From: an uncultured Bacilli bacterium
Lineage (GTDB): Bacteria > Bacillota_I > Bacilli_A > RF39 > UBA660
Length of the DNA: 35,374 bases
Direction of reading: 5' to 3'
Assembly (NCBI GenBank): GCA_944372205.1
Contig: CALVYM010000003.1
Span: 1-35,374, forward strand
The notes beneath the pieces were generated by a model. The model was not told the DNA's origin. It saw only the letters and a list, made by a program, of their open reading frames with translations, and made no database searches. Within the stretch, counting starts at the first letter, position 1. Every line of letters starts with the position of its first letter. The position numbers and the translations under genes are program-made. Of the stretch, positions 1 through 35,374 are shown in pieces.

Positions 1-561
1 TATAAATGATACTGTAAATTCCCATTCTTGTATTGTATCATCAGTACTTGATGTAGATATTATTTCATATAATTCTGCTACTTCATATAACCCACTTTTT
101 GTTGTTATATCAAATCCTGATACTCCTCCACTTGTTACATAATCTAGTCCATCTATACTTGTTACAGGATTATCATTTGGATCAAGAATAGTTAGTACTA
201 TTTCTGGTGTTTGTGCATCTGTTGTATAAATATAATTATTTGATTTTATATTAAAATAAACATAATAATTATATGTAGCATTATTATCTGTGGAGTTTGC
301 TCTTAGTATTGCAGAACCTACTGCAGTATCACTTAAGTTATCTCCACCCTCTACTACATTAAATTGAGTTGGATTTAAATTAATATCTTTATCAACTTCA
401 AATTTTAATATATCTACTGCATCACTTGTAACACTAGCATTTCCTCTTGCTTCATCTTGAAGATGAGCAATAATATATGCTAGTGTTGAACCAACACATA
501 GTATTAACACTGCTATTATTGTTAATATTATTTTTTTGTTCTTATCTAATTTTTGTTCCAT
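1..561 (-). CDS. Secreted/surface protein with SipW-class (TasA/camelysin-like) signal peptide; 3' end runs off the window
   Basis: Not in the ORF track. Manual translation from ATG 561: MEQKLDKNKKIILTIIAVLILCVGSTLAYIIAHLQDEARGNASVTSDAVDILKF..., open to base 1. SD AGGAGTGAG at 570-578. GSTLAY resembles the SipW cleavage region. Confidence 0.8.
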   Translation of the reverse strand, partial: MEQKLDKNKKIILTIIAVLILCVGSTLAYIIAHLQDEARGNASVTSDAVDILKFEVDKDINLNPTQFNVVEGGDNLSDTAVGSAILRANSTDNNATYNYYVYFNIKSNNYIYTTDAQTPEIVLTILDPNDNPVTSIDGLDYVTSGGVSGFDITTKSGLYEVAELYEIISTSSTDDTIQEWEFTVSFI

Positions 562-609
562 AAAACTGACTCACTCCTAATTTTTATTATTAACATATTC
601 TTTAATATT

Positions 610-670
610 ATTATAGACAAATTTTATCTAGGAGTCAATTAATTATAGACAAATTTTATCTAGGAGTCAA
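610..670 (-). promoter_or_regulatory. Two tandem sigmaA promoters, each with a palindromic operator in the spacer
   Basis: Each repeat unit reads TTGACT-N17-TATAAT on the minus strand. The imperfect palindrome TAGATAAAATTTGTCTA covers the spacer and the start of the -10. Confidence 0.8.
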
Positions 671-684
671 TTAATTATAGACAA
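610..684. repeat. 32-bp tandem repeat (2 exact copies plus a partial third)
   Basis: attatagacaaattttatctaggagtcaatta at 610-641 and 642-673, then attatagacaa at 674-684. Confidence 0.95.
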
Positions 685-705
685 TTTTTAACTATGTTTG
701 ACAAA

Positions 706-1323
706 TTATTTTATAATTGATTCTAATAAAGTAATTAATTCATCTTCCTTTATATTAGATGTTTCAATATCAAAATAAATATCATTATATTTAAATGTCA
801 CTATATAAATGGTATTATATTTTGAAATAACTAAATTAGTATTATTTATTATAGAAGGCTTACCATCATCTATAAAATAATCTCTAATTGGGGTATTCGT
901 CTTAGAATAAGCGATAGTTATTCTTCTTTCATCATTAAAGTATTCTATGACATAATTGTTAAATGTACCATCACTTAAGAATATTGCTAAACCATTCATT
1001 TTATTTAGATCGGTAGGAATAACTATATTAAGTAATTCATCATAAATTTCAACCATATAATTATTTTCAACTTTAATATCACTATCTAGAGCAGTTAAAT
1101 TCATATTATCTATTTCATTAATATAAATTTCTTTGGTATCATCAAATATATCTGGTTTATTATTATTAGTTATTAGAAATAAACTAATAATTAATAATAA
1201 ACATATAGGTATTAAGCTATATTTTAAATATTTCATATTTCTTTTATTCATCCTTTCTTTAATTATTTTTAAGTTTTCATCTTTGTTTATATGTTTATTA
1301 AATGATTTATTTATTATATTCAT
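706..1323 (-). CDS. Putative membrane-anchored anti-sigma factor
   Basis: Overlaps the 3' end of the ECF sigma gene. Short cytoplasmic N-terminus, one TM helix (aa ~33-52), extracellular domain ending ...DIETSNIKEDELITLLESII (DUF4367-like). Confidence 0.65.
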   Translation of the reverse strand: MNIINKSFNKHINKDENLKIIKERMNKRNMKYLKYSLIPICLLLIISLFLITNNNKPDIFDDTKEIYINEIDNMNLTALDSDIKVENNYMVEIYDELLNIVIPTDLNKMNGLAIFLSDGTFNNYVIEYFNDERRITIAYSKTNTPIRDYFIDDGKPSIINNTNLVISKYNTIYIVTFKYNDIYFDIETSNIKEDELITLLESIIK

Positions 1324-1828
1324 TTAAAGCCTCCTTTAACTCGGATAGGGTTCTGTATATATAATGTTTAACATTAGATTCTGTAATATTTAATTGTCTT
1401 GCTATTTCTTTTATTGATAGACCTAAATAATAGTATAAGAAAAATACTTTTTGAATTATTTCTTTTTTCTTTAAAAGATACTTCCATATATAATCGATAT
1501 CACTTGTTTTTAAGAAACTTGCTTCAATATCAATATCACTTTTTAAAGTGTCAATTAGTTCCATATTTTCTTTTTTAGAAAATATGGAAACTAAATTTAT
1601 CTTATATTTGAAGCGATAATATTTATTGATTTCATTTTTAGCAATACCAAAAAGATATGCACTAACATTTTCTATGTTATGATTAGCTTTTATTTTTTCA
1701 AATAAAGAAAGATAAATGTTTTGAATTAAATCATTAACATCATCTAAAGATTTAGCATGGATTACTACATACTTTAAAATATCATTATATGTTTCATTAT
1801 ATATTTCTTCTAGAGTTAACTCGTTCAT
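1307..1828 (-). CDS. ECF (sigma-70 group IV) RNA polymerase sigma factor
   Basis: Region 2 (DDVNDLIQNIYL...AYLFGIAKN) and region 4 HTH (LYYYLGLSIKEIARQLNITESNVKHYIYR). Start moved to ATG 1828, which follows SD GGAGGG. Confidence 0.9.
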   Translation of the reverse strand: MNELTLEEIYNETYNDILKYVVIHAKSLDDVNDLIQNIYLSLFEKIKANHNIENVSAYLFGIAKNEINKYYRFKYKINLVSIFSKKENMELIDTLKSDIDIEASFLKTSDIDYIWKYLLKKKEIIQKVFFLYYYLGLSIKEIARQLNITESNVKHYIYRTLSELKEALNEYNK

Positions 1829-1981
1829 CTTTACCCTCCATAATATAAGTTGAAATTTTTGTAAAAAAGTTCCAAAAAAATAAAAAGATTGCAAAATTTA
1901 AAAATTTGTTTTTCTTGTTAATTACCATTCTCTCTTTCTAATTTAATTTACTTAATTCAACTGCAATATTTTTAACTTCTT

Positions 1982-2008
1982 TGTCGAACCATGTCTAGTT
2001 TTGTCGAA
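1982..2008. promoter_or_regulatory. Array of three Spo0A (0A) boxes at 10-bp period
   Basis: TGTCGAA 1982-1988, TGTCTAG 1992-1998 (degenerate), TGTCGAA 2002-2008; 0A consensus is TGNCGAA. Confidence 0.7.
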
Positions 2009-2012
2009 TCGC

Positions 2013-2040
2013 TTGCAATATCAAAAATATCCTTTATAAT
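2013..2040 (+). promoter_or_regulatory. sigmaA promoter of the small-peptide mRNA
   Basis: TTGCAA (2013-2018)-N16-TATAAT (2035-2040). Confidence 0.7.
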
Positions 2041-2140
2041 AGATAACTGTTACCTGTATTGGTGCAGCGCCGACAATTTTCATATCCTCCTCGAGGGGGT
2101 CTAGTGATTCTTAAGAGAGTTTTAGGTATGGAGGTTGCTT

Positions 2141-2230
2141 ATGAGTGAAAAACTATTTTTTCAACTTGTGATAATCATCGTTATTATCATTTTTGGTAGT
2201 AACAATGACAAAGACGCCACTAGAAAGTAG
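2141..2230 (+). CDS. 29-aa hydrophobic peptide, putative type I toxin
   Basis: MSEKLFFQLVIIIVIIIFGSNNDKDATRK*. SD GGAGG at 2130-2134; single hydrophobic stretch plus charged tail; embedded in a highly structured transcript. Confidence 0.65.
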   Translation: MSEKLFFQLVIIIVIIIFGSNNDKDATRK

Positions 2231-2274
2231 CGTCGAAACCCAATTCGGCGTTACCCAATACGGGTAACACTTAT
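2208..2274 (-). ncRNA. Putative cis-antisense antitoxin RNA (~65 nt)
   Basis: Minus-strand promoter TTGCAT (2309-2304)-N17-TATATT (2286-2281) with TG extension. Terminator GACGCTAC-loop-GTGGCGTC-TTTGT at 2234-2208. Overlaps the 3' end of the peptide ORF. Confidence 0.55.
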
Positions 2275-2327
2275 AAATATAATATACCAAAAATTTAATA
2301 ATTATGCAATAAATTTATAAAATAAAT

Positions 2328-3509
2328 TTATAATATATCTTCAAATTGTTTTTCTTCTTCTTTAATTTTTATTACTTGTTTTTTACTTATTGCTTCATTA
2401 ATTAATTCTTCGTATGGTATTAGTTTTTCATATTCTAGACATTTACTAAGTTCTGGATTAATTACTGGATGTTCTGGAACAAATACAGTACAACAATCTT
2501 CATAAGGTAAAGTACTTATATCAAAAGTTTTAATTTTTTTAGCAATATCTATTATTTCTAATTTATCAAAACAAGCAACTGGTCTTATTACAGGCATATC
2601 TACAACATTATTTATAACAGACATACTAGTTAATGTTTGACTAGCTACTTGACCAATAGATTCACCATTTACTATTATTTTAGAGTTTTCACTTTTGGCA
2701 ATCCTCTCAGCAATTCTATACATCATTCTGCGCATTATAGTAATTAAATATTCATAAGGAATATTTCTTAAAATTGCTTCTTGAATTTTAGTAAAATTAA
2801 TAACATATAAAGTCATGTTGGGATTATATTTAGATAGAATGCGAGCAAGTTTAATAACTTTGTTTTTAGCTTCTTCACTTGTGTGTGGTGGTGATTCAAA
2901 ATAAAGAGCAGATAGTTTTACACCACGCTTTATTGTTAAGTAACCTGCAACTGGAGAATCTATTCCTCCGGAGAGCATAAGTAAGCCTTTACCTAAAGTT
3001 CCAACAGGATAACCACCAAGACCTGGGATACCGTTGGTATAATAAAGGATAGCATCTTTTCTAATTTCTATATGAATAGTTATTTCAGGATTATGAACAT
3101 CTACCTTGCATTCTTTATTTTTTAAAATAATTCCTCCGAGTGTTTTACTTACTTCCATACTATCCAATGGATAATCTTTATCACTTCTTTTAGTTTCGAC
3201 TTTAAATGTTTTAAATTCTTGCGTTTTAATTAAATCTAAAACATTTTTAGTAATAGTATTAAAATCTCTATCTTCATCGATAAAACCTATAACTATTTCA
3301 TGAATACCAAAGATATAAGATAAAACATCTATTGTTTTATCTATATTATCTTCACTAACAATAATAAACATTCTTCCTCGGTCATAATTAATTGTATGAT
3401 CCCACATTAAAGAAGAATCAATATTATTCTTGAGTGTCTTTAAAAAGAAATTAATATTAGCTTTTTTAGTAGATAATTCTGCATATTTTAAAATGATTAT
3501 TTTTTCCAT
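2328..3509 (-). CDS. thiI: tRNA 4-thiouridine(8) synthase ThiI
   Basis: THUMP domain, PP-loop LSGGIDSPVA, GESIGQVASQT, EDCC; next to a cysteine desulfurase. Confidence 0.97.
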   Translation of the reverse strand: MEKIIILKYAELSTKKANINFFLKTLKNNIDSSLMWDHTINYDRGRMFIIVSEDNIDKTIDVLSYIFGIHEIVIGFIDEDRDFNTITKNVLDLIKTQEFKTFKVETKRSDKDYPLDSMEVSKTLGGIILKNKECKVDVHNPEITIHIEIRKDAILYYTNGIPGLGGYPVGTLGKGLLMLSGGIDSPVAGYLTIKRGVKLSALYFESPPHTSEEAKNKVIKLARILSKYNPNMTLYVINFTKIQEAILRNIPYEYLITIMRRMMYRIAERIAKSENSKIIVNGESIGQVASQTLTSMSVINNVVDMPVIRPVACFDKLEIIDIAKKIKTFDISTLPYEDCCTVFVPEHPVINPELSKCLEYEKLIPYEELINEAISKKQVIKIKEEEKQFEDIL

Positions 3510-3518
3510 AAATCCCCT

Positions 3519-4646
3519 TTATTTAACTATTTTTAAACTATCATATACTTCACTAAAAATATTTAAAAATTTATTTATTTCATCAGTTGTTGTTGCATAA
3601 GATAAACTTATTCTAAGAGTATGTTTAGCTCTTTTTAAATCATCATAAATAGCCATAATACTATGAGATACTTCACCACTACTACACGCGGTATTTGTAG
3701 ATAAATATACTTCATATTTATCTAGAGCATTAATAAACACTTCTGGCATAATATCCATTATACTAATATTTAATATATGGGGTATTGAATATTTAGTTTT
3801 ATTGATTAAAATGTTGGGATATTTGCTTAGATTATTAACTACTTTTTCATTTAAAAGATTAACAAATCTTTCTTTTTTTTCTAAATCATTTAAAGCTAGT
3901 CTTAAAGCTTTAGATAAAGCTGCAATTAAAGGAAGTGGTGGTGTTCCAGGATTTAGAGCATTAGTTTTACCACTGCCATATAAAATTGGGGCAATATTAA
4001 CCATGCTACTTTTATATAAAAAGCCTATTCCTTTTGGTCCAAATATTTTATGAGCAGACATACTAGCTAGGTCAACATCATGGAAATTAACAGGCACTTT
4101 ACCTATTGCTTGAGTCATATCCGAATGAAGTAATGTTTTAGCATTTTCTTTTTTTATTATTTGTCTAATCATCTTTAGAGGTTGTCTTACTCCTGTTTCA
4201 CTATTAACGGCACAAATGCTTACTAAAATTGTATCTTCTCTTATTTTTCCTTTTAAATCATCAAAATCAATTAATCCTTCAGAATCATTATTAACATAAT
4301 CAATACTAAAGCCAATACTTTTTAAATAATCACAAATAGCATAAATACTTGGATGTTCTAGCTTTGAGACAATTATATGTTTTCCCATTTTGTGATACTT
4401 CATGGCAACACCAATTAAAGCCATATTATTAGCTTCTGTTGCTCCACTAGTATAAGTAATTTCACTTACATTTATATTTAAGATATCCGCAATTTGTTTT
4501 GTAGCACTTTCAAGAAGATTTGCTGATTTTCTTCCTAAAGCATTAATTGAATTAGCATTTCCTACAAATTCTTTGGTAACTTTTGAAATTGTATCAAATA
4601 CTTCATATGATACAGGAGTTGTTGCACTATAATCTAAATAAATCAT
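3519..4646 (-). CDS. iscS: Cysteine desulfurase (IscS/NifZ-like)
   Basis: IYLDYSATTP, TSGATEANN, PLP lysine motif SAHKIFGPKG, catalytic Cys in TACSS. Confidence 0.95.
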   Translation of the reverse strand: MIYLDYSATTPVSYEVFDTISKVTKEFVGNANSINALGRKSANLLESATKQIADILNINVSEITYTSGATEANNMALIGVAMKYHKMGKHIIVSKLEHPSIYAICDYLKSIGFSIDYVNNDSEGLIDFDDLKGKIREDTILVSICAVNSETGVRQPLKMIRQIIKKENAKTLLHSDMTQAIGKVPVNFHDVDLASMSAHKIFGPKGIGFLYKSSMVNIAPILYGSGKTNALNPGTPPLPLIAALSKALRLALNDLEKKERFVNLLNEKVVNNLSKYPNILINKTKYSIPHILNISIMDIMPEVFINALDKYEVYLSTNTACSSGEVSHSIMAIYDDLKRAKHTLRISLSYATTTDEINKFLNIFSEVYDSLKIVK

Positions 4647-5074
4647 TGATTAGCCTCCGCATTAGCAACATCAACTGAATCTTCACAAGTATTACCTGTT
4701 GGACTTAATAAACATTCTTCACAAGTAGCTATTTCACTCATTATATCTCCCGTAAAATTGGAAATAAATCCAAATACTAAATCAACTATTGTAGGTATAA
4801 AAAATATAACAACTCCAATTATAAGTCTTTTAAATAGTCCTTTTGCAGCTGATGATATTGCTTTATCATCACTTGATACTACTGCAGTTGCAAAATCAAT
4901 AACTCCTAGAACTATTATAATTAAAGGAATAACTATTTTTAAAGCTACTAAGAAATAACCAACAAACTGCCATATTGGAGCAGTTCTTCCACAAAAATTT
5001 AACTCAGCTGCAGATACATTAAGTGGTAAAAATAATATAACTAACAATATAAAACTAATAACTTTTAACTTCAT
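4643..5074 (-). CDS. Signal peptide + two-TM protein, TrbC/VirB2-like pilin architecture
   Basis: Signal peptide ending VSA, two hydrophobic helices separated by the short loop SSDDKAISSAAKGLFKR, four Cys; ATGA-coupled to iscS. Confidence 0.5.
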   Translation of the reverse strand: MKLKVISFILLVILFLPLNVSAAELNFCGRTAPIWQFVGYFLVALKIVIPLIIIVLGVIDFATAVVSSDDKAISSAAKGLFKRLIIGVVIFFIPTIVDLVFGFISNFTGDIMSEIATCEECLLSPTGNTCEDSVDVANAEANQ

Positions 5075-5083
5075 AATTCCTCC

Positions 5084-6799
5084 TTACTTGTATTCTTCAA
5101 GTAATCTTTTATATATTCCTGGTTCAACAATATTTATAGCATTAATAGCATTTTCTAAACTACTTTTAAAGTTACCTTTTAAGAAGTTATTTTCTGCTTT
5201 AATTAAATTAAAATCAACTTCTTTATTAGTAACACGATATCTATTGCCATAAACAATTGCCACCTCTGCCATCTTAGCTGTTTTAACTGTTTCATTTATA
5301 GTATTATAAACTTTTAAAACTAAATCTCTTGCAGTATCAACCCGAACATTTAATATTTTAATCGAAATTGGTCTTTTGTCAAGAGCTTTTATAAGTTCAT
5401 TAATCGCCGCCATGGCTTCAGATAATTCTACATAATAGTTTTTAGGAACATTTGGGAGTTTAAATGAACGAACCTTTTCTTTAGTTTGATTTAGAATTTT
5501 TTTGATTTCATCAAGTTGTTCTCTGGCCCTTAGTTCATCTTCTTTTAGGCTACCTAAACTTTTAAGTGCTCCATTTAATTTTTCTTCAGTTTTAACTAGT
5601 TTTGAATTAATCATTTCCATTTCTCTGGCAAGCTTACTAAATGGCATAATTTTACTTCTAGCAACATCTACTATTTTATCATAACTAGCTCTTATATTCA
5701 TTATTTCATCTTTAATTTCTGCAATTACAGAAACTTCATCATCTGTTAAATCATAACTATATTTAATATCATCAATCTTTTTATATAATTCATTATTAAT
5801 TTTTTCTAATTTAGTAGCTTTAATTAAGATACTTCTACTATAATCTTCATAAATCTTCTTACTTACTTTTTCTTTATCAAAATCATTATATAATGAATCA
5901 AAATAATCATGCATAGTCTTAAGTTCAAATAAAGAATCTTCAATATTAAGTACATTTAATCTTTGAAATATATCTAATATCTTTTTATTTGCCTCTTCTA
6001 TATTATAATCAATATTTAAATATTCTAAGTTATAGCCATCTTTCATCATTTTACTAGCAATATTTTTAATATCATCAATTTTTTTAGGTATTAGATTTTT
6101 ACCTAAATTAACTATTGGTCTAGTTTCTTCAATAACAGCTTTTAAATTATCAATTATATCTGATATAGCTTTAACTATTTTACCTACTTCAGTATAAGCA
6201 TTTTTTTCCATTGATGATTCAAATGCTTGAAATAACTTATCAACATTTTCAAATTGTAATTCTAAAGGAACTTTAATTATACTATATTCTTCTTCATAAT
6301 CTTTATAAGTATTATAAATATCTCGATATGTTGCTTTTAATTTAGTAATAGTTTCTCTATTTCGTTCTTCACTTAAAGTTACATCTTTGATTTCATCAAG
6401 TAAAAATCCTGCTTTAGTTTTTAAATTGTTCAGTTCAAAATCAACTTGTAACATTAAATTTTTCAAACTTTTATAATCTTTATCTTCAAATAATTCTTCT
6501 ATTTCATTAATTGTATCAGTAACTTTAGGTAATGCTACATCTTTTATTTCATTAAATCTTTTCTTCCAATTTTCTAATTTTTCTTTTAATTCATCATTAT
6601 TAACTAAAGCTTCAACTTTATTAAGTTCCGATAGCATACTTGCAGAAATTATTAAGTTCTTTTCTTTTTCAAGTTCATCTATTTCTTTTTTTAATTTATT
6701 TCTTTGTTTTTTACTTATTAAAGATAAAACAATTATAACCATAATTATTGTTAATATATAATAAGCAACTGCAATTAATAAAAAAGTTGTCCTTCCCAT
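5084..6799 (-). CDS. ezrA: Septation ring formation regulator EzrA
   Basis: N-terminal TM, long helical repeats, C-terminal YGNRYR patch, 571 aa, ezrA-iscS-thiI synteny. Confidence 0.92.
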   Translation of the reverse strand: MGRTTFLLIAVAYYILTIIMVIIVLSLISKKQRNKLKKEIDELEKEKNLIISASMLSELNKVEALVNNDELKEKLENWKKRFNEIKDVALPKVTDTINEIEELFEDKDYKSLKNLMLQVDFELNNLKTKAGFLLDEIKDVTLSEERNRETITKLKATYRDIYNTYKDYEEEYSIIKVPLELQFENVDKLFQAFESSMEKNAYTEVGKIVKAISDIIDNLKAVIEETRPIVNLGKNLIPKKIDDIKNIASKMMKDGYNLEYLNIDYNIEEANKKILDIFQRLNVLNIEDSLFELKTMHDYFDSLYNDFDKEKVSKKIYEDYSRSILIKATKLEKINNELYKKIDDIKYSYDLTDDEVSVIAEIKDEIMNIRASYDKIVDVARSKIMPFSKLAREMEMINSKLVKTEEKLNGALKSLGSLKEDELRAREQLDEIKKILNQTKEKVRSFKLPNVPKNYYVELSEAMAAINELIKALDKRPISIKILNVRVDTARDLVLKVYNTINETVKTAKMAEVAIVYGNRYRVTNKEVDFNLIKAENNFLKGNFKSSLENAINAINIVEPGIYKRLLEEYK

Positions 6800-6877
6800 A
6801 TTTATTCACCTTACATAATAAGTTTATCATATATTATAATTTTTTTAAAGCTTTAAATTGAATGAACAACAATTTAT

Positions 6878-7219
6878 TTAATTAATTTTATCAAAATATA
6901 TATAGCAAGTATCTGCTTGGGTAGCTTCAATCATAACTTGTTTAGTTTCACTATTAAAAGAAATATTACTACCATTTGTACAACCGGATTTCTCTTTATT
7001 ATATTCGAAATCTTCATTTAGCCAGTTATTATCAGTAACTTCTTCATATGTATTAGTATCAATGCCAGTTTCTCTAAGAAAAGTTATGATATTTGTATTA
7101 GTTTTTCTATTTATTTCTATACTACTATCGCTTTTAGGATATAGAAAAAATAAAGATATAATTAATAATCCCAATAAACAAATACATACTATCATTAAAT
7201 TAATTTTTCTTTTTATCAT
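6878..7219 (-). CDS. Small membrane-anchored extracellular protein with a Cys pair
   Basis: N-terminal TM followed by a beta-rich domain (SGCTNG...DTCYIYFD). Confidence 0.8.
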   Translation of the reverse strand: MIKRKINLMIVCICLLGLLIISLFFLYPKSDSSIEINRKTNTNIITFLRETGIDTNTYEEVTDNNWLNEDFEYNKEKSGCTNGSNISFNSETKQVMIEATQADTCYIYFDKIN

Positions 7220-7252
7220 AATTTATCCTTTCGCATTTATATTTATATATTA

Positions 7253-7281
7253 AGTATAGACAAAATTCATCTATAAAGCAA
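7253..7281 (-). promoter_or_regulatory. sigmaA promoter carrying the same operator palindrome as 610-670
   Basis: Minus strand TTGCTT-N17-TATACT with TAGATGAATTTTGTCTA in the same register as in the 610-670 promoters. Confidence 0.7.
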
Positions 7282-7343
7282 GTAAAATTAATAATATTTT
7301 CATTAAATGGACATATAATTAAGTAGATTAAATGGAGGGTATT

Positions 7344-7829
7344 ATGGTAAATAAACAAAATTTATGGTTTGTAACATTATTTTCATTAATTTTAGTATTA
7401 GGGATTTATTATGTTAGTATGGGGGATGAGACTCTTGCAACTCTTGCTGGAGACAATGATGTATCTGAGGTTGTAGAAGTAACAGAGTCTGATGTAATTG
7501 TAGCCTTGCAAGTTGAAGATGATGATAAAGTTTTAGAAGAAATGCAAGAATATCAAAATATCTTACTTGATACATCAGCAACACTTGAAGAGAAAAATGC
7601 CGCCTACGAGGGATTACAAGCCCTTAACAATAATCAGAGCGAATGCGAAAAAATAAGAAATTTAATTAATGAAGAGTTTAAATATGATAATTTTGTTAAA
7701 ATTGATGGGGATACAATTAGTATAGTTATTGCAAGTAGTAATCATAATACGGAAATTGCTAATAAAATAATTAGAGCAGTTCAAAAACTTTATGATACTC
7801 AAAAATATATTACAGTTAAATTTGAATAA
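7344..7829 (+). CDS. spoIIIAH: SpoIIIAH-like family protein
   Basis: KQNLWFVTLFSLILVLGIYY N-terminus, coiled coil and ring-building C-terminal domain. SD GGAGGG before ATG 7344; sigmaE-like CATATAAT at 7312-7319. Confidence 0.8.
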   Translation: MVNKQNLWFVTLFSLILVLGIYYVSMGDETLATLAGDNDVSEVVEVTESDVIVALQVEDDDKVLEEMQEYQNILLDTSATLEEKNAAYEGLQALNNNQSECEKIRNLINEEFKYDNFVKIDGDTISIVIASSNHNTEIANKIIRAVQKLYDTQKYITVKFE

Positions 7830-7836
7830 ATCCGGT

Positions 7837-7877
7837 ACCAAATAAAAAATACTTCATAAAATACTATGAAGTATTTT
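7837..7877 (+). promoter_or_regulatory. sigmaK-type promoter of gerE overlapping an inverted repeat (spoIIIAH terminator-like)
   Basis: AC (7837-7838)-N16-CATAAAATA (7855-7863). Hairpin aaaatacttcata-N6-tatgaagtatttt at 7846-7877. Confidence 0.55.
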
Positions 7878-7896
7878 ATTTTAGGAAGGGATAAAT

Positions 7897-8103
7897 ATGA
7901 ATAAAAAAATATTAACTGAAAGAGAGCAAGAAGTTTTTGAACTTTTAGTAATTAATAAAACAACTACGGAAATAGCTGAAAGTCTAGGAATCAGTGAAAA
8001 AACTGTACGTAATCATATATCTAATGCTATTCAAAAACTAGGAGTTAAAGGCAGAGCCCAAGCGGTTGTAGAATTAATTAAACTTGGAGAAATTTCAATT
8101 TAA
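7897..8103 (+). CDS. gerE: Sporulation transcription factor GerE (stand-alone LuxR HTH)
   Basis: LTEREQEVFELLVINKTTTEIAESLGISEKTVRNHISNAIQKLGVKGRAQAVVELIKLGEI closely matches GerE; upstream of gerM. Confidence 0.93.
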   Translation: MNKKILTEREQEVFELLVINKTTTEIAESLGISEKTVRNHISNAIQKLGVKGRAQAVVELIKLGEISI

Positions 8104-8104
8104 A

Positions 8105-8123
8105 TAAAGACTTCGGTCTTTTT
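8105..8123 (+). terminator. Intrinsic terminator after gerE
   Basis: aaagac-ttcg-gtcttt followed by T run. Confidence 0.75.
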
Positions 8124-8161
8124 CTTTATTTAAAGAAATATAATTAAACAGGTGTTTAATT

Positions 8162-9067
8162 ATGTTAAGAAGATCATCAATTAGAAGAATTATGCTAGCT
8201 ACTCTTGCTTTGTTTTTATTATTAATCATTTATTTTTTTCCAACTAGTCCAAATATTAATGAATCACTTTCTTATATAGAAAAAGAAGAAATACCTATAT
8301 TTTTAGTAGATAATATGGAATATATTGCTAGAACATCGATTATAAAAACAAGTGATAATGCTGATGATTTAATTAAAGAAGTTATTGAGAGTTTAACTAT
8401 TGGATCAAATAAATCTAATTATATTCGTGAAGGTTTTAAAGCAATAATTCCAGAAAATACTAAAGTATTAGATATAAAACTAGAAGATAGTATTTTAACT
8501 ATTAATTTTAGTAAAGAAATTTTAAATGTATCAGTAGATAATGAAGAAAAAATGCTTGAAGCTATAATATATTCTCTTAGTGAAATAAAAGATATTAAAA
8601 AGATTAAAATATTAGTTGAAGGTAACCCTTTAACTAATTTACCAAATAGTAATAAAAAATTACCAGAACTTTTAGATAAAAATTATGGTATTAATAAAAT
8701 ATATAATTTAGATTCAATTAAAGATACTAGTAAAACTACTATTTATTATTTAAGTAAATATAATGATTATTATTACTATGTTCCTGTAACTAAAATTAGT
8801 AATGAAAATATTGAAAAAGCACAAATAATTATTAATGAACTTAAAACTACTCCGATATATCATACTAACCTTATAAGTTATTTAGCAGCATCAACTAATT
8901 TAACTAACTATGAAATACTTGAAGAAAGCATATCTCTATCTTTTGATAATCACTTACTTGCAGGTATTGATGATGAAGATATGCTTGAAGAAGTAAAATA
9001 TGCAATTTCCCTATCTATTAGAGATTCTTATGGAATTGATGAAGTAATATTTAATTTTCCAGAATAG
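8162..9067 (+). CDS. gerM: GerM family protein (two GerMN domains)
   Basis: N-terminal TM; motifs AIIPENTKVL, INFSKE, YYYVPVTK; synteny with gerE. Confidence 0.85.
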   Translation: MLRRSSIRRIMLATLALFLLLIIYFFPTSPNINESLSYIEKEEIPIFLVDNMEYIARTSIIKTSDNADDLIKEVIESLTIGSNKSNYIREGFKAIIPENTKVLDIKLEDSILTINFSKEILNVSVDNEEKMLEAIIYSLSEIKDIKKIKILVEGNPLTNLPNSNKKLPELLDKNYGINKIYNLDSIKDTSKTTIYYLSKYNDYYYYVPVTKISNENIEKAQIIINELKTTPIYHTNLISYLAASTNLTNYEILEESISLSFDNHLLAGIDDEDMLEEVKYAISLSIRDSYGIDEVIFNFPE

Positions 9068-9068
9068 A

Positions 9069-9095
9069 AAAAATCCCTAAATAGGGACTTATTTT
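9069..9095. terminator. Bidirectional terminator between gerM and tRNA-Arg
   Basis: A run, tcccta-aa-taggga, T-rich tail. Confidence 0.65.
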
Positions 9096-9101
9096 ACCAA
9101 A

Positions 9102-9178
9102 TGGTGTCCTCGAAGCGATTCGAACGCTTGACCGTACGCTTAGAAGGCGTATGCTCTATCCAGCTGAGCTACGAGGAC
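9102..9178 (-). tRNA. tRNA-Arg(TCT)
   Basis: GTCCTCG acceptor stem, anticodon arm TACGC-CT-TCT-AA-GCGTA, GTTCGAAT T-loop, encoded CCA. Promoter TTGCAT-N17-TATAAT at 9219-9191. Confidence 0.97.
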
Positions 9179-9279
9179 ATCAACAAGATAATTATAGTAT
9201 AAATTTTTAAAGAATGCAATACTTTTGCTTGTAATAAATTTAAGAATTTGATAATATATTTATAGAAAGGAGTATATAT

Positions 9280-9744
9280 ATGAATTATTACGACTATAAT
9301 AGCATAACTTCAACTGCAAATACTCTTGAAGGCGTTGCTGTATGGACAATAGTTTCTTTAATACTAGCTATTATTGGTGGAGTTTTAGTTTATTTCTTAT
9401 TCATCAAAAATAAACATTTAAAATTAACTCCATTCTTAAAGAATTTAAGAGACTTACTAGATTTTAAAGTAATGATTTTAGAAACAATACTAAAAATACT
9501 ATATTTAATTATTACAATATTTGTTATTTTAGTATCATTTAGCTTTATTGCTGTTAATTTCTTAACATTCTTACTAGTTTTAATTTTTGGACCAATAATT
9601 GTTAGAATTATTTATGAAGCATCAATGATGTTAATAATGATTTGGAAGAATACCAAAATAATTGCTGATAATACTACACCAAAAGAAACTAAAAAAGATG
9701 TTAAAGAAACTAAGAAAAAAGAAACAAAAGAAGAAGAAGATTAA
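9280..9744 (+). CDS. Three-TM membrane protein (DUF4282-like)
   Basis: Hydrophobic helices, GPIIVRIIYE motif, K/E-rich tail; SD AAAGGAG. Confidence 0.7.
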   Translation: MNYYDYNSITSTANTLEGVAVWTIVSLILAIIGGVLVYFLFIKNKHLKLTPFLKNLRDLLDFKVMILETILKILYLIITIFVILVSFSFIAVNFLTFLLVLIFGPIIVRIIYEASMMLIMIWKNTKIIADNTTPKETKKDVKETKKKETKEEED

Positions 9745-9747
9745 TGC

Positions 9748-9783
9748 AAAAAAAAGAATTCCTTATACATTAGGAATTTTTTT
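9748..9783. terminator. Bidirectional terminator
   Basis: aattcct...aggaatt stem flanked by A and T runs, between convergent genes. Confidence 0.7.
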
Positions 9784-10342
9784 ATGCTCTACTTGCGTAT
9801 TTACCATCTTTGGTAGATACTAATATTCTTTCTCCTTGATTAATAAATAGTGGCACCTTTACAACATAACCAGTTTCAATAGTTGCATCTTTAGTAGCAT
9901 TAGTAGCAGTATTACCTTTAACAGCAGGTTCAGTTTCCACTACTTCAAATTCTATTTTTTCCGGTAAAGTAATACCAATAATTTCACCTTCATATGAATC
10001 AATATCAATTTCTAATCCTTCTTTTATAAAGTGAATGTTATCGCCTAAAACAGATGCAGGTATTTCAATTTGTTCATATGTTGTATTATTCATAAATACA
10101 TAGGTATCTCCCATAGCATATAAATATTGGGCATGAACTTTATCTATATGAGCTTTAGTTACTTTAATATTGGTATTAAATGTATCTTCTGTAACTGCTC
10201 CAGTTCTTAAATTTCTTCTTTTAATTCTAACAAATGCTGGACCTTTGCCAGGTTTTACATGTTGAAATTCTACAATAGAATATAGTGCTCCATCCATGAT
10301 AATAGTCATACCATTTTTAATATCATTAATGTTTATATCCAT
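9782..10342 (-). CDS. efp: Elongation factor P
   Basis: QHVKPGKGPAFVR, PAVKGNTA, VPLFINQGE motifs; 186 aa. Confidence 0.98.
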   Translation of the reverse strand: MDININDIKNGMTIIMDGALYSIVEFQHVKPGKGPAFVRIKRRNLRTGAVTEDTFNTNIKVTKAHIDKVHAQYLYAMGDTYVFMNNTTYEQIEIPASVLGDNIHFIKEGLEIDIDSYEGEIIGITLPEKIEFEVVETEPAVKGNTATNATKDATIETGYVVKVPLFINQGERILVSTKDGKYASRA

Positions 10343-10361
10343 CTAACTCACACTCTTTCTT

Positions 10362-10526
10362 TTATTTTTTTTCTTTAGCAATAACAGTTTTTTTACACTT
10401 AGGACAATATCTTTTAATTTCTAAACGGTCCGGAGTGTTCTTTTTATTTTTACTAACAGGGCGTAACTCATATCCACAAACAGAACATCTCATAGTTACT
10501 TCACTACGGTTTTCTTTTTTTGCCAT
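10362..10526 (-). CDS. rpmG: 50S ribosomal protein L33 (zinc-ribbon form)
   Basis: Not in the ORF track. MAKKENRSEVTMRCSVCGYELRPVSKNKKNTPDRLEIKRYCPKCKKTVIAKEKK*; two CxxC motifs; SD AAGGAGG. Confidence 0.95.
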   Translation of the reverse strand: MAKKENRSEVTMRCSVCGYELRPVSKNKKNTPDRLEIKRYCPKCKKTVIAKEKK

Positions 10527-10621
10527 AATATTCCCTCCTTACTGACAAGTTCTCTATAATTATACCAAAATTATAAGATTTTTCAACTAATTTAGGTTTA
10601 AAATACCAAATTTACTAAAAT

Positions 10622-11458
10622 TTACTCAGTAACTAAGTTTAAAGAATTAGTTAAATCATTTAAAAAACCACTACATGTGCCATTATCTAACTTTATATAA
10701 TAATTTAAAGTATATAATTTATCTTCATAAATTAAAGCATAAATACAAGAATTTTCTTCATTAAAATAATACCATGTATAATTGTTAATAATTATACTAT
10801 CAATATTACTTGCTTGATAAACATTTTTTAAATACATTTCTTCATTATCATAATTATTATTCATAGTTTGGATTATAAAGTTACAATTATTTTCTTTATC
10901 TGTATATTCATAAGAAGAATATGTATTACTTTCATAATTATTTAGAAAACCACTAGGGACATTATAATTAATTTTTGTAACTTTTTCTTCTACAATATCA
11001 TTAGTATGATCTAAAAGGTCAAAAATCATTTCATATTCTTCTTTAAAAGTTATTATAAAGACTACTAAATAAACTACAAGAGCTATTATTAAAGCAATAT
11101 TAGATACTCCACCCTTTTTCTTGATCTTTTCTAATATCTCTTCTTCATTATTAGTACTCATCCTTATTTTTTTAATATCTCTATTTATTTTATATAAATA
11201 TAAATCTTTGAATTTTTTAGCTACAATAAATGAATATATAACAGATATTAAACTAGTAATTGTAGGCATTTTAAAAATTGTATCAAATATTAAAGTTATA
11301 ATAAAACTAATAATATAATAAATAATTGCATATAACCATAACTTACGATAGAAAAAATAAATAATTGATATTAAAAAAGTCGGCCAGGAAAAAGTAGAAT
11401 TCATTATTTTATCATAATTTTTACCAATATAAGCTTTAATATATTTTTCATCTTGCAT
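10622..11458 (-). CDS. DUF2628-like membrane protein with extracellular C-terminal domain
   Basis: AYIGKNY...FSWPTF...YFFYRKLW motif, KKGGVS before the last TM. Start set at ATG 11458 (SD GGTGA) but uncertain. Confidence 0.7.
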   Translation of the reverse strand: MQDEKYIKAYIGKNYDKIMNSTFSWPTFLISIIYFFYRKLWLYAIIYYIISFIITLIFDTIFKMPTITSLISVIYSFIVAKKFKDLYLYKINRDIKKIRMSTNNEEEILEKIKKKGGVSNIALIIALVVYLVVFIITFKEEYEMIFDLLDHTNDIVEEKVTKINYNVPSGFLNNYESNTYSSYEYTDKENNCNFIIQTMNNNYDNEEMYLKNVYQASNIDSIIINNYTWYYFNEENSCIYALIYEDKLYTLNYYIKLDNGTCSGFLNDLTNSLNLVTE

Positions 11459-11487
11459 AATATTCACCATTAACATCCACAAGGAAA

Positions 11488-12399
11488 CTATTTTTTATCA
11501 AATAATTTACCAACATCCGCTTGATTAGTTCCTGCCCCACCTCCAACTATTTGGGATAGTTCTTGCATACTTAAACTAGTTCCTTCTGATATAGTTTCTA
11601 AAGGTATTCCTAGTTTATGCAATCTTTTTGCAGTCTTTATATTTGCGTTCTTTTCTCCCTTCGCGATACCACGCTTTTCTCCATTGGCAAAGCCATCATC
11701 ATACTTTTCTTCTAACTGTGCTTTATGTAGCATTTCCCTATCTTTTTCGGGAGTTACTCCCCAGTAAAACTCAATATTATCATTTATTCTCATAACTATT
11801 TCTTTAAACCTCCTTATATATTTATCTTCTGGATAAAAGCTATCTAATGCATATTTATCTAATTTTAGCATTAATAAATATCTATATTTATCCTTTAACT
11901 TGATATCATTATAGCATAAATTTTCTAGACTATCTATATTTGCATTATAAATTTTAATATTATCCAATATGTATACCTCATTATTGTGTTGATACTCAAA
12001 AACTTCAATAGGGTCTGATGTTTTATTGCAATTAGCATTTAAATTAACTAAGGTATAACAAATTGTGGGATTATACTTATCATTAGTTAATACTTTCTGC
12101 GAAGCATAACTCATTAAATACATATAATTGCGATACATTTTGGATTTATCTAAATCGCCATTATTCATTTCTACCACCATATAACCATAATCAGTTTCTA
12201 CTAAAACATCGAGATTCTTTTCTTTTTCTTCTTTAGTACGCTGTGGTAGAGTTGGGACAATATATCTTTTTACTACTATTTTTCGGTTCAATATAGTACT
12301 AAGAATCAGGCCTAAAATAGATTTACCAAAATCATTATCAATACAAACATTTTTAAATATAACATTATATATAGCTGGAAGAAATTCTTTGGTTTCCAT
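11488..12399 (-). CDS. Rpn family (PD-(D/E)XK nuclease / putative transposase) protein
   Basis: N-terminal VIFK, LDVLVE...VVEMN nuclease core, G-x-x-x-G repeats (GFANGEKRGIAKGEK) and C-terminal AKRL...ETISEGTSLS helix bundle; SD AGGAGG. Confidence 0.85.
   Translation of the reverse strand: METKEFLPAIYNVIFKNVCIDNDFGKSILGLILSTILNRKIVVKRYIVPTLPQRTKEEKEKNLDVLVETDYGYMVVEMNNGDLDKSKMYRNYMYLMSYASQKVLTNDKYNPTICYTLVNLNANCNKTSDPIEVFEYQHNNEVYILDNIKIYNANIDSLENLCYNDIKLKDKYRYLLMLKLDKYALDSFYPEDKYIRRFKEIVMRINDNIEFYWGVTPEKDREMLHKAQLEEKYDDGFANGEKRGIAKGEKNANIKTAKRLHKLGIPLETISEGTSLSMQELSQIVGGGAGTNQADVGKLFDKK
11908..11936 (-). promoter_or_regulatory. Putative internal sigmaA promoter inside rpn
   Basis: TAGATA-N17-TATAAT with TG extension (TGCTATAAT), encoded by codons I-D...C-Y-N. 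Confidence 0.55.
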
Positions 12400-12421
12400 G
12401 ATTTTACCTCCTTGGCTCTAT

Positions 12422-12465
12422 ATAATAACACACTCATTTTAAAAATTTTGTCGAACAATGTCGAA
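12422..12465 (-). promoter_or_regulatory. Spo0A-activated-type promoter of rpn
   Basis: Minus strand TTCGACA-ttg-TTCGACA (two perfect 0A boxes, 12465-12449) upstream of GTGTGTTATTAT extended -10. Confidence 0.65.
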
Positions 12466-12487
12466 AGATTTAAAAAAATTGCAATTT

Positions 12488-14428
12488 TTAATAATTATCT
12501 GCAAGAAAAGAGGTTATTTCTTTAGTTATTTTACTAGCACCATAATACATTGTATCATTAGTTCCATTATTATGAGATATATTAGGAGTTATTACAACAA
12601 CACTGTATTTTGGGTCTTCATTAGGGAAGAAACCTGCAAAAGTTGAAGTAATAGTCTCAACATCGACCACCCCATCATTATTAGAATCATAAAAAGATTC
12701 ACTAGTTCCTGTTTTACCTGCTGCAAGCAAATCATCACGAACATAAATTTTTCCAGTCCCCTCTTTTAAAACTAAAGTTAATCCTTCCCTAATTCTATTT
12801 AAATATTCGGCATCTACTGCAACATCATTAAGTATTTCTATTTCATTTTCAACAACTACCTCATCATCGCATCTAATTTCCTTCATTAGTGATAAACTCA
12901 TCCTTGTTCCACTAGCCATACTATTAATGTACTGTAATACCTCAATTGGAGTATAAGTATCATATTGACCAATTGCTAAATTAAGAAGAAGATCATCAGC
13001 AACAGTAGAACCAATTATACCTGTAGTCTCCCCGGGTAAATCGATGTTAGTGATTGCTCCAAGACCAAAGCTTGCTAACATATCTCGATATATTTTAAAA
13101 TGTTCTTCTGTTGCATTTAACTTCATGTTTGGCTTATAAGTATTACCAGTAAGAGCAATAGCAATCATAAATTGATAATAATTAGAAGAATTGGCTAAAG
13201 CCGTTAGGTCATTTATTCTTCCCAATCTTTTAAAACTACATTTTTCAGGGGTTAGATAAAGTTTTACACAAGAATCAGTTATATACTCACCCATTTTAAT
13301 TAAATTGTTTTGATAACCTACTGCAATAGTTGCACCCTTGACAGCAGAACCTATAGTAAATGATTTATTAATCGTATTAAGAGAAATATCACTCCAAGTA
13401 TCATCACTATTAAGACGAATTCCTGCCATAGCAATAATCTCACCAGTTAATGGATTACTAACTAGAGCATAAGAATCTTTGTAATAATCTGTATTAGGAT
13501 ACTTTTTACCCAATAATATTTTATCTTTAATTATCTCTTCAGCTTTCATTTGAATATCAATATCAATAGATAAAACTAAGTCATTTCCTTTTTGTTCTTC
13601 TTCAACTAAAGTAAGAGTATTATCACTATTTACTAAATATTTGGCCTTTTTTCCTTTCAAATATTCTTCATACTCTTTTTCTAAATAACTAATACCTACA
13701 ATATCTGTTAATTCATAACCCTTACTTAAATACTCATCTTTCTCTTCGCTTGGAATACTTCCAACAGAACCTAATATATTTTTTAAAGTATCTTCATATA
13801 AATATATTCTTTCCCAGGATAGTTCTCCTGTAACACCAGGAATATTACTTTCAATAATTTTTGCATATTCACTATCACTAACTTTCTTTAATATCTCTTT
13901 TTTACTATATACATATCCATCATTCATTAAACTATAAATTTTAGCACACTCTTTAAATAATTCATCTTCTTCATTTAACATCTCTTCACTAATTCGCTCT
14001 ATTTTTAAATCATATATTTCATCACTAGTTATTTTTCTTTCATCTAATAAGTTATACTCTTCTTCAGTTATTAAATTACTACCATTATTATTATTTACTA
14101 ACCAAAACTCTTTTTGTTCCATTATACTTCCTTCATCAATACTTAAAATACTGGCGAGTTTGTAAGCAATTTCAATTTCTTTTTTAGTACTTATACCTTT
14201 TATTTTATTATAATAAATTGTTTTAATACCAAGATTATCTACTAAAACTTTACCATTAGTATCAAGTATCCTTCCTCTTGGAGCACTACCACCATTTACA
14301 TAAATAACTGTTTTATTATTAAGAGCTAAAGTAAAAAATTCTTTATCTGACCAAATAAAAATTAATCTTGTTAAAAAAAGAGTAAAGATAGCAATAACTA
14401 ATAAATATAAATACATTTTCTTTTTCAT
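12488..14428 (-). CDS. pbpA: Class B penicillin-binding protein (PbpA/PBP2a-like transpeptidase)
   Basis: APRGRILD dimerisation motif; catalytic motifs SAVK, SSN, KTGT. Confidence 0.9.
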   Translation of the reverse strand: MKKKMYLYLLVIAIFTLFLTRLIFIWSDKEFFTLALNNKTVIYVNGGSAPRGRILDTNGKVLVDNLGIKTIYYNKIKGISTKKEIEIAYKLASILSIDEGSIMEQKEFWLVNNNNGSNLITEEEYNLLDERKITSDEIYDLKIERISEEMLNEEDELFKECAKIYSLMNDGYVYSKKEILKKVSDSEYAKIIESNIPGVTGELSWERIYLYEDTLKNILGSVGSIPSEEKDEYLSKGYELTDIVGISYLEKEYEEYLKGKKAKYLVNSDNTLTLVEEEQKGNDLVLSIDIDIQMKAEEIIKDKILLGKKYPNTDYYKDSYALVSNPLTGEIIAMAGIRLNSDDTWSDISLNTINKSFTIGSAVKGATIAVGYQNNLIKMGEYITDSCVKLYLTPEKCSFKRLGRINDLTALANSSNYYQFMIAIALTGNTYKPNMKLNATEEHFKIYRDMLASFGLGAITNIDLPGETTGIIGSTVADDLLLNLAIGQYDTYTPIEVLQYINSMASGTRMSLSLMKEIRCDDEVVVENEIEILNDVAVDAEYLNRIREGLTLVLKEGTGKIYVRDDLLAAGKTGTSESFYDSNNDGVVDVETITSTFAGFFPNEDPKYSVVVITPNISHNNGTNDTMYYGASKITKEITSFLADNY

Positions 14429-14483
14429 ATTTATAGTATTTCTTTTTTTTCATTTTTCATACAATATAATAGGTGTGTTATTT

Positions 14484-14744
14484 ATGTATAATTTAATTGA
14501 GAGATATATCTTTATTATGACTAAAGATGATATTGTTAATTTTGCCACGAAAAAAGGCATCAATTTAAGTGATGCCGAAGTAACATTTATTTATAATTTT
14601 CTTAAGAAAAACTGGAGGGATTATTTAAAAAATCCAAGTATATTTGATATTGATCGTTATAAAGATAACTTTAGTTTAGAAAATTTTATAAAGGTTAAAA
14701 AAGTATTTGAAGAATATTATCAAAAGTTTGGAACACTTTTATAA
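14484..14744 (+). CDS. DUF2624/YqfT-like small protein
   Basis: Convergent with nfo as yqfT is in Bacillus; sigmaE-like -10 CATACAAT at 14458-14465; SD AGGTG before ATG 14484. Confidence 0.6.
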   Translation: MYNLIERYIFIMTKDDIVNFATKKGINLSDAEVTFIYNFLKKNWRDYLKNPSIFDIDRYKDNFSLENFIKVKKVFEEYYQKFGTLL

Positions 14745-15616
14745 TAGTTTTCTACATCATTTTCTAAACTCGGATTAAATTTTTTATTCTTAATCATAGC
14801 AATTTCAAATTTATATGGCGGAAATTCATTAATATAAGGTGTTTCTAGTATTTTAGGAACATCTTTTAATTTGGGATTGTATATGACATTTAAAAGATTA
14901 TCAAAACCAATTGTTCCATAGCCAATATTAGCATGTCTATCTTTTTTAGCACCAATTACATTTTTACTATCATTTACATGTACACATTTTATTTTTTCTA
15001 TGCCAATTTCTTTATCAAATTCAGCCAAATAATCATCAAATTTAGCAATATCTACTCCAGAATCATTTAAGTGACAAGTATCAAGACATATGCCCACTTT
15101 TTCTTTTAAATTAACTTTACTAATTATACTTTTAAGTTCATATATATTTATCCCACATTCACTACCTTTACCTGCCATAGTTTCAAGTAGTATCATTGGC
15201 TTAGTGTCTTCATCAATTATATAATTTAGAGCTTCTGCTATATTAAAAAGGGCTTCTTCTCTATCTAGTTTTAGAGCATTACCAGGATGCACTACAATGT
15301 AATTTACTCCCATTTGGGTAATTCTTTTTATTTCATTTTTTAAAAAACTAATAGAAAAATTCCAAGATTCAATCTTTTCTTTATTAGCTAAATTAATAAT
15401 ATATGGCGCATGACATATAACATTGTTAATATCAATATTATTTTCTTTCATATATTCCCAAGCTTTCTCAGTTATATCCCTCTTTAATTCGGCCCTAATA
15501 GTATTTTGGGGAGCTCCAGTATAAAACATAAATGTATTTGCTCCGTAACTTACAGCTGTTTTGGCTGATGCTAATAATTGATCTTTACCAAAAGATACAT
15601 GAGAACCTATAATCAT
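14720..15616 (-). CDS. nfo: Endonuclease IV
   Basis: IGSHVS, HAPYIINL, LLETMAGKG, CLDTCH, HVNDS, DRHANIG, ILETP. Confidence 0.97.
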   Translation of the reverse strand: MIIGSHVSFGKDQLLASAKTAVSYGANTFMFYTGAPQNTIRAELKRDITEKAWEYMKENNIDINNVICHAPYIINLANKEKIESWNFSISFLKNEIKRITQMGVNYIVVHPGNALKLDREEALFNIAEALNYIIDEDTKPMILLETMAGKGSECGINIYELKSIISKVNLKEKVGICLDTCHLNDSGVDIAKFDDYLAEFDKEIGIEKIKCVHVNDSKNVIGAKKDRHANIGYGTIGFDNLLNVIYNPKLKDVPKILETPYINEFPPYKFEIAMIKNKKFNPSLENDVENYYKSVPNF

Positions 15617-15643
15617 TTAAATCACCACTATAATTATACAAAA

Positions 15644-15669
15644 AAAATAGCTTTTAGAAAAGCTATTTT
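15644..15669 (-). terminator. Intrinsic terminator after the pilin gene
   Basis: aaaatagctttt-ag-aaaagctatttt inverted repeat. Confidence 0.7.
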
Positions 15670-15677
15670 AGTTTTTA

Positions 15678-16226
15678 TTATTCTCCACTTGATTTAGGAC
15701 AAGTACTGTACTCAGTTTTCCAATCTGATGTATTGTAATTTTCAACATCATTTAAAGTTATGTCAATATTTTTAGTTGGACTATCCCAATCATCAACTCC
15801 AGCTCCTTCTCCAGCTTCCCCACCATCACGCGAAATTATCATATATTCTTTATTATGCAAATATACTCGGTAAAAATAATTAGTTTTTCCTTTTTTAACG
15901 TAAACTAAACCATCGTAATTATCTTTATCGGCATCGTAAAAACCATTATCAATTAATTTATCAATTTCAATACATTTCCAAGAACCATCTTGAGTAGGTA
16001 ATGAATCTCCACCCATTAAATTACCAGCTGTAAAATAACTTTGAGCAGATTGAATTGCTGAATTGGCTTCTATAGCTAAAGCATTTCTTCTAGCTTTATC
16101 CATTTGAGGAAGTACTGCATTAACAGCAATTAAAATAATGATTGCTAAAACTACGATAACTGCCAGTAATTCGATTAAGGTAAATCCTCTAAAACTATTT
16201 AATTCCTTATTTATTTCTTTATCCAT
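15678..16226 (-). CDS. Type IV pilin-like protein (prepilin cleavage/methylation domain)
   Basis: RG|FTLIELLAVIVVLAIIILIA class III signal with E5; Cys pair; own promoter TTGACT-N17-TATTAT at ~16281-16253. Confidence 0.9.
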   Translation of the reverse strand: MDKEINKELNSFRGFTLIELLAVIVVLAIIILIAVNAVLPQMDKARRNALAIEANSAIQSAQSYFTAGNLMGGDSLPTQDGSWKCIEIDKLIDNGFYDADKDNYDGLVYVKKGKTNYFYRVYLHNKEYMIISRDGGEAGEGAGVDDWDSPTKNIDITLNDVENYNTSDWKTEYSTCPKSSGE

Positions 16227-16287
16227 TTTCTATAAGCACCTCTCTATTTTTAATAATACTATAAATTTTTTAAATAGTCAATAATTT

Positions 16288-16509
16288 TTATTTCAAAAAA
16301 TCTAAAACTGAAGTAATTAAATCCATATTTTCTACTACATTATTAATTTTATCAGTTACGCGTTCTTTATACTTGATTTTCATGTCTTCGCTAAATTTTT
16401 TATAATCGATTGATCCTCTATTTAATTCTTTAAAATAATATGAATTTTCTTTTAAATGATTATATTCTTTTAAGTTTTCTCTAAATTCTTTTTGTAAATA
16501 AACTTGCAT
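16288..16509 (-). CDS. ylbE: YlbE-like family protein
   Basis: LKENSYYFKELNR motif; TAATG-coupled to a ylbD-like gene. Confidence 0.65.
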   Translation of the reverse strand: MQVYLQKEFRENLKEYNHLKENSYYFKELNRGSIDYKKFSEDMKIKYKERVTDKINNVVENMDLITSVLDFLK

Positions 16510-16868
16510 TAATCCTCGAAAAACTTATTAAGTGGTCTTGGAGAAACTGGTCCTTTATTTAAGTTATTAATAGGATTTTGGGGAGCTTTCTTAGTTAAAT
16601 CCCCAATAAAATCAATGGCTTTTTGAGCAGTATTGATATGGCTTTTAATAGAATCAACATTGACATTTTTAACCATATCAGTAATTTTAGAAATACTATC
16701 AACTGCAGCTCTATCATTATTTAAAATATATTTATTCCAAATACTTTCATCTTCTCCATAAATATCATATAATTCATAAAATTTTTGCCATGTCATTTCG
16801 CCGCTTTGAACGTATTTAATTAATTCTGGCTTAGTTTTAATAAAATTTTTAAATGCTTCGTGTTTCAT
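16509..16868 (-). CDS. ylbD: YlbD-like putative spore coat protein
   Basis: FKNFIKTKPELIKYV...TWQKFYELYDIYGEDESIW motif; sigmaE-like ATA-N16-CATAAAAT upstream. Confidence 0.8.
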   Translation of the reverse strand: MKHEAFKNFIKTKPELIKYVQSGEMTWQKFYELYDIYGEDESIWNKYILNNDRAAVDSISKITDMVKNVNVDSIKSHINTAQKAIDFIGDLTKKAPQNPINNLNKGPVSPRPLNKFFED

Positions 16869-16916
16869 AAAAAAAAATCACCCACTAAATTTTATGAATT
16901 AAGTGAGTGTTTTATC

Positions 16917-19397
16917 CTAGATTTTAAAATCTTTAACAAAATCATTAAAAGATAATTGTTCTTCTTTATTCTCTTTTATTTCTTCCTTTTTTTCTTCTTT
17001 AGTTATTAAATTAACATCAACTGGTTTTAAAGCCCATAAGTCTACTTGTTTTTTAATAATACTACCAGTACTTGCTATATCCATAATAGGTATTTCACTA
17101 TTTTTAATCTCTTTAATATCACTATCAATTTTACACAAGTTGACATCTTTACTATTAGTTAAATAAGCATAATCTAATTTATAATCTTTAGTTTTAGCTT
17201 TTTTAAATAACATATTGCCTTTTTTAGCTCGTGATATTAAAGATAAATCACTTAATTTAATTCTTTTGCCAGTACTTAGATTAGTAAATATATTTAAATA
17301 TTCATCTTCTTCTTTAATACTTGCTCCATATATGACATAATCATCTTTTAAATTAATTCCTTTAACACCACTAGCTTTAAGGCCCACAACTGGGATTTCA
17401 CTAGTTTTAAATAGAAGATGAAAACCATTATGAGTAACAAATAAGGTTTCTTCTTTAGCGGTTGTAACATTAACAAGTTCATCGTCATTCTTTAGCTTTA
17501 TAGCCATCATTGGTTTAGAATATCTTGTTACTTCAAAGTCTTTTAAAGCTACTTGTTTAGTTAAACCATTTTTTGTAAACATTACGACATTTTTCTTTTT
17601 ATCTTTTAAAACTATACTAGCAATTATTTTTTCTTCTTCTTTAATAAGTACTGTATTACTAATATGTTTACCTAAATCTTTCCATTTACATTCTGCTATT
17701 TTATGAACAGGAACATATAAATAATTTCCTAGATTAGTAAATAACAATAAAGTATCTTGCGTAGTTACAAAATATTTTGAACGAACAAAGTCTCCAGGTT
17801 TTAGAGCTGTTTCATCAGTTGCCAAGTTATAACTTTTAAGACTAACTCTTTTTACATAACCCTCATTAGTAACTACAACTACTACCTTTTCATTTGGTAT
17901 CATTTCTTTTAAATCTACTTTTATCTCAGAAACTTCATCAACAATTTGTGTTTTTCGCGGGTTTGCATATTTCTTTTTAACTTCCCTTAGTTCTGATTTC
18001 ATAACACCTTTTAGTTTAGCTTCATCATTTAATATTTCTTCGCAATCCTTAATTAATCCTTCTAGTTTTTTGCTTTCTTCCTCTAGTGTTACAATATCTG
18101 TATTAGTTAAACGATATAGTTGCAATGTTACGATAGCTTCAGCTTGCTCTATAGTAAATGAAAAAGTTTTAACTAAATTTTCTTTAGCATCAGCTTTATT
18201 TTTACTGGCTCTAATAACTTTAATTACTTCATCAAGTACTGATATAGCTTTAATTAAACCCTCGATTATATGATAATTTTTCTTATAAAAAGCTAAATCA
18301 AATTCTGTTCTTTTAGTAATTGTTTCTCTTAAGTGAGCAATGTAGGCATCAAGTATTTCCAGTATTCCTAAAGTTTTAGGAGTTCTATTTACTATTGCTA
18401 CACAATTATAATTATATGCTACTTGTAATTCAGTGTTTTTAAGTAAATAATTGATAATAAAATCTTTATTAGCATTTGCTTTTAAATCAATTACTATTCT
18501 TAAACCTTCTCTATCAGTTTCATCACGAACTTCAGCAATACCTTCGATCTTTTTATCAATTCTAATGCTTTCCATTTTTGATACTAAATTTTGTTTATTA
18601 ACTTCAAAAGGTATTTCCGTAATAATTATTTGTTCTTTACCTTTTTCTTTTTTAAATTCATATTTACTACGAACTATTACTTTACCGCGGCCAGTTTTAA
18701 ATGCATCAATTATTCCTTGCTTACCTTCTGCTATTCCTCCGGTAGGAAAATCCGGACCTTTTACTATTTCTAAAATAGTATCTAAATAACAATTCGGAGA
18801 ATCAATTCTCTTAATTGTTGCATCAATTATTTCTCCCAAATTGTGTGGCGGAATATTTGTTGCATATCCTGCTGAAATACCATTAGTACCATTTACTAAA
18901 AGATTTGGAAATTTAGCTGGAAGAACGGTTGGTTCAAGTAATCTATCATCAAAATTAGGAGCCCAAGCAACTGTATTTTTATCTAAATCTTTAAGTAACT
19001 CTCCACTAATTGGGGCAAGTCTTGCTTCAGTATACCGGTAGGCGGCGGCAGGATCGCCATCCATAGAACCGTTATTACCATGGATATCAATTAAAATATG
19101 ATTTTGTTTCCACCACTGAGACATTCTAACCATTGCATCATATACGGAAGAGTCCCCATGTGGGTGATACTTACCTAGGACATCTCCAACAGTTGTTGCA
19201 CATTTAAGATATCCTTTATCCCAAGTATTACCAGCTTTAAACATCGCATATAAAATGCGTCTTTGAACAGGTTTAAGGCCATCCCGAACATCAGGTATTG
19301 CTCTATCTTGAATTATTTCTTTAGCATATTTTGCAAATCTATCTCCCATGATTTCTTCAAGGGAATAATCTTCAATTTTCTTTAATATATTTTCCAT
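16917..19397 (-). CDS. parC: DNA topoisomerase IV subunit A
   Basis: DRAIPDVRDGLKPVQRR, HPHGDSS, AAYRYTEAR catalytic Tyr; no GyrA-box seen; follows parE. Confidence 0.96.
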   Translation of the reverse strand: MENILKKIEDYSLEEIMGDRFAKYAKEIIQDRAIPDVRDGLKPVQRRILYAMFKAGNTWDKGYLKCATTVGDVLGKYHPHGDSSVYDAMVRMSQWWKQNHILIDIHGNNGSMDGDPAAAYRYTEARLAPISGELLKDLDKNTVAWAPNFDDRLLEPTVLPAKFPNLLVNGTNGISAGYATNIPPHNLGEIIDATIKRIDSPNCYLDTILEIVKGPDFPTGGIAEGKQGIIDAFKTGRGKVIVRSKYEFKKEKGKEQIIITEIPFEVNKQNLVSKMESIRIDKKIEGIAEVRDETDREGLRIVIDLKANANKDFIINYLLKNTELQVAYNYNCVAIVNRTPKTLGILEILDAYIAHLRETITKRTEFDLAFYKKNYHIIEGLIKAISVLDEVIKVIRASKNKADAKENLVKTFSFTIEQAEAIVTLQLYRLTNTDIVTLEEESKKLEGLIKDCEEILNDEAKLKGVMKSELREVKKKYANPRKTQIVDEVSEIKVDLKEMIPNEKVVVVVTNEGYVKRVSLKSYNLATDETALKPGDFVRSKYFVTTQDTLLLFTNLGNYLYVPVHKIAECKWKDLGKHISNTVLIKEEEKIIASIVLKDKKKNVVMFTKNGLTKQVALKDFEVTRYSKPMMAIKLKNDDELVNVTTAKEETLFVTHNGFHLLFKTSEIPVVGLKASGVKGINLKDDYVIYGASIKEEDEYLNIFTNLSTGKRIKLSDLSLISRAKKGNMLFKKAKTKDYKLDYAYLTNSKDVNLCKIDSDIKEIKNSEIPIMDIASTGSIIKKQVDLWALKPVDVNLITKEEKKEEIKENKEEQLSFNDFVKDFKI

Positions 19398-19400
19398 TTA

Positions 19401-21305
19401 TTACACCGCCCTGTAATTATCTTCCATAGTAAATACCACATTTTCGTTAATCCATTCCTTGCGGGGTTCTACTTTATCTCCCATTAAGACATTTACGCGT
19501 TTTTCCGCTAGAGCAGCATCATTAATATTAACCCGGATTAAACTACGAGTTAGAGGATTCATCGTTGTATCCCAAAGTTGATCAGGATTCATCTCTCCTA
19601 ACCCCTTATATCTTTGAATAGAATATTTACCAGTATTTTCTCTTTTAATACTCTCTAATTCTTCATCAGAATAAGCATAATATTTTTTCTTGCCATAATC
19701 AAGTTTATATAGCGGAGGCATAGCAATATAAAGTTTCCCCGCTTCAATAAGTCCTCGCATATAACGATAGAAAAATGTTAAAAGTAATATTTGAATATGT
19801 GCTCCATCAACATCGGCATCAGTCATGATAATTACTTTATCATAATTAGAGTCATTTACATCAAAATCCGCACCAACACCCGCTCCAATAGTATAAATTA
19901 AAGTATTTATTTCTTCATTTTTCATAAGTTCATCAATACTTGATTTTTCACTATTGATAACTTTACCACGTAAAGGAAGAATCGCTTGGAATTTTCTATC
20001 TCTACCACCTTTAGCAGAGCCTCCAGCTGAGTCTCCTTCCACAATAAATAGTTCATTAATTTTAGCATTTTTACTGCCTGCTGGAGCAAGCTTACTAGAT
20101 AAATTTCTTTCTTGTTTTTTATTTTTGCCGTTTCTCGCATCTTCTCTTGCTTTACGAGCGGCTTCTCTTGCTACTTTACTTTTCATAGCTTTATCAAGGA
20201 TCAAAGTTGCTACTTCCTTATTTTCTTCTAAATAAAATTTAAGTGCTTCATAAGTAATACTTTCTGTTACACTTCTGGCCTCAGGTGTTCCAAGTTTACC
20301 TTTAGTTTGTCCTTCAAATTGCAATAACTCTTCAGGTATTCTAAGACTTATTATTGCTGATAATCCTTCACGGACATCAGATCCATCAAGTGTTCCATCT
20401 TTAGCTTTAAATATATTATTATTTTTAGCATAATCATTAAAAGCTTTGGTAATACCTGTTTTAAAACCAACTTCATGAGACCCCCCATCAATTGTTTTAA
20501 CATTATTAACAAATGATAAAATATTTTCATTATAAGTATCAGTATATTGCATAGCAATATTTACTTCAATTTTACTTTTAGTATTACTAAAATTAATTAC
20601 TTTATGTAAGGTATTTTTTCCTTCATTCATATATTCTACAAAACTAATTAATCCATTATCATAATGAAATTTAGATTGCTTTTTATCTTCTTCATCAATT
20701 ACTTCAATTGTAAGACCACTTAATAAAAAGGCACTTTCTTGCATTCTTTCAACAATTGTTGTATAAGAAAACTTTGTATCTTTAAAAATACTTGGATCGG
20801 GCATAAACTTAACAATTGTTCCTGTTTTATTGGTTTTACCAACAGTTTTAAGTGGTGTTTTAACGTGTCCTCCATTTTCAAATTCGATCATTGAAATAAC
20901 GCCATCACGATAAATTACTACTTGCATCGATTTAGATAAGGCATTAACAACTGAAGCTCCAACACCATGAAGTCCTCCGCTCACCTTATAGCCATCTTCA
21001 GTAAATTTTCCACCAGCATGAAGAATGGTATAAATAACTTCAGGTGTAGGTTTTCCAGATGCATGCATGCCAATTGGTACACCACGCCCATTATCAGCAA
21101 CAGTAATACTTCCATCTTTATTAATAATTACTTTAATATAATTACCATAGCCATTTATTACTTCATCTATTGAATTATCAACAATTTCCCAAACTAAATG
21201 ATGTAGACCTCTTTTGTCTGTTGAACCAATATACATACCAGGTCTTTTTCGAACAGCATCAAGTCCTTCGAGAATTTTTATTGATGATTCATCATATTTT
21301 GCCAT
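19401..21305 (-). CDS. parE: DNA topoisomerase IV subunit B
   Basis: VRKRPGMYIG, GGLHGVG, VEGDSAGGS, PLRGK, DADVDG, RYKGLGEMN; C-terminal GDKVEPRKEWI. Confidence 0.96.
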   Translation of the reverse strand: MAKYDESSIKILEGLDAVRKRPGMYIGSTDKRGLHHLVWEIVDNSIDEVINGYGNYIKVIINKDGSITVADNGRGVPIGMHASGKPTPEVIYTILHAGGKFTEDGYKVSGGLHGVGASVVNALSKSMQVVIYRDGVISMIEFENGGHVKTPLKTVGKTNKTGTIVKFMPDPSIFKDTKFSYTTIVERMQESAFLLSGLTIEVIDEEDKKQSKFHYDNGLISFVEYMNEGKNTLHKVINFSNTKSKIEVNIAMQYTDTYNENILSFVNNVKTIDGGSHEVGFKTGITKAFNDYAKNNNIFKAKDGTLDGSDVREGLSAIISLRIPEELLQFEGQTKGKLGTPEARSVTESITYEALKFYLEENKEVATLILDKAMKSKVAREAARKAREDARNGKNKKQERNLSSKLAPAGSKNAKINELFIVEGDSAGGSAKGGRDRKFQAILPLRGKVINSEKSSIDELMKNEEINTLIYTIGAGVGADFDVNDSNYDKVIIMTDADVDGAHIQILLLTFFYRYMRGLIEAGKLYIAMPPLYKLDYGKKKYYAYSDEELESIKRENTGKYSIQRYKGLGEMNPDQLWDTTMNPLTRSLIRVNINDAALAEKRVNVLMGDKVEPRKEWINENVVFTMEDNYRAV

Positions 21306-21375
21306 TTTTATTCACCCTAAACCATTATATCAAGAAAAACTAAAGAAAATCAAGAAAAAACAACCAAATGGTTGC

Positions 21376-22245
21376 TTAACGATTAATATTATATGTTTCT
21401 CCAGTTATATTATCAATACTAGGGCCATCCTTTTTTTCGTCCTTTTTTAATGAAGGAAGTTCTATATTCTCATCATCAGCAATTGTAAACAAACTAAATT
21501 TTTTAGGTTGTTCTTCAATCTTTTCTTCTACTACATTTTCTTGAGTTTTTTCTTCATTTTTATTATTTACAAAAACTGAACTAAATACTTGTGGTCGTGG
21601 TGTATATTTCTTTTCTTCGTTTCTATCTTTTAATCTAGTTGGTATTTCTTCTTTTTCTTCTATTTTTCTATCTAATCTTGAAGGAATAACTTCTTCATCA
21701 ACAAATAAAGGTTTCCACTCTTCTTTCTTTTCTTCTTTTGTTATATCAATATTATTAAATTCTTGTTTTAATTTTTCAAATTCTGATAAATCTTTAGATA
21801 AGTCATCATTGTCCAATGAAAACATCGGCTTTTCTTCTGCTTCCTTAGGCAATTCCGGTTTAAAAGTTGTAATTTCTACATCAGTTGGTTCTTTTGGTAA
21901 TTGTGGTTTTATTTCTTCTTCACCATCTTTAACTAAAGGTAGACTTTGAGTTTCATCAAAAATTGATTTAACAGGTTTTTCTTCCTTTACTACATCTTCT
22001 TTTATTACCACTTCAGGAACTTTTTCTTCTTTTGGTTCTGGAACTTCTACTTTTTTAGGGTCTTCTTTTTCTTCTTTAAAAGTATCTAATTCTATTTTTT
22101 GTAATCTTTTAGTTTCTTCTAATTTTTGATCTTTTTTACCAAAGAAAAATATCACTACAAAAAGTATAATTAAAACTACCAAAGCAATTGTTAAATATAA
22201 AACAAAATTATCATTTTGATATAATTCATATATAAAGTCCATCAT
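21376..22245 (-). CDS. Membrane-anchored, E/K/P-rich low-complexity protein
   Basis: One N-terminal TM then a long acidic, probably disordered region; SD GAGGTG. Confidence 0.8.
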   Translation of the reverse strand: MMDFIYELYQNDNFVLYLTIALVVLIILFVVIFFFGKKDQKLEETKRLQKIELDTFKEEKEDPKKVEVPEPKEEKVPEVVIKEDVVKEEKPVKSIFDETQSLPLVKDGEEEIKPQLPKEPTDVEITTFKPELPKEAEEKPMFSLDNDDLSKDLSEFEKLKQEFNNIDITKEEKKEEWKPLFVDEEVIPSRLDRKIEEKEEIPTRLKDRNEEKKYTPRPQVFSSVFVNNKNEEKTQENVVEEKIEEQPKKFSLFTIADDENIELPSLKKDEKKDGPSIDNITGETYNINR

Positions 22246-22365
22246 ACTAGAACACCTCTTTTTATCTTATATTTAAATATTATCAAAAATATGTTAAAAA
22301 GTAAATGATTTTATGAATTATTTTACATTTTTAGGCATTTTTAATTAACAAATAAATCAATAATG

Positions 22366-22393
22366 AAAAAGTAGCATTAATTTGCTACCTTTT
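22366..22393 (-). terminator. Intrinsic terminator after yneF
   Basis: gtagca...tgctac stem (22371-22388) with an A run on the + strand. Confidence 0.65.
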
Positions 22394-22610
22394 ATTTATA
22401 CCTATTCATTTGTTGCATAACTTGTTTAACTTGTTTTTGACTTGGTTTTCTTCCCATGCTACTCATCATCGCTTCAATCATTTTTTCATTAATCGGAGGA
22501 TTTTTATCAATTTGTTTTTTCAAGAAATACCTTGCTAGAAAAAAGCCAATTATTAAGCCAACAACAAGGCCAATTACTAAATATAATATTAGTTGTCCCA
22601 AAATTATCAC
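22392..22610 (-). CDS. yneF: YneF / UPF0154 family protein
   Basis: GFFLAR...NPPINEKMI..MM..MGRKPSQKQVKQ signature. Confidence 0.93.
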   Translation of the reverse strand: MIILGQLILYLVIGLVVGLIIGFFLARYFLKKQIDKNPPINEKMIEAMMSSMGRKPSQKQVKQVMQQMNRYK

Positions 22611-22648
22611 CTCACTTTAATTTTACTATAAATTCCCCTTTTTAACAA

Positions 22649-23641
22649 CTATTCTTTATAATATCTTTGATTTTTACTGGTTGGTTTATTTTCTTCAGTC
22701 ATTTTAATTAAATTCATATCAAGCGCTGGTTGAATATAATTTTCTCTAAATGATTTTCGCGATTTTAAATTTAATTTATCCATAAGTTCTTTACTACTCA
22801 TAGGTATTCCCGTATCCATTACCTCCAATAATTTGTTTACATATTCATTTCTATGAGATACTTCTTTATTTATATCCTCTATTAATGATGTTAATGTCTC
22901 ATCAATCATTTTTAACATAAATTCCATAAATATTGTACTATCACCCTTATTATTACATTCATTAATAGCTTTATAATAATCATTTTGATAATCTTTTATT
23001 AAACTTTCAATCGGCACATAGGCAAAAATTTCTTTCCAATCAGCAAGAATCATAGTTTGCCACAATCTAGCCATTCTACCATTACCATCTTGAAATGGAT
23101 GAATAAAGACAAACTCATAATGAAATAGTGAAGATAAAATTAATGGATTAACATTATTTTTTTCTTTATTTAAATAATCAAATAAATTATTCATAAGTGT
23201 TAAAACCATATCTGGTGGTGGCGCAATAAATATGCAATTTCCCGCTTCATCAAAAACACCTTCATTACCACTTCTGAATTTTCCAGATTCATCAACTAAC
23301 ATATCAGTCATTATTTTATGTATTTTTAATAAATTATGTATATTATATGGACTGATGTGTCCTATTTGTTCATATGCCTTATAAGCATTTTTTACTTCTC
23401 TTATTTCTTTTTCAGGTCCAATAACCGTTTTACCATTAATTACATCTTTAACTTGATTTTCAGATAAATTATTTTCTTCAATAGCAAGTGTCGAGTGAAC
23501 AGAATGAATACGCATATTTTTTCTTAAAATTGGTATTTTATTAAAATTATCATAATTATTAATCCTACCAATTTTTTCCATAATACTAGCAACATAATCT
23601 AACATAGTATTTGTAATTGAGTAAGGTGGTTTATAATCCAT
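22649..23641 (-). CDS. Fic family protein (N-terminal inhibitory helix) with C-terminal winged-helix domain
   Basis: Canonical HPFQDGNGRMAR; STLAIEENN alpha-inh-like motif; C-terminal ELMDKLNLKSRKSFRENYIQPAL...KPTSKNQRY. Confidence 0.92.
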   Translation of the reverse strand: MDYKPPYSITNTMLDYVASIMEKIGRINNYDNFNKIPILRKNMRIHSVHSTLAIEENNLSENQVKDVINGKTVIGPEKEIREVKNAYKAYEQIGHISPYNIHNLLKIHKIMTDMLVDESGKFRSGNEGVFDEAGNCIFIAPPPDMVLTLMNNLFDYLNKEKNNVNPLILSSLFHYEFVFIHPFQDGNGRMARLWQTMILADWKEIFAYVPIESLIKDYQNDYYKAINECNNKGDSTIFMEFMLKMIDETLTSLIEDINKEVSHRNEYVNKLLEVMDTGIPMSSKELMDKLNLKSRKSFRENYIQPALDMNLIKMTEENKPTSKNQRYYKE

Positions 23642-23665
23642 AATATCACTTCCTAATACAATATT

Positions 23666-23694
23666 ATTATACCATTTATAGCAGAGAAAAGCAA
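23666..23694 (-). promoter_or_regulatory. sigmaA promoter of fic
   Basis: TTGCTT-N17-TATAAT with TG extension. Confidence 0.75.
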
Positions 23695-23696
23695 AT

Positions 23697-23732
23697 TATC
23701 TTAGGTGCTATCTTAGGTGTTATCTTAGGTGT
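23697..23732. repeat. 3 x 12-bp tandem repeat TATCTTAGGTG(C/T)
   Basis: Copies at 23697, 23709 and 23721, filling the gap between the sirA stop and the fic -35. Confidence 0.95.
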
Positions 23733-24149
23733 TTATAATCTAATTAATTCTTCTAACCAGAAATAATCTTTGTTTTCAAAATCACAGGCGAATAGTTCAT
23801 TAAGAGGTAAAAATTTTCTAATATTTTTATTAATAATATTAGTTTTAAGTAAAATATGTGAGTTTCTTACCAAAATGTTTGTTTCTTCCTTACGATATTT
23901 ATTAACTATTTTATGATTGTCTCCAACTTTCATATAAAAATCATTATCTTTATTTAAATCATAAATTAATTTATTATACTTAAGTTTATCTATTGGTACT
24001 ATTAAATCATCTAATAAATCTTTACCATAACCAATATTAGCTTTATCAAGTAAATATATCCCTTCTAAAGATTTAAATAAATTATAAGGAGATTCCCTTA
24101 ATAATAAAGTCATACTACGATTAATTCTAAAAATATAAAAAGTCCGCAT
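23733..24149 (-). CDS. sirA: Sporulation inhibitor of replication SirA-like protein
   Basis: MRTFYIFRI N-terminus, FACDFENKDYFWL C-terminus, tkt-sirA-yneF synteny; start set at ATG 24149 (SD GGGTGA). Confidence 0.75.
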   Translation of the reverse strand: MRTFYIFRINRSMTLLLRESPYNLFKSLEGIYLLDKANIGYGKDLLDDLIVPIDKLKYNKLIYDLNKDNDFYMKVGDNHKIVNKYRKEETNILVRNSHILLKTNIINKNIRKFLPLNELFACDFENKDYFWLEELIRL

Positions 24150-24166
24150 TATTATCACCCAGATAT

Positions 24167-24210
24167 ATGATAACACACGGAACTTAAAAAATTTGTCAGA
24201 TTATGTCGAT
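24167..24210 (-). promoter_or_regulatory. Spo0A-activated-type promoter of sirA
   Basis: Degenerate 0A boxes TGTCAGA (24194-24200) and TGTCGAT (24204-24210) on +; GTGTGTTATCAT extended -10 on minus. Confidence 0.6.
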
Positions 24211-26199
24211 AGATACATCTTTTGTTAAAAAACTAGCAATACTTGCTAAAATAGTAGCTTTATCAAACTTTAAATACTTTGCAACATCTTCGCTTTTACC
24301 ACTCATACCAAAGCGATTTATCCCATAGATGTATTCTGGTTTAGTTGCAAAACGGTTCCAAATTAAACTAGCACCTGCCTCAATTACAAATGTTGGAACA
24401 TCTTTTGGTAGTAATTGTTCTTCGTATTTAGGATTTTGTTTTAAGAAAAGTTCCATTGATGGCATTGAGACCACTCTTGTATCTATGCCCATAGTAAACA
24501 ATTCTTTAGAAATATCTACTGCCATTGCTACTTCACTACCAGTTGCAATTATAACTCCATCTAAACGAAATTTTTCTTTACGAATCATGTATGCCCCATA
24601 TTTAACAAATTTGGCATTAGTATTTTTTAGTTTGCTTCTTTTTTCTTTACTAAGCACTAAAGCTGTTGGACAATTGTTTTTTAAAATATATTCCCATGAA
24701 CCCATTATTTCGTTAATATCTGCTGGTCTAAAAGTGATGAAATTCGGAGTGGTTCTTAACATTGTAAGTTGTTCAACAGGTTCATGCGTTGGGCCATCTT
24801 CTCCAACATATATGGAATCATGAGTGTAAATGTAAGTTACTGGTAAATTCATTAAAGCAGACATACGAATCGCTGGTTTTTGATAATCACTAAAACTTAA
24901 AAATGTCGATGCGAATACTTTTAAATTTGATAGTGCCATGCCATTAAGAATTGCCCCCATTGCATGTTCTCTTACACCAAAATAAATATTTTTACCTACG
25001 GGATTATCAGGACTTTGAATAGTTGATTTATCTAAGTTTGTTTTGCAACTGGATGAAAGATCAGCAGAACCACCTAGAAAGAAAGGACTTTTTGGAGATA
25101 TAAAATTCATAATTTTATGATTACTTTCCCTTAATTCTTCGCTATATTCATCACTTATTTTAAACTTTGTATCATCAAAATCAATAACAAAAGCATTTCT
25201 TTCAAGTAAATTAAATAATGAATTTAAACCAAAATTATTAGTTTCTTTAATATCAGTGTATTCTTCTTCCCAATTTTTAAAAATCGGAGCCATTCTCTTA
25301 TTAATAGTATTTAATATATGTTCTTTATATTTACTATCTACTGTAAATGGTTCACTAGTAATTTTAAATTTTTCTTTTAAATTACTTAAATCTTCTTTTG
25401 TTAAAGGTTTACCATGAACTTTATTTGTTCCTTCATTAATTGAATCTTTACCAATTATGGTATGACATATTATAATACTTGGTCTATCGCTTTTTTTAGC
25501 TTGTTTTATGGCTTTTGATACTTCTGTATAATCAGTAGCATTCTTAACTTCAAAAATATCAAAATCTAATGCTTCAAAACGAATAGCTATATCTTCCGTA
25601 AAAGTAATATTAGTATCACTATCTAGGCTAACTTGATTACAATCATATAATATAATTAATTTATTTAAATTTTGAGTACTAGCAAAAGATAATGCTTCAT
25701 AAGAAATACCTTCCATTAAATCACCATCACCACAAAAACAATAAGTATAATAATCAATTAACTTTGTATTTTTCTTTTCGATATTAGCAATAGCATTTAA
25801 ATACCTCTCAGCCATAGCCATACCAACAGCCATACCAATGCCTTGTCCTAATGGTCCAGTTGTTACATCAATTCCTGGTGTAACTTTATATTCTGGATGA
25901 CCTGGGGTAAGAGAATTAAGTGATCTAAATTGTTTTAATTCATCCATATCAATATTAAAGCCAGCATGATAAAGCATAGAATATAAAAGAGCTGAACCAT
26001 GACCTGCTGACATTACAAAACGGTCTCTATTAACCCAATCTGGTTTGCTTGGTATTACATTTAAATGATCTTTATATAAAGCATAAAGAATCGGAGCAGC
26101 TCCCAAAACTATGCCTGGATGACCACTACCTGCTTTATCAATCATGTCTAGTGCTAATACTTTAATACTATTAATAGCTTCATTATCAATTTTACTCAT
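24196..26199 (-). CDS. tkt: Transketolase
   Basis: SGHPG, NRDRFVMSAGHGS, TGPLGQG, GDGDLMEG, FGVREHAM, THDSI..GEDGPTHEP. Confidence 0.98.
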   Translation of the reverse strand: MSKIDNEAINSIKVLALDMIDKAGSGHPGIVLGAAPILYALYKDHLNVIPSKPDWVNRDRFVMSAGHGSALLYSMLYHAGFNIDMDELKQFRSLNSLTPGHPEYKVTPGIDVTTGPLGQGIGMAVGMAMAERYLNAIANIEKKNTKLIDYYTYCFCGDGDLMEGISYEALSFASTQNLNKLIILYDCNQVSLDSDTNITFTEDIAIRFEALDFDIFEVKNATDYTEVSKAIKQAKKSDRPSIIICHTIIGKDSINEGTNKVHGKPLTKEDLSNLKEKFKITSEPFTVDSKYKEHILNTINKRMAPIFKNWEEEYTDIKETNNFGLNSLFNLLERNAFVIDFDDTKFKISDEYSEELRESNHKIMNFISPKSPFFLGGSADLSSSCKTNLDKSTIQSPDNPVGKNIYFGVREHAMGAILNGMALSNLKVFASTFLSFSDYQKPAIRMSALMNLPVTYIYTHDSIYVGEDGPTHEPVEQLTMLRTTPNFITFRPADINEIMGSWEYILKNNCPTALVLSKEKRSKLKNTNAKFVKYGAYMIRKEKFRLDGVIIATGSEVAMAVDISKELFTMGIDTRVVSMPSMELFLKQNPKYEEQLLPKDVPTFVIEAGASLIWNRFATKPEYIYGINRFGMSGKSEDVAKYLKFDKATILASIASFLTKDVSIDII

Positions 26200-26264
26200 A
26201 TTTTCACATCCTTATATCTTAATAATAACATAAATGGGAAAAAAAATAAACAACTAGTAGCTGT

Positions 26265-26753
26265 TTATCTTTGAATAAAACATAGATTAAGAACAAATAG
26301 GAATGATGCTCCTACTTTAATTGGAGCTTTAAATTTAGCACACTCATATAAAGCCACAAATTTATCAGCACTAGATACTACCCAACTACCAATATTTTTT
26401 GGTAATGTTTTAGAAATTGGAAACATATGAGCGGCAATAATGTTTTCTTGTTTTTGAGTTAAATCAAAATTGTTTTGAGCATTTTTTAAAGCCATATTAG
26501 GATGATTTATAAATGCTTTATTTGTTACTTCAACATTTTTAAAAAAATCATGTAATAAAGCTGCTCTAGTTATTTCTTCATAATTTTTAATTTTTAATTT
26601 TTTACAAGTTTGATATGTAACTTTTGCAACATGTAGTGAATGATCAAGACGAGAAATACCATGATGTATTTCATATTTTAAAGCAATAAATTCATTATTT
26701 TTAAGTATATCATTAACTATATTATTAAATTCTATTTCTTTTTTTAATGTCAT
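26265..26753 (-). CDS. HD-domain phosphohydrolase
   Basis: HH..SRLDHS, RAALLHDFF, HP, HMFP, ADK. Confidence 0.9.
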   Translation of the reverse strand: MTLKKEIEFNNIVNDILKNNEFIALKYEIHHGISRLDHSLHVAKVTYQTCKKLKIKNYEEITRAALLHDFFKNVEVTNKAFINHPNMALKNAQNNFDLTQKQENIIAAHMFPISKTLPKNIGSWVVSSADKFVALYECAKFKAPIKVGASFLFVLNLCFIQR

Positions 26754-26801
26754 TTTAACCTCACATTAATAAATTATATCACTTTTGGGTATTTTTTTGA
26801 A

Positions 26802-27338
26802 CTACTTTTGACTATTTTTTACATTATCAGACAAATTTAAACCATTTTCCTTTAAAATTTGAGTAATTTTTCGTTGATTTTTAGCTATTTCTAACATTTG
26901 TTCATGTAAAACTTCTAAAATAAGTTCACTTTTTAAATCAATTCGATAATCATTTTTATTTCTTAAACTTTCTTTTTTAGCTTCCCTATTTTGACTCATC
27001 ATAATAATTGGTGCTTGCAAAGCAGCAATACATGATAAAACTAAATTAAGAAGTATAAACGGAAATGAATCAAAACCATCTAAATACTCATTTAAAAACA
27101 TCCAAAAGAACAGAAAAAGAACAAATGTTATTATAAATGGCCATGATCCAATTATAGAAGTTACTACATCTGCAAGTTTATCCCAAAAAGTTCTTTTTTC
27201 ATCTTCCAATTTATCAATATCAATAGCTAGTGGTTCATCAATAAGCATCTCGATTAATTCTGATTCATCATCAGTTTTTAAGTCTTCATTTAATAATTGT
27301 TTGACAATTTCTTTTTTTCTTGCTTTATCATCATTCAA
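26802..27338 (-). CDS. DUF1003 membrane protein
   Basis: GSWPFI...FPFILLNLVLSCIAALQAPIIMMSQNR signature. Confidence 0.9.
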   Translation of the reverse strand: MNDDKARKKEIVKQLLNEDLKTDDESELIEMLIDEPLAIDIDKLEDEKRTFWDKLADVVTSIIGSWPFIITFVLFLFFWMFLNEYLDGFDSFPFILLNLVLSCIAALQAPIIMMSQNREAKKESLRNKNDYRIDLKSELILEVLHEQMLEIAKNQRKITQILKENGLNLSDNVKNSQK

Positions 27339-27995
27339 TTAGGCACTCTCCATATTCAAATTAAAACGATAATGGCCCACTATTTTTTTTCTAGTTAAAC
27401 CATCTTCTTCATAATTATGATACCCATCATGATGAATAATATAACTAATTCCTTTATTGTTTCTTTTATCACTAACAATTCCAATATGATCTTCATACAC
27501 AACTATGTCTCCGCCTTGCCAAGCAGTATAATCACTGGCATCTGTTGTTAGTTTTTCAGTATATTTATCGAGAAACACTTTAATATTTTTAACCCTTCTA
27601 AAATCGATATTAGAATCAATTTGATCTATATCATAATCACTTTGATTATTTTTAATATCTTCATCAATCATTTCCTTAAACTCATATCCGGCCTCACTTA
27701 GAGCATACCAAATTAAATCAGTACAAACATAATTGCCATCATCGGGATAACCAGAAGCATAATAAGCACTTTTATAATTTGGCTTCATTGCAATGAAACT
27801 TCTTGCACCATTTAAAATATCAGTATAATCATCTATGCCATCGGAATCTTTATCAACAGAACTTTTTATAAATTCTACTTCAATATCTGATACTTTCCAT
27901 TTATCTAAATAACCTAGTTCATTTAAGCAAATTATTGTTAATAACAAAATTAGGAATAATACTAAAAGATGACCAAATTGCAAGAAAAACTTCAT
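27339..27995 (-). CDS. DUF1287 (YijF-like) exported protein
   Basis: YYASGYP, VCTDL, DSNIDFRRVKN, WQGGDIV, HIGIVSD, GHYR motifs. Confidence 0.85.
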   Translation of the reverse strand: MKFFLQFGHLLVLFLILLLTIICLNELGYLDKWKVSDIEVEFIKSSVDKDSDGIDDYTDILNGARSFIAMKPNYKSAYYASGYPDDGNYVCTDLIWYALSEAGYEFKEMIDEDIKNNQSDYDIDQIDSNIDFRRVKNIKVFLDKYTEKLTTDASDYTAWQGGDIVVYEDHIGIVSDKRNNKGISYIIHHDGYHNYEEDGLTRKKIVGHYRFNLNMESA

Positions 27996-28804
27996 TTTTC
28001 CTCCTTAATACGAAGTAAAAACTTAGAAGCTATGCTATCTTTATCTCTATTTTTAACATAGAAAAAACCAATGATACAATAAATAACTGCTCCGATAAAG
28101 TTTACTCCAAGATCTTCCATAGTATCAATTAAACCTATGTCTAAATAACCATCATTAATAACATAAGTTGTACCATCACCAGTAGTTATAGCAGATGAAG
28201 ATATATCATTTATATGAATAGCGATGTTTTCTCCCGTCTCATTTAATGAAACCGAAGATATATTTTCAACAAGAGTATCTTTTTGCATATCTGAGTGTAA
28301 ATAAACATCACTTCCATATTCAAAGAATTCCCATAAAACTCCGATTGTCATAGAAAAACAAAAACCTACAAAAGCCACAAAGAAAGGAGATAAATTTAAA
28401 TGAAACTTCTCAGTTCTATTTAATATATCAATTAATGAAAAGCCAATGGCTGCACATAAAAAGCCATTAATAGTATGAAGTATTGTATCCCAATGACTAA
28501 ATATATTAAAGAAATTTTGCATTTCTCCTAAAAATTCTGCCGCAAAGACAAATAGAAATATAACTATTTCTAAAGTCTCAGGCATCTCAATATTAAACTT
28601 TTTTTCAATAAAACCAGGAACTAAAAATAAAATTAATGTTAGTATACAAAAAAAAGCATTTTCATAATTACCACGAATTAATTGTAAAACTAAAGTAACT
28701 AATATCAAAAAACGCAAAATCACATAAACAATAAATGCTTTTTTATGATGTTTCATTTCATGTTTAATTTCTTTTCTTAAATTTCTTTTTTTCTTTTTTT
28801 CCAC
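27992..28804 (-). CDS. Polytopic membrane protein (DUF2238/YjdF-like)
   Basis: WDTILH, GVLWEFFEY, GLIDTMEDL motifs; several TMs. Confidence 0.7.
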   Translation of the reverse strand: MEKKKKRNLRKEIKHEMKHHKKAFIVYVILRFLILVTLVLQLIRGNYENAFFCILTLILFLVPGFIEKKFNIEMPETLEIVIFLFVFAAEFLGEMQNFFNIFSHWDTILHTINGFLCAAIGFSLIDILNRTEKFHLNLSPFFVAFVGFCFSMTIGVLWEFFEYGSDVYLHSDMQKDTLVENISSVSLNETGENIAIHINDISSSAITTGDGTTYVINDGYLDIGLIDTMEDLGVNFIGAVIYCIIGFFYVKNRDKDSIASKFLLRIKEEK

Positions 28805-28913
28805 TTTTTACACCATCCACAATAAGTATAACATATTAATTATTTTAAAACAACTTAACTAAATTGGTTAAATTTACGAGGTAAAAACGAGATAAAGCAT
28901 ATTTGACAAAACA

Positions 28914-28938
28914 AAAAGCCCGTAAATACGAGCTAAAA
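28914..28938 (-). terminator. Terminator-like hairpin after the tRNA pair
   Basis: Minus strand agctcgta-tt-tacgggct followed by TTTT. Confidence 0.65.
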
Positions 28939-28946
28939 TACTTAAA

Positions 28947-29023
28947 TGGTCGAGAAGACAGGATTTGAACCTGCAACCCCTACATCCCAAATGTAGTGCA
29001 CTACCAAATTGTGCTACTTCTCG
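28947..29023 (-). tRNA. tRNA-Pro(TGG)
   Basis: CGAGAAG acceptor stem, CTACA-TT-TGG-GA-TGTAG anticodon arm, GGTTCAAATCC, encoded CCA. Confidence 0.97.
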
Positions 29024-29036
29024 TTATCTTAAAAAA

Positions 29037-29113
29037 TGGTACGCCCAAAGGGATTCGAACCCCCAACCTCTAGATCCGTAGTCTAGCGCTCTATCCAGTT
29101 GAGCTATGGGCGC
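29037..29113 (-). tRNA. tRNA-Arg(ACG)
   Basis: GCGCCCA acceptor stem, CTAGA-CT-ACG-GA-TCTAG anticodon arm, GGTTCGAATCC, encoded CCA. Promoter TTGCAT-N17-TATAAT at 29163-29135. Confidence 0.97.
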
Positions 29114-29226
29114 AGAACTCTTTAGTGCATTATAATTATATTACACAATAAGCAAAAATGCAACCATTTTTGCTTAATTTTAGCTAAAAGCACTGTTGGA
29201 GGTTCGTTTTGGTTAAAATATAATTT

Positions 29227-31785
29227 TTACACCCCTAAAGTAATATGTTTTTTCTTTAATATGTATTTTCTTAAGAAGTCTACTGGAAATACTGTTAGTG
29301 CTAACAAAAATACTAATATAAGTTCATTTAATTCAAGACCATAAGTTCTAAATACATCACCACCATTATAAATAATATAAAGTTGGGCAATAAAGATAAA
29401 ACTAAATATTAAAACAAATACTTTATTTTTAGATAAATTAGCTAGTATATTAATTCTTGAAGTTCTAGCATTAAAAGCATTAAATATTCCCATGAATATA
29501 AACATTGCAAAGTAAGCGGTCATTAAATATTCATTATTTTCACTAGGTCTAATAAATTCTCTTACTATAGGAAGTTTTAAAAATAAAATACAAATTATTG
29601 CACAATATAGACCCGTCCAGATAATTTCACTATACATATATTTATTCATAATTGGAGTATTCTTTTTCTTTGGTGGTTCTTCCATGTATTCAGCAAGTGG
29701 TGCTTCATATGAGAAGGCTATTCCAGAGAATGTATCCATAATCATATTAAGCCAAAGCATTTGCACTATAGTAATTGGAGTAGATATTCCAATTAAAGAA
29801 CCAATAATTGATAAAATTAAAGCACAAGTATTAACAGTTAATTGATAAATTATGAATTTTCTAATACTTTTAAAAATAGTTCTACCATATAAAATAGCTT
29901 TACTAATAGACATGATATTATCATCAAGTATCACAATATCAGCCGCTTCTTTAGCAACATCAGTTCCACTTCCCATAGCAAAACCAACATTAGCTTTCTT
30001 CAGGGCTGGTGCATCATTTACACCATCTCCAGTCATACCAACAACTAAAGACATATCTTCAAGTATATTTACCAAACGACTTTTATCACTTGGAAGAGCT
30101 CTCGCAATAACTCGAATATTACTTAGTTTTTCTTTTACTTCTTCATCACTCATGCGCGCAAGATCACTGCTAGTTAAAAGAATTTCTTTATCACTTGTGA
30201 TTAGACCAACCTCTTTAGCAATAGATGTTGCAGTATCTATTGCATCCCCTGTAATCATAATTGTTTGCACTCCTGCACTTTTAATAAGTTTAATACCTTC
30301 TGTTGCTTCACGCCTTAATTCATCTTTAATATTAACAAAACCTAAAAATGTTAAATTATCCATACTTTTGCCATATGCAAATACTAAAACTCTACCAGAC
30401 TTTTTTGTATATTCTTCTATTTTTCTTTTTATAATTGAAGAAGAAAATAACTTGCTTTCTTTATTATTACTATTTAATATATTCCTACATTTAGGTAAAA
30501 TAACTTCCATAGCTCCTTTAATTAAAATGGTTTTATCATCTAAAGTAATACTGCTATATTTTTTAGCACTATCAAATTCTTCTCTTTTAATAATTTTAGC
30601 ATTTATACTACTGTTAATCGTAATATATTCTAATATTGCTCTATCAGTAGAGTTTCCCCCGATTACTTTAGTATCACTAATCATACTAGCATTATTATAA
30701 AATAAAGACTTATAAACTAACTCATAAATAGGATATTTTTTTAAAGTATTAAAATCTTTAAATATTTTAAAATCTCCACTAACAAATTCGGTTACTTTAA
30801 GGGTTCCAGTTGTAAGTGTTCCGGTTTTATCGGTAAGTAGTACATTTAGGCTGCCTGCTGTTTCAATACCTACTAGTTTTCGCACTAATACATTATCCTT
30901 AAGCATTTTTTTCATGTTGCTTGATAAAACTAAAGTAATCATCATGGGAAGACCTTCAGGAACAGCTACAACTATAATTGTCACTGATAAAGTTAGAGCA
31001 TATAATAAATGATTAAACATTACTGGAAAGTCAGTTAGTGTTGCCATAATTAAATCATAATCAAAGTTATTATCAATGACTATATTAGCAAATAGGTAAG
31101 ATATACTTGCAAGAATTGCACCACAATATCCTATTTTACTAATAGTTTTGGCAAGTCCTCTTAATTTTAATCTTAAAGGACTTTCGGGAATATCTTCTTG
31201 CAACTCTTGAGAAATTTTACCCATAATGGTTTTATCTCCAACTAATTCTACTTGCATTTTGGCATTACCATTATATACAACTGACCCCCGATATACTTTG
31301 CTATTAATTTTCTTTTTAGCTTCTTTTGATTCTCCATTTAAAGCTGATTCATCAACTGACAAATTACCACTAATAAGTACTCCATCAGCAGGAATTTTAT
31401 CACCACTATTTAAAATTACAATATCTCCCACAACAACTTCTCCAGTAGTTATTTCAACCACTTTGCCATTTCTAATAACTTTTACTTTACCCTTTAATGC
31501 ATCACTTTGCAAACGATTAAAAGCTTGCTCTGAACCATATTCGGAGATAGTAGAAATAAATGATGCTAAAAATATTGCGATTAAAATCCCAATTGTTTCA
31601 AACCAATCAAAATGTCTAAATAAAACTATGACCTTAATAGCTAAAGCAATAAGTAAAATTTTGATGATTGGATCAGCAAAAGATTCAAGCAATAAATGCC
31701 AAAAAGTATTCTTTTTAGCCTCTGTTATTTCATTTGTTCCATATTCTGTTCTGCTTTTAATTACTTCATTATCACTAAGTCCCAT
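29227..31785 (-). CDS. Calcium-translocating P-type ATPase (P2 family)
   Basis: VPEGLP, DKTGTLT, KGA, MITGD, MTGDGVNDAPAL, QMLWLNMIMD; start set at ATG 31785 (SD GGGAGG). Confidence 0.95.
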   Translation of the reverse strand: MGLSDNEVIKSRTEYGTNEITEAKKNTFWHLLLESFADPIIKILLIALAIKVIVLFRHFDWFETIGILIAIFLASFISTISEYGSEQAFNRLQSDALKGKVKVIRNGKVVEITTGEVVVGDIVILNSGDKIPADGVLISGNLSVDESALNGESKEAKKKINSKVYRGSVVYNGNAKMQVELVGDKTIMGKISQELQEDIPESPLRLKLRGLAKTISKIGYCGAILASISYLFANIVIDNNFDYDLIMATLTDFPVMFNHLLYALTLSVTIIVVAVPEGLPMMITLVLSSNMKKMLKDNVLVRKLVGIETAGSLNVLLTDKTGTLTTGTLKVTEFVSGDFKIFKDFNTLKKYPIYELVYKSLFYNNASMISDTKVIGGNSTDRAILEYITINSSINAKIIKREEFDSAKKYSSITLDDKTILIKGAMEVILPKCRNILNSNNKESKLFSSSIIKRKIEEYTKKSGRVLVFAYGKSMDNLTFLGFVNIKDELRREATEGIKLIKSAGVQTIMITGDAIDTATSIAKEVGLITSDKEILLTSSDLARMSDEEVKEKLSNIRVIARALPSDKSRLVNILEDMSLVVGMTGDGVNDAPALKKANVGFAMGSGTDVAKEAADIVILDDNIMSISKAILYGRTIFKSIRKFIIYQLTVNTCALILSIIGSLIGISTPITIVQMLWLNMIMDTFSGIAFSYEAPLAEYMEEPPKKKNTPIMNKYMYSEIIWTGLYCAIICILFLKLPIVREFIRPSENNEYLMTAYFAMFIFMGIFNAFNARTSRINILANLSKNKVFVLIFSFIFIAQLYIIYNGGDVFRTYGLELNELILVFLLALTVFPVDFLRKYILKKKHITLGV

Positions 31786-31801
31786 ATGCTTGTCCTCCCA
31801 A

Positions 31802-31816
31802 AACAAGTATATGAAT
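31802..31816. repeat. Direct repeat copy 1 (aacaagtatatgaat)
   Basis: Identical to 35360-35374. Confidence 0.8.
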
Positions 31817-31903
31817 CTTAATTTAAAAAAATGTAGATTTTATATTTTATTTCAATATTATAAAATATTTATTTTAGAATTTTAACCAATTTATAATAAA
31901 GTC

Positions 31904-32533
31904 TTAATATTTATATTTATATATCACTTGTTTAAAGTTAAATTTTACGATTATTCCTATTAATAATAAAATTGTTATAAGGATTTCAATATAAATATTT
32001 ATATTCAAAAACAAATAAAGCAATATCAAAAGTAGAGATAAAAATTTAAAAATGGTTTTAGAACAAGTAATGATAATAACAGTAAAAGAAACAATTATAT
32101 AAAATAAAATGTTATTAAAATAAAATGAAATAGATAACGGCATTTCTCTAAAAAACTGACAATAAAGTATACCAAATAAAACATATTGTATAATTTTATA
32201 TAAAAATACAATTACTACAATATAAATAGTTTTTTGTATTATCCATGTCTTAGAGTTTTCTCTCAATACTATTTGAAAAGGAAAATTCACAATTTCATAG
32301 TTCAAATATTTATACACCCAAATAACTAAATAAGATATATTTAATAATAATAATAAAATGGCAAAATGGTCATTTGAATTTGTTATTCCAAAAATGTATT
32401 TATAATATGAAAAATTGTATTGATTAAAAACAATAAATATAAAAAAATATACTATTAACGATAAACAAAAAAATAAATTAACAGTAATTAAAGATTTAAT
32501 TACATTAATCAAAATTTTTAATTGTAGTTTCAT
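31904..32533 (-). CDS. Polytopic membrane protein (ABC permease/immunity-like)
   Basis: About 5-6 TMs; ATGA-coupled in the ABC operon. Confidence 0.7.
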   Translation of the reverse strand: MKLQLKILINVIKSLITVNLFFCLSLIVYFFIFIVFNQYNFSYYKYIFGITNSNDHFAILLLLLNISYLVIWVYKYLNYEIVNFPFQIVLRENSKTWIIQKTIYIVVIVFLYKIIQYVLFGILYCQFFREMPLSISFYFNNILFYIIVSFTVIIITCSKTIFKFLSLLLILLYLFLNINIYIEILITILLLIGIIVKFNFKQVIYKYKY

Positions 32534-33240
32534 TCTAAGATATCACCTCTATGTTTTAATCCCAAAAATCTAAATATAGAAATAATAACAAAAATTATAC
32601 TAATAAACAAAATAAATGTTATAATATCATGTAAAAAAGTAGCATATTGATTATATGATAAATAATCTATAAAATTAATAGAAAAATGTTTAATCTCCGA
32701 AATTACAAAATTTTCTTGATATTGACTAATTAAAGTACAAAAAACTAGAATTAAACTATAGAATGCAATGCCATAATATTTAAAAACAATATAAATAAAA
32801 ATGGCTAAAATAGAAAAGAGAACACACAATATGACTAATTTAAGTGCATAATAAATCACAATTATTAAAAAATTAAATCCATAAAAATTGGTTGGCATGG
32901 TATAATTGTTAAAACACCCAAAAATCGAAATTGCTATAATCAATATAAAAAATATTAATAATATTTTTAAGTTAGATTTAATACATTCAATTATAAGTTT
33001 TTTATAATACATTTGCATATCTTTTAACCTGCATAAATACAGATAATTATTATTAATATCCTTTATAATATCAATAACATTGTAAATTAATACTCCTATT
33101 AATATTAATATTGTTCCAAGATAAGAAAAAGAACTTAATAACATTGTAAAAAAATCATATTGTCCCCCGCCGTAGCTTATACAAAATACAATGCCTCCTA
33201 AAAGGAGCATTAAAAATTTAACTTTTATATTTTTTTCCAT
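32530..33240 (-). CDS. Polytopic membrane protein (ABC permease-like)
   Basis: About 6 TMs; directly abuts the ATPase stop. Confidence 0.7.
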   Translation of the reverse strand: MEKNIKVKFLMLLLGGIVFCISYGGGQYDFFTMLLSSFSYLGTILILIGVLIYNVIDIIKDINNNYLYLCRLKDMQMYYKKLIIECIKSNLKILLIFFILIIAISIFGCFNNYTMPTNFYGFNFLIIVIYYALKLVILCVLFSILAIFIYIVFKYYGIAFYSLILVFCTLISQYQENFVISEIKHFSINFIDYLSYNQYATFLHDIITFILFISIIFVIISIFRFLGLKHRGDILE

Positions 33241-33876
33241 TTATATCACTTTTTTCTTACATGTTCCATTATCAAAATAATATACTTCATCACAAACTTT
33301 TTGGATTTCTTCAAAAATATGACTACTAATAATTATTATTTTGTTCTTTTTAATTTTTAATAAATAATCAAATAATTTTTCTTTGCTTTTATCATCAATA
33401 CCATTAAAAGGTTCATCTAGAATCATTATTTTTGGATCTTCCATTAAAACACTTGCTACGCCTAATTTTTGCTTCATTCCCATTGAATATTCATGAAATT
33501 TTTTATCTTTATCATCATATAAATTAACTAATTTCAATGTGTTATTTATTTGGTCTTCATCTATTAAATTTTGAATATTAGCCAATAATTTCAAATTTTC
33601 AAAACCGCTTATATCTGGAAGAAAAGATGGTTTCTCTATAAATGCTCTTAAATTTGGAGGAAAATCGTTTCCATTATTGTAATTTACACCATTAATAAGT
33701 ACTTCTCCACAAGTCGGAATATAAAAGGCACAAATAATTTTTAATAAAACACTTTTTCCACTACCGTTTGGCCCAACAAAACCATAAATTTTTCCTTCCT
33801 TAAGCTTTAAATTAATATCTTTTAAGACTAAAGTATCTTTAAATTGTTTTGACAAATTGTTTACAATTATTTCCAA
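33241..33876 (-). CDS. ABC transporter ATP-binding protein
   Basis: Walker A GPNGSGKS, signature YSMGMKQK, Walker B ILDEP, SSH switch; TTG start. Confidence 0.95.
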   Translation of the reverse strand: MEIIVNNLSKQFKDTLVLKDINLKLKEGKIYGFVGPNGSGKSVLLKIICAFYIPTCGEVLINGVNYNNGNDFPPNLRAFIEKPSFLPDISGFENLKLLANIQNLIDEDQINNTLKLVNLYDDKDKKFHEYSMGMKQKLGVASVLMEDPKIMILDEPFNGIDDKSKEKLFDYLLKIKKNKIIIISSHIFEEIQKVCDEVYYFDNGTCKKKVI

Positions 33877-33896
33877 AATATATCCTAACTCCTTTC

Positions 33897-34796
33897 TTAA
33901 TTGTTTTTTTCACAATCAATTATAAACTTTTCTTTATTTTTATATGCAATTATCAATATCACGAGAGATATAATAACTAAGCACAATGGCAAAAAAATCA
34001 TTTCAAAAACATTTTTAGCATATCCAATATTTAAAATGTTTACTATATTAAATCTGGAAGAAAAAGTATTATATAAAACATTACTTAAAATAAAGCCAAA
34101 CATTAATTCTATTATAATATCTATTATAATAAAAGCTAACAAACTTTCAATTATCACTATGACTATGTTGTGATTTTTTCTTGCAATTATTAAACCAATA
34201 TTAATAAAAAACATAAAAAACATAAATATAGAAAGTATATATAAAATAATGTATAAAACAGGATTCATATCTACATAAAAAGAATAGTAACCACCTGAAT
34301 TAATTATGTATGAATAATTAAAATGTCCAGAATATAAACACGAAAAAATGAATAACAATAATAGTGGAATAAATAAAACCCAAAACTTTTTATAACAGTT
34401 TAATATAGTTTTTTTTATAAAATTAGAATAATTCTCTCTTTCTAAAATATTATTAGTCATCTTAGATTTACATAGTTTGCAAAAATATAACAAAGATGAT
34501 AAACCGATTAATATTATTAATACATAATTAATCCAATTGATTTTTGAAGACATCAAGGTTGTAAAAAAAACCGTAAATATATCTGCTGTCATAATTTCTT
34601 TATTATTGTGATTTGCAATTAAATAGTTGCATCTATCGTTATCTATACTTTGTTCAATACAATATAAATAAGTGCGTTCACTGGATGCATACATACTATT
34701 AAAATCTTTTGTAATTAATATAAATGCTATGAGCAAAATAATTACAAGAAAAAACATAATAATTATGCTAATATAATTTTTTTTGATAAACTCCAT
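33897..34796 (-). CDS. ABC permease-like membrane protein
   Basis: About 6 TMs with an extracellular Cys-pair loop; SD GGAGG. Confidence 0.75.
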   Translation of the reverse strand: MEFIKKNYISIIIMFFLVIILLIAFILITKDFNSMYASSERTYLYCIEQSIDNDRCNYLIANHNNKEIMTADIFTVFFTTLMSSKINWINYVLIILIGLSSLLYFCKLCKSKMTNNILERENYSNFIKKTILNCYKKFWVLFIPLLLLFIFSCLYSGHFNYSYIINSGGYYSFYVDMNPVLYIILYILSIFMFFMFFINIGLIIARKNHNIVIVIIESLLAFIIIDIIIELMFGFILSNVLYNTFSSRFNIVNILNIGYAKNVFEMIFLPLCLVIISLVILIIAYKNKEKFIIDCEKNN

Positions 34797-34832
34797 AATT
34801 CCTCCATAAAATAAGAGAGGGAGAAAATATTA

Positions 34833-35270
34833 TTAAAATGATGGCTTAGTTATGTTTATATACCAGGTTCCTGAATGAGTTGTTTTTATAATTCCTGGAT
34901 TTACACGCCAAAGTTTTACAAAATAATTACCAGCCACTGCTGAATCCGCCATGTTTTTTAATTCTCCTTTAACAGTAGTTGTAGAAGATATCTTAGCATC
35001 TACATTGTCTAATTCCTCATACAAATCTGTGCTGACAATACAATCTGTACAATCAGGAGACATAAATGTAGTAGATCCAACATGATAGTATTGCTGTTCA
35101 ATCGAATTTATTTTTGTTCTTCTATCACTAGTGTATTTAGATTTATCGGACTTAAGTTCTACTCCAGCAAATGTTGTTGAACCAGGTTGCAAATATGCTT
35201 GTACACCTGTAGCAGATATTATAATAGTTATGGTTAATATAACTAATGATAATACCATATATTTTTTCAT
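34833..35270 (-). CDS. Secreted protein with Sec signal peptide heading the ABC operon
   Basis: MKKYMVLSLVILTITIIISATGVQA|YLQ...; CTDC motif; C-terminal HSGTWY. Start moved to ATG 35270 (SD AAAGGAG). Confidence 0.8.
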   Translation of the reverse strand: MKKYMVLSLVILTITIIISATGVQAYLQPGSTTFAGVELKSDKSKYTSDRRTKINSIEQQYYHVGSTTFMSPDCTDCIVSTDLYEELDNVDAKISSTTTVKGELKNMADSAVAGNYFVKLWRVNPGIIKTTHSGTWYINITKPSF

Positions 35271-35359
35271 TATACTTTCTCCTTTCCATATAATAAATAA
35301 ACTATAATACTTATACTCCCTCCATTTTAATAATAACATATAATTATAAAAAAAACAAT

Positions 35360-35374
35360 AACAAGTATATGAAT
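35360..35374. repeat. Direct repeat copy 2 (aacaagtatatgaat), ends at the window edge
   Basis: Identical to 31802-31816. Confidence 0.8.

Follow-up and report, generated by a model that had tools for sequence, protein, structure and literature searches.

A candidate portable Spo0A-activated promoter upstream of an Rpn-family nuclease gene in an uncultured gut Bacilli bacterium

An Rpn-family nuclease gene and other toxin and defense genes of an uncultured Bacilli bacterium are probably gated by a portable sigma-A promoter that is activated by Spo0A~P. An earlier, sequence-only reading had proposed that this rpn is wired to Spo0A, and the proposal gains support from the enrichment of 0A boxes upstream of Rpn genes, from the travel of the promoter with rpn and from a cognate Spo0A in the same genome. 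The gene lies in a window of 35,374 nt, the whole stretch of DNA analyzed here (assembly GCA_944372205.1, contig CALVYM010000003.1, positions 1 to 35,374), whose source is an uncultured chicken-gut bacterium. To our knowledge, the timing of dangerous defense and toxin gene expression in bacteria is largely unknown.

The rpn promoter and its insertion site

The rpn gene (11488..12399, 303 aa) and the sirA-like gene described below are both read from the minus strand, and their upstream letters and coordinates were confirmed. Ahead of rpn, two head-to-tail copies of TTCGACA, the reverse complement of the 0A-box consensus TGTCGAA, occupy 12459..12465 (distal box) and 12449..12455 (proximal box) on the minus strand, 10 bp apart center to center with the 3-bp spacer ttg. 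That a perfect box pair 10 bp apart stands in place of a -35 element, as had been claimed earlier, is confirmed by the letters: TCGACA of the proximal box takes the position of a -35-like hexamer 21 nt before TATTAT, and the canonical -35 place (17 nt upstream of the -10; 12450-12445) reads CAAAAT, which matches TTGACA at one of six positions. The extended -10, TGTGtTATTAT (12422..12432, minus strand), follows, with TGtTATTAT (12430-12422) 18 nt from the proximal box. A ribosome-binding site GGAGG (12407..12411, minus strand) stands 7 nt ahead of the ATG at 12399, and transcription is predicted to start near 12415. A search for RNA sequencing runs covering 10600-13000 listed none. The extended -10 might permit Spo0A-independent transcription. 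Upstream of the boxes, an A/T-rich leader (12466..12487, minus strand; aaaattgcaattttttt...) is conserved among rpn paralogs and begins immediately 3' of the stop codon of a penicillin-binding protein (PBP) gene; an 8-nt duplication is polymorphic within it.

With two perfect boxes, a 3-bp spacer and no good -35 at 17 nt, the rpn promoter also has an over-long stretch (21 nt) from the -35-like hexamer to the -10, as do spoIIG and spoIIE of B. subtilis (22 and 21 bp), which likewise carry reverse-oriented 0A boxes over the -35 region and a -10 recognized by sigma-A. The 0A boxes at spoIIG are reportedly weak, going by the title of a 1994 paper from Baldus, whereas both rpn boxes are perfect consensus. 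The rpn promoter differs further in its extended -10 (TGTGn), in being portable and in its cargo, a nuclease-toxin rather than a sporulation gene.

The rpn product is a divergent member of the Rpn/PDDEXK_2 family. It matched TIGR01784 over profile positions 5-273 of 273 (E 7.9e-10), and it is homologous (E 1e-36) to a paralog in genome G022 (L041/L081) that passes the PDDEXK_2 cut-off (37.2 bits vs 27.4). The label rpn is nevertheless weaker than the earlier reading suggested: the TIGR01784 score is below the curated cut-off (39 bits vs 52.1), and no Pfam profile matched the product even at E 10. Searches of PDB sequences with the product returned nothing relevant, and PADLOC held no model matching the window Rpn, the DUF2628 protein encoded next to it or a 444-aa protein discussed below. 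In the paralog alignment D64 and E77 were invariant, the latter within E77-x-N79 with N79 in place of Q, and at the position of N12 the other six of seven aligned proteins (six paralogs) have Asp; among orthologues, residue 12 is N in G000, G024 and G020, and D in G022. The core residues of E. coli RpnA are D11, D63, E82 and Q84, and RpnA D11A is reported as inactive (PMC5350276); the residues of the two proteins were matched by motif position rather than by direct alignment. Given N12 instead of Asp, the Rpn of the window may be impaired.

The C-terminus consists of a short-repeat region and a tail, and the repeats vary among homologues (the G020 orthologue is 4 residues longer there, and L068 carries long GIEQ repeats); Rpn genes are multi-copy and patchily distributed in the genus. 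E. coli Rpn (YhgA-like) proteins, as described in the parts of two studies cited here, are similar in their N-terminal PD-(D/E)XK core D...E-x-(Q/N), in their short variable C-terminal repeats and in being multi-copy, patchy and horizontally moving, and are toxins with an intragenic antitoxin (PMC5350276, PMC10400941). The window Rpn differs in having Asn as first acidic residue, and a search within the gene gave no convincing start codon from which a small antitoxin could be made: all four orthologues share in-frame ATGs at codons 203 and 223, and neither has a well-placed Shine-Dalgarno sequence.

A gene for a DUF2628 membrane protein (10622..11482, minus strand) lies downstream of rpn. It begins 5-30 nt after the rpn stop codon with no terminator between, and is probably co-transcribed with rpn. 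The PBP gene (12488..14428, minus strand) lies upstream, and since no terminator-like site separates it from the rpn promoter, read-through is possible. Genomes G066 and G001 have the DUF2628 gene immediately after the PBP gene; rpn and its promoter are both missing from these sites, where 28 nt without boxes separate the PBP stop codon from DUF2628. The promoter therefore came with rpn. The possibility, raised earlier as grounds for refutation, that it had belonged to the DUF2628 gene before rpn was inserted fails on these empty sites and was rejected. Contigs from four chicken-gut or metagenome sequencing runs gave short pieces with no clean joint marking the cassette ends; one of them skips 11423-12564 with a 21-nt side only and is too weak to use.

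Enrichment and cargo of the promoter class

Single TTCGACA/TGTCGAA heptamers are not enriched in the 1.23-Mb source genome (108 seen, ~105 expected from base composition), and perfect pairs at 10-bp spacing occur there 11 times vs ~0.004 expected. A reversed-pattern control of the perfect pairs gave no match among 41 genomes. The full architecture, termed class I, was defined as a proximal box with at most 1 mismatch, a distal box with at most 2, and TGnTAnnnT after 17-19 nt. Seven such sites were found in the source genome (mean 0.3 in 20 shuffles), 51 in the genus, where 18 of the 56 genomes had at least one (reversed control, 0 of 56), and at least 117 in phage contigs (reversed pattern, 2). 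The distance from proximal box to TGnTAnnnT is exactly 18 nt in all seven source-genome sites and in all 51 genus matches.

The check proposed with the sequence-only reading, tandem-box enrichment upstream of Rpn homologues, was carried out on homologues found by protein search and not by motif, and enrichment was found. In the source genome tandem boxes precede 3 of 6 Rpn genes, and among the 1063 remaining crude ORFs they precede 9 (Fisher p = 2e-5). Elsewhere in the genus they are present in 11 of 19 distinct Rpn upstream regions, compared with 1 of 32 control ORFs from the same loci. The full class-I geometry was seen in 10 of 22 distinct upstream regions. These and all other enrichment counts given here are inflated by the non-independence of paralogs and relatives and by copying of promoter cassettes.

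Copying of this kind could in principle account for the whole pattern, if a strong promoter cassette had spread among paralogs by duplication or gene conversion with the boxes riding along, free of regulatory meaning, and if the likeness to the sirA-like promoter were chance in A/T-rich DNA. Promoters of rpn paralogs at ~31% amino acid identity are indeed nearly identical even outside the boxes, and Rpn proteins are reported to promote recombination (PMC5350276). The ungapped likeness of the rpn and sirA-like upstream regions pointed out earlier holds as a shared geometry, but the raw identity of 33/44 is within chance for the window, in which six same-strand diagonals reach at least 33/44 identity, and two random sequences from a first-order Markov model gave 1 and 2; the alignment as such was rejected as evidence. 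Against copying without function, class-I promoters of unrelated genes share only the boxes and the -10, with different spacers; the 3-bp spacer varies (ttg, gga, tta) among rpn orthologues of ~80% amino acid identity, in which both boxes are retained; and reversed-pattern controls are exceeded by a very wide margin in each of three separate collections. We regard this explanation as highly improbable.

The downstream genes were inspected at 30 of the 51 genus matches and at 80 of the at least 117 phage matches. The 30 genus loci comprised nine Rpn genes, five YhcG/DUF1016, two MvaI/BcnI, two proteins with a LexA DNA-binding domain only (78-86 aa), one ComK, two copies of the 444-aa unknown protein, four of a lipoprotein, four other unknowns and one locus without an ORF. 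In the source genome a class-I promoter also precedes AbiEi and a LexA-like/HipA_C operon, and in phage contigs three Spo0E-like small genes (weak Pfam matches) stand behind one. Between them, class-I promoters stand ahead of six or more unrelated gene families, and they occur in many phage contigs devoid of Rpn. Judged by its letters, the rpn promoter is one instance of a class common to many toxin, defense and prophage accessory genes.

Box arrays of a different layout were found as well. One promoter on the plus strand (1982..2040) carries TGTCGAA (1982-1988), TGTCTAG (1992-1998) and TGTCGAA (2002-2008) ahead of a core composed of TTGCAA (2013-2018), 16 nt and TATAAT (2035-2040). A 29-aa hydrophobic ORF (2141..2230, plus strand) lies behind it, faced by a convergent promoter on the opposite strand near 2300-2275, and the locus looks like a type I toxin-antitoxin locus. 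There are 11 such arrays in the source genome, five of them at a 27-29-aa hydrophobic ORF, and box arrays are present at about eight loci resembling type I toxins. Rfam searches returned only three tRNAs over the window, and only a sub-threshold narK match around the 29-aa ORF locus.

Spo0A, its boxes and the sirA-like gene

The source genome encodes a cognate Spo0A (Spo0A_C, 127.6 bits) with a conserved DNA-recognition helix: its C-domain aligns to 1lq1/1fc3 at ~E 1e-35, and the recognition stretch RVERAIRHAIE is identical. Three to four boxes lie at spo0A itself, and all 4 readable relatives keep the proximal one. Boxes are also present in the dnaA upstream/oriC region, and Spo0A is reported to bind oriC (PMC4285326). 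The comK gene of G014 carries boxes, and one reverse box lies at spoIIGA in 5 of 6 genomes. The spoIIG promoter of B. subtilis is activated by Spo0A (PMC2731898, PMC12090719); in the genus the spoIIGA promoter has a single box ~31 nt from TATAAT, so that class-I geometry is not anchored on a canonical activated promoter of the genus. Across 41 genomes, perfect pairs occurred in 15 of 30 with Spo0A and in 1 of 11 without a Spo0A match; this lone genome is 67% complete and belongs to the same genus. Taken with the cognate Spo0A and the boxes at known targets, this co-occurrence makes the boxes credibly those of Spo0A, and the earlier reading of the heptamers as 0A boxes holds up on the same grounds. 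The sporulation gene set of the genus is atypical: none of 6 genomes gave a SpoIIE domain, an alpha/beta SASP was seen in 1 of 56, and SpoIVA, present in 53 of 56, is represented in the source genome by fragments with stops only.

Toxin-antitoxin modules usually regulate themselves by way of direct repeats in the promoter, and the heptamers might accordingly be the operator of another protein traveling with the cargo genes, their likeness to 0A boxes being coincidental. Candidates would be the LexA-domain-only proteins, AbiEi, or the helix-rich C-terminal part of Rpn acting as autoregulator. The LexA-like small genes and AbiEi do themselves stand behind class-I promoters, and the promoter does move with rpn. 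We nevertheless consider such an operator quite unlikely, given that the heptamer is the exact Spo0A consensus, TGTCGAA, with the known binding unit of two boxes 3 bp apart (PMC2731898). Boxes also occur at non-mobile genes, namely spo0A, dnaA, spoIIGA, comK and the sirA-like one; the breadth of the cargo, with Rpn-less phage contigs included, and the tracking of perfect pairs with Spo0A presence speak against a private operator as well.

The sirA-like gene (23733..24149, minus strand, 138 aa) is a small gene directly downstream of tkt (24196-26199, minus strand), the same position as that of sirA (yneE) in B. subtilis. Its promoter (24167..24210, minus strand) has the geometry of the rpn promoter with weaker boxes: a distal ATCGACA (24210-24204), the spacer taa, a proximal TCTGACA (24200-24194) that contains the tkt stop codon TGA (24198-24196), then 18 nt and TGtTATCAT (24175-24167), with the ATG at 24149. 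This promoter was kept in 30 of 30 genus loci examined and its distal box in 29 of 30. The distal box coincides with tkt codons ATC GAC in 29 of 30 genomes, a retention that suggests constraint, as A/T-ending synonyms would be expected at 26.5% GC. The product matched the Pfam SirA profile (PF10747) at E 0.0076 and 17.1 bits, below the cut-off of 26; the profile matched in 16 of 16 genus members, always weakly (best E 2.4e-4), and a SirA-like profile searched against PDB sequences did not retrieve SirA. A fold search of the PDB with an AlphaFold model ranked 4tps_A first (E 0.13, probability 0.69, TM 0.45), which is only a hint because the model is of low confidence (pLDDT 61). The gene probably encodes a divergent SirA; the earlier name sirA was put too firmly, as the match falls short of the Pfam cut-off. 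Compared with its B. subtilis counterpart, which shares the 0A-like boxes in its promoter, it is very divergent in sequence, and its imperfect boxes lie over the last codons and stop of tkt.

The sign of the regulation could also be the reverse. Spo0A~P would then bind the rpn boxes and repress, with the promoter firing during growth and shut off at sporulation onset, which would hold the nuclease back from the chromosome bound for the spore. Firing would proceed through the extended -10, as extended -10 promoters can work without a -35, or through an alternative pair composed of the distal TCGACA, 17 nt and TAAAAT, which scores 10/12 in a consensus scan and would leave the proximal box in the spacer. 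Spo0A~P dimers act as activator or repressor, and as repressor at many promoters (PMC2731898). However, TAAAAT is missing from the class-I promoters of the 444-aa gene, an SDR gene and the sirA-like gene and from many genus matches, and TGnTAnnnT stands at exactly 18 nt in all of these. The probable sirA shares the rpn geometry, and B. subtilis SirA, an inhibitor of DnaA, is described as made under Spo0A~P control (PMC4285326). The Spo0E-like phage genes, weak as their Pfam matches are, are easier to reconcile with a feedback that answers rising Spo0A~P than with repression at that stage. Repression is, on balance, unlikely.

Proposed regulation and its significance

The sequence data establish the promoter architecture, its enrichment and conservation, its movement with rpn and a cognate Spo0A in the genome; from these we infer binding of Spo0A at rpn, activation by it and a use for the timing. 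Both roles suggested earlier, developmental surveillance of phages and mobile elements or a selfish gene timed to sporulation, would fit. In the favored model of activation, the 44-nt stretch at 12422..12465 would be the core of a sigma-A promoter that depends on Spo0A~P, as spoIIG and spoIIE do, and would be used poorly by RNA polymerase alone, with Spo0A~P on the boxes recruiting or activating the polymerase. The A/T-rich leader, boxes, -10, ribosome-binding site and rpn would form a portable unit inserted between the PBP stop codon and the DUF2628 gene, and the promoter would drive rpn and, via read-through, the DUF2628 gene. In this small-genome clade of gut Bacilli the promoter class would be attached mainly to toxin and defense genes; its cargo in phage contigs would be prophage accessory genes. 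All of these would be switched on as Spo0A~P rises at high density, in starvation or at sporulation onset. As both rpn boxes are consensus, a low level of Spo0A~P is probably enough, and the promoter may respond to the transition state rather than to sporulation proper.

The skf/sdp cannibalism toxins of B. subtilis are Spo0A-dependent secreted peptides, and CRISPR-Cas can be under quorum-sensing control. In both, as proposed here, a master regulator of density or starvation switches on toxins or immunity; the skf/sdp products are secreted, whereas the portable promoters described here would drive nucleases that stay inside the cell, a kinase and membrane peptides. Phage phi29 and its relatives are also mobile elements with consensus 0A boxes, often in pairs 3 bp apart, which couple phage genes to the Spo0A state of the host (PMC2731898). 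There, as far as that account goes, Spo0A represses phage promoters and replication, whereas the rpn promoter has the geometry of an activated promoter and a host-resident toxin or defense cargo.

A broader and more tentative reading is that small-genome gut Bacilli and, more widely, the prophages of low-GC spore-formers have recruited Spo0A as central control over a mobile arsenal. The tandem-box/extended -10 module would have been attached repeatedly to unrelated toxin, nuclease, restriction, abortive-infection and superinfection-exclusion genes (Rpn, YhcG/PDC-S02, MvaI/BcnI, HipA-like kinase, AbiEi, Ltp-like lipoproteins), and the type I membrane toxin-like loci would use the box arrays of different layout. 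Immunity and self-harm would then be gated by the sporulation decision, which phage attack itself can trigger.

No published Spo0A-Rpn link was found among titles and abstract openings, with subscription journals and supplements outside the search. At the same level, literature on Spo0A and anti-phage defense held no Spo0A-box promoters on defense genes, and a match for 0A boxes and type I toxins, seen at listing level, concerns C. difficile kinases. In the part of the 2023 Rpn study cited here, E. coli rpn regulation is not tied to a developmental regulator, and differing toxin and antitoxin levels "suggest additional regulation" (PMC10400941). The rpn locus offers a candidate for concrete wiring of this kind: a master regulator of development would act through a short promoter module that is carried along with the gene it controls. 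Should Spo0A drive class-I promoters, part of the defense repertoire of spore-formers would be conditional on the transition to dormancy, and prophage "moron" genes would share the same switch. The 44-nt module would then be a simple in silico marker for Spo0A-gated toxins and defense genes in uncultured Bacillota, and the Spo0A regulon of a 1.2-Mb genome would be made up largely of mobile toxin genes.

Promoter lay-out and the proteins encoded behind it

The rpn gene, the sirA-like gene and the neighbours concerned all lie on the minus strand. The rpn ORF (11488-12399, minus strand, 303 aa) was preceded by a distal 0A box TTCGACA (12465-12459), a spacer ttg, a proximal box TTCGACA (12455-12449), 18 nt and an extended -10 element TGtTATTAT (12430-12422), with GGAGG at 12411-12407 and the ATG at 12399. 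Upstream of the sirA-like ORF (23733-24149, minus strand, 138 aa) the lay-out was the same, with ATCGACA, taa, TCTGACA, 18 nt and TGtTATCAT. The sequence-only reading had found these two promoters alike and proposed that rpn is wired into the onset of sporulation; its coordinates and letters for both 44-mers were right, and their ungapped identity was 33/44. This raw identity is unremarkable (6 diagonals in the window had at least 33/44 identity vs 1 and 2 in random sequences matched for first-order composition); the point is which positions coincide. Tandem 0A boxes 10 bp apart, followed by 18 nt and TGnTAnnnT, are termed class-I promoters below.

Because of this geometry the rpn promoter is probably, though by no means certainly, a Spo0A~P-activated sigma-A promoter. 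The 0A boxes would stand in for a -35 element and RNA polymerase would be left with an extended -10 only, so that transcription should be Spo0A~P-dependent; as both boxes match the consensus, little Spo0A~P should be enough. Binding of Spo0A as a repressor is considered unlikely.

The 3' end of tkt runs into the sirA-like promoter (24194-24210): its codons ATC GAC A(TA) form the distal box, and its TGA stop codon sits within the proximal box. ATC GAC was retained in 29/30 genomes, although at 26.5% G+C one would expect synonymous codons ending in A or T. Just 5' of the distal rpn box (12466-12487), an 8-nt unit (AAAATTGC) was present in one or two copies, varying between the genomes and metagenome contigs compared (loci L018 and L119 and sequencing run X10).

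The 303-aa protein had no match in a Pfam search, matched the NCBIfam Rpn model over its whole length at E 7.9e-10, below the cut-off, and was homologous (E 1e-36) to a paralog that passes Pfam PDDEXK_2. In an alignment with six paralogs, D64 and E77 (VVEMN) were invariant and the C-termini carried short variable repeats, both in agreement with Rpn proteins as described in passages of PMC10400941. Residue 12 was Asn in this protein and Asp in the six paralogs; among orthologues it was Asn in three and Asp in one. It is probably equivalent to D11 of E. coli RpnA, which is inactivated by the D11A change (PMC5350276). Within rpn, 11893-12073 is a variable internal cassette: contigs of three other runs had an equal-length diverged segment there between near-identical flanks.

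The 138-aa protein is encoded directly 3' of tkt by a core gene of the genus (52/56 genomes) and is a probable divergent SirA; 16 of 16 genus members examined gave weak matches to the SirA profile, and the best fold match of a low-confidence model was the SirA-DnaA complex 4tps. The gene is dispensable as an anchor, because spo0A, dnaA and comK serve as anchors.

Enrichment of the boxes and evidence for Spo0A

The window is one whole contig of its source genome, a draft of 1.23 Mb in 145 contigs (26.5% G+C, 91% complete). Single heptamers occurred there 108 times vs about 105 expected by arithmetic from composition, perfect pairs 10 bp apart 11 times vs about 0.004 expected, and the full lay-out at 7 sites vs 0.3 in shuffles, with a spacing of exactly 18 nt in 7/7. 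Across 56 genomes of the genus, 51 matches to the pattern with no more than one mismatch were found in 18 genomes, vs none for the backward pattern; in the phage-contig collection the exact pattern was found in at least 117 stretches vs 2 for the backward pattern. Set beside these counts, boxes without any function are considered very improbable.

The heptamer is the published Spo0A consensus, and pairs 3 bp apart are a described Spo0A~P binding unit (PMC2731898, in part). Spo0A is encoded in the source genome, its C-terminal domain matching solved Bacillus Spo0A DNA-binding domains at E about 1e-35 with RVERAIRHAIE identical. Boxes were found upstream of spo0A itself, of comK in one relative and of the sirA-like gene in 30/30 loci examined, and one reverse box upstream of spoIIGA in 5/6 genomes. 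A tandem pair with one mismatch (contig C40:7899-7915, locus L139) lay 115 nt upstream of dnaA amid DnaA-box-like TTATCCACA-like sequences; Spo0A binding at oriC is known (PMC4285326, in part), and this is the expected place of Spo0A replication control. In a set of 41 genomes from the genus and class, 15/30 with a Spo0A domain had perfect pairs vs 1/11 without one, the exception being 67% complete and of the same genus; this co-occurrence is a consistency check and not a statistic, because the relatives are not independent. Next to this evidence, it is quite improbable that some other protein reads the repeats.

Genus records carry names such as uncultured Bacilli, Candidatus Onthocola and CAG:460, with NCBI placement in Bacilli incertae sedis, and sequencing runs containing the stretch were mostly labelled chicken gut. 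Spo0A was present in 23/24 relatives, SpoIIGA in 6/6 genomes and SpoIVA in 53/56 (in the source genome only as two short, stop-containing fragments on contig C111), and SpoIIID also occurs in the genus. None of 6 genomes searched had a match to the SpoIIE phosphatase domain, and only 1/56 had one to alpha/beta SASP. The predicted sporulation programme of the genus is reduced or unusual, and for these promoters 'Spo0A-gated' is safer wording than 'sporulation'.

Rpn genes and other cargo

The Rpn model matched 13 times in the source genome; about seven of these matches were long, and many lay at contig ends. The enrichment of tandem boxes upstream of Rpn genes anticipated by the sequence-only reading was borne out there in 3/6 Rpn genes vs 9/1063 other crude ORFs (Fisher p = 2e-5; pair with at most one mismatch within 150 nt upstream; two of the 6 evaluable genes, which run off contigs, were added by hand, and a seventh had a contig end inside its promoter), and in other genomes in 11/19 distinct upstream regions vs 1/32 other ORFs of the same loci (pair with at most two mismatches). 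Full class-I geometry was found in 10/22 distinct Rpn upstream regions; in some others, arrays of boxes lay 5' of a -35 reading TTTACA or pairs in forward orientation preceded TTGACT, and some had no boxes.

Orthologues of rpn in three genomes (about 80% identity) retained both boxes with a different 3-bp spacer, and paralogs at only about 31% protein identity had an almost identical promoter. In two genomes (G066 and G001) the PBP and DUF2628 genes that flank rpn in the window were adjacent, 28 nt apart, without rpn or boxes; promoter and gene were therefore inserted together, which removes the scenario, named in the sequence-only reading as one that would refute it, that the promoter had belonged to DUF2628 before rpn arrived. 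The DUF2628 gene follows rpn after 5-30 nt with no terminator between, so the unit probably also feeds it; no terminator was found upstream of the rpn promoter, and transcription of the PBP gene may to some extent read through. At the same site in one relative (G052, locus L119), the rpn orthologue was in three pieces and is probably a pseudogene, its promoter intact with two perfect boxes.

First downstream genes were examined at 30 of the 51 genus loci, with 20 of 28 ORFs scanned (the other eight were duplicate or truncated copies, or belonged to the window itself). Nine encoded Rpn, five a YhcG/DUF1016 nuclease (PADLOC candidate system PDC-S02), two an MvaI/BcnI-type restriction endonuclease, two a protein with no domain but a LexA DNA-binding one, and one ComK. 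A 444-aa unknown stood at two loci, a lipoprotein gene with its own promoter further downstream at four, and other unknowns at four; one locus had no ORF. The 20 tandem sites of the source genome with at most one mismatch were sorted: 9 lay in 8 arrays of a repeated box family, and Rpn genes accounted for 3; spo0A, dnaA, AbiEi, the 444-aa gene and a secreted protein with a sortase gene had 1 each, 1 more adjoined an AbiEii gene, and no explanation was found for 2. A weaker class-I copy precedes the operon C7:17221-18655 (L132; PADLOC PDC-M03A), which encodes a LexA-like 86-aa protein with the LexA DNA-binding domain only, a 79-aa protein and a HipA_C kinase, and which we take to resemble a three-part HipBST-like toxin module. 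Class-I-like promoters of nearly the same sequence (C8:17411 and C9:1874; TAGACA with TTCGACA/ATCGACA, 18 nt, TGTTATAAT) stand before two unrelated genes, one for a short-chain dehydrogenase and one for a fibronectin-III protein of 588 aa.

The exact class-I promoter was common on low-GC phage contigs, of which 80 loci of the at least 117 (L192-L271, IMG/VR, 23-38% G+C) were examined and 33 representatives scanned. The largest cargo cluster (13) consisted of small membrane proteins that combine a zinc ribbon with a TM2 domain; other cargo included Ltp-type lipoproteins (6), SHOCT-domain proteins and HTH proteins, and no Rpn was found behind the promoter in this set. Three small, weakly Spo0E-like proteins also followed class-I promoters and would give phage feedback on host Spo0A~P.

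Repeated box arrays and the timing of expression

Counting weaker copies, the repeated family comprised 11 arrays in the source genome (window 1982-2330; contigs C2, C6, C7, C12 (two), C16, C43 (two), C55 and C100). On the other strand, two or three phased forward TGTCGAA boxes lay directly upstream of TTGCAA-16/17-TATAAT. In five arrays, the window's included, this was followed by about 100 nt of leader, then GGAGG, then a hydrophobic ORF of 27-29 aa that ends in a charged tail (2141-2230, plus strand, in the window). A convergent opposite-strand promoter was present in five aligned copies (C2, C3, C6, C7 and C16, the window's included). The family looks like type I toxin-antitoxin loci in lay-out, with Spo0A boxes; Rfam held no matching family. 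Read on the minus strand, the window array (within 1895-2018) stands some 90-120 nt 5' of a gene of the sigma-70 family (1307-1894, minus strand; sigma-70 regions 2 and 4), and it may serve both directions.

Neither a Spo0A-Rpn link nor 0A-box promoters on defence genes were found in the open-access full-text literature. The mechanism is of a known kind; what is new is the cargo, the portability and the range of genes reached, which takes in toxin and defence genes and prophage accessory genes. Rpn proteins damage DNA and promote RecA-independent recombination (PMC5350276, in part), a role to be weighed with the presence of comK in the same promoter class in one genome. For timing, Spo0A~P is to be weighed as a mark of high density and starvation, and, according to a 2026 commentary (PMC13561409), B. 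subtilis at infection fronts builds up Spo0A~P in response to the phage infection itself. The purpose of such timing may be surveillance or selfish timing, with no preference between them.
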